Below are positions 1 to 64,000 of a DNA stretch of 64,000 nucleotides, piece after piece. The notes under the pieces are model-generated. The model made no database searches. It had not been told where the DNA came from and saw only the letters and a program-made list of their open reading frames with translations. The DNA comes from an uncultured Chloroflexia bacterium (GTDB lineage Bacteria > Chloroflexota > Limnocylindria > Limnocylindrales > CSP1-4): the NCBI GenBank assembly GCA_963722105.1, contig CAVRKQ010000004.1, forward strand, positions 196,335-260,334. The letters are read 5' to 3'. Both the position numbers and the translations under genes were made by a program. Within the stretch, counting starts at the first letter, position 1, and every line of letters starts with the position of its first letter.

Positions 1-323
1 AACGCGATCATGGCAGCGGTGAACGTGATCACCATCTGGACCGGGGCGGCCCAGAGGACTGCAGGGTGCTCGCGCCGGAGCTCACGCAGGTCGACCTCGA
101 TGCCGACCTCGAAAAGCAGGAGGATCGCGCCGACCTCGGCGAACAGGCTGACCTGTGATCCGTCGGCCACGTAGCCGGGCGTGAACGGCGAGATCGCGAT
201 CCCGACCGCGAGGTACCCCACGATCGCCGGCAGGGAAACTCGCCGCGCCAGCCAGCCCGCTGCGGCGGCCATGAGCAGGATGGCCCCGACCTCGAGGACG
301 GTGACGGCCGTGGTGTGGTCCAC
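1..323 (-). CDS. Cation:proton antiporter (CPA2/KefB-like), N-terminal part; runs off the window
   Basis: Manual translation from GTG at 323: MDHTTAVTVLEVGAILLMAAAAGWLARRVSLPAIVGYLAVGIAISPFTPG...FAEVGAILLLFEVGIEVD, with typical CPA2 motifs. Not in the ORF track. Confidence 0.85.
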   Translation of the reverse strand, partial: MDHTTAVTVLEVGAILLMAAAAGWLARRVSLPAIVGYLAVGIAISPFTPGYVADGSQVSLFAEVGAILLLFEVGIEVDLRELRREHPAVLWAAPVQMVITFTAAMIA

Positions 324-417
324 GTCGCGAATGGTACGGAACGGCTGCGAGGCAGTTGTTCGGTGATCGGTCGCCGGCGGACCGCCGCGGCAATCGCCGA
401 CCTGTCAGCGTTGCAGC

Positions 418-621
418 ATGTTCGGAGCGATCGGCAAGTTCCTGCTGTTCCGCGTCCTCGGAGCGCGCGTCATGCTCGCGCTGACGTTGCTCGGGATCGT
501 TCGCCGCCTGCTCGGCGGACGACGGAAGGACGGGGCGCCGCCGTCAGCGACGGGAGGCGCAGCCTCGGCCTACCAGCCCTCCCAGGGATCGTCGCAGACC
601 GTGCATCGGGACCCGCGGTAG
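418..621 (+). CDS. Small hypothetical protein with hydrophobic/basic N-terminus (67 aa)
   Basis: ORF MFGAIGKFLLFRVLGARVMLALTLLGIVRRLLGG; amphipathic N-terminus; CAGCGT 6 nt upstream of the ATG. Confidence 0.55.
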   Translation: MFGAIGKFLLFRVLGARVMLALTLLGIVRRLLGGRRKDGAPPSATGGAASAYQPSQGSSQTVHRDPR

Positions 622-827
622 CGGCTCCAGCCCTTCTCGGCGTCGGTCTCCCAGCCATCGCGCCAGCGGTGCGCGCCGAGCGCGTGAAGCGCCAACCAGG
701 CGGTGTCGAGGATCCGGGTCGCGATGTCCGTCTGGAGCCTGGCCACGCGAGCCGTCACGGAAGGCTGGGCCAGCGGTGCGACGTACGCACGCGGCTTCGA
801 CGACATCGAGCGATCCGGAATCGGCAT
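570..827 (-). CDS. Small hypothetical protein with H-x-W...CxxC motif (start may be the second Met)
   Basis: ORF ends LGAHRWRDGWETDAEKGWSRYRGSRCTVCDDPWEGW; Trp/Cys-rich composition unlike shadow ORFs. Confidence 0.5.
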   Translation of the reverse strand: MPIPDRSMSSKPRAYVAPLAQPSVTARVARLQTDIATRILDTAWLALHALGAHRWRDGWETDAEKGWSRYRGSRCTVCDDPWEGW

Positions 828-976
828 CTGGGAGCCTCGGATTCGGTGGATCCTGCCGAGAGTCTTGCAGAATCGTGACAGTCTCGAAGGCTAAGCCTGC
901 GCACGTGGCGGTTCTGTCTCCTTCGGAACAGATGGAGTGACCCGTCTGTAACCCTGCGACGTAGAACGTTGTACCC

Positions 977-1777
977 ATGGCCAGCACCGACATCGCGGGT
1001 GCGAGCGGCATGCCGGGTTCGCGGTTGCTCGCGACGCTCCCCCAACGCGACATCGATCACCTCCGGGGCGACCTGGAGCGGGTCCGGCTCGACGCGGAGC
1101 GCTCACTTGTCCACGCGCACGCGCCGGTCAGGCGCGTGTTCTTCCCCGAATCTGGCCTCGTGGCCCTGTCCGTGACGATGTCCGACGGTCGAACCGCCGG
1201 CGTGACGATCGTCGGCTCGGAGGGCATCGTCGGCATCGCCGCGGCGCTCGGCGAGACCGGCGTGATGGACGCGGCGGTGCTCGTTCCGGGCATCGCCCAG
1301 TCGATGTCGGCCGAGCGCTTCCGGGCGGCCATGCGCTCCAGCGAGACGCTCAGGCGGTGCGTGGATCGCTACGCGATCGCGCTCCTCGGCCACCTTGGCC
1401 AGACCGTGGCCTGCAACCGGCTCCACAGCCTCGATCAGCGCGCGGCGCGGTGGCTCCTGCTCGCCCGGGATCGCATGAACAGCTCGTCCTTCCCGCTGAC
1501 CCAGGAGTCGTTCGCCGACCTGCTCGGCGTCTCGCGCCCGGCCGTCTCGACGGTCGGCGCCCGCTTCGCCCGCGAGGGCGCCGCGGAGTTCCGGCGCGGC
1601 ACGGTCCACGTCCTCGACCCGACGTTGCTCGAGAAGGCCAGCTGCGAGTGCCTCGCATCCGATCGCGAGCTGCTCGTGCCCACCGCCGCGCCGGTGGAGA
1701 GCGGCCGCCGGCTCCCCCGCAACCTCCCGCGCACCGCGCTGGGAATGATCCGGCCCGAGATCAGACGGGCCCGCTGA
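977..1777 (+). CDS. Crp/Fnr family transcriptional regulator
   Basis: cNMP-binding-like N-terminal region; ARWLLLARDR...LTQESFADLLGVSRPAVS HTH; C-terminal SCEC motif. Confidence 0.92.
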   Translation: MASTDIAGASGMPGSRLLATLPQRDIDHLRGDLERVRLDAERSLVHAHAPVRRVFFPESGLVALSVTMSDGRTAGVTIVGSEGIVGIAAALGETGVMDAAVLVPGIAQSMSAERFRAAMRSSETLRRCVDRYAIALLGHLGQTVACNRLHSLDQRAARWLLLARDRMNSSSFPLTQESFADLLGVSRPAVSTVGARFAREGAAEFRRGTVHVLDPTLLEKASCECLASDRELLVPTAAPVESGRRLPRNLPRTALGMIRPEIRRAR

Positions 1778-1791
1778 CAGGAGGTCTTCCT

Positions 1792-2127
1792 TCAGCTCCG
1801 CCGGGGCTGACGCGCGACCAGATCGGCGTCCTCCGGATGCCGTTCGAAGTGGGCGACGAAGAACGGGCAGCGCGGCGTGACCTTGACGTTCGCCGCGCGT
1901 GCGTCGTCGAGGACTCGCCGAACGAGCGCTGACGCGATCCCGCGGCCGCCGAACTCGGGAAGCACCTCGGTGTGGAGCGCGACGATCCGGCCCTGCACGC
2001 GCCCGTACTCCACCCAGCCGGCGACTTCCCCGTCGATCCGGGCCTCGTAGCGCCGCTCGGCGACGTTGTCCGAGATGTCCGGCGCGGGGGGATCCGGCTT
2101 GGAAGCGGGCGTGGGGTCGGTCGTCAT
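1792..2127 (-). CDS. GNAT family N-acetyltransferase (YjdJ-like)
   Basis: RRYEARIDG...HTEVLPEFGGRGIASALVRRVLDDAR...VTPRCPF; ATGA overlap with the ndh stop. Confidence 0.9.
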   Translation of the reverse strand: MTTDPTPASKPDPPAPDISDNVAERRYEARIDGEVAGWVEYGRVQGRIVALHTEVLPEFGGRGIASALVRRVLDDARAANVKVTPRCPFFVAHFERHPEDADLVARQPRRS

Positions 2128-3464
2128 GCGGGCGGCTCCGGTTCCTCGATGTCGGGCAGGAGCGGCTGCCCCGTGATCAGGCGCGAGCCCCGACCGTGGG
2201 TCAGGAAGCTCCAGGCCCATTTCGTGAGCACCACGAGGCGATTCGCAAAGCCGATCAGGTAGGCGATGTGGATCCCGAGCCAGAGCAGCCAGGCGAGGAA
2301 CCCGCCGGTCTGCCCGAACGGGCCCAGCCACGGAATGTTGGTGACGCCGGACAGCCGGCCGATCACCGCGACCTCGCCGCGGTTGCTGAACCGGAATGGC
2401 GCCGGCGTCTCGCCGTCCAGGCGGGCCAGGATGGCGCCTCCGACGTACTTCCCGGGCTGGATGCCACCCTGGGCGACGCCGGGCACTGGCTGGTCCGGCT
2501 TCCAGGGCTGGACCGCCGCGTCGCCGATCACGAAGATCTCAGGATGGCCCGGGATCGTGAGATCCCGCCCGACCTTGATCCGGCCTGCCTTGTCCGTCTC
2601 CGCGGCGAGCGCCTCGGCGACCTTGCGCGCGAACGACGAGGCCTGGACTCCGGCGGCCCACAGCACGGTGTGGGCGTGGATCGGCTCCGCCGGCCCGCCG
2701 GCCGCCGGCTCGACCGTGACCGTGTGCTCGCCGATGTCGGTGACCCGCACGCTGGTGCGGACATCGACGCCGAGGCGCTGGAGCTGCCGCCGGGCCGACT
2801 TCGATCGGCCCTTCGGGTAGGTCGGGAGGACGCGGTCCAGCGCCTCGACCAGGATGATCCGGGCGTCCGGCGGGAAGATCGACCGGAAGTCGCGCTTCAG
2901 GGTGTCGTTTGCGATCTCGCCGAGCGCACCGGCGAGCTCCACACCGGTTGGACCGCCACCGACGACCACGAACGTCATCCACTCCTGCCGACGCTCGGGG
3001 ACGTGCTCGCGCTCGGCGGCCTCGAAGGCGATCAGGATGCGGCGCCGGATCTCCGTCGCGTCGTCGATCGACTTCAGCCCCGGCGCGAATCCCGCCCACT
3101 CGTCGTGGCCGAAGTAGCCGTGGCGCGCGCCGGTCGCGACGACGAGAGTGTCGTAGGCGATCGGGCCACCGTCCGAGAGCAGGACCTCGCGGCGCTCCGG
3201 ATCCAGCCCGACTGCCTCGCCGAGCAGGACGGTCGTGTTGCGGTGCTTGCGGAGGATCGCGCGCAGCGGGTGGGCGATCTCACCCGGCGCGAGGGCGCCC
3301 GTCGCGACCTGGTAGAGCAGCGGCTGGAAGGTGTGGTGGTTGCGACGGTCGACGAGCGTCAGGTCGATCCGATCGTCTCGCCCGAGGCGACGCGCGGCGT
3401 AGAGCCCCCCGAATCCCCCGCCGACGATCGTGACCCGATGGCGGGTCTGGCTGGCCGTCTGCAC
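2124..3464 (-). CDS. ndh: Type II NADH:quinone oxidoreductase
   Basis: GGGFGG FAD motif, HTFQPLLYQVATG, second GGGPTGVELAG motif, C-terminal WLLWLGIHI; start placed at GTG 3464. Confidence 0.92.
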   Translation of the reverse strand: MQTASQTRHRVTIVGGGFGGLYAARRLGRDDRIDLTLVDRRNHHTFQPLLYQVATGALAPGEIAHPLRAILRKHRNTTVLLGEAVGLDPERREVLLSDGGPIAYDTLVVATGARHGYFGHDEWAGFAPGLKSIDDATEIRRRILIAFEAAEREHVPERRQEWMTFVVVGGGPTGVELAGALGEIANDTLKRDFRSIFPPDARIILVEALDRVLPTYPKGRSKSARRQLQRLGVDVRTSVRVTDIGEHTVTVEPAAGGPAEPIHAHTVLWAAGVQASSFARKVAEALAAETDKAGRIKVGRDLTIPGHPEIFVIGDAAVQPWKPDQPVPGVAQGGIQPGKYVGGAILARLDGETPAPFRFSNRGEVAVIGRLSGVTNIPWLGPFGQTGGFLAWLLWLGIHIAYLIGFANRLVVLTKWAWSFLTHGRGSRLITGQPLLPDIEEPEPPA

Positions 3465-3498
3465 GACCCCATTGTCGGCGAGACGCCCTGTCAGGGTG

Positions 3499-4086
3499 CT
3501 AGCGGACCCTCGTCGGGGCGCCCGGCGCCCAGGTGTGGACCGGATGGTTGTTCGTCGAGCCGGCGTCGGGGCGAATCCCGATCCGCCTGGCACCGTCCGC
3601 CCGCTGGAGCGCCACGTCGATGGCGTCCTTCAGCTGACGGCCCGCGGGCACGCGCCGGAGCCACTCGAGGAACGGCGGGTCGACGCGCGCGACCTGGCCG
3701 AGCGTCCAGCCGTCGTAGCGCCCGAATGTCAGCAGCGGACCGAACGGCTCGCCCTGCGGCGGACCGGCATGGTCATCGGCGGGAGCGGCGCGGTGCGACA
3801 CGTGCGACGCGGGGGCGGACGCAGCCGGGCCGGCCGAGCTGCCCTGGGATGCGGCGGCCATCGCCGGGCCCTGGTGGCGACCCGCGAGCTGGCGGTCGTA
3901 CTCGGCACGAAGGCGAGCGTTGCCGAGGATCGCCCAGGCGTGGTTGAGGCGCTTCATCTCCTCGTCGTCACCTTCGACGTCCGGGTGGAAGATGCGGGCC
4001 AGCACGCGGTAGGCCGCCTGGATCACGAGCGAGTTCGCGGCAGGATCGACCTGGAGGACGCGGTAGAGGTTCTCGCGCTCTGCCAT
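3499..4086 (-). CDS. J-domain (DnaJ-type) protein with small C-terminal FGRYxG domain
   Basis: LYRVLQVDP...AYRVLARIFHPD...LNHAWAILGNARLRAEYD; C-terminal LLTFGRYDGWTLGQVARVDPPFLEWL. Confidence 0.88.
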   Translation of the reverse strand: MAERENLYRVLQVDPAANSLVIQAAYRVLARIFHPDVEGDDEEMKRLNHAWAILGNARLRAEYDRQLAGRHQGPAMAAASQGSSAGPAASAPASHVSHRAAPADDHAGPPQGEPFGPLLTFGRYDGWTLGQVARVDPPFLEWLRRVPAGRQLKDAIDVALQRADGARRIGIRPDAGSTNNHPVHTWAPGAPTRVR

Positions 4087-4176
4087 CGCCGGAGAGCATG
4101 CGCGACCGGTGCGCGGCGGTTCAGGGCTCGTGGGTACCGAGCAGGGCGGTACGAACGGCCCGGTTCAGCAGGCCCG

Positions 4177-6974
4177 CTACTTGTCGTTCGCGACCAGGGA
4201 CGACTGCGACGCGAGGGTCGCCTGCGCCGCCGCAAGGCGAGCCACCGGGACCCGGAACGGCGAGCAGCTGACGTAGTCGAGGCCGATCTTCTCGACCTTG
4301 GCGATCGACTCGGGGTCGCCGCCGTGCTCGCCGCAGATCCCGACCTCGAGCCCGGGGCGCGTTGCCCGGCCCTTGTCGACCGCGATCTTCATCAGCCCGG
4401 CGACCGCGTCGTCGAGCGTCTGGAACGGGTTGACGGGCAGGATCTTGTCCTCGACGTACTTGAGCAGGAACCCGCCCTCGGCATCGTCGCGGGAGAAGCC
4501 GAACGTCATCTGGGTGAGGTCGTTGGTGCCGAAGCTGAAGAACTCAGCCTCGCGCGCGATCTCGTCGGCGGTGAGGGCGCCGCGCGGGACCTCGATCATC
4601 GTGCCGAACTTGTAGTCGACCTTCACGCCGGCCTTCTGCTCGACAGCCTTGGCCTCCGTCTCCAGGAGGCCCTTCGTCACCGACAGCTCGTTCACGTGGC
4701 CGACGAGCGGGATCATGATCTTGGCGATCGGGTTGCCACCGGCCTTCTTGACCGCGATCTGGGCGTTCAGGATGGCCCGCGTCTGGACCTTCACGAAGTC
4801 CGGGATCATCAGCCCGAGGCGGACGCCCCGGAGCCCGAGCATCGGGTTCTGCTCGTGCATCGACTGGATCGTCCGGAGGAGCTCGCGGTCCTCCTCAGAG
4901 GCGTTCCCGGCCGACTCGGCGCGGGTGACCTTGACCAGCTGCTCCTCGAGGTTCGGCAGGAACTCGTGGAGCGGCGGGTCGATCAGGCGGATGACCACGG
5001 GCAGGCTGTCCATGGCCTTGAAGATGCCCTCGAAGTCGCCCTGCTGGAGGACCTCGAGCTTGGCCATCGCGTCGTCGAAGGTCGCGATCGCCTCGCGCTC
5101 GTCGTCACTCAGCGCCTCGCCGGCGGCGGTCTTGGCCTTGGCCCGCGTCGCCACGCTGGCGACGAGGATCGCGCCGCGCACGATCTCCAGCCGGTCGCCC
5201 TCGCGGAACATGTGCTCGGTCCGGCAGAGCCCGATGCCCTCCGCGCCATAGCCGCGGGCCTGGGCGGCCTCCTCGGGCTTGTCGGCGTTGGTCCAGACAC
5301 CCATGCGCCGGATCTCATCGGCCCAGCCGAGGATCCTCTGGAGCTCGGGCTGGTCCTCGAACCGGGCCTGGACGGTCGGCAGCTGGCCGAGGTAGAGGTC
5401 GCCGGTCGTCCCGTCGAGCGAGAGCCAGTCGCCCTCGTCGAAGTCGATGCCGGTGATCGCGCACGCCGCCGACTTGTCCGCGTAGTTCACGTCCAGCGCC
5501 GCCGAGCCCGCGACACACGGCTTGCCGATCTGGCGCGCGACGACCGCCGCGTGCGAGGTCGCCCCGCCGCGGGCCGTGATGATGCCTTCGGCGACGGCCA
5601 TGCCGTGGAAGTCGTCCGGTGACGTCTCGATCCTGACGAGGATGACCTTCTCGCCCTTGTTGACCCATTCGACGGCCGTGTCGGCGTCGAAGACGGCCTT
5701 GCCGACCGCAGCGCCCGGCGAGGCGTTGAGGCCCTTGACGATCCGCTTCGCGGTCTTGAGCGCCGAGGGGTCGAACGTCGCACGCAGCAGCTGGTCGACC
5801 TGGGCGGGCTCGATCCGGCTGACCGCGTCGGTCTTCGAGATGAGGCCCTCGTCGACCATGTCCGTGGCGATCTTCACCGCGGCAGCCGCGGTCCGCTTCG
5901 CATCGCGGGTCTGGAGCATGTAGAGGCGCCCGCGCTCGATCGTGAACTCCAGGTCCTGGACGTTCCGGTAGTGCTTCTCCAGCTGCCGACCGATCCGGTT
6001 GAACTCGTCGTAGACCGCCGGCATGTCGTCCTGGAGCTGGCTGATCGCCGCCGGGGTCCGGATGCCCGCGACGACGTCCTCGCCCTGGGCGTTCGGTGAG
6101 GTACTCGCCGAAGAGCTTGTTCTCGCCGGTGTTGGGGTCGCGGGTGAAGGCCACGCCGGTGCCGGAGTCGTCGCCCATGTTGCCGAAGACCATCGTCACC
6201 ACGTTCACGGCCGTGCCGAGGTCGTGGGCGATCTTCTGGCTGTTGCGGTAGTCGTTGGCGCGCTTCCCGAACCAGCTGGCGAACACGGCCTTGATCGCGA
6301 GGTCCAGCTGCTCGTACGGGATCGGTCGGGAAGTCGCGGCCGGTATCGGCCTTCACGACGTCCTTGAACTCGGCGACGAGGGCCTTGAGGTCGTCGACCG
6401 TCAGGTCCGTGTCGCGCGCGTCCTTGCCGTGGGCGTGCTTCCGGGCCTCGAGGGGCTCGTCGAAGCGCTCGGCCTTCACGTCCATGACGATCCGGCCGAA
6501 CATCTGGATGAACCGCCGGTAGGCGTCCCACCCGAACCGCTCGTTGCCGGTCAGCTTGACGAGGCCGTCGAGGGTCGCCTCGTTGAGCCCGAGGTTGAGG
6601 ACGGTGTCCATCATCCCGGGCATCGAGAACTTGGCGCCGGAGCGGACGCTCACCAGGAGCGGGTTCGCGGGGTCGCCGAAGCCCTTGCCGGTCCGACGCT
6701 CGACCTCGCGCATCGCCTGGAGGACGTCGTCCCAGAGGCCGTCGGGGAGCTTCTCGCCGGCGGCGAAGTAGTCGTTGCAGGCAGCCGTGGTGATCGTGAA
6801 GCCGGGCGGCGTCGGCAGGCCGGCCTTGGTCATCTCGGCGAGGCCGGCGCCCTTGCCGCCGAGGAGGTCCTTCATCTGCCCGTTGCCCTCGGCCGTGCCC
6901 TCGCCCCAGGCGTAGATGTAGCGCTTGGCCGCCTTGTGGGCGCGCTCGGGGGCGGTCGGGGCTTTCGTGGCCAT
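4177..6974 (-). CDS. ppdK: Pyruvate, phosphate dikinase (two apparent frameshifts near 6330 and 6090)
   Basis: LLGGKGAGLAEM, LVSVRSGAKFSMPGMMDT, GGATSHAAVVAR (phospho-His), GIGLCRTEHMF, FSFGTNDLTQ, spread over three frames. Confidence 0.95.
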
Positions 6975-7039
6975 GCGGGCGGGGCTCCCTTCGGGCGGAC
7001 GCGGCAGCTCGTGCCGCTCGTTCGTTGCGGTGCGCAGGA

Positions 7040-7045
7040 ATTGTA
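7040..7045 (-). promoter_or_regulatory. Putative -10 box (TACAAT) for ppdK
   Basis: attgta on the + strand about 65 nt upstream of the ppdK ATG, in the divergent ppdK/fpr gap. Confidence 0.5.
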
Positions 7046-7085
7046 GCCGCGACCCCACGCGGCAAGCCGGGGCGGACACGGCGGC

Positions 7086-7091
7086 TACTAT
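7086..7091 (+). promoter_or_regulatory. Putative -10 box (TACTAT), leaderless fpr transcript
   Basis: TACTAT, 7 nt spacer, then ATG 7099; no SD. Confidence 0.6.
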
Positions 7092-7098
7092 CGCGGGC

Positions 7099-7936
7099 AT
7101 GCTCGAGACGGACGAGCGCGTCATCCTGCCCGACGCGCCGCAGTACAACGCCTCGCTGGTGCGGCGCGAGGACGCGACCGAGTCGCTGTCGACCTTCTGG
7201 GTTCGGTTCGATGGCGAGGCGACGCCGTTCGAATCCGGCCAGTACATGACGATCGGCGTCTTCGTCGAGGATCCCACGACCCCCACGGGCACGCCGGATC
7301 GTCCAGCGCCCCTACTCGGTGGCCTCGGACCCCGGCGTGGCCGGCTCCGAGGGCTACGAGATGTACGTCCGGCTGGTCGAGGGCGGCCTGTTCACGCCGC
7401 TCCTGTGGCGCCTCCCGCTGGAGCACCGGATGCGGATGATCGGCCCGAAGGGCAAGTTCACCCTCGAGCCCGACGACGACCGGACCCACCTCTTCATCTC
7501 GTCGGGCACGGGCAATGCCCCGTTCGTCTCGATGATGAAGCGGACGATGCGCGAGGGGCGCCCGCGGAAGGCCGTGTTCCTGAACGGCGTCTCGTATGCC
7601 CGGGACCTCGGCTACCGAGAGCTCATCGAGGGTTGGCAGGCCAGCGGCGAGTACCCGGTCACGTTCGTCCCGACGGTGTCCCGCCCGAACGCTCCCGAGA
7701 ATGCCGGCTGGGACGGCCGCTGGGGCCGGGTCGAATCGATCGTCGGGCCGGTCTGCGACGAGCTCGGCCTCACGCCGGACGACACGATCGCCTACATCTG
7801 TGGCAACCCGGACATGATTCTCGCCGCCGAGGAGACGCTCCTGGGCCGCGGCTTCCCGGAGCCGCAGGTCAAGAAGGAGCTCTACTGGCCGAAGGGCAAG
7901 GAGCCGACCGGCGGCGGGACGTCCACGGACGAGTAG
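7099..7936 (+). CDS. fpr: Ferredoxin/flavodoxin-NADP+ reductase (one frameshift near 7300)
   Basis: FESGQYMTIG; R(P)YSVAS once the frames are joined; ISSGTGNAPFVSM; YICGNPDM; KELYW. Confidence 0.88.
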
Positions 7937-8074
7937 GGCGGCGGTCCTGCCCCGGCCGGTTGCCAACTTGGCGCAACTTCACGATGACACGGCATCCTTG
8001 CGCCGCCGATAGTCCGTTTCGTCGCCATCTGCCTCGGGCAGGGCGCGAACGACAGCTCGGAGGTAGGTGAAGCC

Positions 8075-8647
8075 GTGATCCGCGAACGGATGCTCAGCAC
8101 GCTCGTCGCAACAGGACTCCTCATCGCCGCCTGCGGCGGCAGCACCCCGACCACCGCACCCGGCCAGACCGCGGCCGGCGGTCCGACATCGGGTCCCGCG
8201 ACGGACGGGGCCCCGGCAGCGACCGACGGGCCCGCCGCGACGCCCGGTGGCGGTTCCGGGACTGGACAGGCCTGCGACCTGCTCACGACGGAGGAGGTCG
8301 AAGCGGCAACGGGCCGGCCCGACATCGAGGCCCAGCCGGTTGGCGCCGCAGAGACCGACGCATCGTCGGCCTGTGCGTTCGTGTCCGCAGGCGTGCTGCC
8401 CGCGGTGATCGTCTCGATCCTCGATCCGGCCAACACGAACACCGATCCTTCGGGCTACCTGTCGCTGCCCGGCTCGGTCGAGGTGGCTGTCTCTGGCGCT
8501 CGGGCCGTCTACGCTCCCGCGGCCGGCTTCGTGATGCTCGTCTTCAAGGGCAGCACCGTCGCCACGATCCAGATCGCGGCGCCGAAGGACGACGACTTCC
8601 AGAAGACCGGTGAGGCGCTCGCGCAGAAGGTCGCGGACCGCCTCTGA
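8075..8647 (+). CDS. Putative lipoprotein (DUF3558-like)
   Basis: Signal peptide with lipobox LIAAC; T/P/G linker; ACDLLTTEEV motif and second Cys in SACAF; GGAGG SD upstream. Confidence 0.75.
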   Translation: MIRERMLSTLVATGLLIAACGGSTPTTAPGQTAAGGPTSGPATDGAPAATDGPAATPGGGSGTGQACDLLTTEEVEAATGRPDIEAQPVGAAETDASSACAFVSAGVLPAVIVSILDPANTNTDPSGYLSLPGSVEVAVSGARAVYAPAAGFVMLVFKGSTVATIQIAAPKDDDFQKTGEALAQKVADRL

Positions 8648-8660
8648 AGGTCGGCGACGC

Positions 8661-9614
8661 CTACGCCGTGCGGCCCAGGATCTCCAGCAGCATCCGGTTG
8701 AACTTCGGCTCGTCCGCATCCATCGCGAAATGGACGTTCGCGGGCTTGCCGCTGCGGAATCGGAAGTCGCAGACCGTGCGACCGAGCGAGAGCTCCGCGT
8801 GGATCTCGACGTCCACCGGGATGTGCTCGGTCGTCAGGATCGACGGGTCGATGATGGCGCACACCGCGAGCGCGTCATGGACGGGAGCCGCGAGGGCGTC
8901 GCCGCGACGGGGCATCGGCTGGGTCGCGTCGTAGCCGTCGATCCGCTGGAGGACGAACCGCGCCGCGGCCTCGCCCGCGGGCGTGCCGAGGGCCCGGAGC
9001 TGCGCGGCATCCTCGGTCGAGACGAGCGCCCGATGGGTCGCGTCGAGCGGGACCATTCGGATCGGGCGGCCGCAGTTGACGACGATCCTGGCGGCCTCCG
9101 GATCGAGCCAGATGTTGAACTCGGCCGACGCCGTGATGTTCCCGTGGTCATGGGCCCCGCCCATGATCACGATCTCGGGGATCGCATCCAGGATCCGGGG
9201 CTCCTTCTGGATCGCCATCGCGATGTTCGTGAGCGGCCCGACCGGGCACAGGACGATGTCGCCGTTCGAGGCGAGATACGTCTCGATCAGCCAGTCGACG
9301 GCGTGCCCCTCCTGGAGCTTCGCGCCGTTCGAGATCTCCGGCAGGTCGAGCATGTCGCCGTGGATCCGCGTGGCCATGCCGCGCTTGACGTCCGTGCGCA
9401 CGAGCGGGCGATCGACACCTCGATAGACCGGCACCTCGGGCATCCCGATGAAGTCGAAGATCCGGAGGGTGTTCTCCGTCGTGTAGTCGAGGGTCGTGTT
9501 GCCGTTGACGCTCGTCGCGCCCACGAGCTCGATGTCCGGCGAGAGGGCCGCGGTCATGAGCGCCACGGCGTCGTCCGTGCCGGTGTCGACGTCGAGGATC
9601 ACCTTCGTGGGCAT
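8661..9614 (-). CDS. Nucleoside hydrolase (IU-NH/Rih family)
   Basis: DVDTGTDDAVAL, GPLTNIA, AEFNIWLDPEAA, VHDALAV. Confidence 0.95.
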   Translation of the reverse strand: MPTKVILDVDTGTDDAVALMTAALSPDIELVGATSVNGNTTLDYTTENTLRIFDFIGMPEVPVYRGVDRPLVRTDVKRGMATRIHGDMLDLPEISNGAKLQEGHAVDWLIETYLASNGDIVLCPVGPLTNIAMAIQKEPRILDAIPEIVIMGGAHDHGNITASAEFNIWLDPEAARIVVNCGRPIRMVPLDATHRALVSTEDAAQLRALGTPAGEAAARFVLQRIDGYDATQPMPRRGDALAAPVHDALAVCAIIDPSILTTEHIPVDVEIHAELSLGRTVCDFRFRSGKPANVHFAMDADEPKFNRMLLEILGRTA

Positions 9615-9626
9615 GCGGCGCAGTCT

Positions 9627-9643
9627 GCCTGATTCGATCAGGC
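9627..9643. promoter_or_regulatory. Inverted repeat GCCTGAT-N3-ATCAGGC abutting the -10 box (CAGACT, 9622-9627) of the nucleoside hydrolase gene
   Basis: Perfect 7-bp arms read directly from the sequence; operator versus terminator role is unknown. Confidence 0.4.
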
Positions 9644-9736
9644 GGCGACGGCGTTGTAGACCCAGAGCGCCAAGGCAACGCCCACCACGATCGCCGCCAG
9701 CGTCGCGACGAGGAGCCAGCGTGGCTGGAGGCCCAT
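9638..9736 (-). CDS. Unannotated 32-aa single-pass membrane microprotein
   Basis: MGLQPRWLLVATLAAIVVGVALALWVYNAVAA*; the ATG overlaps the upstream TGA (TGATG). Confidence 0.65.
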   Translation of the reverse strand: MGLQPRWLLVATLAAIVVGVALALWVYNAVAA

Positions 9737-10419
9737 CACTCGGCTGTCTCCTCGAGGGTTGCCCGCTTGGCTGCCTCGAACTCGGCCTCGGTCAGGTCGC
9801 CGCTGTCGCGGAGCCGCGCGAGGCGCTCGAGGCGGTCCGCGACCACGGACGTGCGTGGTCGGCGGTCGACGAGGTGGAGCTCATAGCCACCCCGCGGTGA
9901 GGCCGCCACGCGCCTGGTGTAGTGGCTCCCGGGTGCTTGCGATCGGCCCCGCGAGGCCTCGCGCAGCCCCCAGATCCCAAGGATCAGCGGCACACCGCCC
10001 ATGAGCCCGAACACGACGGCGCAGATCAGCCAGCCCCAGGCGAGCTCGCCTGGGTCGGCACCGGGCGGGTTGAGCCCGAACTCGAGGAAGTTCCAGCCGA
10101 GCGACAGGAAGAGCGCCGGCCACGCGAGCGAGACGAGACCTGCCCAGCCCCCGCCGAGCTGTGCGCCGCCCCACAGCGCGAGGCCGCCGAAGATGAACAG
10201 GCCGAAGATGCTCAGCGGCGTCAGCGCGATCACCGCGTCCGGGCACTCGACCCTCGGGATGTACGGCCCGCCACTGGCACAGAACCCGCCGATGCCCATC
10301 ACGAGCCGCATCGAGATCCACAGGATCGTCAGGGTGAACGCCAGGCCGCCGATTCCCAGCAGGTAGAGGACGATCGAACGCGGTCGCGGACCGGCCTGCG
10401 CGGTCGTGCCAAGCGCCAT
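9736..10419 (-). CDS. Multi-pass membrane protein with C-terminal SHOCT domain
   Basis: About four hydrophobic segments; GGFCASGGPY...ECP loop; ADRLERLARLRDSGDLTEAEFEAAKR; TGATG coupling to the Mo-enzyme gene. Confidence 0.85.
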   Translation of the reverse strand: MALGTTAQAGPRPRSIVLYLLGIGGLAFTLTILWISMRLVMGIGGFCASGGPYIPRVECPDAVIALTPLSIFGLFIFGGLALWGGAQLGGGWAGLVSLAWPALFLSLGWNFLEFGLNPPGADPGELAWGWLICAVVFGLMGGVPLILGIWGLREASRGRSQAPGSHYTRRVAASPRGGYELHLVDRRPRTSVVADRLERLARLRDSGDLTEAEFEAAKRATLEETAE

Positions 10420-13286
10420 CACGAGGTCGATTGTCGCGCCGCGACGATCGCCGCGCGCACCCGGTCCGGCGTCGCGGGCAGCTGCGTGAGCCGGACGCCA
10501 ACCGCATCGCGGATGGCGCCGAGGATGGCGGGCGCGGTGGGGATCAATGCCGGCTCCCCCACGCCCTTCGCGCCGTACGGGCCGGACGGCTCCGGGTCCT
10601 CGATGAGGAGGCACTCGATCTCGGGCATGTCGCCGGCGGTCGGGATCAGGTAGTCGTGGAGGTTCTCCGTGCGGCCGGGCACGTACGCCTCCATCAGCGC
10701 CATCCCCAGGCCCTGCGCGATGCCGCCGTGGATCTGCCCCTCGACCTGGGTCGGGTTGATCGCCCGCCCGACGTCATGGGCCGCGACGATCCGCCGCACC
10801 TTGACGGTCCCGAGCGCGGGATCGACATCGACCGTCGCAATCTGGGCCCCGAACGCATAGGTCTGGTACGGGACGCCCTGGCCGTCGGCGTCGAGCGGCG
10901 TCGTGTCGGGATCGAACGTGCCGCGACCCGCGAGGACGCACGCCGTCTGGGCATCCGTGACGTCGACCTGTGGCAGCTCCGCCAGCTCGATGGTCGTCGC
11001 GCGGCCCGCGGTGTCGGTGACGACGATGCGACCGGCGACGTTGCCGGCTCCGGTGCCGGCCTCGATCTCGGGGCCGGCCTCGAACGCGATCGCGCCGTCG
11101 TCGACCTCCGCCAGCAGCAGGATCTGGCGCCGGAGGTCCTCCCCGGCCAGGCGCGCCGCGTTGCCCGAGACAAAGGTCTGGCGCGACGCCGAGGATTTGC
11201 CTGCGTCGGCCGTCCGATCGGTGTCGCCGCTGACCAGGTCGAGCGCGTCGGTGGCGACCCCGAGGGCGTCGGCGGCGATCTGGACGAGGATGGTCGATGC
11301 GCCCTGGCCGATGTCGACCGCGCCACAGAGGAGGACGACGTGACCATCGCGGGTCACGCCCATCTCGATCGTCGAGGGGTTGGCCAGAGCCGTGTTCCCG
11401 ATGCCGTACCACATGGCCCCAATGCCGACGCCACGGCGAGTCCCGCCATTGGCGGTCGCGTTGTGAGCCTCGGCGGCCGCGCGCAGGTCCTCCCAGTGCG
11501 GGCGGAGGGCCTCCAGGCAGGCTCCGAGGCCGGCGCTGGCCACCAGCGCCTGTCCGCTCGAAGTTCTGTCGCCGGCGCGGATCGCGTTGGCGAGGCGGAG
11601 CTCGAGCCGGTCGCGTCCGAGCTGCTCGGCGAGGTCGTCGAGAAGCGTCTCGTGGGCGATCGCGGCCTGGGGCACGCCGAAGCCGCGAAAGGCGCCGGCC
11701 GGCGGGTTGTCCGTGTACACGGCCTGGGTGGTCGCCAGCACGGTGTCCCACCGATATGGCCCCATCGCGTGGACGGGCACGCGGTTGGCCACGGTGGGCC
11801 CCCACGAGGCGTAGGCGCCGGTGTCGAAGTCGCCGTGGAAGCGAAAGCCGGTCAGGTTGCCGTCCGCGTCGGCACCTGCGGTTGCCCGGATGCGCGCGGG
11901 ATGGCGCTTCGGGCTCGCGGCCATGGATTCCGGGCGGGTCCAGACGGCCCGACACGGCCGGCCGGTCCGCCACGCGGCGAGGGCGATCAGCGCGTGGACG
12001 CCGAGGTCGAGCTTGCCGCCGAAGCCACCGCCGCAGGCGGTCGGGACGATCCGGACGCTCGTGGGCGGGAGCCCGAGGATGAGCGCGACCTCGTCCCGGT
12101 CCATGTACGGCGCCTGGGTGCTGACCGTGAGCTCGATGCGGTCGCCGACGCGGCGCGCGAGACCGGCCTCGGGCTCGATGTAGGCGTGCTCGACGTGGGT
12201 CGTCTCGACCTCGACCGTCGCCGTCACGGCCGCTGCGGCGAGCGTCTCCTCGACGTCGCCCGAGGCGAGCCGTCCGCGGACGAGGACGTTGCCGGGCGCC
12301 TGTTCGTGGAGCTGCGGCGCGCCCTGGGCGAGGGCGTCGTCGAGGCTTCGCAATGGATCCTCGGGGTACCAGGCGATCGGGATGTCGCCGTCGTCGATCG
12401 AAGCGATCGTCCGCTCGTCGCCGACGAGGGCCAGGACTGCCTCGCCGCGGTGGCGGACGACGCCGTCGGCGAGCGCCGGCTGGTCCTTGCCGATCGGATA
12501 GATCCCGTAGCGGTTCTGGCCGGGGATGTCGCGGACCGTGAGGATGTCGACGATCCCCGGGTGCCGAGCGCGCACTGTCGAGAGATCGCCGATCTCGAAT
12601 CTCGCCCGCGCGTGCGGCGACCGAACGGCGCGCACCGCGAGGACGTTCTCCGGCCGGTGGTCGGCGCCGAAGCGCGCGGTCCCGAGCACGCGTGGCAACC
12701 CGTCGACCTTCGCGATCCGGGATCCGACAGCGGACCCGGCTTCGGGCGAGTCGGCGACGGCGATGGCCGGCAAATCAGCGACCGCGCCGCTCGCCGACCC
12801 GGCAACCGGGTGGTCCCCGCCCACGCGCGCATCCCGCGTCGCGGCGATCGCTTCGACGATCTTCACGTAACCCGTGCAGCGGCACAGGACGCCACCGATG
12901 CCGTCGAGGATCGCCTGGTCGTCGGCGCTCGGGTTCCCGCGCAGCAGGGAGTCGGCCGCCATGAGCATCCCGGGCGTGCAGATCCCGCACTGCGCGGCGC
13001 CGAGGGCCAGGAATGCCTCCTGGAGGTCGCTCGGCGTGCCGTCCGGCGCGGCGAGGCCCTCGACTGTCGTGATCTCGGCACCCTCGACCTGCGCGGCGGG
13101 GACGCAGCAGGAGACGGCTTGGCGGCCGTCGAGCCGGACCGTGCACGCGCCGCAGTCCCCGGCCTCGCACCCGACCTTCGTCCCCGTGAGGCCCAGGTCG
13201 TCGCGCAGGACATCGGAGAGGCGCCGTTGCGGCTCGACGTCGACCCGCACGGCGTGCCCGTTGAGCGTGAACCCGACCGCCGTCAC
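10419..13286 (-). CDS. Nicotinate-dehydrogenase-like molybdenum hydroxylase, fused 2x[2Fe-2S] and Mo-binding subunits
   Basis: GCEAGDCGACT, QCGICTPG, CRCTGY; GGGFGGKLD, GAFRGFGVPQ, GAMWYGIGNTALANP, SSASRQT, GAKGVGEPAL. These segments match my recollection of Eubacterium barkeri NdhL/NdhM. Confidence 0.85.
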   Translation of the reverse strand: MTAVGFTLNGHAVRVDVEPQRRLSDVLRDDLGLTGTKVGCEAGDCGACTVRLDGRQAVSCCVPAAQVEGAEITTVEGLAAPDGTPSDLQEAFLALGAAQCGICTPGMLMAADSLLRGNPSADDQAILDGIGGVLCRCTGYVKIVEAIAATRDARVGGDHPVAGSASGAVADLPAIAVADSPEAGSAVGSRIAKVDGLPRVLGTARFGADHRPENVLAVRAVRSPHARARFEIGDLSTVRARHPGIVDILTVRDIPGQNRYGIYPIGKDQPALADGVVRHRGEAVLALVGDERTIASIDDGDIPIAWYPEDPLRSLDDALAQGAPQLHEQAPGNVLVRGRLASGDVEETLAAAAVTATVEVETTHVEHAYIEPEAGLARRVGDRIELTVSTQAPYMDRDEVALILGLPPTSVRIVPTACGGGFGGKLDLGVHALIALAAWRTGRPCRAVWTRPESMAASPKRHPARIRATAGADADGNLTGFRFHGDFDTGAYASWGPTVANRVPVHAMGPYRWDTVLATTQAVYTDNPPAGAFRGFGVPQAAIAHETLLDDLAEQLGRDRLELRLANAIRAGDRTSSGQALVASAGLGACLEALRPHWEDLRAAAEAHNATANGGTRRGVGIGAMWYGIGNTALANPSTIEMGVTRDGHVVLLCGAVDIGQGASTILVQIAADALGVATDALDLVSGDTDRTADAGKSSASRQTFVSGNAARLAGEDLRRQILLLAEVDDGAIAFEAGPEIEAGTGAGNVAGRIVVTDTAGRATTIELAELPQVDVTDAQTACVLAGRGTFDPDTTPLDADGQGVPYQTYAFGAQIATVDVDPALGTVKVRRIVAAHDVGRAINPTQVEGQIHGGIAQGLGMALMEAYVPGRTENLHDYLIPTAGDMPEIECLLIEDPEPSGPYGAKGVGEPALIPTAPAILGAIRDAVGVRLTQLPATPDRVRAAIVAARQSTS

Positions 13287-14149
13287 GCCAGCACCTTCGC
13301 GACCGCCCGTCGCACGAGCTCGAGCGCTGCCTCGCGGCGATACCCGGCGCTGCCTCGGACATCATCGATCGGCCGAAGGTGGTCCAGGTGCTCCAGTCGG
13401 ACGACATCGACGATCGACGCGGCAGCCTCGGAGGCGGACCGCGCGATGAGCTCGGTTTCGAGCGTCGGGAGTCGCTGTGCCACCTCTGAGCACGCTCCAA
13501 CGGCCACCCGTGCCCGCGCGATCTTGTCCTCTGCACCGATCTCGACGACAGCCGAGACCATCGCGATGGAGATGACGAGGTAGGCGCGCGACCCGAGCTT
13601 CTCGAATGTCGAGCGAACGGTCGTACCGCGGATCACGGGCGGGATGATCACGCCCGTCACGAGCTCATCGGGCCGTCGTGCCGTTCGGCGGTTGCCGGTG
13701 ATGAACTGGCCAATCGGAACGCTGCGCGGGCCGCGCTTCGAGAAGAGCTCCACGACCGCGTCCAGCGCGAGGAGATTCGGCACCCCGTCCGCGGCGGGCG
13801 AGGCGTTGCAGATGTTGCCGGCGATCGTCCCGCGAGCCTGGATCTGGGCGCCGCCGATGGTCAGCGCCGCCGCCTTCAGGCCGTCGAACGCGGGCGGCAA
13901 CGGCGACTCGACGAGGTCGGTCCACGTCGTCAGCGCCCCGATCCACCATCCCCCATCGACGGCCTCGAGACCGCGGAGCCTCGACATCGCCGTGACGTCG
14001 AGGATGTTCTCGTCGAGCAGGCGGCCGACCCTGGCCGGGTAGTGGTCGGTGGCGCCGGCGACGACGACCCATGGGTTGCCCCCGGGACCACCGGCGGCGA
14101 GCGCCCCGATCGCTTCGTTGACGTCGGTCGGTCGGAGGTAGGTGCCCAT
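13283..14149 (-). CDS. Molybdenum hydroxylase FAD-binding subunit (NdhF/XdhB/CoxM-like)
   Basis: VAGATD, IGGAQIQARGTIAGNICNASPAAD, FEKLGSRAYLVIS, PIDDVRGSAGYR; GTGA overlap with the downstream gene. Confidence 0.92.
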   Translation of the reverse strand: MGTYLRPTDVNEAIGALAAGGPGGNPWVVVAGATDHYPARVGRLLDENILDVTAMSRLRGLEAVDGGWWIGALTTWTDLVESPLPPAFDGLKAAALTIGGAQIQARGTIAGNICNASPAADGVPNLLALDAVVELFSKRGPRSVPIGQFITGNRRTARRPDELVTGVIIPPVIRGTTVRSTFEKLGSRAYLVISIAMVSAVVEIGAEDKIARARVAVGACSEVAQRLPTLETELIARSASEAAASIVDVVRLEHLDHLRPIDDVRGSAGYRREAALELVRRAVAKVLA

Positions 14150-14164
14150 CGGTCGAGCGCCGGC

Positions 14165-15163
14165 CTACGGCGCGGTGACGAGCGGCAGCACGCGCTCGGC
14201 GAGCACCTCGATCGAGGCCGGATCCCAGTCGAGCGGGTTCAGGATCAGGTGATCGACGCCACCGAGGGCTTCGATCTTGCCGCGGATCCGCTCGGCCACG
14301 GCCTCGGCCTCGCCGAGGAGGTAGAACTCCTGCCAGTACGGCAGGTCCATCCCCGAATAGACGCGGAACTTCGCCGCGGCGGACTCGGGCTTCTCGCCGG
14401 GCTTGAGGATGTGCACGAAGTTCGAGTAGACGCGCCGCATCCCATCCGGGTCGCGCCCGTTCTCGACCATGAGCGCGCGGATCCGGGCCCAGTCGCCGGC
14501 GACCATCTCGGCCGTGGCGGAGCTGTGGGGAACCCACGTCTCGGCGTACTTCGCGATCCGGCGCAGCACCGGCGTGATCGTGTCGACGCCCTGGCCGTAG
14601 ATCTTCTCGGACGGCTGCGTCCCGCCACCGATCCAGATCGGCGGGTGGGGCTTCTGCGCGGGCTTCGGCTCGATCGTGAGGTGCTCGAAGCGGTAGTACC
14701 TGCCCTCGTACGACACGTCGTCGCCGGCCCAGAGCGCGGTGATGGCCTCGAGCATCTCGTTCATCCGGCGACCGCGCTCCTCGATCGGGATCCGCAGCGC
14801 GGCGAACTCCTCCTTGTTCCACCCGACCCCGACGCCGAGGATCGTTCGTCCGTCCGAGAGCTGGTCGAGGGTCCCCCACTCCTTCGCGAACGCCACCGGA
14901 TCGCGGAACGGCAGCACGAGCACGAGCGTGCCGAGGCGGATCGTCCGGGTGACGCCCGAGAGCGCGGCGAGGAGCGCGATGGGCTCGAGCCAGGCGACGC
15001 GGTACGCGGGCGGTGCGATGAGCAGGTGGTCGATGAGCATCGCGCTCTCGAACCCGAGGTCTTCGGCGCGGCGCAGGTAGACGCCCATGTCCTGGAGCCT
15101 CGCGGTCTGCTCGCCGAGCGCGAAGGTGGGCAGCCGGAGCCCGTAGCTGACCTTCCCGGCCAC
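14165..15163 (-). CDS. Luciferase-like (LLM) flavin/deazaflavin-dependent oxidoreductase
   Basis: GFESAMLIDHL, LEPIALLAALSGVTRTIRLGT, DQLSDGRTILGVGVGW, PKPAQKPHPPIWIGG; start at GTG 15163, just after the enamidase stop. Confidence 0.9.
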   Translation of the reverse strand: MAGKVSYGLRLPTFALGEQTARLQDMGVYLRRAEDLGFESAMLIDHLLIAPPAYRVAWLEPIALLAALSGVTRTIRLGTLVLVLPFRDPVAFAKEWGTLDQLSDGRTILGVGVGWNKEEFAALRIPIEERGRRMNEMLEAITALWAGDDVSYEGRYYRFEHLTIEPKPAQKPHPPIWIGGGTQPSEKIYGQGVDTITPVLRRIAKYAETWVPHSSATAEMVAGDWARIRALMVENGRDPDGMRRVYSNFVHILKPGEKPESAAAKFRVYSGMDLPYWQEFYLLGEAEAVAERIRGKIEALGGVDHLILNPLDWDPASIEVLAERVLPLVTAP

Positions 15164-15164
15164 G

Positions 15165-16365
15165 TCAGTGACCGCCGGGAGCCGCGGGGGCCGCGCCCAC
15201 GACCTCGGCGGCTCTTCCCGGCAGGTGGCGTGTTCCGGCTGCGTCCGATCTGCACGGTGCCGTCGATCAGCACCATCGAGACGCCTGGCAGATCGCCAAT
15301 TGCGAGCGCCTCGAGCGCGGTCGACGCGGATGAGCCGACCGGCGCGTCGCACAGGACGATGTCGGCCGCCCGGCCGGGCGCCAGCACGCCGACATCCAGC
15401 CCGTGGACCCGCGCGGTGTTCCCGGTCGCCATGGCAACGGCCAGCTCTGGCGCCACGCCGCCGAGCGACGCGAGGTGCGCAATCACGCGCAGGATTCCGA
15501 GCGGCACGACCCCGGTCCCCGACGGCGCGTCGTTGCCGATGATCACCCGCCGAAGGCCCGCGAGGCGATCCGATCTGCGACTCGCGGCCGATGCCGTGCG
15601 AACCGCGTGGATCGCCGCCCGGCCGTTGCCGCAGTGCACGATCTCGATCGCCATATCCGAGGCGATGACGCGCTCGATGTCCGGATCCGACATCGGCGTC
15701 GTGCCGCCGTTGACGTGCCCGACGATGTGCGGCCGGGCCTCGAGCACCGCATCAGCGGCGATCGGGTTCGAGCCGGCGATGGACGGACCGCCGGTGTGGA
15801 ACGTCACGGTCATCCCGTGCTGCTTCGCCCACGCGACCATCGGCGCCGCCTGCGCGCCGGTCTTGACGCTCCCGAGCCCGATCTCGCCGACGAGCCTGAC
15901 CCCGGCCTCGGCCATCTCGGCGAAGTCGCGCTCCACCAGCCCCAGCTCCAGGATCGGCGCGCCGCCGTGGACCTTCACGCCTGCGGGACGGAAGGTGGCC
16001 CACGCCTTCGCCGCCACGATCGCGAGCGCCTTGAGCCCGGCGACGTCCTTCGGGCGGCCCGGAAGGTGGACCTCGCCGGCCGAGATGACCGTCGTGACCC
16101 CGCCATGCAGGCCCGACTCGATGAAGCCCTGGGTCTGCTGGCGCGGCGTGAAGTCGCCGAACACCGGGTGCGCGTGGGAGTCGATCAGGCCCGGGATCGC
16201 CGTCGTGCCCTTCGCGTCGATGATCTGGTCGACGCCCTCGGCGGCCAGGCGGCGCCCCACCGCCTCGATTCGGCCGTCGGCGATGAGGATCGCATTGGCG
16301 TCCGCGAGCGGCGCATCGATGTCGCCGGTGACGACGGCGCCGATGTTGCGAATCAGGGTCCGCAT
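15165..16365 (-). CDS. ena: Enamidase-like amidohydrolase (frameshift in the last ~20 codons)
   Basis: PGLIDSHAH, GDFTPRQ, LHGGVTTVISAGEVHLPGRPKD, RPAGVKVHGGA, GEIGLG, FHTGG, GNDAPSGTG, SRNTPPA, all characteristic of E. barkeri enamidase as recalled. Confidence 0.88.
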
Positions 16366-16403
16366 CGAAATTCGCGCTCGCTTGCCTCGCCGCCCGGCGT
16401 CGG

Positions 16404-16976
16404 CTAGCGGAGCCCGTCCTCGCCGACCGCGTCCTCGGCCAGGAGGCCGCCCACGCGGGCGTGCGGCCGGCCGCCGTCGGCGACCGCGATCGCGAGCAGG
16501 AGCTCGTCGGAGGCCGGGGCGTCGGGGACGCTGATCGTCATGGCGTCGAAGTGCGAGCGGACGAGCATCGCCTTGATGTGATGGACCGGGATGTCGAGGG
16601 TCGCGCCCATGGCCCCGCGCTTCTTGACCGACGGCAGGATCGAGACGCCGCCGACGGCGGCTCGCGTCGGCGCCCCGAACTTGGGATGGAGGCAGGCCGC
16701 GATGTGCTCGAGCTCGCCGGCCTCGCCGACGATGCCGCCCTTGCCGTACGCCTCGACCGGCGTCCCGAGGGCCTCCTTGGCGCGCCGCGTCAGCTCCTCG
16801 CCCAGGAGCTCGCCGAAGTCGATGAGCTCGGTCAGGTCGTCGCCGTTCGCGCCTGCGTAGGGGTTCTTGACCACGACGGCGACGGCGACGCGGCGGAGCG
16901 GGCGCGCAAGCGGCTTGCCGCCCTCCTGGTGGAGCTCCTCGACGAACGTCGCCCACTTCCGGATCGTCACGGCCAC
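16404..16976 (-). CDS. DUF1185 / 'amino acid synthesis' family protein
   Basis: [38 protein letters not shown]...[24 protein letters not shown]; GGAGG SD 7 nt before the GTG. Confidence 0.88.
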
Positions 16977-16999
16977 GCCGGCACCTCCTCGATCGGGCG

Positions 17000-17005
17000 A
17001 GTCTA
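17000..17005 (-). promoter_or_regulatory. Putative -10 box (TAGACT) of the nicotinate-type operon
   Basis: agtcta on the + strand, 23 nt upstream of the GTG at 16976, in the gap after glyQS. Confidence 0.5.
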
Positions 17006-17050
17006 GCGCCGAGGAGCCGTGCGAAACCACGCTCGGGATCGGCGGCGCCG

Positions 17051-18461
17051 TCAGCCCCGGGCGGCGGAGAGCCGGTCGGCGATGACCCGCTTGACGTTGT
17101 CGACCGGCACCCGCTCCTGGGTCATCGCGTCGCGATCTCGGATCGTCACCGCGCCGTCCTCGAGCGACTCGACGTCGACCGTCACGCACCACGGCGTCCC
17201 GATCTCGTCCTGGCGGCGGTAGAGCTTGCCGATCGCGGCCGTGTCGTCGTAGACCGCCATGACGTCCTTCGCGAGGTCGTCGCGGAGCTTGTGGGCCAGC
17301 TCCACGATCTCGGGCCGCTTCTTGAGCAGCGGCAGCACCGCGACCTTGTACGGCGCGAGATCCGGGTGCAGGCCGAGGACGACCCGCTTCTCGCCGCGGA
17401 CCTCCTCCTCGCGGTAGCTGTCGATGAGGAACGTGAACGCCGACCGATCCGGCCCGCCGGCCGTCTCGACGATGAACGGGATGAAGTGCTCCTCGGTCGC
17501 GGGATCGAAGTACTCGAGGTTCTCGCCCGACGCGGCCTGGTGTCGCGACAGGTCGAAGTCGCCGCGGTTGTGGATGCCCTCGAGCTCCTTCCAGCCGAAC
17601 GGGAAGCGGTACTCGACGTCGACGGCCTTCTTGGCGTAGTGGGCCAGCTCGTCCGGGGCGTGCTCGCGGAAGCGCAGGCGCGACTCGGTCACGCCGTAGC
17701 GCGTGTACCAGTCCCAGCGGCGCGGCAGCCACTCCTCGAAGATCGCCGCCGCCTGGTCCGGCTTGACGAAATACTGCATCTCCATCTGCTCGAACTCGCG
17801 CATCCGGAAAACGAAGTTGCCGGGGCTGATCTCGTTCCGGAAGCTCTTGCCGATCTGGGCGATCCCGAACGGCATCTTCTTGCGCGAGCTCTGCTGGACG
17901 TTCTTGAAGTTCACGTACGAGCCCTGGGCCGTCTCCGGACGGAGGTACACGACCGAGGCGTCCTCCTCGACCGGTCCCATGAACGTCTTGAACATCAGGT
18001 TGAAGCGCCGCGGCGGCGTGAGCTTGCCGCCATCGACCGGGCACTTGAGGCCGAGTCGGTCGACCACGGTCGGATCCTGGAGGTCGGTCGCGGAGAGGTT
18101 CTCGGCGCCGGGCAGCTCGTCGAGGCGGAAGCGCCGGTGGTCGGTCTCGCATTCGACCAGCGGGTCGCTGAACGACCCGACATGGCCTGACGTGATCCAG
18201 ACCTGGGGATGCATCAGGATCCCGGCGTCGAGGCCGACGATGTCGTTCCGCTCCTGGACCATCGCCCGCCACCAGGCGCGCTTGACGTTGTTCTTCAGCT
18301 CGACGCCCGAGCGGCCCGTAGTCCCAGACCGCGTTGATGCCGCCGTAGATCTCGGAGCTCGGGTAGACGAAGCCGCGGCGCTTCGCGAGCGAGACGATCG
18401 TGTCGAGCTCGGAGACAGCGGGCGCGACGTCATCCGCGGTGGCAGTTGGGGGGTTGGGCAC
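17051..18461 (-). CDS. glyQS: Glycine--tRNA ligase, alpha2 type (frameshift near 18310)
   Basis: [64 protein letters not shown]. Confidence 0.95.
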
Positions 18462-18541
18462 GGAGGGCTCCTTCTGGCGGCCGGCCGTGGAAGGGACGGT
18501 CGCGGGGTGCGTTGGCGAGTGATGCTAGCAGGGCTCGGGCG

Positions 18542-19013
18542 CTACTCCGTGGCACCCAACGCGTCGGCAATGGCTTGCGTCGTCTCGCGCTCCCAGTCGC
18601 TGACATCGACAGCGCCGATCCCGAGGACGCCGCCTTCCTTGACCGCGGCGGCCACGACGCCAGCACCCGCCAGGTACCAGGCACGGACGCTCGCCGGCTT
18701 CGCCGGCATCCGCCTCTACTGCGAGGATCGCGCCCGCACGGCGCGCCTTCTCGAGGCCGTCCACGTAGACGTCGCCGTCGGGGGCGGGGACGCCCGACGC
18801 GAGTCGCGCAGCGACGTCCATCACGAGCCCCCCGAGCAGGCTCTCGCCCTCGCCCGCGACCGCGGCGTCGGAGGCGAACTGGACGAAGGCGTCGAGCTCT
18901 TTCTCCGAATTGCCTGCCGACCCACCCGAAGCGCTGATGGCCCGAGCGATGGCCGGCGCGGCATCCACGAGCGCCGCCCAGTTCTGGGGTGAGATGTCGG
19001 CCTTGGACGTCAT
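18542..19013 (-). CDS. Conserved-looking hypothetical protein (frameshift near 18690)
   Basis: Joined frames give ...AVKEGGVLGIGAVDVSDWERETTQAIADALGATE*; leaderless TACACT box 6 nt upstream. Confidence 0.6.
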
Positions 19014-19526
19014 GGCCGGAGTGTAGCCAGGCCTGGACGGCCGGCCTTGAGGTCGAGGGCGAGCACCACTTCGTCCTCCATGACCTCGCCGGTCGGGACG
19101 AAGCCGTAGCGCTCGTAGAACGGCTGCGGGCTGCCCTCGCCCTGGCCCGCGCTCGTGATCAGCGCGTCGCCGTTCGGCCGGCTGCGCACGTAGGCGACGA
19201 CCGCATCGAGCGTTGCCGTGCCGTAGCCCTGGCGCTGGAAGCGCTCATCGATGAGCAGTCGCCACAGGAAGTACGGGCCGGCCAGCGTCGGATCTGCGTC
19301 GAGCGTCTCCCGTGGGATGTCGTCGCAGATCATCGCGAAGCCGACGGCCTCGGTCCCCGTCGTAGACGGCCCAGTAGCGGGCGCACGCTTCCGGATGCTC
19401 CAGCGCGTCCGCGAACGACTGCTCGACGCTCGCAACGAACTGGTCCTGGCCGGGGCCGGTCCGCAGCGCCAGGGCCGCGGCCCGATCCGCCTCGGTGACG
19501 ATGTCGCGAAGCTCGACCGTGGCCAT
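19010..19526 (-). CDS. GNAT acetyltransferase, BltD/spermidine acetyltransferase-like (frameshift near 19360)
   Basis: QDQFVASVEQSFADA, FLWRLLIDERFQRQGYG, FYERYGF; TGATG coupling to recO. Confidence 0.85.
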
Positions 19527-20355
19527 CAGCGAGCCGGCACGACGGCGGGGCGCGGCTCGACGGCGGCGTGCGGCTCGACGGCGCGGCGCGGCTCGACGCC
19601 GGCGCGAACCTCGTCGAGGAAGGCCAGCGAGCGCGGCCGGCGATCGAGCGAGAACGCCAGGAACTCGCGCATCGCGATCTCGACCTCGCGCTCCGACTCG
19701 GGTCGGACGCGCAACGCCGCGAGCGCCTCGACATCGAGGCGCTGGTAGGCCTTCAGCAGCTTCAGGCTCTCCAGCGAGAGGCCGGCACGCTCGAACGGCG
19801 GCCCCGGGCAGCGCTCGCACAGCACGCCGCCCTGCGGCGGCAGCCAGCGGTAGCGCTCGTCGGCCTCGAGCAGACGGCCGCACTCGACGCAGCGATCGAC
19901 CTCCGGTCGAACGCCCAGCTCGTCGGCGAGATGCACCTCGAACCACCGGGCGACCCGCCCGGGCGCCATGCCGGCGTCGAGGATCTCGTAGGCCCGCCGG
20001 AGCAGCAGGTAGACGTTCTCGGCGCCGTGGCGCTCCTCGAGCGTCCCGTTGGCGAGCTCGGCCATGTACGACGCCGTCCCGAACGACACGAGGTCGTCGC
20101 GCATCCGGAGCCACGGATGGACGACCTCGACCTGGGTGATGACGTCGAACGTCCGGCCCTGCGCGAGCGCGAGCCGCAGCTCGGCGAACGGCTCCACCGA
20201 CCCGCCGATCCGCGACTTCGGCTCCGGATGCCCTTGGCGATCGCCTTGATCTTGCCGCCGGCCGGCGTGATCAGGGTCAGGATCCGGTCCGCCTCGCCGT
20301 AGTCGAAGCGCGAGAGGACGATGGCCTCGGTGACGTAGCGACGAGGTGCGGGCAC
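19526..20355 (-). CDS. recO: DNA repair protein RecO (frameshift near 20225)
   Basis: TEAIVLSRFDYGEADRILTL...AIAKGIR; Zn finger CVEC...CERC. Confidence 0.93.
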
Positions 20356-20482
20356 GACACGACAGTACGCTCCACGGAATCACTTGTCTCGCGGCCGGCG
20401 TCAGGACGGCCCGCGCCACTGAGGCCGCGAACCCGCTACTTTCGTCGCGCACGTTTCTGCGCTGCCGGATACACTCGCCCCG

Positions 20483-21502
20483 ATGGCGCTTTCGACCAGC
20501 CCCGACATCGCGCAGCTGATCGCCGACACGGAGGCGGAGATCCTGCACGTCCTCGAGGGCGCGGACCCGGCCACCGCCGGCGTCTACGAGATGTGCCGCT
20601 ACCACCTGGGCCTCGACGGCTCCGGCTCGTCCGGCAAGCGCATGCGGCCGCTGCTCGGCCTGCTCGCCTACGCGTCGATCACCGGCGACCACCGCCGCGC
20701 CCTTCCCGGCGCCGCCGCGGTCGAGCTGGGCCACAACTTCAGCCTGGTCCACGACGACATCGAGGACGACGACCGCGAGCGCCGCCACCGCCCGACCCTG
20801 TGGGCCCTCCACGGCATCCCGCAGGCGATCAACACCGGCGACATGCTCTTCAGCCTCAGCCGGATCGCGCTCCATCGCCTGACCGACCTCGGCTTCGCCG
20901 ACCGGACCGTCCTGCGGCTCATGAAGCTCTACGACGAGACCTGCGTCGCGCTGTGCGAGGGGCAGTACCTCGACATCTGGATGGCGGAGCACGATGACGC
21001 GCTCTCGGTCGAGCTGTACTTCGACATGATCGGGCGCAAGACCGCCGCGCTCATCGCCGCGTCGATCGAGGCGGGTGCGGTTCTGGCGACCGACGACGAG
21101 GAGGTCATCCGCCGCTACCGGGCGTTCGGCTGGGACCTCGGGATCGCGTTCCAGCTCAACGACGACCTGCTCGGGATCTGGGGCCGCGAGCGCTCGACCG
21201 GCAAGGAGCCGACGGACGTGCCGCGCAAGAAGAAGACCCTGCCGGTCATCTACGCCTACGAGCATGCCGCGCCGGCCGATCGCGCGCGCCTCATCGAGCT
21301 CTACTCGAACGGGAGCCTCGCCGCCGAGCACGTCGCGGAGATCACCGCGATCCTCGAGCGAGCCGGGGCCCGCGACTACACCCGCGACCAGGCCCTCCTG
21401 CACCGCGACCGCGCCCTGGCGTCGCTCGACGCCGCGGGCACGATCGAGCGCGAGCCCCGCGAGCGTCTCGAGGAGATCATCCGCTCCGTCATCAGCGCCT
21501 GA
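20483..21502 (+). CDS. Short-chain polyprenyl diphosphate synthase (GGPP synthase-like)
   Basis: GKRMRP, FARM NFSLVHDDIED, GQYLD, KTAAL, SARM FQLNDDLLG, KKKTLP. Confidence 0.93.
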   Translation: MALSTSPDIAQLIADTEAEILHVLEGADPATAGVYEMCRYHLGLDGSGSSGKRMRPLLGLLAYASITGDHRRALPGAAAVELGHNFSLVHDDIEDDDRERRHRPTLWALHGIPQAINTGDMLFSLSRIALHRLTDLGFADRTVLRLMKLYDETCVALCEGQYLDIWMAEHDDALSVELYFDMIGRKTAALIAASIEAGAVLATDDEEVIRRYRAFGWDLGIAFQLNDDLLGIWGRERSTGKEPTDVPRKKKTLPVIYAYEHAAPADRARLIELYSNGSLAAEHVAEITAILERAGARDYTRDQALLHRDRALASLDAAGTIEREPRERLEEIIRSVISA

Positions 21503-21525
21503 GACCGGCTCCGCGCCGGCGAGGG

Positions 21526-22935
21526 TCAGCGCTTGGCGCGGCTCCCGGTGGCCTTCGCCTTGGCGCTTCGGAGGTCCTTGTCCGAGCGGAGCGTCGGCGG
21601 CGTGCCGTCGGAATCGTCGTCGCGCTGGCCCTTGTCCAGTCGGCGCGTGACCAGGACCTTGCCGACCCGGCGTCCATCGGTCGTCTCGACCTCGAGGTGG
21701 AGGCCGTCGACCTCGACCGTGTCGCCGGGCGAAGGCACGCCGCCGATCCGGTGGTACATGAGCCCGCCCACGGTGTCGTACTCCTCCGCGTCCTCGAGCT
21801 TGAGGTCGAGGTCGAACAGCTCGAGCAGCTCGTCGACGTCCGCGCGGCCGTCGATCCGGGCCTCGTGGTCGGACAGCCGCTCGACCATCGGCTCCTCGAC
21901 GTCGTACTCGTCCTGGATCTCGCCGACGATCTCCTCGAGGAGGTCCTCGATGGTCACCAGGCCTGCGGTCCCGCCGTACTCGTCGAGCACGATCGCGAGA
22001 TGGACCTTGCGCCGCTGGAACTCGTGGAGCAGGTCGTCGACCGTCATCGACTCGGGAACGAGCACCGGCGATCGCAGCAGCTTGCGGAGCGCCGGCCGGG
22101 GCCCGGCGTCGGGCTTCAGGTACGGCAGCAGGTCCTTCGCGTAGAGGATGCCGACGATCTCGTCGATGCTGTCGTGGTACACGGGAATGCGCGAATGCCC
22201 GACCTCGACGACCAGGTCGATCGCCTGCTCGAGCGTCCCGTTGTCAGGCAGGGCGGCCATCGCAACGCGCGGGATCATCACCTCGTGGACCCGCCGGTCG
22301 CCGAGCTCGATGACGGCGTTGATCATCTGCTCTTCCTCGGCCTCGAGGACGCCCTGCTCCCCGCCACGCTCGACGATGAGGCGGAGCTCGTCCGCGCTGA
22401 TGGCGGCCTCCGCGTTGATGTCGACGCCGATCGAGCGCGCCACCCAGCGGGTGATGCCGTTCAGGACGGTCACGATCGGCCCGAGGAGGCGAGCGAGGAG
22501 GTCGATCGGGCGCGAGAGGATGAGGGCCCAGCGCTCGGGGCTGCCGAGGGCGATCGACTTCGGGATGAGCTCCGCGAAGACGATCGTGAAGAGGGCCAGG
22601 ACGATCGTCACGACGACCAGCGCGACGGTCTCCGCGGTCCCGACGGGGACGCCGAGGCCGGTCATCAGCCCCTCCAGCCCGTCGACGAGACTCACGGCGG
22701 CGAAGGCCGACGCGAAGAAGCCGATGAACGTCAGGCCGAGCTGCGCGACAGCCAGGAACCGGCCGGGGTCGTCGAGGAGCCGACGGACACGCCGGGCCCC
22801 GGCGTTGCCCTCCTCGACGAGCTGGTCGATGCGGCTCCGCCGGACGGAGACGAGCGCGATCTCGGCCGCGACGAAGAAGGCTTCCAGGAACGTCAGGAAG
22901 ATGAGGAACAGGATCTCGCCGAGCGGGAACGACAT
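21526..22935 (-). CDS. Hemolysin-family CNNM/CorC protein (DUF21-CBS-CorC)
   Basis: FFVAAEIALVSVRRSRI, ELIPKSIA, HSRIPVY, VLDEYGGTAGLVTIEDLLEEIVGEIQDEYD. Confidence 0.93.
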   Translation of the reverse strand: MSFPLGEILFLIFLTFLEAFFVAAEIALVSVRRSRIDQLVEEGNAGARRVRRLLDDPGRFLAVAQLGLTFIGFFASAFAAVSLVDGLEGLMTGLGVPVGTAETVALVVVTIVLALFTIVFAELIPKSIALGSPERWALILSRPIDLLARLLGPIVTVLNGITRWVARSIGVDINAEAAISADELRLIVERGGEQGVLEAEEEQMINAVIELGDRRVHEVMIPRVAMAALPDNGTLEQAIDLVVEVGHSRIPVYHDSIDEIVGILYAKDLLPYLKPDAGPRPALRKLLRSPVLVPESMTVDDLLHEFQRRKVHLAIVLDEYGGTAGLVTIEDLLEEIVGEIQDEYDVEEPMVERLSDHEARIDGRADVDELLELFDLDLKLEDAEEYDTVGGLMYHRIGGVPSPGDTVEVDGLHLEVETTDGRRVGKVLVTRRLDKGQRDDDSDGTPPTLRSDKDLRSAKAKATGSRAKR

Positions 22936-22937
22936 GG

Positions 22938-24386
22938 TCAGGCGGACTCGTTCCCGGCGTCGGGTTGCGCGCGCGGCTCACGGATGCGCGCCGGGACGCC
23001 GACCGCGAGCTTGCCCGCAGGGACGTCCTTCGTCACCACGGCGCCCGCGCCCGTCCTCGCGCCCTCGCCGACCTCCACGGGGGCGACGAGCATCGTGTCC
23101 ACGCCCAGGAACGCGTTCTTGCCGACGGTGGTCCGGTTCTTGGTCCGGCCATCCCAGTTGGCGGTGATCGTGCCGGCCCCGACGTTCGTGCCGTCGCCGA
23201 GGTCGGCGTCGCCGAGGTAGCTCATGTGGTGCTGCTTGACCCGTGCGCCGAGGCGCGAGTTCTTGACCTCGGCAAAGTTCCCGACCTCGGCCCCCGGGCC
23301 GATGTGGCTGCCGGGCCGGAGATGGGCGTAGGGACCGATGAACGCGCCGTCCTCGACCGTCGACTGCTCGACCACGCTGCGACGGACCGCCACGTCCCGC
23401 CCGATCGTCGAGTCGACGATGGTCGTGTCCGGTCCGATCAGGCAGCCCTCACCGACCGACGTCGCGCCCTTGAGCAGGACGCCGGGATCGAGCGTGACGT
23501 CCTCGCCGATCGTGACGCCCCAGTCGATGTAGACGGTCGACGGGTCGCGCATCGTCACGCCGGCGCGCATGTGGGCCTCGTTGATCCGCACGCGCAGCGC
23601 CCACTCCGCCTGGGCCAGCTGGCTGCGATCGTTGATCCCGTCGAGCGTGCCGTCGTCGTCGAAGCCCACGGCGCTGACGATCCGGCCGTCTTCGCGGGCC
23701 AGCTGGACGAGGTCCGTGAGGTACAGCTCGCCGTTGGATTTCGAAGGGCTGAGGGTCTCGATCCGCCGGCGCAGCCACGCCGCATCGAAGGCGTAGACGC
23801 CGGCGTTCACCTCGTTCGTCTCGAGCTCGTCCGCGGAAGCGTCGCGGGCCTCGACGATCCTCTCCACGGAGCCGAACTCGCTCCGGACGACCCGGCCCAG
23901 CTCGGCGGGATCAGCGGCGTAGACCGAGGCGAGGGCGATCGCAGCGTCGTCGAGGCGCCGCTGCTCGACCACGGCGACGAGCTGGTCGCCGATCACGAGG
24001 GGCACGTCGCCCGACAGCACGAGGATCTCGTCGACCTCCTTCGGCAGCTCGGCGAGGGCCGCGCGGACCGCGTCGCCGGTCCCGCGGGGGACGTCCTGGA
24101 GGGCGAGACGGCCTCGGTCGCCGACGACGTCGCGAATCGCCTCCGTGGCGGGTGAGTACACGACCACGGGAGCGTCGGGTCTCGCTCCCGAGCCGGCGGC
24201 AGCGGCGCCGCCGATGCCCTTCAGGCTGCCGAGCGCCTCGTCCCAGGCATCGAGGACGTAGGCCAGCATCGGCCGGCCGCACAGCGGGTGGAGGATCTTG
24301 GGCGTCCTCGAGCGCATGCGGGTGCCGAGGCCCGCGGCGAGGACGACCGCCACCGTCCTTCCGGACGGCTCGGTACGTGAGGTCAC
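22938..24386 (-). CDS. glmU: Bifunctional UDP-GlcNAc pyrophosphorylase / GlcN-1-P acetyltransferase
   Basis: VLAAGLGTRMRS, GTGDAV, GDVPL, ELYLTD, hexapeptide repeats, GNFAEVKN, HMSYLGDA, NWDG. Confidence 0.96.
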   Translation of the reverse strand: MTSRTEPSGRTVAVVLAAGLGTRMRSRTPKILHPLCGRPMLAYVLDAWDEALGSLKGIGGAAAAGSGARPDAPVVVYSPATEAIRDVVGDRGRLALQDVPRGTGDAVRAALAELPKEVDEILVLSGDVPLVIGDQLVAVVEQRRLDDAAIALASVYAADPAELGRVVRSEFGSVERIVEARDASADELETNEVNAGVYAFDAAWLRRRIETLSPSKSNGELYLTDLVQLAREDGRIVSAVGFDDDGTLDGINDRSQLAQAEWALRVRINEAHMRAGVTMRDPSTVYIDWGVTIGEDVTLDPGVLLKGATSVGEGCLIGPDTTIVDSTIGRDVAVRRSVVEQSTVEDGAFIGPYAHLRPGSHIGPGAEVGNFAEVKNSRLGARVKQHHMSYLGDADLGDGTNVGAGTITANWDGRTKNRTTVGKNAFLGVDTMLVAPVEVGEGARTGAGAVVTKDVPAGKLAVGVPARIREPRAQPDAGNESA

Positions 24387-24392
24387 GCGGGC

Positions 24393-24421
24393 ATTCTCAC
24401 GGGGTGTGGCAAGGGCGTCAA
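24393..24421 (-). promoter_or_regulatory. Sigma70-type promoter TTGACG-17-GAGAAT, leaderless glmU
   Basis: -35 at 24416-24421, 17-nt spacer, -10 at 24393-24398, then 6 nt to the GTG. Confidence 0.6.
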
Positions 24422-24437
24422 ACGATTCGAGGGCGCC

Positions 24438-24827
24438 TCAGGCCCGATCCCGAACGGCCACCGCCTCGACCTCGACCCGGGCGCCCTTGGGGAGCGCCGC
24501 GACCTGGAACGTCGAGCGCGCGGGCGGCGGATCGGGGAAGAACCGGGCGTAGATCGCGTTGAACGTCGCGAAATCGGCGATGTCGGCCAGGAAGCAGGTG
24601 GTCTTCACGACGTTCGCCATCGAGCAGCCCGCGGCGTCGAGGACGGCCTCGAGGTTCTTCAGGGTTCGTTCGGCCTCGGCCTCGATCCCACCGGCCACCA
24701 TCTCGCCGGTCGCAGGATCCAGCCCGACCTGGCCGGAGCAGAACACGAGGTCGTCGGTCGCGATGGCCTGGCTGTACGGCCCGACGGCGGACGGCGCGGC
24801 GCTCGTGCTGACGGCTCGACGGCTCAT
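24438..24827 (-). CDS. ridA: RidA/Rid family enamine/imine deaminase
   Basis: APSAVGPYSQA, SGQVGLDP, VVKTTCFL, PPARS, LPKGARVEVEAVA. Confidence 0.93.
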   Translation of the reverse strand: MSRRAVSTSAAPSAVGPYSQAIATDDLVFCSGQVGLDPATGEMVAGGIEAEAERTLKNLEAVLDAAGCSMANVVKTTCFLADIADFATFNAIYARFFPDPPPARSTFQVAALPKGARVEVEAVAVRDRA

Positions 24828-25819
24828 GGCTCTCTCCCTCGCGCGATGGTGGTTGCGGCGACGAACGGCGGTCCGCCGCCGGGGCTGTCCAGCAGCCCGA
24901 GGCGGACCTCCTCGCGAACCCGAGCGGCGGCCTCCTCGGCGCCCTCGAGGGCAGGATAGAGCGCCCAGAGGGTCGGGCCGGAGCCCGAGAGGCCGATCGG
25001 AGCGCCGAGGAGCCTGGTGAGGGAGCGGCGGAGGGCGCGCAGCCCCGGCAGAACGACGTCGGCGGCGTTTGCGAGGTCGTTGGCGACGGCCAGCACGCCG
25101 GCGCGCAGCACCAGGTCGGCGCTCCGCATCGGTGGGTGCCCGGGCCCGAGCTCGGCCGCGAGGTGCTCCGACGACAGGCGCGTCGAGCCGGCGCTTGACG
25201 GGGCTGCTGCCGGGTTGGTGTCGAATGCGGCGAAGGCCTCCTGCGTGGAGATCGGCGCCGCCGGTGTGACGAGCAGCACCCCCGGCGCCTCGCCGCGGAG
25301 CGTGCTCAGCGCCGTCACGCGCTCACCGCGGCCCTCGACGAGGGCCGGCCCGCCGGCGAGGAAGAACGGCACGTCCGAGCCCGTTGCCATCGCCGCTCGT
25401 CGCCGATCGTCCGGGGATGCCTCGGCGCCCCAGGCCTCGAAAGCGCCATCGATCGCGGCGGCGGCGTCGCTGCTCCCGCCGGCGAGGCCCGCGGCAATCG
25501 GGATTCGCTTCTCAAGGCGGGCCGCGAGCGGGAACGTCTCGGCGCCCCGGCCGATGACCTCCCGTGCCTCGGCGATCCCGCGCAGGACGGAGCCGAAGGC
25601 CTGCGGCCCGCCGATGGCGACCCCGTCGGCGCCGACGACGTGGAGGCTGTCCTCGCCACCGGCGGCGCGTGCGAGGCTGAGCCGGTCGGCGAGGCCCAGC
25701 GGGACCATCACGGAGTGGAGGGCGTGGAACCCGTCGGGCCGGATGCCGAGCACGGCCAGGGTGAGGTTGAGCTTCGCGGGCGCCAGGCGAACGACGGGCA
25801 TCAGCTCGCGGTCGGTCAT
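24824..25819 (-). CDS. ispE: 4-diphosphocytidyl-2-C-methyl-D-erythritol kinase
   Basis: APAKLNLTL, KRIPIAAGLAGGSSDAAA, GSDVPFF, NDL, LSGSGPT. Confidence 0.95.
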   Translation of the reverse strand: MTDRELMPVVRLAPAKLNLTLAVLGIRPDGFHALHSVMVPLGLADRLSLARAAGGEDSLHVVGADGVAIGGPQAFGSVLRGIAEAREVIGRGAETFPLAARLEKRIPIAAGLAGGSSDAAAAIDGAFEAWGAEASPDDRRRAAMATGSDVPFFLAGGPALVEGRGERVTALSTLRGEAPGVLLVTPAAPISTQEAFAAFDTNPAAAPSSAGSTRLSSEHLAAELGPGHPPMRSADLVLRAGVLAVANDLANAADVVLPGLRALRRSLTRLLGAPIGLSGSGPTLWALYPALEGAEEAAARVREEVRLGLLDSPGGGPPFVAATTIARGREP

Positions 25820-26721
25820 CGCGGGGCACCACGGCCCAGGGCGTCGTTGAGGCGAAGCCAGTCCTCGACGGACAGCGTCTGTGGCCGCCGGTCGCCGGCG
25901 ATCCCGACGGCGTCGAGCGCGACATCGACCCTGGCCTGCCCGACAGGCGGCCCCGTCACGCCGTCCTGGCCGGTGTGGAGCTGTCGCGCGAGCACGTTCC
26001 GGATCATCTTGCGGCGCTCCCGGAATCCAGTCTGGACCAGGCCCCAGAGCCAGGGCTCGCGCTCCACAGGCAGCGCGAGCGTGGCCCGCGGGGTGAGCAC
26101 GGCCACCGCGGACGAGACCTTCGGTGCGGGCTCGAACGCCTCCGGCGGGACGCGCAGCGGAACCTCGACCTCGGCGTGGTACTGGACGAACACCGAGAGG
26201 TAGCTCATCCGGCCGGTCGGCGCCGCGATCCGGTCCGCGACCTCCGCCTGGAGCATCAGGACCAGCCGCTCCGGGGACGGCGGACGCTCGAGCAGCCGGT
26301 GGAGGCTGGGGCTGGTGATGTGGTACGGCAGGTTCGCCACGACGCGGTAGGGCGCCGGGACGACATCCGGCAGGTCCTGGTCAAGCGCGTCGCCCTCGAT
26401 CAGGGTCAGGCGACCCTCGTCGATCTCGGTCGCGAAGCGCTGGCGGAGGTACGCGGCGAGCCCGGCATCGAGCTCGATCGCGGTGACCTCGGCGCCACCC
26501 TCGAGAAGCCCGCCGGTCAGGATCCCGAGCCCCGGCCCGATCTCGAGGACCCGCGTGCCCGGCCCGGCCTCCGCGAGGTCGAGGATCGCCTGGAGCACGT
26601 CCGGGTCGGCGAGGAAGTTCTGCGACCTGGCGTGGCGCGCACGCAGCCCCTCGCGCTTCAGCGTCCGGCGGACCTCGAGCGGGTCGAGTCGCGGGGGGCG
26701 GGGCGGGCGGTCGACGGTCAC
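25816..26721 (-). CDS. rsmA: 16S rRNA (A1518/A1519) dimethyltransferase
   Basis: SQNFL, VLEIGPGLGILT, VANLPYHITS, FEPAPKVSSAV, RRKMIRN. Confidence 0.96.
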   Translation of the reverse strand: MTVDRPPRPPRLDPLEVRRTLKREGLRARHARSQNFLADPDVLQAILDLAEAGPGTRVLEIGPGLGILTGGLLEGGAEVTAIELDAGLAAYLRQRFATEIDEGRLTLIEGDALDQDLPDVVPAPYRVVANLPYHITSPSLHRLLERPPSPERLVLMLQAEVADRIAAPTGRMSYLSVFVQYHAEVEVPLRVPPEAFEPAPKVSSAVAVLTPRATLALPVEREPWLWGLVQTGFRERRKMIRNVLARQLHTGQDGVTGPPVGQARVDVALDAVGIAGDRRPQTLSVEDWLRLNDALGRGAPR

Positions 26722-26731
26722 CGGGGTTCCG

Positions 26732-27790
26732 TCAGCGGGCGAGCGGCAGCGATGGCGTCGCCTCGAGGTCGAGGCCGGAGCGCTCGCCGGCGAGGAACCG
26801 CCGGGCTCCGGCAGCGCCGATCATCGCGCCGTTGTCCGTGCACAGGCCGGGCCGGGGCACGATCAGCGGGATGCCGAGCGCCTCGGCCTCGCCAGCCAGG
26901 CGCGATCGCAGGACCGAGTTTGCCGCGACGCCGCCCCCGAGCACGATCGAGCGCGCGTCGATCTCCCGCGCGGCCCGGATCGTCTTCGCGACGAGGACGT
27001 CGACCACGGCATCCTGGAAGCCCCAGGCGAGCTCGGCGGTGACGACGTGCGGCAGCGGCTCCTCGGGCTCGCGGAGGCCGGCGTCCGCGCGCGCGGCGTC
27101 GACGGTGCGCCGTGCCGCCGTCTTCAGCCCCGAGAACGAGAAGTCGTACGAATCGCCGAGCCACGCCCGCGGGAAGCGGGTGTCGTGGCGGACCGCACCC
27201 TCGGCCGCCTTCTGGATCTCCGGGCCGCCCGGGTACGGCAGGTCGAGCAGCCGGCCGACCTTGTCGAACGCCTCGCCGGCCGCGTCGTCGACCGTCTGGC
27301 CGAGCAGCCGGTACGTCAGGTGGTCGGTCATCTCGACGAGGAAGGTGTGCCCGCCGGAAACCACCAGCGCGACGAGCGGGAAGGCCGGCGCCTCGCCATC
27401 GGGCTGGCCTGGGTCGCGGAGCCACGCCGCATACACGTGACCTTCGAGGTGGTTCACGCCGATGAACGGCTTGTCGTGGACCCACGCGAGCGTCTTGGCC
27501 ACGTTGATCCCGACCAGGAGCGACCCGGCGAGGCCCGGCCCGCGGGTGACCGCGACCGCCCCGACATCGTCCCACGTCACGCCAGCGGTCGACCAGGCCT
27601 CGTCGAGCACGGGCAGGATCCAGCGCAGGTGCGCCCGGGCGGCGACCTCAGGCACGATCCCGCCCGCCGGCGCATGGAGCGCGACCTGGCTGGCAACGAC
27701 GTTCGCGAGGATCCGGGTGCCGCCCTCGACGAGCGCGACGCCCGTCTCGTCGCAGGAGGACTCGACCGCGAGCACGAGGGGCCCGCTCAT
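26732..27790 (-). CDS. tsaD: t6A synthesis protein TsaD
   Basis: AVESSCDET, GGIVPEVAARAH, NHLEGH, LVVSGGHT, DDAAGEAFDK, CTDNGAMI. Confidence 0.97.
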   Translation of the reverse strand: MSGPLVLAVESSCDETGVALVEGGTRILANVVASQVALHAPAGGIVPEVAARAHLRWILPVLDEAWSTAGVTWDDVGAVAVTRGPGLAGSLLVGINVAKTLAWVHDKPFIGVNHLEGHVYAAWLRDPGQPDGEAPAFPLVALVVSGGHTFLVEMTDHLTYRLLGQTVDDAAGEAFDKVGRLLDLPYPGGPEIQKAAEGAVRHDTRFPRAWLGDSYDFSFSGLKTAARRTVDAARADAGLREPEEPLPHVVTAELAWGFQDAVVDVLVAKTIRAAREIDARSIVLGGGVAANSVLRSRLAGEAEALGIPLIVPRPGLCTDNGAMIGAAGARRFLAGERSGLDLEATPSLPLAR

Positions 27791-27797
27791 GGCGCCG

Positions 27798-28373
27798 TCA
27801 TCCGCGGTATGAGCCGTCCGGGGGCGCGTCGAACGGGGTCGCGTCGTCCAAGGGCCGCTCGTCCAGCTCGGCGCGGAGGCGCGCCATCCGCTCGACCATC
27901 CCCAGCGATGCGAGCGCCTCCGTGGTCATGATCAGCGCGTCCTCGCCGTTGTCGGAGTAGTAACGCGGCCGGATCCCGACCGGCCGGAAGCCGTGCTTCT
28001 CGTAGAGCTTGCGCGCCGGCAGGTTCGAGAGCCGGACCTCGAGCGTCGCCTCGCGGGCCTGACGGACGACGGCCAGGTCGAGAAGCGCCAGGAGCAGCCG
28101 CTCCCCCACCCCGCGGCGGCGCCAGCGCGGGTCCACGGCGAACGTCGTCACGTGGGCCTCGTCGACCATGACCCACAGCCCCGCGAACCCGAGGACATCC
28201 TCCCCGAGGCGGGCGACCACATAGCTCGCGAGCCGGTTCGTGCGGATCTCGTTCCTGTACGCGTCGTCGGGCCACGGGACGGCGAAGCTGGCGCGCTCGA
28301 TCGCATGGACCGCCGGGAGGTCGTCGAGCGTCATCGGCTCGATCCGCAGCGCTACCGGGGGTCGCGCGACCAC
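27798..28373 (-). CDS. rimI: Ribosomal protein alanine N-acetyltransferase
   Basis: IERASFAVPW, DEAHVTTFAV, LEVRLSN, RPRYYSDNGEDALIM. Confidence 0.93.
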   Translation of the reverse strand: MVARPPVALRIEPMTLDDLPAVHAIERASFAVPWPDDAYRNEIRTNRLASYVVARLGEDVLGFAGLWVMVDEAHVTTFAVDPRWRRRGVGERLLLALLDLAVVRQAREATLEVRLSNLPARKLYEKHGFRPVGIRPRYYSDNGEDALIMTTEALASLGMVERMARLRAELDERPLDDATPFDAPPDGSYRG

Positions 28374-29114
28374 GCGACACCTCCACCAGGCTGCTCTGCC
28401 GGGCCGTCGAGCGGCATTCCTCGCGGCGGGCTGGCGTAGCGCGGCACGAGCCGCTCTGGATCGTCGAACTCGCCCCGGGCAAGGCGTGCCGCACCGAGGC
28501 GCAGCAGCGCTGCCCCGAGGCCCGCGACGGCGCGGCGTCCGAGCTCCAGCGCGGGCTCCGGGGCACGACCGTCGAGGTCGACGGCAAGCGTCCGCGTGCC
28601 GGCAGCGATGCCGGACTCGGCACCTGCGTCGGGGGCGGCAGCGTCGGGGTCGGCAGCGCCCCCTGCACCCGAATCAGCTTCTTCGGCCCGAACCACGCGC
28701 GGCTCGGCGCCGGGCGTCACCAGCGACTCGATCGCGAGGTCCGGATGGCAGCCAAAGCGCGTCCGCGCCGTCGACGGCGACGAGCAGGGCCTCCGCGCTG
28801 GAGATGCCCACGATCGGTCGCTCGAGCTCGTGGGCGAGGGTCTTCGCGGTGGCCAGCCCGACGCGGAGACCGGTGAACGCGCCCGGGCCGGCGCCGGCGA
28901 CGATCCCCGCGAGGTCGGCCACGCGCAGCCCGGCCCGCTCCGTCAACCGGACGATCGCCGGCAGCAGCTCCTGCGAGTGGCGGTAGCGGCCCTCGAACGC
29001 CTCTTGGTCGAGGAGCTCGCCGTCGGTCGAGCCGGCCGCAACGACGATCGTCGCAGTCGACGTGTCGATCGCGAGCAGCCAGGGTCGCGGCTCCGGGGCG
29101 TCCGATCCGGTCAC
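28352..29114 (-). CDS. tsaB: t6A synthesis protein TsaB (frameshift near 28730)
   Basis: LLAIDTST, HSQELLPAI, GPGAFTGLRVGLATAK; C-terminal LVPRYASPPRG in a second frame. Confidence 0.9.
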
Positions 29115-29588
29115 GCCGCGGCCGCCGGTTCGATGTATCGCCCGTACCCCGCCCCCATCGCCTCGAGCGAGATCCGCCGTATTCCATCGGTCCCAGCGAT
29201 CCTGACGTCGAGCCGGGCGGGCGGCAGGGCCGCGCCGAGTCGATCCGGCCATTCGATGAGCACGACCCCGGTCGACTGTCGATCGTCGAGCAGGCCGCCG
29301 TCGAGGGCCTCCTCGGCCGTGGCGAGGCGGTAGAGGTCGATGTGGAAGAGCGGCAGCCGCCCCGCGTACTCGCCCATCAGGACGAACGTCGGCGAGCTGA
29401 TCGTGTCCGCGATCCCCAGCCCGAGCCCGAACCCCTTCGCGAACACGGTCTTGCCCGCCCCGAGGTCGCCCCAGAGGCACAGCGATGTCGCCGGGCTGGG
29501 CGACGGACGCGAGCCGCGCCGCGAGCTGCCGGGTCGTCTCGGGGCTCTCGCTGGCCAGCTCAACGGTCGAGCCGGGAACGGTTGCCAC
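29111..29588 (-). CDS. tsaE: t6A synthesis ATPase TsaE (frameshift near 29490)
   Basis: GDLGAGKTVFAKG, SSPTFVL, HIDLYRL, LIEWPD. Confidence 0.93.
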
Positions 29589-29592
29589 GCGG

Positions 29593-30633
29593 TCAGGCAA
29601 AGCGCTCGAGGTCGCCGATCGGGATCGCGACCGGCGGTCGGCCGCCGAAACGGACGAACGCCGCCTCCAGCGTGACCCCGGCCGGGAACCGGCGGGGACC
29701 GGCGAGCCCCGCCCACGTGCCCTCGGCGCCGGCCAGCGGGCCGGACCGGACGCGGACGAGGTCGCGCACGGCAGGCGGGAGCGAAACGCTGGCGTCGTCG
29801 ATGACGAGGGCCGGCGGGTTGGCGACGATCGCCACCATGCTGCCCTCCGCGGCCTCGAACAGGGCCATGACCGACGAGGCGATCGGCCGGCGCGCCGCGC
29901 CGTCCAGCACCAGGATCCCGAACGGCGGCAGGCCGTGGACGCCAGCCCGACCACGCCGCTCCGAGGCGAGGAAGTCACGCTGCTCCTTGATGCCGAGCGC
30001 CGAGACGATGACGCCCCGGATCCCGACCGCCCTGGCGCGGGTCAGTGCCTCGGCGTCCATGCGCGCCCCGGCGACGACGATCGCCCCGGCGGCGCCGACG
30101 TCGACATGCTGCGCCCGGAGCTCGCCGTCGGGGCCCGTTGCGACCTGGAGACGGCCCCACGTGGGCCCTGCGAGCACGGATCGGCCCACGACCGCGCTCG
30201 ACAACGAGCGGATCGTCACCCCGGTCCCCGGCTGAACCTCGTGCACGACCCCGCCGAACGGCGCCTCGAGCGTGTCGGGCCGGTCCCCGCCGGCGATCCG
30301 CCAGCGGTTGCCGCTTCGGAAGAGCAGCTCGCCGCCCGGCTGGACCTCGCCCTCGCGTGCGTCGTGGCCCGGGGTGCCGTTCCAGCGATCGCCGGGGACC
30401 GCTGTCCCGTCCTCCCCGATCACGCCGGCCACCACGATCGTCCGCGGATCGCGGTGATGCTCGAGGATCGGCTGGCCCCGGCCCACGGCCTCGCCGGCCT
30501 TCACCAGCGGGCGGTCGCCTGGGTGGAGCCGGAAGAACGCGTCGATCGGCGACGTGACGAGGGGTCGCTGGGCGACCAGCTCGAGGCCGGCCGGCTCTGC
30601 CGTCGCGGTGGCCGCGCCGTGCTCCATCGTCAT
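29593..30633 (-). CDS. Hypothetical protein with barrel-sandwich-hybrid-like half motifs and C-terminal KOW-like motif
   Basis: LVKAGEAVGRGQPI and LEAPFGGVVHEV; GAIVVAG...ARAVGIRGVIV; VRVRSGPLAGAEG; ATGA-coupled to the upstream gene. Confidence 0.7.
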   Translation of the reverse strand: MTMEHGAATATAEPAGLELVAQRPLVTSPIDAFFRLHPGDRPLVKAGEAVGRGQPILEHHRDPRTIVVAGVIGEDGTAVPGDRWNGTPGHDAREGEVQPGGELLFRSGNRWRIAGGDRPDTLEAPFGGVVHEVQPGTGVTIRSLSSAVVGRSVLAGPTWGRLQVATGPDGELRAQHVDVGAAGAIVVAGARMDAEALTRARAVGIRGVIVSALGIKEQRDFLASERRGRAGVHGLPPFGILVLDGAARRPIASSVMALFEAAEGSMVAIVANPPALVIDDASVSLPPAVRDLVRVRSGPLAGAEGTWAGLAGPRRFPAGVTLEAAFVRFGGRPPVAIPIGDLERFA

Positions 30634-32261
30634 CGCTCGTCTCCCGGCCACGCGAGCTCGCCCCACGCCGCCAGGGCCGCCCGCCGCCGGTCGCGGCGCT
30701 CCGGGAGCCGCAGCGGCACGTCGCGGAGGTCGATGGCGAGGCCGCCGACGCCGCCGGAGACGGGCACGGCAACGCGCCGGGCGCGGTGTCCCACGCGCAC
30801 CGCCTCGCGGAACTCGAGGGTCGCGAGCGCCCGGTCACCGGGCGGGAGGTCGACGAACGACACCTCGCCGCGCGGCGAGATCGTGGCGGCCGTGGCGATC
30901 GCCATCGAGGGTCAGCCGGCCTGCCCGGGAGGCGCCGCGGCGGCCGCCGGGCACGCTGCCGACGACGAGCAGGCTGCCGATCGGGGCGAGCAGGTCGTCG
31001 GCCAGATCCGTGAGCAGGTCGCGCCGCTCATCCGGGTCGTCGATGGTCCCGATCGGGCCGAGGAGGCGCGCATGGTCGATCGCAAGCTGGGTGGCACCGG
31101 GACGGCGGATCGTATCGGCGATCGCGAGCGCCACGGCCCGTGGGGGCGCGACGGCGAACGCGCCGCCGGAGATGATCGTGACATCCGGGCTGGCCATGAG
31201 GCCGATGTCCTGGCTCCGTGCCGCAAGCCGCGTCAGCGCCGCCCGGGCGGCCGCCAGCCGGAGCCGCGCTCCCTCCCCGGAGGCGTCGGCCCAGGGCTGG
31301 GCCTGCAGGTCGAGGAGGCGGTCGCCCATCCGGTGCCGGTCCAGGCTCCCGGTCGTCCAGGCAAGGACGGCATCGACCGCCGCGTCGTCGACGTGCATGG
31401 GGACCAGTGCGGCGCTCGCCGTTCGGACAGCAACGGCCGCCGGACCCTGGTCGGCGATGCCGGGCGTGGCCATGGCCCGGAGCCCTCCGTCGATCCCGAT
31501 GTCGAGCAGCTCGAGGCGTCGGTCGAGGGCATCGGCGAGGGACAGGAGCGCGCGGACGGCCGTCTGGCGCGCGTCGCCCGTGCTGGGCAGCAGGCTCTCG
31601 AGGATCTCGCGGAGCGGCTCGTCCGGCCCGCTCCGGACGCCCAGGGGCGGGCCCTCGACGATCCGCGTCTGTGTCCCGTCGAGCGGGCGGCCGGCGCCCT
31701 CGGCCCAGGCATTTCGAGCGCCGATCGGACCGGCGAGGACGACGCGCAGCTCGGGGCGCCGGCGCGTCGACGGCGCCGACCAGTCCCGCCAGGTCGTCGA
31801 GCCAGCCGCGCTCGTCGGGCCCCGGCGGGTCCCCGGCGCCGACCAGGACCGCGATCACGTCCGGCCGGAGCGCGAGCTCGGTCATCTCGCGCGGGTCGTG
31901 ACTCTCGGGCGATGCCGCGCGGACCCGCCACGGCGTGCGTTCCGCAACGGCCTCCAGCAGCGCGACCGCGCGCCGCGAGGCTCCGAGGACCGCGAGCGTT
32001 GGCGGTGGCTCGGAGGTCGTCTCGAGGCGTGGCAGGTCCACGACGCTCTCGACGGACACCTCGAGGTCGCGAGCGAGATCCGCGTCGGCGGCGGCAAGGC
32101 GTCCGGCGAGCACCGTGGCGAGCGAGGCAGGCGGGGTGCCGGCGGGAGCGGCGATCGAGCCGAGGAGCCGCCAGCGTGATGCCGGGATGCCCGAGGAGTG
32201 CAACGGAGGTGGTGGCCGCACCCGCGTCGATGGCGAGGAGCGCCCGTGGAACGGTCGTCAC
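30630..32261 (-). CDS. Degenerate glutamate mutase L (GlmL/MutL)-like ASKHA-fold protein (several frameshifts)
   Basis: N-terminal LLAIDAGAATTSVAL; internal LLDIGIDGG; IISGGAFA; C-terminal GGVGGLAIDLRDVPLRLP..R...LAAW, as recalled for GlmL-like proteins; assembled from ORFs 31233-32261, 31028-32221, 30835-31473 and 30630-30905. Confidence 0.65.
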
Positions 32262-32267
32262 CGGGTC

Positions 32268-32273
32268 ATGCTA
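32268..32273 (-). promoter_or_regulatory. Putative -10 box (TAGCAT), leaderless start of the GlmL-like-tsa operon
   Basis: TAGCAT, 6 nt spacer, then GTG 32261. Confidence 0.55.
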
Positions 32274-32295
32274 GCCGTCGGGCGCCGCCGACGGC

Positions 32296-32601
32296 TCAGG
32301 CGTCCCAGCCGGTCTCGTCCGACAGGTCTTCCAGCCGCTCGATCAGCTGCTCGATCCCATCCTCGTCCGCGAGGAGCGCGGAGGCGCTCGGGAGCTCGCC
32401 ACCGAAGAGGCCGTGCAGCACCGGATCGAAGAACAGCATCGCGTTCGCGCCGAGCGGCCGGTACGGGCGCGAGGCCTGCAGGAAGTGGACCGCCGGTGCC
32501 GTGAGGCCGCGCAGCTGGATCTCGCGCGCGACCTCCTCGACCAGCTCGTCGCGCTGCTCCTCGCCGAGGCCGCCCTGCTCGCTGCGGCTCGCCTCGCTCA
32601 C
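32296..32601 (-). CDS. Small helical hypothetical protein (~101 aa)
   Basis: MSEASRSEQ...RDELVEEVAREIQLRGLTAPAVHFLQASRPYRPLGANAMLFFDP; GTGA overlap with the alr stop; merged onto alr in the ORF track by a frameshift. Confidence 0.7.
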   Translation of the reverse strand: MSEASRSEQGGLGEEQRDELVEEVAREIQLRGLTAPAVHFLQASRPYRPLGANAMLFFDPVLHGLFGGELPSASALLADEDGIEQLIERLEDLSDETGWDA

Positions 32602-33888
32602 GGTCGCATCGACCTCCTGGGGTTCGCCGAGTGCCCGGCAAGGGTCCGCAGCTCCCGGGGAACGGACGCCGCATGGTACACCCGGGGCAGGCGCGCGGAG
32701 AGGTCCGTGACGACCTCCCAGGAGTTCGTGGCGCGGGCCGCCGCGACCTCCGTGGCGGTGATCCGATCCGACCCCTGGACGCCGATGAGCACGAACTCGT
32801 CCGCGGCGCTCGACCGGGGGCCCGGGCACGTCCGTGACGTCGGCCATGACGGCATCCATGGCCACGTTGCCGACGAGCGGCACCCGCCGGCCGCGAACCA
32901 GCGCTTCGGCGCGATTCGAGAGGGACCGGGGCCAGCCGTCGCCGTAGCCGAGCGGCAGCGTCGCGATCCGGCTGGGTCGCGACGTGGCGAACGTCGGGCC
33001 GTAGCTGATCCCCCAGCCTGCCGGCAGGTCCGCGACGCGAACCGGGCGCGCCCGAAGCGACAGCACCGGCCGAAGGCCCGGCCGCGGCCTCGACGATGCG
33101 CCGGCGAGGCACCCCCAGGGCCCTCCAGAAGCTCCTCCGGCACGATCCCGTAGGCAGCGAGGCCCGGGCGGACCGCGTCGTACGAGGCGACGCCATCGAC
33201 CAGCAGGCCGCCGCTCGCGGCGAGATGCCGCGGGGCATCCGGATCCCGGCCGCCGGCGAGGGCGGCCGCGGCCTCCTCGAACCGCGCGAGCTGGGCCGCC
33301 GTGCGGGCTGCGTCCTCGGCGGCCTGGAGGTGTGTCCAGAGGCCCGCGAGCCGCGCCGACCCGTGAGCCCTCGATCGACCGGGCCGCCGCGACGACGTCG
33401 TCCACGGCGAAGCCGCCACGCCCGAGGCCCGTCTCGACCTCGAGCTGCAGGTCGAGCAAGGCGGAATCCGGCTCCGTGGCCGCGCCGGCGAGGGCCGCCG
33501 CCAGCAGCTCGTCGTCGCCGGCAGTGATCGCGATCCGCTCCCGCCGAGCCTCCCCTGCCAGCGCTGGCGGGATCGGGTACAGGACGAGGATCGGCGCCCC
33601 GATCCCGGCTGACCGCAGGTCGACCGCCTCGTCGAACGTCGCGACGCAGAACCCGTCGGCCCCGGCCGCGGCGAGGGCTCGAGCGACCGGCAGGACGCCA
33701 TGGCCGTACGCGTCGGCCTTCACCACCGGGTGGACCGGCACGCCATGACCCGCGATCGATCGAAGAACGGCGAGGTTCCCAACGAGTGCGTCGAGGTCGA
33801 TCTCGGCCCAGGCGGTGCGTGGCAGCGGCGGCAGGCCCGCCGCCGAAAGGCGCTCCTCGATCGAGGGTGCGGCGGCGCTGCCGGTCAG
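32598..33888 (-). CDS. alr: Alanine racemase (frameshifts near 33365 and 32815; apparent CTG start)
   Basis: TAWAEIDLDAL, VVKADAYGHG (PLP Lys), GLGRGG, VRPGLAAYG, LPLGYGDG, VGNVAMD, ARLPRVY. Confidence 0.93.
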
Positions 33889-34940
33889 GCCTTTGCTCCA
33901 TCGCCGTCACGAACCGTGAAGCCGACACGCTTGCCCGGCTTGTTCCGCTCGGCGAGGCTCGCCAGGCGCTTGCGAACGATCGGGATGCTGTCGGGCAGGT
34001 CGGAGGCGATCAGTCCCGCGTCCCCGATGCGGTCGCGGATGGACTCGCCCGCCGCACCGTGGAGGTAGACGCCGAGGCGCGCCGCGGGTCCGGGCTTGAG
34101 CCCCTGGGCCAGCAGTGCCCCGATGATCCCCGCCAGCACGTCGCCCGTGCCCCCGCTCGCGAGCGCCGGGTTCTCGAACGGCGCCACAGTCACCGTGCCA
34201 TCCGGCTCCGCGATCACCGTCTTCGCGCCCTTGAGGACCACGACCTGGTTCCATGCCGCGGCGGCCGCCGTTGCGGCCGTGCGTCGAGACTCGTCCTGAT
34301 CGAGGTCGCCGTCGCTGCCCTCCTCGACGCCTGCGCCGGCTCGGAGTCGCGCGAACTCGCCGACGTGGGGGGTCAGGACGCACGGCCGAACCGTCCCGCT
34401 CCACCACTCGCCCATCGTCGCCATCGCCCGGAGCGCCTCGGCATCGAGGACCAGCGGCGCGGGCTCCGGTTCGTGCTCCTGTGGGGCCAGGAGCAGCCGG
34501 ACGAGCTCGGTCGTCGCGAGGCCGGGGCGGAGGCCCGGCCCGACCACGATCGCGTCATTCTCGTGGTCCAGGATTCGCGCGATCGACGGCTCGGGATCGA
34601 CCTCCTCGACGTCGTCCTCGGGCAGCGCCATCGTGGTCGCCTCGACGACCTTCCCGGCGAACAGCGGCTGGAGCGACTCCGGGATCGCGAGGGTCACGAG
34701 CCCCGCGCCTGCGCGGCCCGCGGCCCGGCAGACGAGCAGGGCCGCGCCCGCGTAGTCGAGTGACCCGGCGATGACCAGGACCTTCCCGAAGGTGCCCTTG
34801 TGGCCTCGGACGGGCCGCTCCGGGAGCAGCGCCGCCGCCGCCGCGTCGTCCATCGTCACGACCGCGGTGGCCTCCGACGCCTCGCCCGACGACGGCGTCG
34901 CTTCCTGCCGGCGGAATCCGAGCGGCCGCTTGTCAGGCAT
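33885..34940 (-). CDS. nnrD: ADP-dependent NAD(P)H-hydrate dehydratase (stand-alone, no epimerase domain)
   Basis: GHKGTFG, AGSLDYAGAA, GPGL, VLDAEAL, LTPHVGEFARL, VVLKG, LASGGTGDVLAG. Confidence 0.93.
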   Translation of the reverse strand: MPDKRPLGFRRQEATPSSGEASEATAVVTMDDAAAAALLPERPVRGHKGTFGKVLVIAGSLDYAGAALLVCRAAGRAGAGLVTLAIPESLQPLFAGKVVEATTMALPEDDVEEVDPEPSIARILDHENDAIVVGPGLRPGLATTELVRLLLAPQEHEPEPAPLVLDAEALRAMATMGEWWSGTVRPCVLTPHVGEFARLRAGAGVEEGSDGDLDQDESRRTAATAAAAAWNQVVVLKGAKTVIAEPDGTVTVAPFENPALASGGTGDVLAGIIGALLAQGLKPGPAARLGVYLHGAAGESIRDRIGDAGLIASDLPDSIPIVRKRLASLAERNKPGKRVGFTVRDGDGAKA

Positions 34941-35517
34941 CGGACGGCTCGGGCTCGGGCGTCGCGGCCGGCGTTGGCGCCCCAGCGGCCGCCGTGGGCG
35001 TCGTGATCCCCCGGAGCCGCTCCATGCGGGCGAGGATCCGGCGCTCGCGGTCGTCGAGCCGCGCCTCGATGTCGGGCGGGAAGAGGAACCGGCCCCCAGC
35101 GGTCCGGATCCCGAACGCGATCGCCACCGCGTACTCGGCCTCGTGGCTGATCGACACCGCGATCCGGCCCATGCCGAGCTGCTCGGCCCGGGCCGCGGCG
35201 CGGCGATGGAGCCGGACGTTCGGCTGGCCGGTCGGCAGCCGCTCGATCTCGATCTCGGTCCAGCCGATGCCGCGGACCCCGAGGCCGAGCACCTTGCTCA
35301 CGGCCTCCTTCGCGGCCCACCGACCGGCGAACGTCTCGGGGCGGTCGCGGACGTAGCGATCCTCTGCCTCGGTGAGGACGCGTCGGGCGAATCGCCGCCC
35401 GAACTTCGCAAGGGTGTCCTTGATGCGCCCGACCTTGATGATGTCGATGCCCAGCTCGGTCGTCCCGGGGGGCGGTGAGAGCGGCGAGAGGGGCGCGATG
35501 CCCGCCGAATCATCCAT
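34933..35517 (-). CDS. acpS: Holo-[acyl-carrier-protein] synthase
   Basis: LGIDII, FAGRWAAKEAVSKVLG, VSISHE. Confidence 0.94.
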   Translation of the reverse strand: MDDSAGIAPLSPLSPPPGTTELGIDIIKVGRIKDTLAKFGRRFARRVLTEAEDRYVRDRPETFAGRWAAKEAVSKVLGLGVRGIGWTEIEIERLPTGQPNVRLHRRAAARAEQLGMGRIAVSISHEAEYAVAIAFGIRTAGGRFLFPPDIEARLDDRERRILARMERLRGITTPTAAAGAPTPAATPEPEPSDA

Positions 35518-35530
35518 TCGGCGGGAAACG

Positions 35531-37364
<1,834 letters not shown>

Positions 37365-37394
37365 GTTGTTCGTGGATCTCCCGTGATCGGCCGG

Positions 37395-38749
37395 TCAGTG
37401 TAGTCGTTGCTCCGCGAGCGCCGACAGACCGTCGGCGAGCTCGAGGACGACCTCGGCGTCCTCACCCTCGATCATCACGCGCAGCGACGGCTCCGTTCCG
37501 GACGGCCGCACCAGGACCCGCCCGCCCGTTCCGAGGCGCGCTTCGGCATCGGCGATCGCCCGCCGGAGCTCCGGGTCGCCCTCCCATTGCTCCTTGTGTC
37601 GCACCCGAACCGCCCGCTGCTCCTGGGGCAGGAGCGGGATCCGCTCGGCGAGCTCCGCGAGGGTCTTCCCGCTCGTCGTGACGACCCGGAGCAGCTCCAG
37701 CGCCGTGACGAGTCCGTCGCCCGAGGTCGTGTGCTCGCGAACGATCACGTGGCCGCTCTTCTCGCCGCCGAGGCCCGCCCCGGAGACCTGCATGCCCTCC
37801 AGGATGTACTTGTCGCCGACCGGCGTCCGCACGACCGTCCCGCCGGCGCCCTCGATGGCCGCCTGGAGGCCGCCGTTCGAGAGCACGGAGACCACGAGCG
37901 TCCCGATCGCGGGGTCGGCGCCGTCCGCGCCGGGCCGGGACAGGCGCTCCAGCGCAAGGACGCCGAGGACCCGGTCGCCGTCGACGACCTGGCCCGCGGC
38001 ATCCACGGCCACGAGGCGATCCGCATCGCCATCGAGCGCGAACCCGAGGTCCGCACCCGCCGCCACGACCCGCGCCGCGAGCGCGGCAGGCGCGGTCGCG
38101 CCGCAATCGAGGTTGATGTTCAGCCCGTCGGGGTGCGTCGTGGATCACCTCGACCGGTCGCGCCCGTGGCGCCGAGGATCCGCGCCGGCGACCGAGCTGG
38201 CCGAGCCGTTCGCGCAGTCCACGACGATCCGGAGGCGCGGACGCATCGATGCGGCGGGCCGAACCGTCGCGGTGGGCGACGTAGCGGTCGATCCGGTCCC
38301 GCGCGTCGACGACGATGCCGAGGTGTCCGGCGGGACCCCGGCCAGCTCGTCGGTGCGCCAGATCAGCTGCTCGAGCTCGTCCTCGACGGTGTCGTCGAGC
38401 TTCAGGCCGTCCGCGTCGAGGACCTTGAGGCCGTTGTCCTCGGCCGGGTTGTGCGAGGCCGACACCATGATCCCCGCTGTCACGTCGCCCTCGCCGGCGA
38501 GAAACGCCAGGGCCGGCGTGGGGACGACGCCCGACGATGTGGACGTCGACGCCCAGGCTCGTCGCGCCGGCGGCGATCGCCGCCACGAACATGTCTCCGG
38601 AGCGGCGCGTGTCCTGTCCAACGACGATCGGCGCCGCCCGGCCCGACCAGCCGTTGCGCAGTGGCGCGCCCAAGGGCGAAGGCCGTCGTCGGCTTGAGGT
38701 CGACGTTCGCGACCCCTCGGATGCCGTCGGTGCCGAACAGGCGTGGCAA
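37395..38749 (-). CDS. glmM: Phosphoglucosamine mutase (several frameshifts; TTG start)
   Basis: LFGTDGIRG, GQDTRRSG, VSASHNP, DGDADR, GGEKSGH, VRPSGTEP. Confidence 0.94.
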
Positions 38750-38764
38750 GGCTGGTGGGTGCTC

Positions 38765-40058
38765 CTAGCTGCGGTGGTGGTCCCGGCCCGCCGTCAGGTT
38801 GCGGGCGACGGTCCGGGAGGGGGTGACGCCGGCGGCGGCGGTGACGTGACGGTCACCTCGATCGGGTTCGGGTTCGCGCCGACGAGCGTCAGGCCTGTCT
38901 GGAGGTTCGCCGAGACCGGCGACGGTGTGCGTGCCATCCTCGAGCCCGGTCACGTCGACCGTCAGCGCCAGGTTCGTGCCGGACAGCCGGTCGAGGTCGG
39001 CGCAGCGAGCCGCCGATCGTGACGAGGACACGGTCAGTCGGAGAGCCGATAGTGCCGATCCGGCCGCGCGCCGACGAGCACGAGCCCGGCCTCGAACGTC
39101 CGGGTCGCCGTGATCGGGCGGAGGTGGACCGTCACCTGGACCGAGCCGGCGCCGAGCGCCTGCGACGCCCTCGGGCAGCGCCGAGCCCGACGGTCTGGAC
39201 GAACTCCGAAGACGCGCCCGCGACCGAGACCGGCGCCGTGTCGGCATGGTCGAGGCCGGCCAGGTCGTTCGCGTCGCCCTCGACGGAGACCACCGTCGGA
39301 TCGACCTCGACCGAGTCGATCTCGAAGCCGGCCGCGGGCGTGCCGTTCACCGTCGGGCTGACCGGGAGCGTCTTGGATCGCCGGTCCGTGAAGACCTCGC
39401 ACTCGCACGCGGACCTGCGGCGGGTCGATCTCGACGCGCGCGGCCGGGCCGAGGCGCTGGCCCTTGTCGTCGATCGGGACGAGGGTGACGAGCTGGTTGA
39501 CGTCGATGCCCGAGCGCGTCGACGGCGACCTCGCGCCTGGACCTCGGCGACGGTGTTCACGATCGACTGGGGGCCGCGCACGTTCGCCGTCGTCTGCTCG
39601 GCGACCGGCTCGCCGGCATCGAGGCCCGATGGGAGCGGCGAGCAGCTCGGCCCGGATGGGGACCTGCTTGCTCCCGACGCGGTCGATCGTGATCGAGATC
39701 GCACGAGGCTCGAAGTCGAGGACCTGGAGCGGGGTCGACCGCCTCGACCGTGACCGGCACCAGCACGGGGCCGCCCGTGACCTGGACGTTGCGCAGGTCG
39801 ACCGACGCCGTGAACGTCGTGCTCGTCGACCCGGAAGCCGAGGTCCGGCGGCGCAACGTACCGGATGCCCGTCACCGAGCCCGGCTCGGACAGCACGATG
39901 ACGTTCGCCGGGGCGTTGGCGATCTGGATGGGAACCGGGCTCGCGAAGGGCTGCGTGGCCTGGGACAGCACGAGGCCGCCGTACAGCAGCGTCGCGAGGG
40001 CGATCGCGGCGACCTTCAGCGGCCAGTTGTGGACGACGAACCCGATGACGCGGGGCAT
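38765..40058 (-). CDS. cdaR: CdaR / YbbR-like domain protein (several frameshifts)
   Basis: N-terminal NWPLKVAAIALATLLY TM segment; repeated YbbR-like beta-rich blocks (VRGPQSIV); located between cdaA and glmM. Confidence 0.82.
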
Positions 40059-40065
40059 GCCGACG

Positions 40066-41108
40066 CTACCCCGCTCGCCCGCGAGTTCCCGCGGGCTCTC
40101 GATCCTCGGTCCGGGCCGTCGCGGCGTCGCGGCCGTTCGACGCGTCGTCGGCGAACGCGTCGGTTGCCGTTGGCGGATCGTCGGGGGCCTCGGGGTCGGC
40201 GGCGCTCATCGGCTCGTCGGGCGGGAGCGGCTCGGTCGACGCCCGCTCACGGCGAACGGCCTGGCGCAGCTCCGCGAAACGGGCGGAGCCCCCGGGCACG
40301 GACGAAGGGAGGCGCAGGCGGGCGCGATCGGCCGGCGGCTCGAGGGCGGTTCGCAGGGCCCGGGCGAGCTGGGCCTCGTTGAGGTTGCGCCGGATGCGCG
40401 CGCGCTCGACGAGGCTCACCTGGCCGTTCTCCTCGGACACGACCACGACGATGGCGTCGGTCTGCTCGGTGGTGCCGAGAGCGGCCCGGTGGCGCGTCCC
40501 GAATCGCTCGGAGTGCATCGTCGTCTCGCCGAGCGGCAGGACCGTGCCGGCCGCGAGGATCCTGCTGCCCCGGATGACCACCGCGCCGTCATGGAGCGGC
40601 GAGCGGGGCGAGAAGATCGTCCGGAGAAGGTCTGCCGAGAGGTCGCCGTGGATCATCACGCCCGTCTCGGCGATCTGCTCGAGGCCGGTCTCGCGCTCGA
40701 TGACCATGAGCGCGCCATGGCCCTCCGCCGACAGGATGCCGGCCGCCCGCGCGACCTCGCCGGCGACGAGCTCCGCTTGGCGGCTCTCCGCTGATATGGA
40801 GCCAGCCCGAGCGAGCCGACCCGACCGATGCGATCGAGCGCCCGCCGGAGCTCGGGCTGGAAGATCACGACGAGCGCGAACAGGCCGACGACCGCGCCCG
40901 TCTCGAGGATCTGGGTGAGCAGGCGCAGGCTCAGGAGCCGAGCGGCGAAATAGACCGCGAAGAGCACCGACACGCCGATCACGAGCCGGACGGCACTCGT
41001 TCCTCGGATCAGGCTGAAGAGCCAGTAGATGAGGACGGCAGTGATCGCGATGTCGAGCACCGACGCGAGTCGAACCTGTTCGAGGATCGACTGCAGAAGC
41101 TGCGGCAT
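40066..41108 (-). CDS. cdaA: Diadenylate cyclase CdaA (frameshift near 40800)
   Basis: Three N-terminal TM segments, VVIFQPELRRAL, PLHDGAVV, GTRHRAALG, VSEENG. Confidence 0.94.
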
Positions 41109-41172
41109 CTGCGGGGCGAGTATACGTCGCGACCTTCCCCGAAACGCCTGTCCCGAGGCGACGGGAGTCCGG

Positions 41173-42519
41173 TCAGCGGCCCGCCGTCGAGGGCGCGGGC
41201 TCGTCGCGCAGTCGTTCGGAGGCGAGTCCGTGGACGTCCGCCTCGGCCTGCGTGTCGCCCGTCAGCGATGTCAGCCGGACGAGCAGCGCGATCTTCTCGG
41301 TCGCCACGTCGATCCAGCCACGGTCGAGCTGGAGGTTGGCGATGGCAAGGTGGACGCGCGGATCGCCCGGAGCGATCGAGAGGAGGTTCAGCGCGATCTC
41401 GAGCGCCGCGTCGATGCGGCCCGCGTCGCGATGGACCCGCGCAGCCGTCAGCATGAGGTCTCGCGACGCGTCGACCTCACCCCGCTCGAGGGCCAGCGCG
41501 GCTTGGGTCAGCAGCTCCTCGGGGTCGGGCGGCGGACCCTCGATGGGCGGCGGTGGCGGCGAGGGCAGGTCGATCCCGGGCCAGGCGCCGCCCGTTTCGC
41601 CGTTCTCGCCCGTCTCGCTCGCGTCGCCCGGGAGGCCGGTGGCGTTCGCGTCCGCTGCGCCATCCCCCGCTTCGGCGGGCGGCCCTGGTCCGTCAGCCTC
41701 CCCCGCAGCTGGCGTGGCGGCCGCGGCAGCGCCGCTACCCGGGTCTCCTGTTCGCCCGCCGCCCTCCAGCTCCGCGCGCAGCGCCTCGAGGGCGTCGTAC
41801 GCCGCCGCATCGGTGATCGGCGGTCGACGGGCCGTCGCGCTGTCGATCCCCTCGAGCCGCTGGGCATCGAGCGCGGCGCTCCAGGGATCCTCGGAAGGCG
41901 CGTCGGCGGCTGGGGGAGCCGGGTCGGCCTCTGCCGGAGCGTCGACAGCGGCGGCGGGCGGGCTCGCGGGCACGGGCGGGCTCGCGGGCACGGGCGGGCT
42001 CGCAGGCGCGGGCGGGCTCGCGGGCACGGGCGGGGTCGGAGGCACGGGCGGGCTCGCAGGCGCGGGCGGCACCAGGTCGGCAAGGTGGGTGGCGGCGGCT
42101 CCGAGACGGTCAGCGAGGGCGTTCCGGGCGTCAGATGGCTCGAGCTCTGCGGCGCGGCGAGCCGCGTCGGCAGCGGGCGCCGATCGGCCGGCAATGTCAA
42201 GGACGAAGGCGAGCCGCTCGAAGTCCGTGGCGGCCCCGGATCGCAGGCCACGCTCGGACCGGGCGCTTGCGCGCGCTCGAAGGGCGGCTTCGTCGTCGGG
42301 GGCCAGCTGAAGCGCCTGATCGAACGATTCGGCCGCCTCGGGCCAGCGGTCGAGCCGGTGCAGGACGGTCCCGCGGCTCGCGAGCGGGAGTGCCCGCTCC
42401 GGGACGAGGCGGGCCGCGGCGTCGTAGGCCGCGAGGGCGTCGTCGAGCTCGCCGGCGAGCGCAGCCATGTGTCCGCGCCGCAACGCTGCCTTGTATTGGT
42501 CGAACAGGCTCTCGCTCAC
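41173..42519 (-). CDS. Tetratricopeptide-repeat protein with Pro/Ala-rich linker
   Basis: TPR-like helices (ALAAYDAAARL, AAESFDQALQLAPDD; C-terminal PGDPRVHLAIA) flanking a low-complexity region; TAGGCT box 7 nt before the GTG. Confidence 0.8.
   Translation of the reverse strand: MSESLFDQYKAALRRGHMAALAGELDDALAAYDAAARLVPERALPLASRGTVLHRLDRWPEAAESFDQALQLAPDDEAALRARASARSERGLRSGAATDFERLAFVLDIAGRSAPAADAARRAAELEPSDARNALADRLGAAATHLADLVPPAPASPPVPPTPPVPASPPAPASPPVPASPPVPASPPAAAVDAPAEADPAPPAADAPSEDPWSAALDAQRLEGIDSATARRPPITDAAAYDALEALRAELEGGGRTGDPGSGAAAAATPAAGEADGPGPPAEAGDGAADANATGLPGDASETGENGETGGAWPGIDLPSPPPPPIEGPPPDPEELLTQAALALERGEVDASRDLMLTAARVHRDAGRIDAALEIALNLLSIAPGDPRVHLAIANLQLDRGWIDVATEKIALLVRLTSLTGDTQAEADVHGLASERLRDEPAPSTAGR
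41957..42064. repeat. Six imperfect tandem 18-bp repeats (GGCGGGCTCGCGGGCACG) encoding PP[AV]PAS
   Basis: Units counted directly; in frame within the TPR gene. Confidence 0.9.
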
Positions 42520-42576
42520 GTGGCCGAGCCTACCGCGTCATTCGCGGCGCCGGTCACCGCCCGAGGTACGGGGTGA

Positions 42577-42975
42577 CTACCGCTTCGTGTACTGCGGCGC
42601 CTTGCGTGCGCGCTTGAGGCCGTACTTCTTGCGCTCCTTCATCCGCGGGTCGCGGGTGAGCAAGCCGGCCTGTCGAAGAGCGACGCGATACTCGGGTTCG
42701 AGCTCGAGCAGTGCCCGGGCGATCCCATGGCGGATGGCGCCGGCCTGGCCGGTGACCCCGCCACCCTCGACCTTGATCATCGCGTTGTAGCGGCCGTGGG
42801 TATTGGTGACCTGGAACGGCATCCGGACGTCGGCCTCGTCGATGGCCGCGCCGAAGTGCTCGACGAGCGAGCGGCCGTTGATCACCATCTCGCCTTCACC
42901 CGGCAGGAGCCGGACCCGCGCCACGGCCGTCTTCCGGCGGCCGGTGCCCGAGTTGTAGTTCTGCGCAGTTGCCAT
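42577..42975 (-). CDS. rpsI: 30S ribosomal protein S9
   Basis: [12 protein letters not shown]...[19 protein letters not shown]. Confidence 0.98.
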
Positions 42976-42989
42976 GTCGTGGTCCTCCG

Positions 42990-43421
42990 TCAGGCGAGCG
43001 GTTCAGGCCGCTGGGCCTGATGAGGGTGGTCGGAGCCGGCGTAGATCTTGAGCTTCCGCAGCTGCTGCGCGCCGAGGCGGGTGTGAGGCAGCATGCCCTT
43101 GATCGCGCGGCGGATGACCTCTTCGGGCCGGCGCTCGAGCAGCTTCCCGAGGGTCTCCTCCTTGAAGCCCTGGGGGTGGCCGCTGTGGCGCTGGTAGAGC
43201 TTCGTCGACTGCTTCGCGGCGCTGACGGAGATCTTCTTGGCGTTCAGGACGATGACGTGGTCCCCGCCGTCGAGGTTCGGCGACCAGGTCGGCTTGTGCT
43301 TGCCCTCGAGGACGCGCGCGACGCGCGTGGCGAGGCGACCGAGGGTCACGCCCGCCGCATCCACGACGAACCATTCCCGCTCGATATCACCCTGTCGCGC
43401 CGTGTACGTCTTGTCGTTCAT
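42990..43421 (-). CDS. rplM: 50S ribosomal protein L13
   Basis: [32 protein letters not shown]. Confidence 0.98.
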
Positions 43422-44227
43422 CAGTCCTCGTGTCCTGTCTCCGTCGTTGTCGCCCTGTCGCCTGCTCGCCGTCCGAGGACGACGCGCCGGAGGCAGAGCC
43501 CCCTGGCCGGCGCCATCGCGCCTGCCAGTGCCGGTCTCCCGGCGGTCAGCAGTCCCGGCACCGCCGAGACCTCGAGCGTTCCCCTCCCCGCTGCGAGCAG
43601 TGCCGCGACGATCCGTCGCACCATGCCCCGCAGGAAGGCGTCGGCTCGAACGTCGATCGTGACCGTCGATCCCTGCCGCCGGACCCTGATCCGATGGATC
43701 GTCCGAACGGGCTGGGGATCGGCCCCGCCGAATGCCGAGAAGTCGTGGCGGCCCTCGAAGGCCGTCGCGGCGCTCGCCATCGCGGCGATGTCCAGCCCCA
43801 CCCGCACCCAGAGCGCCGTGCGCTCCCGGAGCGGGCTTCGCGGTCCGTTCCAGATGGAGTAGCGATACTCCCGGTAACGGGCGGCGTAGCGGGGGTTGAA
43901 CCCGGCGGGCGCCCGTCGAACGTCGCGGATCGCGACATCCGGCGGGAGCGTCCCGTTGAGCGCCTCGGTGAGGCCATCGGCCGAGAGGCTGCCCGGATAG
44001 GTGAACGCGATCACCTGCCCCGTGGCATGCACCCCGGCGTCGGTCCGCCCGGCGCCCATGACCGGCTGGCGGATCCCGCCACTCAGGCGGGCCAGCGCGG
44101 CCTCGAGCTCTCCCTGGACAGTCCGGGCTTCAGGTTGGACCTGGAAGCCCGCGAACTCCGTGCCGTCATATTCGACCGTCGCTCTGTACCGCTTTGCGGC
44201 CGACCGACGAGGCGCCCTCTCGGGCAT
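43421..44227 (-). CDS. truA: tRNA pseudouridine(38-40) synthase
   Basis: YDGTEFAGFQ, AGRTDAGVHA, GRHDFSAF, FLRGMVR. Confidence 0.96.
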   Translation of the reverse strand: MPERAPRRSAAKRYRATVEYDGTEFAGFQVQPEARTVQGELEAALARLSGGIRQPVMGAGRTDAGVHATGQVIAFTYPGSLSADGLTEALNGTLPPDVAIRDVRRAPAGFNPRYAARYREYRYSIWNGPRSPLRERTALWVRVGLDIAAMASAATAFEGRHDFSAFGGADPQPVRTIHRIRVRRQGSTVTIDVRADAFLRGMVRRIVAALLAAGRGTLEVSAVPGLLTAGRPALAGAMAPARGLCLRRVVLGRRAGDRATTTETGHED

Positions 44228-44230
44228 CGC

Positions 44231-44584
44231 TTACACCAGTTCGATCTGGACGATCTCGGCCGCGTCGCCGGCCCGTGGGCCGAGCTTGACGATGCGGGTG
44301 TAGCCCGACGAGCGATCCGCGTACTTCGGCGCGATCTCGTCGAAGAGCTTCGTGATGACCAGCGGCTCGTTCGGGAACTGCGAGATGATGGCGCGGCGGG
44401 CCGACAGGTCGCCCCGCTTGGCCAGCGTGATCGCCTTCTCGACGCGCCCCTGGATCTCCTTGGCCTTCGCCTCGGTCGTCTTCACGCGCTCGTAGCGCAG
44501 CACGGAAACCGTGAGGTTCTTGTACAGCGCGAGGCGGGGGCCCATCTTCCGGCCGAGCTTCCGGCCATCGATCTTGTGCGCCAT
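44231..44584 (-). CDS. rplQ: 50S ribosomal protein L17
   Basis: RKLGR, TTEAKAKE, GYTRIVKLGPRAGDAA. Confidence 0.97.
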   Translation of the reverse strand: MAHKIDGRKLGRKMGPRLALYKNLTVSVLRYERVKTTEAKAKEIQGRVEKAITLAKRGDLSARRAIISQFPNEPLVITKLFDEIAPKYADRSSGYTRIVKLGPRAGDAAEIVQIELV

Positions 44585-44587
44585 GAA

Positions 44588-45592
44588 TCAGGCGTCCTCA
44601 TCCTCGAACGGCGCCTCGTCCTCCTCGCCCTCGTCGCCGTCGAACTCCGACGGCTCGGTCTCGGGGAGGATGAAGCCGCGCATCCGGAGGCGCTCCTTCA
44701 TCTCGTCGAGCGACTTCTTGCCGAAGTTGCGCATCCGGAGCAGGTCCTCGTCCTTGAGCTGGAGGAGCTGCCCGACCTTGACGATGTTGTTGCGCTTGAG
44801 GGAGTTGTAGGCCCGCATCGGGAGGTCGAGCTCCTCGATCGGCATGTCGAGCATGTTCGGCGGGAGCTGCGGGATGCCCGGCACGCCGCGGTCGGCGGCC
44901 ATCTGGGCCTGGCCGATCGTCACGAACGGCCGGAACTGCTCGATGAGGATCGAGGCGGCGCGGCTGAGCGCCTCCTCGGGCCCGATCGTGCCGTCGGTCT
45001 CGATCTCGATCGTGAGCTTGTCGAAGTTGGTGACCTGGCCGACACGGGTGCTCTCGACCCAGTAGTTGACCTTCCGGACGGGCGTGAAGATCGCGTCGAC
45101 CGCGATGACGCCGATCGGCAGGGCCTCGGTCCGCTCGACACCGAGGTACCCGACGCCGCGCTCGACCGTCATGTCCATGTCGATCGTCACGTCGTCCGAG
45201 TCGAGGGTCATCAGCACGAGATCGCGATTCACGATCTCGACGTCCGCCGACTCCAGGACGTCCGCCGCGAGCACCGCGCCGGCGCCGCTCTTGGTGAGCC
45301 GGAGCTGGACGGGGTGCGTGGCGAAGCTCTTCATGCGGAGCTTCTTGGTGTTCAGGACGATCTGGGTGACGTCCTCCTTGACCCCGGGGATCGTGGAGAA
45401 CTCCTGGTAGACGTCCCGGATCTGGAGGGACGTGACCGCGGCGCCCTCGAGCGAGGAGAGCAGGACGCGCCGGAGCGCGTTGCCGAGCGTCACGCCGTAG
45501 CCGGCCTGGAGCGGTCCGACCTCGTACTTGGCGTACGTGCCGGCGCCACCCTCCTCGACGGGCTCGATCTGCGGGGTCTCGAGTTCGATCAT
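44588..45592 (-). CDS. rpoA: RNA polymerase alpha subunit
   Basis: GYGVTLGNALRRVLLSSLEG, DAIFTPVRKV, RAYNSLKR, RNFGKKS; acidic tail. Confidence 0.97.
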   Translation of the reverse strand: MIELETPQIEPVEEGGAGTYAKYEVGPLQAGYGVTLGNALRRVLLSSLEGAAVTSLQIRDVYQEFSTIPGVKEDVTQIVLNTKKLRMKSFATHPVQLRLTKSGAGAVLAADVLESADVEIVNRDLVLMTLDSDDVTIDMDMTVERGVGYLGVERTEALPIGVIAVDAIFTPVRKVNYWVESTRVGQVTNFDKLTIEIETDGTIGPEEALSRAASILIEQFRPFVTIGQAQMAADRGVPGIPQLPPNMLDMPIEELDLPMRAYNSLKRNNIVKVGQLLQLKDEDLLRMRNFGKKSLDEMKERLRMRGFILPETEPSEFDGDEGEEDEAPFEDEDA

Positions 45593-45600
45593 GAGCGGGG

Positions 45601-46227
45601 CTACCTCGAGTAGTACTCGACCACGAGCTGCTCGGAGAGATCGAGCGGCATCTGGTCGCGACGGGGGATGCTGACGAGTGACCCACCGAGCTTCGCGGCG
45701 TCCAGGCTCAGCCAATCGGGCGCCTGGTGCGAGCGGAGGGTCTCCTTGATGACCTTGAAGGCCTCGCGGTTGCGACGGCTCTCGCGGACCTCGATGCGGT
45801 CACCGGGCTTCACGGGGTAGGACGCGATGTCCGTCGGGGTCCCGTTGACCGTGAAATGACCGTGGTTGACGAGCTGGCGGGCCATCGGGCGCGAGGCCGC
45901 GAAGCCGAGCCGGAAGACGACGTTGTCGAGACGGGTCTCGAGCCGCTGGAGGAGCGCCTCGCCGGTCACGCCCGTGTGGCTCTCCGCCTCACGGTAGTAG
46001 TTCCGGAATTGCCGCTCGAGGACGCCGTAGACGCGGCGGACCTTCTGCTTCTCGCGCAGCTGGATGCCGTACTCGCCCATCTTGCGGCGGCGGACGCCGT
46101 GCTGGCCGGGCGGCGTGGGGCGCCGCTCGAAGGAGCACTTCTTGGTGTAGCAGCGGGTGCCCTTCAGGAAGAGCTTGGCACCCTCGCGGCGGCAGAGCCG
46201 GCAGACCGATGCTGTGTAGCGAGCCAT
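45601..46227 (-). CDS. rpsD: 30S ribosomal protein S4 (Zn-binding type)
   Basis: CRLCRREG...C...C, QLREKQK, LETRLDNVV. Confidence 0.98.
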   Translation of the reverse strand: MARYTASVCRLCRREGAKLFLKGTRCYTKKCSFERRPTPPGQHGVRRRKMGEYGIQLREKQKVRRVYGVLERQFRNYYREAESHTGVTGEALLQRLETRLDNVVFRLGFAASRPMARQLVNHGHFTVNGTPTDIASYPVKPGDRIEVRESRRNREAFKVIKETLRSHQAPDWLSLDAAKLGGSLVSIPRRDQMPLDLSEQLVVEYYSR

Positions 46228-46230
46228 GGA

Positions 46231-46626
46231 TCAGACCCTGCGCCGCTTGGGCGGGCGGCAGCCGTTGTGCGGGATGGGCGTGACGTCGGTGATGGCGCTG
46301 ACCTCCAGCCCGGCGGACTGGAGCGAGCGGATCGCCTGCTCGCGTCCCGCGCCCGGACCCTTGACGAAGACCTCGACCTGGCGCATCCCATGCTCCATCG
46401 CCTTCTTGGCGGCGACGTCGGCCGAGAGGGCCGCGGCGTACGGGGTGCTCTTGCGGGAGCCCTTGAACCCGGCAACGCCGGCGGAGCCCCAGCTGATCAC
46501 GGAGCCACCGAGGTCGGTGATCGTGATGATCGTGTTGTTGAACGACGCCTGGATGTGGGCGTGACCCTGCGGCACGTTCTTCTTCTCACGGCGGCGCTGC
46601 TTGACCGCCTTCTTGCGTTCAGCCAT
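46231..46626 (-). CDS. rpsK: 30S ribosomal protein S11
   Basis: [36 protein letters not shown]. Confidence 0.98.
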
Positions 46627-46647
46627 ATCGCTCTTCGATCCCCGCCG

Positions 46648-47025
46648 CTACTTCGTGGCCTTGCGCCGAGCGCCGACCGTGCGCTTCGGGCCGCGCCGCT
46701 GGCGCGCATTGGTCTTGGTTCGCTGGCCGCGGACCGGGAGGTTCCGCCGATGGCGGAGGCCGCGATACGAGCCGATCTCCTGGAGTCGCTTGATGTTCAG
46801 CGCGACCTCGCGGCGCAGGTCGCCCTCGACCTTGAAGCGCCGATCGATGAGCTCGCGGAGGCGGTTCACCTGGTCCTCGGTGAGGTCGCGGACTCGCGTG
46901 TCGCCATTGACGTTCGTCTGGACGAGGATCTTCTGCGCGGTGGGCAGCCCGATGCCGTAGATGTAGGTCAGGGCGACCTCGACCCGCTTCTCGCGGGGGA
47001 TGTCGATGCCGGCGATGCGTGCCAT
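46648..47025 (-). CDS. rpsM: 30S ribosomal protein S13
   Basis: [23 protein letters not shown]. Confidence 0.98.
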
Positions 47026-47031
47026 CGATCC

Positions 47032-47145
47032 CTACCCCTGTCGCTGCTTGTGCTTGGGGTTGGTGCAGATGACCATCACCGTGCCATGCCGGCGGATGAC
47101 CTTGCAGTTGTCGCAACGGGCCTTGATGGAGGCTCTGACTTTCAA
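47032..47145 (-). CDS. rpmJ: 50S ribosomal protein L36 (TTG start, Zn-binding type)
   Basis: Manual translation [37 protein letters not shown]. Confidence 0.97.
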
Positions 47146-47185
47146 CGTTTCCTCGTCGTTCGCGGCCGTCCTCGTCGGACGGGTC

Positions 47186-47404
47186 TTACTTCAGGCGGTA
47201 CGTGATCCGACCGCGCGTCAGGTCGTAGGGCGAAAGCTCCACGCGGACGCGGTCGCCGGGCAGGATCCGGATGAAGTTCATCCGAAGCTTTCCGGAGATA
47301 TGCGCCAGCACTCGGTGCCCGTTCTCCAGCTCGACGGCGAACATCGTGTTGGGCAGCGGCTCGACGACCGTGCCTTCCACTTCGATCGCATCACGTTTTG
47401 CCAC
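47186..47404 (-). CDS. infA: Translation initiation factor IF-1
   Basis: [30 protein letters not shown]. Confidence 0.98.
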
Positions 47405-47469
47405 GGGCGGTGCTGGGTCCCTTTCTCACACGGAATGCCGGCCCAACGGAGGCCGACACACGAAAGTGC

Positions 47470-47499
47470 AGCCTATCAGGAATCGGCATCGAGTGGCAA
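47470..47499 (-). promoter_or_regulatory. Promoter TTGCCA-18-TAGGCT for the infA-alpha operon
   Basis: -35 at 47494-47499 and -10 at 47470-47475, in the 260-bp map-infA gap. Confidence 0.55.
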
Positions 47500-47666
47500 T
47501 CACTCGCCTGCCGTCGGCTGCGGTGACGGTCAGGCCTCCCCATGTGAACTTCGTTCCCAACGGTCGGCCCGCCCGGCCCCTCCGCCGGCGTCACGCGAGG
47601 TACGTGACCCTCGTTGCGAATGCTCGAGCGGCCGCTCCCGTGCCGCCGGTGGGCCGGCCTTCCACT

Positions 47667-48443
47667 TCATACCCTGGTGAGGATGTCGGGGCCATTGGCG
47701 GTGATGGCGATGGTGTGCTCGAAGTGGGCGGCGAGCGCGTCGTCGGCCGTGCGGACGGTCCAGCGGTCGCCGTCGACGTAGACCTCGCCGCTGCCGAGGG
47801 TGAACATCGGCTCGATCGCGAGGCAGACGCCCGGCTGGAGCTCGTCGCCACGCCGGCCGGTGCGGTAGTTGGGGACCTGGGGGTCCTCGTGCATCTTCGT
47901 CCCGATGCCGTGCCCGACGAACGGCTTGACGATCCCGTAGCCACTGGCGATCCCGACGTCCTCGATCGCGGCGGAGATGTCCTCGACCCGGCCGCCGGCC
48001 TGGGCCGCGCCGATCCCGGCCATGATGGCCAGCCGGGTGGCATCAACGAGGGCTCGCGCTTCCTCGGAGACCTCGCCGACGACGAACGTCCGGGCGCCGT
48101 CGCCGTGCCAGCCGTCGAGGATCGCCCCGACGTCGACCGACACCACCGAGCCGTCCCGGATCTTCCGGTCGCCGGGGATGCCGTGGACGACCTCGTCGTC
48201 GATCGAGATGCAGGTGCTCGCCGGGAAGGCCTGCGGGCCCTTGCCGTAGCGGCCGCCGCCGAGGTAGCCCTTGAACGACGGGATCGCCCCGGCTGCGCGG
48301 ATGTGGCGCTCGGCCAGGCTGTCGAGGTGGCCCGTGGAGACGCCCGGCTGCAGCTCGGACTCGATGAGCGCCAAGACCTCCGCGACGATCCGGCCCGCGC
48401 GGCGCATCTTCTCGATCTCGGCGGGCGACTTCCTCGTGATCAT
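47667..48443 (-). CDS. map: Methionine aminopeptidase type I
   Basis: SIDDEVVHGIP, DGWHGD, GHGIG..MHEDP, AIEPM, AHFEHT. Confidence 0.97.
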   Translation of the reverse strand: MITRKSPAEIEKMRRAGRIVAEVLALIESELQPGVSTGHLDSLAERHIRAAGAIPSFKGYLGGGRYGKGPQAFPASTCISIDDEVVHGIPGDRKIRDGSVVSVDVGAILDGWHGDGARTFVVGEVSEEARALVDATRLAIMAGIGAAQAGGRVEDISAAIEDVGIASGYGIVKPFVGHGIGTKMHEDPQVPNYRTGRRGDELQPGVCLAIEPMFTLGSGEVYVDGDRWTVRTADDALAAHFEHTIAITANGPDILTRV

Positions 48444-49105
48444 TCGGTGGGCGCGGCGTGCCAGCCGAGGGCATCCAGGAGGCTCTGGGCCACGTCCTCG
48501 ATCGGCCGCAGGCCATCGATCGAGATGAGGATGCCCTGGCCCCGGTAGTAGTCCGCGACGTCGTGGAGCGGGCCGAGCTGCTGCTCCATCCGTGCGCGGA
48601 CCGTCGCCTCCGCGTCGTCATCGCGATGGACGAGCTCCGACCCGTCGACGTCGCAGATGCCCCACACCTTGGGCGGCTTGAACCACTCGTTGTAGACGTG
48701 GCCTCCGGCCCTGCAGATCAGCCGGCCGGCGAACCGTCCCACGAGATCCTCGATCGGGACCTCGATCAGGAGCGCCTTGTCGACCTGCCGGCCGGAGGCG
48801 GCGAGCGCCGCGTCCAGCGCCTCTGCCTGCGGGCGGGTTCGCGGAAAGCCGTCGAGGATCGCGCCGGTCTGCGCATCGTCCTTGCCGAGCCGGGCCAGGA
48901 ACAGCCGGGCCATCAGGTCGTCCGGCACGAGCTCGCCGGATCGCATGATCGCGTCGACCTCGCGGCCGATCTCGCTGCCGCTGGCGACCTCGGCCCGGAG
49001 CAGGTCGCCCGATGCGAGCACGGGCGCGCCGAGGCTCGCCGAAAGCAGCGGCGCCTGCGTGCCCTTGCCGGCACCCGGCGCGCCAAGAAGGATTGCTACG
49101 GTCAT
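48440..49105 (-). CDS. adk: Adenylate kinase
   Basis: GAPGAGKGTQA, GELVPD, LDGFPRT, RDDD. Confidence 0.97.
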   Translation of the reverse strand: MTVAILLGAPGAGKGTQAPLLSASLGAPVLASGDLLRAEVASGSEIGREVDAIMRSGELVPDDLMARLFLARLGKDDAQTGAILDGFPRTRPQAEALDAALAASGRQVDKALLIEVPIEDLVGRFAGRLICRAGGHVYNEWFKPPKVWGICDVDGSELVHRDDDAEATVRARMEQQLGPLHDVADYYRGQGILISIDGLRPIEDVAQSLLDALGWHAAPTE

Positions 49106-49139
49106 TCGTGTCGCCGATCCACTGGCCGGGTCTCCGCGT

Positions 49140-50420
49140 CTAGCGGATGAAGCCTTCGTAGTTCCGCATCATCAGCTGCGCCTCGATCTGCTTCATGGTC
49201 TCGACGACCACCGACACGACGATCAGGAGGCCGGTGCCGCCGATCGCGAGGCCCTGGAGGGCAGGATCGAGCACGCCCATGAGGACGGGCGCCACCGCGA
49301 CCGCGCCAAGGAACAGCGACCCGGCAAGGGTGATGCGGCTGACGACGCGGCCCAGGTACTCCTGGGTTGGCCGGCCCGGTCGGATGCCCGGGATGAACCC
49401 GCCGTTCTTGCGGAGCTGCTCGGCGGTCTCGTCGGGTTTGAACGTGAAGGCCGTGTAGAAGTACGTGAATCCGACGGTCAGCAGGAAGTAGATGATCGAG
49501 TACTGGATCGTCGTCGGCGACAGGAAGGTCCCGATGCCCGTCGCGACGTCCTTCACGATCTGCACGTCGCTCACCGAGAAGTACAGCGCGAGCTGGCCCG
49601 GGAACGACAGGATGCTGATCGCGAAGATGATCGGGATCACGCCCGCGAGGTTGACCCGCAGCGGCAGGAACGTCTGGCCGCCCTGGTACATGCGCCGCCC
49701 GCGCACGCGGCTCGCGTACTGGATCGGGATCCGGCGCTGGCCCTCCTGGATGTAGATGATCACCATGACCGCCACGATCGCGAGGACTGCGAAGAGCACG
49801 ATGTCGCGGGGCGAGGGCTGCTGGAGCATCTGGACGAGGCCCGCGGGGGCCTGGCTGACGATACCGGCGAAGATGATGAAGCTGATGCCGTTGCCGATGC
49901 CCTTCTCGGTGATCAGCTCGCCAAGCCACATCAGGACGATCGCGCCGGCGACGAGCGTGATCATCTGGACCCAGCTCAGGGCATTGCCCAGACCGAAGCC
50001 CGATGGGATCACGTCCTGGGCGGCGAACGCCGACAGGATGCCGAAGGCCTGGAGGAGCGCCATCGGGACGGTGAGGTAGCGGGTGTACTGGTTCAGCTTC
50101 TGCCGGCCGTACTCGCCCTCGCGGCTCAGCGCCTGGAGCGACGGGATCACGCCCGTCATCAGCTGCATGATGATCGAGGCGTTGATGTACGGATTCATCG
50201 CCAACCCGACGATCGAGAGCGACGACAGGCCGCCGCCCGCAAAGAGGTCCAGGATCCCGAACGCGGCGTTGTTGCGGAAGAACTCCGCGAGGGCCGTGCG
50301 ATCGATGCCCGGCAGCGGCACCTGGGCCAGCAGCCGGTAGACAATCAGGATCCCGAGGACGAAGACGATGCGCCGGCGGATGTCCGGTGCGCGGAAGGCG
50401 TTGAGCAGCGACTCGAACAC
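49140..50420 (-). CDS. secY: Preprotein translocase SecY
   Basis: GLAMNPYINASII, ITEKGIGNGIS, IPGIRPG, GGTGLLIVV. Confidence 0.98.
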   Translation of the reverse strand: MFESLLNAFRAPDIRRRIVFVLGILIVYRLLAQVPLPGIDRTALAEFFRNNAAFGILDLFAGGGLSSLSIVGLAMNPYINASIIMQLMTGVIPSLQALSREGEYGRQKLNQYTRYLTVPMALLQAFGILSAFAAQDVIPSGFGLGNALSWVQMITLVAGAIVLMWLGELITEKGIGNGISFIIFAGIVSQAPAGLVQMLQQPSPRDIVLFAVLAIVAVMVIIYIQEGQRRIPIQYASRVRGRRMYQGGQTFLPLRVNLAGVIPIIFAISILSFPGQLALYFSVSDVQIVKDVATGIGTFLSPTTIQYSIIYFLLTVGFTYFYTAFTFKPDETAEQLRKNGGFIPGIRPGRPTQEYLGRVVSRITLAGSLFLGAVAVAPVLMGVLDPALQGLAIGGTGLLIVVSVVVETMKQIEAQLMMRNYEGFIR

Positions 50421-50426
50421 GGTCGG

Positions 50427-51299
50427 CTACTCGTCCGTGGCGGGTTCGGCGGACTTGGGCTTGCGCGGGGTGCGCGGCTTCGCCGGCTTGGCCGCGGCCT
50501 CGGCTGCGGGAGCGTCGGCGCTCGCCTCGGTGTCGGCCTCGGCGTTTTCGGCCTTCGCGGCCTTGGTGGCCTTGGCCGGCTTGGCCTTCGGAGCGCGGGC
50601 CGGCTTCGCGGGCGCGGCTTCGTCGGTGGCTTCGGCGGCGTCCTGGTCATCCTCGGCGGCAAGGGCTGCCTTGCCGGCCTTGGGAGCGGCCTCGACCGCG
50701 GGCTCCGCGACGGCCTCGGCCGGAGCGTCGTCGGACCCATGGTCGTCGGCGTGATCGTCGTCGCGGCCCAGGGCCTCGCGCCTCTCGGTCGGGACCTCGA
50801 GCACGGAGACAGTGCCACCGGCGCCCTCGATCTTGGATCGGGCGCTCGCGGAGAACGCATCGGCGACCACGAACAGGGCCGTCGACAGCTCGCCGTTCCC
50901 GAGGACCTTCATCGGCCGGTCGAGCCGGCGGACGAGGCCCGCGGCCCGGAGGATCTCCTGGTTCACGGTGATCGGCGCGGCCTTGCCCTTGGCCGGCTTG
51001 GCATCGGGGTGCTCGCCACTCTCGAGCTCGCCGAGCTCGACCAGGCGGGCGATGTCGCCGAGGTTCACGACCTCGTACTGGATCTTGAACTTGTTGGTGA
51101 AGCCGCGGAGCTTCGGGATCCGCTGGTGGAGCGGCGTCTGGCCGCCCTCGAACCATGCGGGGATCGAGCCGCCGGCACGCGCCTTCTGGCCCTTCGTGCC
51201 GCGACCCGCCGTCTTGCCCTGGCCCGCGGCGATGCCGCGTCCGACGCGACGCTTCGGCTTGCGGGACCCCGGCGCGGGCTTGAGATCGTGCAGCTTCAT
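50427..51299 (-). CDS. rplO: 50S ribosomal protein L15 with ~120-aa C-terminal extension
   Basis: [18 protein letters not shown] core, then an A/E/D/K/P-rich tail. Confidence 0.97.
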
Positions 51300-51535
51300 T
51301 CGGACTTCTCCTGGCCCGCCGACTCGGCGGGCGCGCCCTTGGCCGTGCCGGCGCCGGTCTCATCCACGGAGACGAGGAAGCGGACCTGGCGGACCATGCC
51401 CCGGGTCGCGTCGTTGTCGACGATCTCGACCGAGGACCCGATGCCGTGCAGCCCGAGCGCCTTGAGGGTCGCCCGGTTGCGGGCGATGTGGCTGATCGAG
51501 CTCTTGATCTGGGTGACGCGCAGCTTACCGGGCAT
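51296..51535 (-). CDS. rpmD: 50S ribosomal protein L30
   Basis: [20 protein letters not shown]. Confidence 0.95.
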
Positions 51536-52059
51536 CGGCGCCCTCCGCGGTCGGCTGGCCGGGGATGTGGAGCCGGACCGGGACGCCGCGGCGGGCGCTC
51601 AGGTCGGCGGCGGAGCGAAGGCTCCGAAGCCCTTCGAGCGTGGCGCGGGTCACGTTGACCGGGTTGGTCGAGCCGTAGACCTTGGTGAGAATGTCGCGGA
51701 TGCCCGGCGGCCTCGACGACGGCGCGCACAGAGCCGCCGGCGATGACGCCGGTGCCCTGGCTGGCGGGCTTCAGGAGCACGTTGCTCGCCGAGAAGACCG
51801 TTCGGACCTCGTGCGGGATCGTCGTGCCGACCATCGGGATCTTGATCAGGTTCTTCTTGGCATCCTCGACGCCCTTGCGGATCGCCTCGGGAACCTCGCC
51901 GGCCTTGCCGAGCCCGACGCCAACGTGGCCCGCGCCGTCCCCGACGACGATCATCGCGCTGAAGCTGAAGCGCCGGCCGCCCTTGACGACCTTCGCGACG
52001 CGGTTGATCTGGACGACACGCTCCTCGAGCGTGAGCTTGTTGGCGTCAATTCGTGGCAC
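51525..52059 (-). CDS. rpsE: 30S ribosomal protein S5 (frameshift near 51705)
   Basis: [30 protein letters not shown] after the shift. Confidence 0.96.
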
Positions 52060-52068
52060 GTCAGCTCC

Positions 52069-52431
52069 TCAGAAATCCAGGCCGGCTTCGCGAGCCGCGT
52101 CCGCAAGGGACTTGATGCGACCGTGGTACCGGAACCCGGCGCGGTCGAAGACGACCTGGCCGACCCCGGCAGCCTTCGCCCGCTCGGCCACGAGGCGACC
52201 GACGACGGCCGCATCGGCCGACTTGGTGCCGGTCGCGGACCGGAGCTCGGGCTCCAGCGACGAGGCCGCGGCGAGCGTCCGCCCGGACGCGTCGTCGATG
52301 ACCTGGGCGTAGATCTGGTTCAGGCTGCGGTACACGGCCAGCCGTGGGCGTGCCGCGTCGCCCGCCAGTCGAAGGCGCAGGCGCAGGTGGCGCTTCTGGC
52401 GAGCCGCACCGCGGCTGATGGTTGCGGTCAT
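52069..52431 (-). CDS. rplR: 50S ribosomal protein L18
   Basis: [33 protein letters not shown]. Confidence 0.97.
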
Positions 52432-52462
52432 TCGATGGAACCTCGGTCTCTCGTCCGGCGGG

Positions 52463-53014
52463 CTACTTCTTGCCGCCGATCTTGCCGGCCTTGCCGGCCT
52501 TGCGGCGGATCTGCTCGCCCGCGTAGCGGACGCCCTTGCCCTTGTACGGCTCGGGCTTGCGGGTCGAGCGAACCCGTGCGGCGATCTCGCCGACGAGCTC
52601 CTTGTCGATCCCGACCACGGCCAGCTTCGTGGGGTTCTCCACCTCGAAGCTGATGCCCTGGGGCGGATCGATCTCGATCGGGTGGCTGTAGCCCAGGTTG
52701 AGCTGGAGCTTGCGCCCGACGAGCGCTGCACGATACCCGACGCCGGTGATCTCGAGCGGCTTGCGGTAGCCGTCCGTCACGCCGATCACCATGTTGTTCA
52801 CGAGGGTCCGCGTCAGTCCGTGGAGCTGCTTGTGGGTCTTGGCCTCCGATGGGCGCGTCACGACGATCGAGTCGCCATCGCGGGCGACGCCGATCTCGGG
52901 ATGCAGCTCGCGCGAGAGGCTGCCCTTGGGGCCCTTGACCGTGACGTTCCGGCCGTCGATGGCGACATCGACCCCGGAAGGCACGGCGATGGGCAGGCGT
53001 CCGATTCGAGACAT
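52463..53014 (-). CDS. rplF: 50S ribosomal protein L6
   Basis: [20 protein letters not shown]. Confidence 0.98.
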
Positions 53015-53019
53015 CGCGG

Positions 53020-53418
53020 CTACCAGACGTACGCCAGGACTTCGCCGCCGAGCTGGGCCTTGCGGGCCTGCGCGCCGGTCATGATCCCCTGGCTCGTGCT
53101 GACGATGACCACCCCGAGGCCGCCAAGGACCCGCGGGATGTCCGTCTTGGATGCGTAGACCCGGAGGCCGGGCTTGCTGACGCGCTTGAGCCCGGACACG
53201 ACCGGCACCTTGCCGTCGACGTAGCGCAGGGTCAGCTTGAGGTTCTTGCTCGGCCCGGCCTGCTCCTCGGCGACCTCGGCGATGAAGCCCTCGGCCTTGA
53301 GGATGCGGGCGATCTCGCGCTTGGTGCGCGAAGCCGGCACGACCACCTCGGTGTGGCGCGCTCGGGAGGCGTTGCGGACACGGGTCAGCATGTCCGCGAT
53401 GGGATCGGAGATATTCAC
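53020..53418 (-). CDS. rpsH: 30S ribosomal protein S8
   Basis: [25 protein letters not shown]. Confidence 0.98.
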
Positions 53419-53425
53419 GTGGGAC

Positions 53426-53611
53426 CTACCAGCTCGACTTGGTGACGCCCGGCAGCTCGCCCTGGAGGGCGCGCTCCCGGAAACAGATTCGGCAGAGCGC
53501 GAACCGGCGCATGAAGGCGCGCGGTCGGCCGCAGACGAAGCAGCGGTGGTATCCCCGGACCCCGAACTTCGGGGTCCGACCTGCCTTGGCGATGAGTGAC
53601 TTCTTTGCCAT
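53426..53611 (-). CDS. rpsN: 30S ribosomal protein S14 type Z
   Basis: RCFVCGRP...LCRICFR...PGVTKSSW. Confidence 0.98.
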
Positions 53612-53629
53612 TCGCTTTCCCTCCCCCGC

Positions 53630-54508
53630 CTACGAGGCGAAGGGCATGCCGAGGAGCTCGAGCAGACGCTTCGACTCCTCGTCGGACTTCGCCGTCGTCA
53701 CGATGCTGATCTCCAGCCCGCGGAGACGGTCCACCTTGTCGTAGTCGATCTCGGGGAACGCGATCTGCTCGCGCAGCCCGAGGGTGTAGTTGCCACGGCC
53801 GTCGAACGACCGGCTCGGGATGCCGCGGAAGTCGCGGATGCGGGGCAGCGTGAGCAGCGTCAGCCGCTCCAGGAAGTCCCACATGCGCTCGCCGCGGAGC
53901 GTGACCTTGAGCCCGATCGGGTTGCCGGTCCGGATGCGGAACTGGGCGATCGATCGGCGGGCCTTCATGACGATCGGCTTCTGGCCGGTGATCGTCGTGA
54001 GGTCGCCCGAGGCGGCATCGATGGCCTTGGCGTTGGTGAGCGCCTCGCCGATGCCGACGTTGACGACGATCTTGGCGAGGCGCGGCACCTGGTTGGGATT
54101 CGCGTACTCGAACTGCTTGACCATCGCCGGGACCACGTCGCTCCGGTACTTGAGCTGGAGGCCGCGCGGGCCTGCCGGGCGCTCGGACGCGGGGACGCCT
54201 TCGGGCTCGGCCTCGCGCCGCCGCTCGCGCCTGGGCGCGGCTTCCGGCTCGGGGTCGGCGGCCGGCTCGGCCGCGACCTCGGCTTCCGGCTCCGACGTGG
54301 TCTCGGCGGCTTCGGCGGCATCCGCGGCTTCCACGGCTGGCGCCGCTGCCGCGCTCTCGGCCGGGCTGTCGGTGGCGGCCACCGGATCCGCGGCCGACTC
54401 GGCGGACTCGGCGGACGTGTCCGCGGCGGCCTGCGGCTCGTCCATCGTCTCGTCCTCGACCACGTCGGTCTCGACCGCCTTGGTCTCGGGCGTCATCTGG
54501 TCGGTCAT
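53630..54508 (-). CDS. rplE: 50S ribosomal protein L5 with ~110-aa acidic N-terminal extension
   Basis: Core [37 protein letters not shown]. Confidence 0.97.
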
Positions 54509-54966
54509 GCGGTCACCTCGATCGCCTTGCCGCAGTGGCTGCAGACGCGCACCCGGCGACCATCCTCGAGGACGGTGTGGCGGATCCGGGTCGGCTCCTT
54601 GCAGCTCGGGCAGACGAGCATGACCTTGGAGACGTCCAGCGGCTTGGCGATGTCGAGGATCCCGCCCTGCTGGACCTTCGGGGCACGGTCGGTCCGGCCC
54701 TGGGTCTGGCGGGGCTTGGTGTGGCGCTTCGCGATGTTGAGGCCCTCGACGACGACCGCAACCGGCCGGCTCGACGCCGGCTTCCAGTAGCCACGACGGG
54801 CCTGGCGGCCGCTGTCCGTGCCGGAGCCGACCACGCGCTGGGCCGCGGCCAGGTTCGTGATCACGCGCTCGACCACGCCCTGCTTCCCGGCGTCCTTGCC
54901 GGACAGCACGAGGACGGTGTCGCCCTTGCGGATCTCGGGGACCCGCGTTCGCCCGGTCGCCATCAC
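54505..54966 (-). CDS. rplX: 50S ribosomal protein L24 with insertion and CxxC pairs
   Basis: [34 protein letters not shown]...CSHC. Confidence 0.96.
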
Positions 54967-55331
54967 AGCACCTCCGGGGCGAGGGACACGATCTTCATGT
55001 AGTTGCGGTCGCGGAGCTCCCGCGCCACCGGACCGAAGATCCGGGTCCCGCGCGGGTTGCCCTGGTTGTTGATCAGCACGGCGGCGTTCTCGTCAAAGCG
55101 GATGTAGCTGCCATCGGGGCGGCCGTATTCCTTGGCGGTGCGGACGATGACCGCCTGCACGACGTCGCCCTTCTTCACGGCGGCATTCGGGATCGCCGTC
55201 TTGACGCTCGCCACGATGACGTCGCCGATCCCGGCGGTCGTCTTCGTCGAGCGCCCCATCACCCGGATGCACTGAATGGTGCGTGCACCCGTGTTGTCGG
55301 CGACCTTGAGCCGGGTCTGGGCCTGGATCAT
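54963..55331 (-). CDS. rplN: 50S ribosomal protein L14
   Basis: [23 protein letters not shown]. Confidence 0.98.
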
Positions 55332-55821
55332 GCCTGCGCGTCCTTCGCCGAAGCGGCATCGTCAGCCTCGACCTCGGCGCGCTCGGCGTCGGCGGTCGCG
55401 GCGTCCTCCGCCGCTGCGGTCTCGTCGGCGGCGGCCTCGGCGTCCGCGTCGTGGCGGCCACGACCCGGGTGGGCTGCGGAGTGGATCGCCTCGGAGACGG
55501 CGTCCTCCTCGGTCACGAGGTCGGCCCCGCCATGGTCACCGGCCCGCTGGACGACCTCGACGAGGCGCCAGCGCTTGGTGGCCGAGAGCGGTCGCGACTC
55601 CTCGATGAGGACGGTGTCGCCGACGTGGGCGTCGTTGGTCTCATCGTGGGCCTTGAACTTCGTCGTCAGCCGGATGACGCGCTTGTACAGCCGGTGGCGG
55701 GTGAGCCGCTCGACGGACACGACGATCGTCTTGTCCATCTTGTCGCTCACCACGCGCCCGACCTTGGTCTTGCGCTGGCCGCGGGCGGCGGTGTGCCCGC
55801 GGTCGGTTGGGTCATGGCCAT
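55328..55821 (-). CDS. rpsQ: 30S ribosomal protein S17 with acidic C-terminal extension (start needs a frameshift near 55800)
   Basis: [28 protein letters not shown]. Confidence 0.94.
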
Positions 55822-55824
55822 CGG

Positions 55825-56112
55825 TTACGCGCCCTTTCCGGTGCTGCTGGAGCGGCTCTTGCGCGTCGCGCGGGCCGGCTTCTTCTTCGGCGTCGCGGGC
55901 GCCTTCGTCGCTCGGACCAGGCCGAGGCCGCGCTCGCGCTGGACCGTGAGGATCCGCGCGATCTGGTGCCGCGTCTCGGGAATGCTGCTGGTGTCGTTGA
56001 GCTGGCGGGTCGAAAGCGCGAAGCGCGCGCTCCAGAGGTCCTGCTTGGCCTGCTTGAGGGCGTCGTCGAGCTCCTTGTCGGACATCTCGCGAACCTTGGC
56101 GATGTCGGTCAT
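55825..56112 (-). CDS. rpmC: 50S ribosomal protein L29 with basic tail
   Basis: REMSDKEL...[12 protein letters not shown]. Confidence 0.95.
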
Positions 56113-56540
56113 CGCTCGCCTCCCTCGACGGCGCCTTCGCGGGCCACGACCTTGGTCTGGACCGGCAGCTTGTGGCTGGCGAGGCGCATCGCCTCGGTCG
56201 CCTCCTCATGGCCGACGCCGGCCATCTCGAACAGGATCCGGCCCGGCTTCACGACCGCGACCCAGTGGTCGGGGGCGCCCTTGCCGGAGCCCATGCGGGT
56301 CTCGGCCGGCTTCTTGGTGACGGGCTTGTCCGGGAAGACCCGGATCCAGATCTTGCCGCCGCGCTTGACCGAGCGGGTCATCGCGCGCCGGGCGGCCTCG
56401 ATCTGCCGGCTGGTGATCCAGGCCGGTTCCATCGTCGCGAGCCCGTAGTCGCCGAAGGCGACGTAGTGGCCGCCCTTGGCCTGCCCGGACATCCGGCCGC
56501 GCATGACCTTGCGGTGCTTGACCCTCTTCGGGAGGAGCAT
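56109..56540 (-). CDS. rplP: 50S ribosomal protein L16
   Basis: [20 protein letters not shown]. Confidence 0.98.
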
Positions 56541-56542
56541 CG

Positions 56543-57223
56543 TCAGGCTCCCTGCCCGGCGGCGGCGGGAGCGACGGCGTCGCGCGCCAGGGTCCGGGTC
56601 GGCTGGACGTCGCCGCGGTAGATCCAGACCTTGACGCCGATCCGGCCGTAGGTCGTGTGGGCGTGGACCTGGCCGTAGCTGATGTCGGCGCGGAGCGTGC
56701 CGAGCGGGATGCGACCCTCCCGGTCCCACTCGCGGCGGCTCATCTCGGCGCCACCGAGGCGGCCGGAGACCATGATCTTCACGCCCTTGGCGCCGGCCTT
56801 CATCGACCGCTGGATGGACTGCTTCATCGCCTTCTTGAAAGCGATGCGGCGGCTCAGCTGCTGGCTGATGTTCGTCGCGACGAGGTACGCGTCGAGCTCC
56901 GGCTGGCGGATCTCCTTGATCTCCAGCTTGACCTTGCGCTTCGTGAGCGCGCCGATCTGCTGGCGCAGGATCTCGACGTTCTGGCCGCCCTTGCCGATGA
57001 CGATGCCCGGCTTGGCGGTGTGGACGGTCACGGTGACCTGGCCGAAGTTGCGCTCGATCTCGAGACCGCTGACGCTCGCGTTGGCGAGGCGCTTCTCCAC
57101 GAGCTGGCGGATCGAGATGTCCTCCTTGAGGAGGGCCGTGTACTCCTTGTCGTGGTACCACTTCGCGGTCCACGTGCGCGTCACCCCGAGTCGGAACCCG
57201 TACGGGTGGACCTTGTGTCCCAT
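56543..57223 (-). CDS. rpsC: 30S ribosomal protein S3
   Basis: [33 protein letters not shown]. Confidence 0.98.
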
Positions 57224-57227
57224 GCTC

Positions 57228-57572
57228 TCAGCCCTCCCGGTCGCCGACGGTGACGGTGATGTGGGTGACGCCCTTGTGGATCGGGAATGCCCGACCCTGG
57301 GCGCGCGGCCGCCAGCGCTTGATCGTGGGGCCCTTATCAGCGCGCGCGTCGAGCACGACGAGCTCGTCCGCGGCGAGGTTGTGGTTGTTCTCGGCGTTCG
57401 CCGCCGCGCTCTTCAGCACCCCGGCGACGTCCTTGGCGGCGTGCTGGGGCATGAAGCGGAGCAGGGCGGTCGCCTCCTCCACGGAACGACCCCGGATCGC
57501 CTCGGTCACGAGGCGGGCCTTGCGGGTCGATCCGCGGACGTACTTGGCGGTCGCTGAAACTTTCATCGCCAT
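57228..57572 (-). CDS. rplV: 50S ribosomal protein L22
   Basis: [31 protein letters not shown]. Confidence 0.97.
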
Positions 57573-57574
57573 GC

Positions 57575-57859
57575 CTACTTCGGCGCCGTGGTGCGGTCGG
57601 TGCTCTCGCCGTGCCCGCGGTAGGTGCGGGTCGGCGCGAACTCGCCGAGACGGTGGCCGACCATGTTCTCGGTCACGTACACCGGCACGTGCTTGCGGCC
57701 GTTGTAGACGGCGACCGTGTGGCCGATGAACGACGGGAAGATCACGGACGCGCGTGACCACGTCTTGACGACCTTCTTCTCGCTCTTCTTGTTCATCTGC
57801 TCGATCCGGCCGAGCAGGCGGGGCTCGATGAACGGGCCCTTCTTGATGGATCTGGACAT
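57575..57859 (-). CDS. rpsS: 30S ribosomal protein S19
   Basis: [21 protein letters not shown]. Confidence 0.98.
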
Positions 57860-57874
57860 GTGGCTGCCTCCCCG

Positions 57875-58700
57875 CTACTTCCGGCGCCGCGAGCGGACGA
57901 TCAGTCCGCCGGTCCGCGCGCGCCGGGTGCGGTAGCCCATGGCGGGCTTGCCCCACGGCGTCTTCGGGGGCATGCCCGTCGGGGACTTGCCCTCGCCGCC
58001 GCCGTGGGGATGGTCGCGCGGGTTCATGACGACTCCCCGGACCTCCGGTCGCTGGCCCATGTGGCGGGCGCGACCGGCCTTGCCGAGGTTCTGGTTCTCG
58101 TGATCGAGGTTGCCGACCTGGCCGACCGTGGCCATGCAGCGGATGCTGATCCGGCGGACCTCGCCCGACGGCAGGCGGACCTGGGCCATCTCGCCCTCCT
58201 TGGCCAGGAGCTGGGCCGCGGTGCCCGCAGAGCGGACGATCTGGCCGCCCTTGCCCGGGATGAGCTCGATGTTGTGGATCGTCGTGCCGAGCGGGATGTG
58301 CGAGATCGGGAGGGCAGTTGCCGACGCGCGCCTCCGCGCCGATGCCGGAGACCACGACGTCACCGACCTTCAGGCCGTGCGGGAGGAGCATGTAGCGCTT
58401 CTCGCCGTCGCGGTAGTGCAGCAGGCCGATGCGAGCGGAGCGGTTCGGGTCGTACTCGACCGTCGCGATCCGCGCCGGCACGCCGTGCTTGTCGCGCTTG
58501 AAGTCGATGCGCCGGTAGTGGGTCTTCTCGCCGCCGCCGCGATGGCGCACGGTGAGGCGGCCCTGGTTGTTCCGGCCCGAGCCGCGCTTCTGCGGCTCGA
58601 GGAGCGGCTTGTAGGGCTCGGTGGTCGTGATCTCCTCGAACGTCGAGCGGGTCATCCCGCGACGGCCGGGCGAGGTGGGCTTGTAGCTGCGCAGCGGCAT
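57875..58700 (-). CDS. rplB: 50S ribosomal protein L2 (frameshift near 58320)
   Basis: [32 protein letters not shown]. Confidence 0.97.
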
Positions 58701-58702
58701 GC

Positions 58703-59019
58703 CTACACCCCCTCGAAGAACTGGATCTTCTGGCCGGCGGCCAGGGTCACGATGGCCTTGCGCCAGGGCGAGGTCGTGGCCGCTGGATCCGCCCGCGGCG
58801 GGTGCCGCGCGACTTCTCCTTGGCCTTCGTCGTCAGGACGTTGACCGCGACGACGCTGACCTTGTCGGCCGCGTACAGCTCCTCGATCGCCGCCTTGATC
58901 TGGATCTTGTTGGCGTCGGGGTGGACGCGGAACGTGTAGCGCCCGCGCGTCGACTGGTCGATCGACTTCTCGGACACGACCGGGCGCAGGATGATCTCGG
59001 GCGCGGTGAGCGCGCTCAC
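58703..59019 (-). CDS. rplW: 50S ribosomal protein L23 (frameshift near 58790)
   Basis: [27 protein letters not shown] after the shift. Confidence 0.95.
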
Positions 59020-59641
59020 AGGTAGACCTCCTCCATCCGGGCGAGCGCCGGCTGCTCGATCACGACGGTGTCGGCGTTGAGGATGTCGACGACGTTGAGG
59101 GAGTCCGCGAGGATCACCACGACCGTCGGCAGGTTGCGGGCGGACAGCCGGAGCGTCTCGTCGGAGGCGGGCGCGACGACCAGCACCCGGCCGGTCGCGT
59201 TCAGCGCGCTGAGGACGCCCACGACCGACGGCGGTCTTGATGGCGTCGAGCCCGAAGCTGTCGATCACGCGGATCGCCTCGTCGCCGAGCTTGGCGGTGA
59301 GGGCGCCTCGGAGCGCGAGCCGCTTCATCTTGCGGGGCAGCTTCTGCTCGTACGAGCGCGGGATGCGGCCCGAACACGGCGCCGCCGCCGCGGTAGTGCG
59401 GTGCGGTGCGCGTGCCCTGGCGGGCGCGGCCGGTGCCCTTCTGGCGGTACGGCTTCTTGCCGCCGCCGCGGACCTCGCCGCGGGTCTTGGTGTCGGCGGT
59501 GCCGGTTCGGCGGCCGGCAAGCTGGGCCGTGACGACCTGGTGCAGCACGGCCTCGTTCACGGGCGCGCTGAAGAGGTCGTCGTGCAGCTCGACGCTGCCG
59601 AGGTTCTTGCCCGTCCGGTCGAAGAGGGTGGTCGATGCCAT
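59016..59641 (-). CDS. rplD: 50S ribosomal protein L4 (frameshifts near 59370 and 59230)
   Basis: [40 protein letters not shown]. Confidence 0.96.
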
Positions 59642-60252
59642 CACTGGGCCTTCTTGACGAGGATCAGGCTGCCGCGAGCCCCGGGCAGGCTGCCCTTGAC
59701 CATGAGCAGGTTCTTCTCGCCGTCGGCGCGGACGACCTTGACCTTCTTGGTGGTCACCTGCTCGTCGCCCATGTGGCCGGCCATCTTCACGCCCTTGTAG
59801 ACGCGACCCGGCGTGGTGCCGGGGCCGATCGAGCCGGGCTCGCGGTGATGGTCGGAGCCGTGGGTCTTGGGGCCGCGATGGAAGTTGTGGCGCTTGATGT
59901 GGCCCGCGAAGCCCTTGCCCTTCGAGACGCCCGTCACGTCGACGAGGTCGCCCTCGGCGAACACGTCGCCGATCGCGAGGGTCTGCCCGACTTCGTAGGC
60001 CGAGACGTCCTCGACGCGGAACTCGCGCAGCGTGCCGAGGCTCGGCAGGTCGCCGAGCTGGCCCGCGAGGGGCTTGGTGAGCTTCTTCTTCTCGTCCGTG
60101 CCGAGCTGCACGGCGGTGTAGCCGTCGCGCTCGGAGGTGCGGACGCGGGTCACCGTGTTCGGGACGACCTCGAGCACCGAAACGGCAACCATCGTCCCGT
60201 CGGGCTGGAACAGCTGCGTCATGCCGCGCTTTCGCCCGATCAGGCCGATCAT
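59641..60252 (-). CDS. rplC: 50S ribosomal protein L3
   Basis: [28 protein letters not shown]. Confidence 0.98.
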
Positions 60253-60389
60253 CGGACGCCGCCGATCCGGCCAATGCCCGCGTTGGCCCCTGCGCGCGTT
60301 CGCTCACGCACGTTCAACGTGCGCTCGCTCTCGTGCTCGGCGCCGCCTTGGCCTTGGCTCGGCTGGGCGGCGTTGACGTGACTCGTCAT
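60249..60389 (-). CDS. Putative 46-aa ORF bridging rpsJ and rplC
   Basis: [46 protein letters not shown]; TGATG overlap with the rpsJ stop and ATGA overlap with the rplC start. Confidence 0.45.
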
Positions 60390-60697
60390 CACATCTTGAT
60401 CTCGATGTCGACGCCCGCGGGAAGCGAGAGTCGCATCAGGGCGTCAACGGTCTTCGATGAGGGGTCGAGGATGTCGACGAGCCGCTTGTGGGTGCGGATC
60501 TCGAACTGCTCCCGGCTGTCCTTGTCGATGAACGGCGAGCGCAGGACCGTGAACTTCTCGATCCGGGTGGGCAGGGGCACGGGCCCGACGATGTCGGCAC
60601 CCGTGCGCTGCGCCGTCTCGACGATCTGCGCCGCCGACTGATCGAGCAGCCGGTGGTCGTAGGCCTTGAGACGGATCCGGATTCGCTGCTTGGCCAT
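60389..60697 (-). CDS. rpsJ: 30S ribosomal protein S10
   Basis: [28 protein letters not shown]. Confidence 0.98.
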
Positions 60698-60702
60698 CTG
60701 CC

Positions 60703-61900
<1,198 letters not shown>

Positions 61901-61934
61901 CTCGGCTCTCTCTCCCCTTCTCCGACCGTGGTTG

Positions 61935-64000
61935 CTAGCTGACTCGGGACTTGGCGACGAGCTCCAGAGCGAGATTGCTCGGGACCTCTGCGTAATGTGA
62001 AAGCTCCATCGAATAGCTGGCCCGGCCCTGGGTCATCGACCGCAGCTCCGTGGCGTAGCCGAACATCTCGGCGAGCGGGACCGCGGCGCGCACGACCGTC
62101 GTGGAGCCACGGTTCTCCGTGCCCTCGAGCTGGCCGCGGCGAGCACTGAGGTCGCCGATGACGTCGCCCATGAACTGGTCCGGCATCGTGACCTCGACCC
62201 GCATCATGGGCTCGAGGACGACCGGATTGGCCTTCGCGACGGCATCCTTGATGGCCATCGAGGCGGCGATCTTGAACGCCATCTCCGAGGAGTCGACCTC
62301 GTGGTACGACCCGTCGTGGACGGTGGCCTTCACGTCGACCATCGGGTAGCCGGCGTAGATGCCGGTCTCGAGGGCCTCCTTGATGCCCATCTGGACGGCC
62401 CGCATGAACTCGCGCGGGATCGCGCCGCCGACGATCTTGTCGACGAACTCGAAGCCGGCGCCGTTCTCGTTGGGCTCGGCGGTGAGCTCGACGTGGCCGA
62501 ACTGGCCCTTGCCGCCGGTCTGGCGCTTGAACAGGCCCTTGCCCTCGGCCGGGCGGCGGATCGTCTCGCGGTACGAGACCTGGGGCCGGCCGACGTTCGC
62601 GGCGACCTTGAACTCGCGGACCATGCGGTCGACGATGACGTCGAGGTGCAGCTCGCCCATGCCGGCGATGAGGGTCTCGCCGCTCTCCTGGTCCGTGTGG
62701 ACCCGGAAGGTCGGATCCTCCTCGGCCAGGCGCTGGAGGGCGATGCCCATCTTGTCCTGGTCGGCCTTGGTCTTCGGCTCGACCTTGACCTCGATGACCG
62801 GCTCGGGGAACGAGATCGTCTCGAGCAGGATCGGGTGGTCCGGGTCGCACAGGGTGTCGCCGGTGTAGGACTCCTTGAGGCCGACGATCGCGCCGATGTC
62901 ACCGGCGTAGATCTCGCTGATCTCCTCGCGGTGGTTGGCGTGCATCTCGAGGGCCCGACCGACGCGCTCCTTGCGGCCCTTCGCGCTGTTGAGCACGTAC
63001 GAGCCGGCCTTGAGGGTGCCCGAGTAGACCCGGAAGAACGCCAGGTGCCCGACGAACGGGTCGGTGGCGATCTTGAACACGAGGCCGGAGAGGGGCTCGT
63101 TGTCGTCGACGGTCCGGACCAGCTCCTGGTCCGTCCCCGGCTTGATGCCGATCGTGGGCGGCACGTCGAGCGGCGACGGCAGGAACTCGGTCACCGCGTC
63201 GAGCATCGGCTGGACGCCCTTGTTCTTCAGGGCCGAGCCGGTGAGCACGGGCACGAACTTGGACTGGAGCGTGCCGAGCCGGAGGCCATGGCGGATCTCC
63301 GCCGGCGTCAGCTCCTCGCCCTCGAGGTACTTGTGGGTCAGCGTGTCGTCGGCCTCGGCGACGATGTCGATCATCTTCTGGCGCCAGGTCTCCGCGTCGG
63401 CCCTGAGAGCCTCGGGGATCTCCACGACGTCGATCTTCGATCCGAGGTCGTCGCGGTACAGGATCGCCTTCATCTCGATGAGGTCGATGACCCCCTCGAA
63501 GCGGTCCTCCGCGCCGATCGGCAGCTGGACCGGCACGGGGCGGGCACCCAGGCGGTCGACGATCATGTCGACGCAGCGCCAGAAGTCGGCGCCGGTCCGG
63601 TCGAGCTTGTTGATGAAGCAGATGCGCGGGACGGAGTACTTGTCCGCCTGGCGCCAGACCGTCTCCGACTGCGGCTCGACACCGGCCACGCCGTCGAAGA
63701 CGACGACCGCGCCGTCGAGCACGCGGAGGCTCCGCTCGACCTCGACAGTGAAGTCCACGTGCCCGGGCGTATCGATGATGTTGATCTTGTGGTCGTTCCA
63801 GAAGCAGGTCGTGGCCGCGGCGGTGATGGTGATGCCGCGCTCCTGCTCCTGCGGCATCCAGTCCATCGTCGCAGCGCCCTCGTGGACCTCTCCGAGCTTG
63901 TAGATCTTCTTCGTGTAGAAGAGGATCCGCTCGGTCACGGTCGTCTTGCCCGCGTCGATGTGCGCGATGATCCCGATGTTCCGGGTCTTCGCGAGCGGGA
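61935..64000 (-). CDS. fusA: Elongation factor G (N-terminus beyond the window)
   Basis: [43 protein letters not shown]. Confidence 0.98.

Follow-up and report, generated by a model that had tools for sequence, protein, structure and literature searches.

The upper pathway of nicotinate fermentation in E. barkeri comprises nicotinate dehydrogenase (NdhFSLM), 6-hydroxynicotinate reductase (Hnr) and enamidase (Ena), according to the accounts of Alhapel et al. (2006) contained in PMC3511419 and PMC9304392. Hydride transfer from F420H2 to an aromatic ring by enzymes of the luciferase-like oxidoreductase (LLM) fold is known for picrate (reviewed in PMC8498797), and our literature search returned no paper linking F420 to the nicotinate pathway. 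Here we describe an operon within a 64,000-nt stretch of an uncultured Chloroflexia genome (the window, meaning the whole stretch analysed), in which genes for an enamidase and a putative nicotinate dehydrogenase flank an LLM gene. A first-pass annotation had read this LLM as the likely ring reductase of the pathway. Comparative genomics lends support to that reading through the mutual exclusion of LLM and Hnr, the absence of Hnr, the assignment of the LLM to TIGR03619 and the co-occurrence of cofD.

The operon runs on the minus strand from 16976 to 8661 in the order DUF1185, enamidase, LLM, NdhF-like FAD subunit, fused NdhS/L/M, SHOCT protein, 32-aa ORF and nucleoside hydrolase:

16977..17050, minus strand: intergenic gap of 74 nt from the glyQS stop to the DUF1185 start, with TAGACT (-10-like) and a GGAGG Shine-Dalgarno sequence 7 nt before the GTG
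16404..16976, minus strand: DUF1185/AA_synth (PF06684) protein, 190 aa (Pfam E = 1.8e-66)
15165..16365, minus strand: enamidase (EC 3.5.2.18; 6-oxo-1,4,5,6-tetrahydronicotinate amidohydrolase) ortholog, start at 16365 (PDB 2VUN match)
14165..15163, minus strand: LLM oxidoreductase of the TIGR03619 (Rv2161c) F420-dependent class, 332 aa (PF00296, E = 1.8e-50)
13283..14149, minus strand: FAD-binding subunit of a molybdenum hydroxylase (NdhF-like), 288 aa (PF00941 FAD_binding_5 and PF03450 CO_deh_flav_C)
10419..13286, minus strand: fused [2Fe-2S] and molybdopterin subunit (NdhS, NdhL and NdhM in one chain), 955 aa (Pfam domains, 3HRD matches)
9736..10419, minus strand: membrane protein with a C-terminal SHOCT domain, 227 aa (PF09851, E = 3e-7)
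9638..9736, minus strand: 32-aa ORF with one hydrophobic helix (MGLQPRWLLVATLAAIVVGVALALWVYNAVAA), read from the sequence, its ATG overlapping the SHOCT stop
8661..9614, minus strand: nucleoside hydrolase of the inosine-uridine-preferring type, 317 aa, last gene of the operon (PF01156, E = 1.4e-84)

The co-oriented, tightly spaced gene set with its microprotein, as first annotated, is present, with junctions that span 1–38 nt or overlap. DUF1185 is separated from the enamidase by 38 nt (junction read from the sequence), the enamidase in the frame of its homologs from the LLM by 1 nt, and the LLM from the FAD subunit gene by 15 nt. The genes for the FAD and molybdopterin subunits overlap in GTGA, TGATG overlaps join the latter to the SHOCT gene and the SHOCT gene to the micro-ORF, and a further 23 nt lead to the nucleoside hydrolase start. 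The range originally given for the operon, 9638–16976, contains the genes assigned to it and stops short of the co-oriented nucleoside hydrolase at 8661–9614. Likewise, the single -10 element and Shine-Dalgarno sequence proposed ahead of it are found as TAGACT and GGAGG in the 74-nt gap, but a consensus scan of positions 8400–17300 returned neither a promoter nor a terminator. The glyQS gene lies upstream of the operon in 10 related loci, so that transcription may read through from glyQS. The flanks within the window hold only housekeeping genes (PPDK, DnaJ, GlyRS, polyprenyl synthase and GlmU); neither a regulator or transporter nor additional nicotinate genes were found there.

The enamidase matches the E. 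barkeri enzyme (PDB 2VUN) over its full length (E = 2.3e-125, residues 2–385 against 3–382), which upholds its initial identification. The HxH and GNDAPSGTG motifs of the two proteins line up, and close homologs carry the IMG name 'enamidase'. One extra base near 15211–15222, visible in a DNA alignment with four relatives, shifts the frame 17 codons ahead of the stop common to all relatives. As a result, the natural TGA at 15165–15167 is out of frame in the assembly, where the ORF continues to 14761 across the LLM gene; the C-terminus of the homologs (...TPPAGRAAEVVGGGGPAARGH) is readable in the +1 frame only, and an intact frame to the conserved family C-terminus (...GGH) is not found here. 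The extra base may be an assembly error. Codon-position GC profiles, considered as a gauge of the genome-wide frameshift rate, were confounded by antisense periodicity and were dropped.

The fused subunit contains the Pfam domains Fer2, Fer2_2, Ald_Xan_dh_C, MoCoBD_1 and MoCoBD_2, and the chains of E. barkeri nicotinate dehydrogenase (PDB 3HRD) are by far its closest solved relatives, consistent with the Ndh identity suggested at the outset. It scores 268 bits against NdhL and 218 bits against NdhM (next-best solved relatives 141 and 142, respectively), and NdhS, at 143 bits, is the top solved match for the corresponding segment. For the FAD subunit, the NCBIfam matches are of the XdhB type, all under their cut-offs.

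The LLM scores 209.4 bits against the NCBIfam model TIGR03619, above the curated cut-off of 166.9, which answers in the positive the question raised earlier of whether it belongs to a family of predicted F420-dependent enzymes. To our knowledge, the TIGR03619/Rv2161c family has no assigned substrate. The AF2 model of the protein (pLDDT 83) is a TIM barrel, and in Foldseek comparisons FMN- and F420-dependent LLMs are of equal rank (TM 0.70–0.77, at most 24% identity). Since enzymes of both cofactors rank level by fold, the cofactor assignment rests on the HMM family and on co-occurrence. The protein has no Fe-S domain and no homology to Hnr (EC 1.3.7.1); its relation to Hnr would be one of analogy, outside the Hnr family.

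We examined 80 enamidase loci from species-representative genomes. An LLM ortholog is present in 54 of them and Hnr in 23, no locus contains both, and the three loci with neither are all cut at contig ends. The arrangement of enamidase, LLM and Ndh in the absence of Hnr is thus seen in 54 of the 80 species-level loci; in 44 of these 54, the LLM gene starts no more than 100 nt after the enamidase. In the Hnr-type loci, UPF0280 is found in 20 of 23. Hnr, a ~510-aa Fe-S flavoprotein whose N-terminus bears a 2x[4Fe-4S] domain, was identified indirectly, as the conserved 504–518-aa Fe-S protein whose gene lies between those for enamidase and DUF1185 in loci of Bacillota and Thermodesulfobacteriota; IMG names members of its 90% cluster 6-hydroxynicotinate reductase. 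The first-pass annotation had seen no Hnr in the window, and a tblastn search extends this to the assembled genome, which is 77% complete. Hnr is likewise missing from 151 genomes of the same class (completeness of 90% or more in 110 of these), where the sole match was a generic ferredoxin domain. A profile search found it in none of 19 LLM-type genomes and, as a positive control, in 17 of 17 Hnr-type genomes. Within the class, nine of the 151 genomes and no others have an LLM ortholog (E ≤ 1e-70); these are the same nine that carry the enamidase (at least 71% identity), and the two genes are always adjacent. LLM-type and Hnr-type genomes fall in different phyla. The enamidases of LLM-type loci group in a single clade (support 97/88), a pattern compatible with Hnr having been displaced by the LLM only once.

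DUF1185 is a conserved companion of the enamidase in both cluster types (51 of 54 LLM-type and 21 of 23 Hnr-type loci). The SHOCT gene is a non-conserved member of the operon, with homologs in only two related loci (L009 and L026).

The window's own genome carries a cofD-cofC-cofE operon, with all three genes above their cut-offs. We found cofD in all nine operon-bearing class genomes and in 7 of 7 LLM-type genomes outside Chloroflexota; overall, it occurs in 16 of 18 LLM-type versus 2 of 17 Hnr-type genomes, a contrast that is not phylogenetically independent because the types differ in phylum. FO synthase (CofH/FbiC) is absent from the own genome and from eight near-complete operon-bearing relatives, and was recovered by the identical search in 19 of 121 other Chloroflexota. 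Of the F420 biosynthesis genes singled out for a search in the first-pass annotation, cofD, cofC and cofE are therefore in place, while FO synthase is not. Without FO synthase, operon-bearing organisms could form F420 solely by importing FO. In one relative (G008), an Fno-like gene in the neighbourhood of the operon was considered as a linkage and set aside, as unrelated genes lie in between.

Taken together, the absence of Hnr genome-wide and the LLM in its place suggest that a known step has an enzyme not yet described. We consider it reasonably probable that the operon encodes the upper part of reductive nicotinate catabolism, up to the opening of the ring, with the LLM replacing Hnr and using F420H2; the substrate, cofactor and direction of the LLM reaction are those that we infer from the non-orthologous displacement. 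In the proposed pathway, (i) the NdhF-like and fused NdhS/L/M subunits would hydroxylate nicotinate to 6-hydroxynicotinate, (ii) the LLM would reduce the C4=C5 bond of the 2-pyridone ring by hydride transfer from F420H2, yielding 6-oxo-1,4,5,6-tetrahydronicotinate and standing in for both the ferredoxin-dependent Fe-S flavoprotein Hnr and the UPF0280/ApbE-like helper, and (iii) the enamidase would open the ring to give 2-formylglutarate and ammonia. DUF1185 would act as a conserved helper, and the nucleoside hydrolase may supply the pathway by releasing the pyridine base from a riboside. In a more elaborate variant, to which we give little credence, F420 would couple Ndh and the LLM in a redox-neutral manner: the two electrons removed from nicotinate would flow from the Mo centre through the FAD subunit to F420, from which the LLM would transfer hydride onto 6-hydroxynicotinate to give tetrahydro-6-oxonicotinate, so that nicotinate would undergo a net hydration that needs no external reductant, in organisms unable to make the deazaflavin head group and dependent on FO import.

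The gene content of the clusters also bears on whether the LLM might act elsewhere in the same pathway, on 2-formylglutarate in place of Hgd or of an aldehyde dehydrogenase, with the ring reductase encoded at another site. Many F420-dependent LLMs of characterised function oxidise or reduce alcohols, aldehydes or sugars, examples being FGD, Adf and hydroxymycolate dehydrogenase (the latter among the PDB matches of the LLM), and an aldehyde dehydrogenase accompanies 17 of 23 Hnr-type clusters versus 1 of 54 LLM-type clusters, a gene that the LLM could replace. However, such a role would leave the pathway without any ring reductase, since Hnr is absent genome-wide in LLM-type genomes; 2-formylglutarate could be handled by one of the 12 or more aldehyde dehydrogenase paralogs in the own genome, and the clean one-for-one exclusion is with Hnr and UPF0280. 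We hold this placement of the LLM to be unlikely. A different cofactor would leave the LLM as ring reductase or as another enzyme of the pathway and have it use FMN/FMNH2 instead of F420. The FMN-dependent LLMs SfnG, RslO1 and the luciferases are top matches, level with F420 enzymes, in both Foldseek and phmmer searches, and all operon-bearing relatives examined lack FO synthase. Against this stand the score above the curated cut-off of the F420-class model, the presence of cofC/D/E in the own genome and the cofD genes that accompany LLM-type clusters, 7 of 7 outside Chloroflexota; moreover, the operon contains no gene for a flavin reductase partner, and the use of FMN is in our judgement very improbable. 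Rejected outright was an FMNH2-dependent monooxygenase making 2,5-dihydroxypyridine, which would leave the enamidase without a substrate and for which the flavin reductase is absent.

The substrate of the operon as a whole might also differ, with the same logic of hydroxylation, reduction and hydrolysis applied to another N-heterocycle, either a different pyridine carboxylate or a pyrimidine or pyridone base released by the nucleoside hydrolase. The nearest NCBIfam model of this hydrolase is UriH (277 bits, under the cut-off of 450), and the gene closes the operon here and lies no more than 2 kb after the Mo gene in 11 of the 23 LLM-type loci that could be evaluated. Neither the Mo enzyme nor the amidohydrolase is named by an NCBIfam equivalog model, and identity to the characterised E. 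barkeri enzymes (Ndh and enamidase) is only ~45–57%. Yet nucleoside hydrolases of the PF01156 type could equally act on nicotinate riboside, the solved proteins nearest by far to the two enzymes are Ndh and enamidase of E. barkeri, which score almost double the runner-up, and the same gene set with Hnr is a known nicotinate cluster (PMC3511419). A substrate other than nicotinate appears distinctly unlikely to us, and nicotinate breakdown with the LLM as a probable F420H2-dependent ring reductase is the reading that we favour.

If the LLM is indeed the ring reductase, the oxygen-sensitive, ferredoxin-dependent step of reductive nicotinate breakdown would gain an unrelated, F420-dependent analogue. 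F420 would then have a bacterial physiological role in vitamin B3/pyridine-ring catabolism, and the large uncharacterised Rv2161c/TIGR03619 class would have its first substrate. The same assignment would explain how nicotinate could be used by uncultured lineages that are abundant in soil and freshwater (Limnocylindrales-type Chloroflexota and Methylomirabilota/Rokubacteria). The claim is directly testable with three recombinant proteins and F420.

Among the described systems, the locus shares with that of E. barkeri the molybdenum nicotinate dehydrogenase (3HRD), the enamidase (2VUN) and, by inference, the order of hydroxylation, reduction and hydrolysis. It differs from E. barkeri in that the LLM takes the place of Hnr and the UPF0280 helper, NdhS, NdhL and NdhM form a single polypeptide of 955 aa, and the window has none of the genes for the later fermentation steps (Hgd, mutase and so on). 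The aerobic proteobacterial cluster of Azorhizobium caulinodans and Bradyrhizobium (PMC3511419) unites Ndh, enamidase and DUF1185, as here. Hnr-type clusters of Proteobacteria, Thermodesulfobacteriota and Bacillota carry Hnr and UPF0280, usually with aldehyde dehydrogenase and transporters, where the present operon carries the LLM and the nucleoside hydrolase. With the picrate hydride transferase (Fht/Npd), the LLM has the TIM barrel in common, and the mechanism that we propose for it is likewise a direct transfer of hydride by F420H2 to an electron-poor ring, aromatic or heteroaromatic; the substrate of Fht/Npd is nitroaromatic, whereas that of the LLM would be a 2-pyridone carboxylate. Within the uncharacterised Rv2161c class, whose TIGR03619 cut-off it exceeds, the LLM belongs to a tight group of orthologs that adjoin the enamidase in 54 loci with 59–92% identity, while its paralogs in the own genome reach at most 36%.

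We called genes in the window, whose G+C content is ~70%, from codon-position GC and an ORF listing, and assigned domains with Pfam and NCBIfam. Codon-position GC and ORF listing place every gene of the nicotinate operon on the minus strand:

Genes of the nicotinate operon, with glyQS upstream
17051-18433, minus strand: glyQS, class II tRNA synthetase domains, upstream of DUF1185
16404-16976, minus strand: DUF1185/AA_synth (PF06684, E=1.8e-66)
start at 16365, minus strand: amidohydrolase (enamidase), match to 2VUN
14165-15163, minus strand: LLM, luciferase-like oxidoreductase (PF00296)
13283-14149, minus strand: FAD subunit, FAD_binding_5 and CO_deh_flav_C
10419-13286, minus strand: fused 2Fe-2S and Mo subunit, 955 aa, with two 2Fe-2S domains, hammerhead and both Moco domains
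9736-10419, minus strand: SHOCT membrane protein (PF09851)
9638-9736, minus strand: 32-aa one-helix ORF, read from the sequence
8661-9614, minus strand: nucleoside hydrolase, inosine-uridine-preferring family (PF01156, E=1.4e-84), last gene of the operon

Gaps of 38 nt (DUF1185–enamidase), 1 nt (enamidase–LLM), 15 nt (LLM–FAD subunit) and 23 nt (32-aa ORF–nucleoside hydrolase) separate neighboring genes, and the remaining junctions overlap at GTGA (FAD–Mo) or TGATG (Mo–SHOCT and SHOCT–32-aa ORF). The flanks are unrelated housekeeping genes. The 74-nt gap downstream of glyQS contains TAGACT and GGAGG, and a consensus scan around the operon returned neither promoter nor terminator. Gene calls and junctions therefore agree with the gene set and order described in the first-pass annotation, whose range stopped one gene short and omitted the nucleoside hydrolase. 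The Mo gene and the nucleoside hydrolase are set apart by an insertion consisting of the SHOCT gene, present in only two related loci, and the TGATG-linked 32-aa ORF. Of 23 related loci that could be evaluated, 11 have the nucleoside hydrolase downstream of Mo, a position which suggests that the pathway may begin at a riboside, e.g. nicotinate riboside.

The known upper pathway leads from nicotinate via 6-hydroxynicotinate and 6-oxo-1,4,5,6-tetrahydronicotinate to 2-formylglutarate and NH3 (PMC3511419, PMC9304392). The window amidohydrolase matches the crystal structure of E. barkeri enamidase (2VUN) over residues 2-385 (E=2.3e-125; second-best PDB match, E=1e-7), with the metal-binding HxH and a GNDAPSGTG stretch aligned. 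When the Mo domain was searched against solved structures as two pieces, the best relatives were E. barkeri NdhL for one (268 bits, followed by 4-hydroxybenzoyl-CoA reductase with 141) and E. barkeri NdhM for the other (218 bits; runner-up 142); the N-terminal part of the fused subunit matches NdhS. On these matches, two of the three upper-pathway enzymes, nicotinate dehydrogenase (Ndh) and enamidase, are present as clear orthologs, judged by sequence.

As assembled, the window enamidase has no intact frame to the family C-terminus. Its homologs are 392-405 aa long and end in ...SRNTPPAGRAAEVVGGGGPAARGH; the window frame reads ...SRNTPPAGKSRRGRG... and runs ~150 codons further across the LLM gene, and in the +1 frame the translation is RAAEVVGAAPAAPGGH and then stops at a TGA 1 nt ahead of the LLM start. 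DNA alignment with four relatives locates one extra base at ~15211-15222, which shifts the frame 17 codons ahead of the conserved stop and may have arisen in assembly or be a genuine lesion.

With an enamidase alignment as query, we retained 80 loci from a scan of GTDB genomes in which each species was represented once. In Bacillota and Thermodesulfobacteriota, enamidase is accompanied by a UPF0280/ApbE-like protein and by a protein of 504-518 aa whose N-terminus carries a 2x[4Fe-4S] domain; members of the latter's 90% cluster carry the IMG name '6-hydroxynicotinate reductase', and we took this protein as Hnr, the Fe-S reductase of the known pathway. Clusters pairing enamidase with an LLM and lacking hnr, for which the first-pass annotation had proposed a synteny search, do recur: 54 loci (LLM-type) encode an LLM orthologous to that of the window, with 59-92% identity, whose gene starts at most 100 nt past enamidase in 44 of them, whereas 23 encode Hnr (Hnr-type). 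None of the 80 has both, and the three with neither are all cut at a contig end. UPF0280 occurs in 0/54 LLM-type versus 20/23 Hnr-type loci, DUF1185 in 51/54 versus 21/23.

Genome-wide, the absence of hnr also holds. tblastn against the window's own 3.0-Mb assembly (77% complete) found neither Hnr nor UPF0280. Across 151 genomes from the window's class, of which 110 reach a completeness of 90% or more, the Hnr profile matched nothing except the generic ferredoxin domain, and it detected no Hnr in 19 LLM-type genomes; the same profile finds Hnr in 17/17 Hnr-type genomes. Enamidase of at least 71% identity is present in 9 of the 151 class genomes, and an LLM ortholog (E<=1e-70) in exactly the same nine, adjoining enamidase every time. 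The own genome holds 18 LLM paralogs, the best with only 36% identity.

All LLM-type enamidases form one clade in the maximum-likelihood tree (97/88), which fits a single replacement of Hnr and subsequent spread across Chloroflexota and Methylomirabilota/Rokubacteria. Clusters of the latter lineages (loci L033, L034, L036, L037 and L079) contain enamidase, DUF1185, LLM (4-nt overlap) and then a separate 760-aa Mo subunit with only ~32% identity to the window's; a Liv-type ABC importer lies upstream, and no FAD subunit was detected nearby. LLM-type loci L011, L012, L038 and L079, whose gene order is almost the same as in Chloroflexota loci, come from MAGs with Deferrimicrobiaceae, Dormiibacterota, Acidobacteriota or Verrucomicrobiia labels; these could be cases of mis-binning or recent transfer.

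The LLM, which the first-pass annotation considered possibly F420-dependent, scores 209.4 bits against TIGR03619 (F420-dependent LLM class, Rv2161c family; curated cut-off 166.9). Its AF2 model is a TIM barrel (pLDDT 83.4), for which Foldseek ranks FMN-dependent SfnG, RslO1 and luciferase together with F420-dependent Mer, FGD1/2 and Adf (TM 0.70-0.77, <=24% identity), and the fold therefore leaves the cofactor unsettled. cofD occurs in 16/18 LLM-type genomes (7/7 outside Chloroflexota) versus 2/17 Hnr-type genomes, a contrast that tracks phylum boundaries and is thus suggestive but no independent proof. The two exceptions, the genomes of L055 and L073, encode Hnr without the N-terminal 2x[4Fe-4S] ferredoxin domain (L055:14987-16348; L073), and their enamidases are the nearest neighbors of the LLM-type clade.

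Of the expected F420 biosynthesis genes, cofD, cofC and cofE form an operon in the own genome (contig C6:283353-285898, locus L094:4354-6899), each above cut-off, but FO synthase (CofH/FbiC) was found neither there nor in eight operon-bearing relatives, each at least 91% complete (whole genomes searched: G000, G008, G029, G041, G047, G071, G128, G137, G149). The same search is positive in 19/121 other Chloroflexota, one from the window's own family, and tblastn of three Chloroflexota FbiC proteins gave no match in the own genome. F420 could therefore be completed only from imported FO, on which the operon-bearing bacteria may depend. Candidate F420-reducing enzymes are an FGD-like LLM (9/9 operon genomes) and an Fno-like protein (7/9), all but one match falling below equivalog cut-offs.

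In the proposed mechanism, Ndh would hydroxylate nicotinate at C6, the LLM would reduce the 2-pyridone by placing an F420H2-derived hydride at C4 while C5 is protonated, giving the enamidase substrate, and enamidase would hydrolyse the lactam and then the resulting enamine. Steps beyond 2-formylglutarate are not encoded at the window operon; aldehyde dehydrogenase paralogs are numerous in the own genome, and that DUF1185 deals with the enamine or aldehyde formed is speculation. The LLM may instead act on the aldehyde, the main rival reading, which arises because a methylmalonate-semialdehyde-dehydrogenase-like gene is found in 17/23 Hnr-type but only 1/54 LLM-type clusters. Such a pathway would be left without any ring reductase, and we therefore rate this reading below ring reduction. 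The operon with an LLM in Hnr's place is confirmed, and we infer, with strong comparative-genomic support, that the LLM replaces Hnr; that it is an F420H2-dependent ring reductase we consider moderately probable.

Hydride transfer from F420H2 to an aromatic ring by an LLM-fold enzyme has a precedent in picrate (PMC8498797). Nicotinate or pyridine catabolism is absent from the F420 roles covered in that review, and full-text searches returned no paper pairing enamidase or 6-hydroxynicotinate with F420. Compared with the known nicotinate pathway, the exchange of Hnr for an LLM would constitute a new variant, undescribed in the literature searched and directly testable.

Follow-up and report, generated by a model that had tools for sequence, protein, structure and literature searches.

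The genes S, A and B, which stand between alr and tsaE in the genome of an uncultured Chloroflexia bacterium (class Limnocylindria), are real and conserved. We favour, with some reserve, the reading that they represent a larger gene cluster widespread in the Chloroflexota, reduced here to its soluble part. A and B would then form a complex, their position beside the t6A genes would be specific to the lineage, and their role would not be the reactivation of a B12 mutase. The positions of the genes in the window, which is the whole analysed stretch of 64,000 nucleotides, are given in Table 1.

Table 1. Genes and signals around S, A and B, with positions in the window
Feature	Coordinates	Strand	Remarks
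alr	33786-32598	minus	three frame breaks; stop overlaps start of S
S (small acidic helical protein, 101 aa)	32601-32296	minus	ORF between alr and A
TAGCAT, -10-like hexamer	32273-32268	minus	6 nt before GTG of A
A (GlmL-like ASKHA protein, ~543 aa)	32261-30630	minus	GTG start; three frame changes needed
B (partner protein, 346 aa)	30633-29593	minus	intact; ATG overlaps TGA of A (ATGA)
tsaE	29588-29111	minus	PF02367, E 5e-29; GTG start; one frameshift near 29500
tsaB	29114-28352	minus	PF00814 match; frameshifted near 28700
rimI	28373-27798	minus	
tsaD	27790-26732	minus	

A preliminary description of this DNA had reported that a small ORF, a GlmL-like ORF and its partner interrupt the order alr-tsaE, and this is what the sequence contains. 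S starts with a GTG that overlaps the stop codon of alr (GTGA), and an AGGAGG is found 11 nt upstream. The described ATGA coupling of A to B is present, as is the close spacing downstream, with the GTG of tsaE beginning 4 nt past the stop of B. The gene order glmS-acpS-nnr-alr-S-A-B-tsaE-tsaB-rimI-tsaD-rsmA is found in 80 of 80 Limnocylindria loci. Across these loci, which belong to other species, identity is 65-92% for S, which is better conserved than either A or B, and 44-100% for A. In about 60 of 66 loci the stop of A and the start of B share 4 or 8 nt, so that the earlier claim of coupling holds well beyond this genome. Since the genes, their order and the A/B overlap recur in 80 loci of other species, S, A and B are more than chance ORFs. 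In family f2, a group of small-genome relatives, A and B are fused into one protein, and the same fused open frame is seen in G025 and G026. The fused, truncated version persists in streamlined relatives of about 1.1 Mb, and its retention there means that it is probably important to the cell. Judged from coupling, which nearly all lineages show, and from fusion, A and B appear to be obligate partners.

Comparison with relatives places three single-base (+1) insertions in A, near 32177, 31770 and 30871. About ten frame breaks are found over 11.5 kb, and glmS, alr, tsaE and tsaB are affected at equal density. In 20 genomes of the same genus A is one open frame of 480-590 aa, and the intact orthologue P0002/P0004 has 542 aa. 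Because similar breaks occur in these other genes and A is intact in relatives, the frameshifts are probably assembly errors. It is highly improbable that the insertions are real and that A is a true pseudogene in a decaying module. The insertions do sit outside long homopolymers, but all broken segments remain 73-92% identical to relatives, no stops accumulate in the correct frame, and the genome is only 77% complete despite its 12 contigs. Low completeness with few contigs is typical of an indel-rich long-read assembly.

The AlphaFold2 model of A (pLDDT 90.2, pTM 0.91) has the two-lobe actin-like fold of the ASKHA proteins, with phosphate-1, phosphate-2 and adenosine motifs. Foldseek matches it to DnaK, glycerol kinase, PilM, FtsA, acetate kinase and an HgdC-type activator (E 1e-7 to 1e-5, probability about 1), with low TM-scores of 0.22-0.30; there is no GlmL structure with which to compare it. 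The motifs DAGAATTS and DIGIDGG pointed out in the preliminary description are both present in A. The same description had considered A a possible pseudo-ATPase. Across 41 orthologues, residues D12, G14, T17, G255, G365 and G366 show little or no variation, and this lineage has kept D12, G14 and T17 as well as the phosphate-2 D-x-G and the adenosine motif GG. Only the fused f2 version has lost the ASKHA motifs, 'IDAGAATTS' being replaced by 'IREDLDRSF'.

No curated model recognises A directly. The ORF fragments and the stitched S, A and B proteins match nothing in Pfam or NCBIfam. Neither stitched A nor intact P0004 matches Pfam, PF13941 included (E<=1), or the NCBIfam models NF040745 and TIGR01319 (curated cut-offs 475 and 204 bits). 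The PF13941 HMM run over 41 genomes misses A and picks up only weak phosphate-2-like stretches in other proteins, and the A family profile gives only chance matches to PDB sequences by hmmsearch. More distant members lead to PF13941, whose gathering cut-off is 27 bits. P0274 reaches 43.5 bits, and P0260 and P0271 a weaker 23 bits; all three share the alr-A-B-tsaE context. The Roseiflexus-type homologue of A is a full-length PF13941 protein (191 bits), and the A family profile aligns with it at an hhalign probability of 96.4%, C-terminal domain included. Its close relatives are named 'glutamate mutase L' by NCBI. The Anaerolineae-type homologue scores only 98.5 bits with NF040745 and 71.8 bits with TIGR01319, below both cut-offs. 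Since A itself matches no curated model, its assignment rests on transitive and profile evidence, and this supports A as a putative, strongly diverged and remote member of the GlmL/MutL branch (PF13941) of ASKHA proteins. The earlier designation of A as GlmL-like therefore stands for the ASKHA fold and for a distant kinship with PF13941, and not for a direct model match.

The AlphaFold2 model of B (pLDDT 86.7) consists of an N-terminal beta region, a central alpha/beta domain and, at the C-terminus, a candidate KOW/SH3-like domain. Its Foldseek matches are only weak: NusG (2xhc, E 1.2e-3), eS4 (E about 0.02-0.1), the PA domain of ZNRF3 and pyruvate kinase (2e28). Among 51 orthologues, 7 give a weak match to KOW (PF00467), the best at E 0.0078, and B of the window gives none. 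At the N-terminus, weak barrel-sandwich-hybrid signals are seen, namely Biotin_lipoyl for 3 of these 51 (best E 0.068) and NQRA_N and RnfC_N in one each (weak, E 0.18-0.3). In another class, a B homologue (hhalign 97.5%) adjoins a PF13941 gene. S matches nothing in Pfam or NCBIfam and shows no similarity to the G083 cluster proteins tested. Outside the family its relatives precede the MutL-like gene by 3-6 kb, in the same orientation, and S stays near A-B through several rearrangements. We considered the C-terminal 'E-E-x-x-W-D-A' of S as a mimic of the PDWL repeat described below and dropped this idea, as the Roseiflexus-type S homologue ends differently. PADLOC gives no match for S, A, B or the G083 cluster proteins.

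The A profile matches 166 of 301 Chloroflexota genomes and the B profile 91 of 301. In about 30 genomes outside Limnocylindria (G083, G288, G146, G295, G055, G042 and G205 among them), the gene directly 3' of A is B. In other classes and in one deep Limnocylindria family, the S, A and B genes occur together with DUF6754 and with a polytopic membrane protein of about 205 aa, which is conserved. The other classes also have a zinc-ribbon membrane protein in which a (D/E)xPDWL repeat occurs many times, up to about 25. In f3, G083 and G324 the gene after S is DUF6754, which f1, f2, f70 and f71 lack. G083 is probably a member of the Anaerolineae. The 287-aa protein of f3 and the 304-aa protein of G083 show no similarity to each other, and the large repeat protein has no relatives in PDB or NCBIfam. 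A 264-aa protein downstream of the Roseiflexus-type MutL was considered as a B homologue and rejected as not homologous. A full-text literature search found no paper on this PF13941 branch or on DUF6754.

Upstream of A, the sequence TA[GC][CG]AT, in the form TAGCAT or TAGGAT, stands at exactly -12 to -7 of the start in 62 of 67 orthologous loci, and the flanking bases are variable. The leaderless -10 box proposed earlier for A is thus widely kept, and its conservation fits a candidate leaderless-type promoter of A. A scan for consensus sigma-70 promoters and terminators found nothing, as expected for DNA of 75% G+C. A 9-bp hairpin after S (GCCGTCGG...CCGACGGC) was rejected as a terminator; shuffled sequences are just as stable (z -1.1), and it is not conserved in relatives. 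In this genus A-B is separated from tsaE by a 4-nt gap or overlaps it by 8 nt, which leaves no room for a separate promoter, and no such box is found; the preliminary description had already noted the 4-nt spacing. In sister Limnocylindria lineages only, a box TAC[GC]CT is conserved 6-8 nt before the ATG of tsaE. It points there to an independent promoter, which the same description had named as an argument against its own reading. As comparative evidence, these -10 boxes 6-8 nt before start codons speak directly for leaderless transcription in uncultured Limnocylindria.

The neighbourhood of tsaE raises the question whether an A-B(-S) complex serves t6A synthesis by TsaBDE or another RNA modification, for example as an accessory or scaffold of TsaB and TsaD, as had been suggested before. 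TsaB and TsaD are ASKHA proteins as well. Wherever the contig allows, tsaE adjoins A-B in all Limnocylindria loci, deep branches of the class included, and in this genus the genes abut as described above. This class-wide adjacency is more than a casual neighbourhood and counts against our preferred reading. The linkage, however, ends with the class: in 28 of 28 non-Limnocylindria genomes compared, all of which have tsaE, A-B lies far from it, and no tie to tsaE, tsaB or tsaD is found beyond the one lineage. Elsewhere the three genes travel with membrane-protein genes and not with RNA-modification genes. Together with the TAC[GC]CT box before tsaE in sister lineages and the presence of unrelated housekeeping genes (glmS, acpS, nnr, alr, rsmA) in the surrounding string, this makes a functional tie of A-B to t6A unlikely.

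Nor does a canonical GlmL-type role seem probable, in which A would be the chaperone or reactivase of an adenosylcobalamin enzyme encoded elsewhere, such as an acyl-CoA mutase; we consider it very unlikely. In PMC4682846 the founding member of PF13941 is presented as a chaperone involved in reactivating glutamate mutase, and A is homologous to this family. Moreover, PF01642 mutases are found in 41 of 41 relatives and B12-binding domains in 40 of 41. Against this, glutamate mutase E (PF06368) is found in none of the 41 genomes, this one included, nor in the window, whereas a glutamate mutase accessory would be expected to share at least its genome with GlmS/GlmE. The detachment of A from glutamate mutase, in line with the earlier inference of a move away from B12 chemistry, is thereby supported. 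A search for OAM_dimer gave none in 41 genomes but, having no positive control, carries no information. Of the 166 Chloroflexota genomes with A, 31 have no PF01642, and many of these 31 are closed, so that strict co-occurrence of A with acyl-CoA mutase is not seen. Of the mutase genes of this genome, some are on contig C6 and the others on contig C4, at a distance of about 170 kb. According to PMC10356863, the chaperones of acyl-CoA mutases are G proteins of the MeaB type. Even the Anaerolineae-type homologue is far under the NCBIfam GlmL cut-off.

Our preferred reading, a reduced remnant of the Chloroflexota cluster, would run as follows. The Limnocylindria family of this genome would have lost the genes for DUF6754, the membrane proteins and the repeat protein and kept S, A and B. 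A would be transcribed from its own leaderless-type promoter, and in this genus transcription most likely continues through B into tsaE-tsaB-rimI-tsaD. Gene coupling and fusion suggest an A-B complex; within it A, as the ASKHA protein, may act as a nucleotide-driven switch or scaffold for a client, ancestrally at the membrane. The t6A neighbourhood would be a lineage-specific operon arrangement and not a sign of shared function, and reactivation of a B12 mutase is probably not the function of A. A more far-reaching version, which we put forward only tentatively and hold to be rather doubtful, takes S, A and B as the soluble core of a so far undescribed machine, associated with the membrane and spread across the Chloroflexota. 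It would comprise the GlmL-family ASKHA protein, DUF6754, polytopic membrane proteins and the zinc-ribbon (D/E)xPDWL protein with cytoplasmic repeats, and would have a role in the envelope, in division or in some assembly process, with no relation to B12 repair. Limnocylindria would have stripped it to three genes (one fused protein in genomes of about 1 Mb) and wired these into the alr-tsaE operon. As this family has lost every membrane partner, such a role may not apply here. This PF13941 branch has no link to glutamate mutase in 41 Limnocylindria genomes and no dependence on acyl-CoA mutase, and the label 'glutamate mutase L' put by pipelines on Chloroflexia PF13941 proteins is misleading for it. 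With the role of S-A-B known, this annotation could be put right, and a module carried by over half of the Chloroflexota genomes sampled would gain a function.

A comparison with the Chloroflexota cluster of a Roseiflexus-type genome and of G083 (S-like protein, DUF6754 (PF20539), ~205-aa membrane protein, zinc-ribbon/PDWL protein, PF13941 protein and B-like protein) shows that S, A and B are homologous to its genes and share the order and orientation A-B (or S...A). In contrast, the family studied here is without DUF6754, the membrane proteins and the repeat protein, and the trio is placed inside the alr-tsaE housekeeping string. With GlmL/MutL (PF13941; TIGR01319, NF040745), A shares the ASKHA fold and, in the same order, the N-terminal D-x-G-x-x-T loop, the second D-x-G loop and the GG adenosine motif. 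It differs in its extra C-terminal beta domain, which carries a D-x-R-x-x-P-L-x-L-P...R...W motif, in its obligate partner of about 350 aa and in its small companion protein. No glutamate mutase genes are found in its genome or in 40 relatives, and the context of the A family elsewhere is membrane proteins. Two-subunit ASKHA reactivases and scaffolds (DdrA/DdrB, PilM-PilN, FtsA) likewise combine an ASKHA protein with a dedicated partner. Whereas B has no sequence relationship to DdrB or PilN and DdrA is outside the top 50 structural matches of A, PilM, FtsA and DnaK are among the best, and A-B may be a functional analogue of such two-subunit reactivases or scaffolds.

Three-frame reading of the window, whose G+C content is about 75%, confirms the gene layout, overlaps and motifs in the preliminary description. 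The closely matching proteins bear the labels Candidatus Limnocylindria or Limnocylindrales (phylum Chloroflexota). Three genes, namely a small ORF (S), a GlmL-like gene (A) and its partner (B), lie between alr and tsaE.

Features between alr and rsmA in the window
Feature	Position and length	Strand	Remarks
alr	ends 32598	minus	three-frame reading
S	32601-32296, 101 aa	minus	GTG start overlaps alr TGA
Spacer S-A	34 nt	minus	contains TAGCAT at 32273-32268
A	GTG 32261 to TGA 30632-30630	minus	three frame changes needed
B	30633-29593, 346 aa	minus	ATG overlaps A stop (ATGA)
tsaE	GTG 29588	minus	4 nt past B stop
tsaB, rimI, tsaD, rsmA	downstream of tsaE	minus	gaps of at most ~10 nt

Alignment of gene A to three relatives reveals single-base insertions near 32177, 31770 and 30871. 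A tblastn comparison with intact congener proteins finds about 10 frame breaks in 11.5 kb (window 25800-37400), which affect glmS, alr (three), tsaE and tsaB as well as A (three). Since equivalent breaks are present in the neighbour genes, and A is a single open frame of 480-590 aa in twenty same-genus genomes, the frameshifts are probably assembly errors. The assembly looks rich in indels, and this may also be behind the estimated completeness of 77% of this 3.0-Mb genome in 12 contigs. In the window tsaB and rimI are separate, overlapping ORFs, whereas in a close relative (G017, L020:9183-10445) they form one 420-aa frame, which may reflect a natural fusion or an error of the assembly.

The fragments of A, the stitched protein and an intact orthologue (P0004, 82% identical) match no Pfam or NCBIfam family, and a PF13941 (MutL/GlmL) HMM search of 41 genomes does not recover gene A. 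A remote likeness to GlmL is nevertheless supported by distant members and profile comparison, and the predicted fold is of the ASKHA type. The AlphaFold2 model, based on an alignment of 41 orthologues, has a pLDDT of 90.2 and a pTM of 0.91. Foldseek matches it in the PDB to ASKHA proteins only (E 1e-7 to 1e-5, probability ~1), including DnaK/Hsp70, glycerol kinase, PilM, FtsA, acetate kinase, HgdC-type activators and RACo, with low global TM-scores of 0.22-0.30. In addition, the model has a C-terminal domain rich in beta structure (about 425-510) and a terminal helix. Exhaustive phmmer searching collects A homologues in 374 clusters at 50% identity, and the family profile matches 166 of 301 genomes of the phylum. 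PF13941 is touched by four of 31 diverse full-length members. One of them, P0274, is above cut-off (43.5 bits) and is encoded on a 2-kb contig, immediately ahead of a partner-like gene; two others, P0260 and P0271, are encoded in an acpS-nnr-alr-A-B(-tsaE-tsaB-rimI) context. In the Roseiflexus-type genome G324 (5,801,598 bp) the homologue matches PF13941 end to end with 191 bits, and proteins 54-86% identical to it carry the NCBI name 'glutamate mutase L' (Roseiflexus, Roseiflexaceae and Kouleothrix records). The Limnocylindria A profile aligns with this G324 protein at 96.4% hhalign probability over 232 columns, covering the C-terminal domain with its D-x-R-x-x-P-L-x-L-P...R...W motif. The NCBIfam GlmL models stay far under cut-off even with an Anaerolineae-type homologue. 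Because PF13941 is reached through relatives and profiles while the GlmL models are not, sequence comparison places A in the GlmL/MutL branch as a highly divergent member and not as a GlmL equivalog. Its phosphate motifs had been described as degenerate. The nucleotide motifs are altered, the phosphate-2 D-I-G being followed by a 5-residue insertion, but they survive: D12, G14 and T17 (D-A-G-A-A-T-T), the D-I-G itself and G365-G366 show little or no variation among orthologues.

A and B appear to belong together. In about 60 of 66 loci the A stop and B start share 4 nt (or 8 nt). Outside Limnocylindria, B homologues still follow A immediately in about 30 genomes from several families; in the probably Anaerolineae genome G083 hhalign confirms the homology (97.5%). 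In the sister family f2 (~1.1-Mb genomes), a shortened A, which is missing its phosphate-1 motif along with most of lobe I, is joined to the C-terminal half of B in one ORF of 556-590 aa directly between alr and tsaE. One such fusion, in G025 (~1.2 Mb; L017:6527-8197, 556 aa), is without the small ORF. B itself matches no family. Its description as a hybrid/KOW protein is plausible but weakly supported: among 51 orthologues, KOW is matched in seven (best E 0.0078), Biotin_lipoyl in three, and NqrA, RnfC hybrid and RraA-like in one each. The B model (pLDDT 86.7) gives weak, domain-level PDB matches, to NusG and ribosomal eS4 for the KOW/SH3-like C-terminus and to the ZNRF3 PA domain, the MccF N-domain and B. 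stearothermophilus pyruvate kinase (2e28) for the central alpha/beta domain. S also has no family matches and is the best conserved of the trio (65-92% identity).

Outside the window's family, relatives of S precede A by 3-6 kb in the same orientation, for example in G084, G055, G324, G238 and f3, a deep Limnocylindria family. The genes run S-DUF6754-206 aa-287 aa-A-B-tsaE in f3, S-like-DUF6754-223 aa-1023 aa-215 aa-A in G324 and DUF6754-203 aa-872 aa-304 aa-A-B in G083. The ~205-aa proteins are mutually homologous, polytopic membrane proteins. The large ones carry many (D/E)xPDWL repeats and, after these, a ~300-aa domain between two membrane spans, with an N-terminal zinc ribbon ahead of the repeats in G083. 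They match no known family, and a Pfam 'BRK' match looks spurious. Up to ~25 tandem (D/E)LPDWLRD repeats are seen in these large membrane proteins of the full cluster, at L149:10123-13194 and L143:9587-12205. DUF6754 is absent from the window's family f1 and from f2, f70 and f71. Since relatives of S, A and B sit elsewhere with DUF6754 and membrane-protein genes, the gene orders point to the window's trio as a pared-down version of a cluster that occurs across the phylum.

A had been assigned its own leaderless promoter, and the comparison supports this. TAGCAT, TAGGAT or TACGAT occupies exactly -12 to -7 of the A start codon in 62 of 67 loci while the surrounding spacer is not conserved; TANNNT is expected by chance at ~0.2% of positions (at ~12% A and 12% T). 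This geometry supports a candidate -10 element of a leaderless mRNA. A 9-bp GC hairpin directly past the S stop (32274-32295) is no stabler than shuffled sequence, and relatives do not conserve it.

In 80 other-species Limnocylindria loci, as far as contigs extend, the genes follow one another as glmS-acpS-nnr-alr-S-A-B-tsaE-tsaB-rimI-tsaD-rsmA; in some lineages (L045-L057) about 500 additional nt set the small ORF apart from alr. The proposal that the trio heads the t6A operon fits the gene arrangement in the window's clade, where tsaE abuts or overlaps B, but not beyond it. In Limnocylindria lineages with a 35-200-nt B-tsaE spacer (L045-L099), a conserved ...ttcggCTAC[GC]CTcg... box stops 6-8 nt short of the tsaE ATG; the window's clade is without it. 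In all 28 non-Limnocylindria genomes compared, tsaE is 30 kb to several Mb away from A. Because of this separation and the separate box in sister lineages, the tsaE operon fusion, as read from gene arrangement, would be real here and confined to one clade. The A and tsaE boxes together suggest that leaderless transcripts are common in Limnocylindria.

In the genomes compared, the trio appears detached from glutamate mutase and acyl-CoA mutases, in line with the earlier proposal. Glutamate mutase E is found in 0 of 41 relatives; B12-binding domains (40/41) and acyl-CoA mutases (41/41) are unlinked to the trio. Acyl-CoA mutase PF01642 is missing from 31 of the 166 A-positive phylum genomes, many of them closed, and 99 PF01642-positive genomes of the phylum sample are without A; thus there is no strict co-occurrence. 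An OAM_dimer search, run without a positive control, was negative. The window's own genome has two genes for acyl-CoA mutase and one for a free-standing small B12-binding subunit (C4:53976-55523, C6:96154-105259), outside the window and unlinked to the trio.

Our literature search found no paper mentioning PF13941 in Chloroflexota or DUF6754. GlmL/MutL is described as a chaperone for glutamate mutase reactivation (PMC4682846), and 'Glutamate mutase' has been counted with the non-polymerising actin-fold families (PMC5597319). The preliminary interpretation thus receives partial support. The trio is a variant inside this known superfamily and family, and its t6A neighbourhood is lineage-specific.
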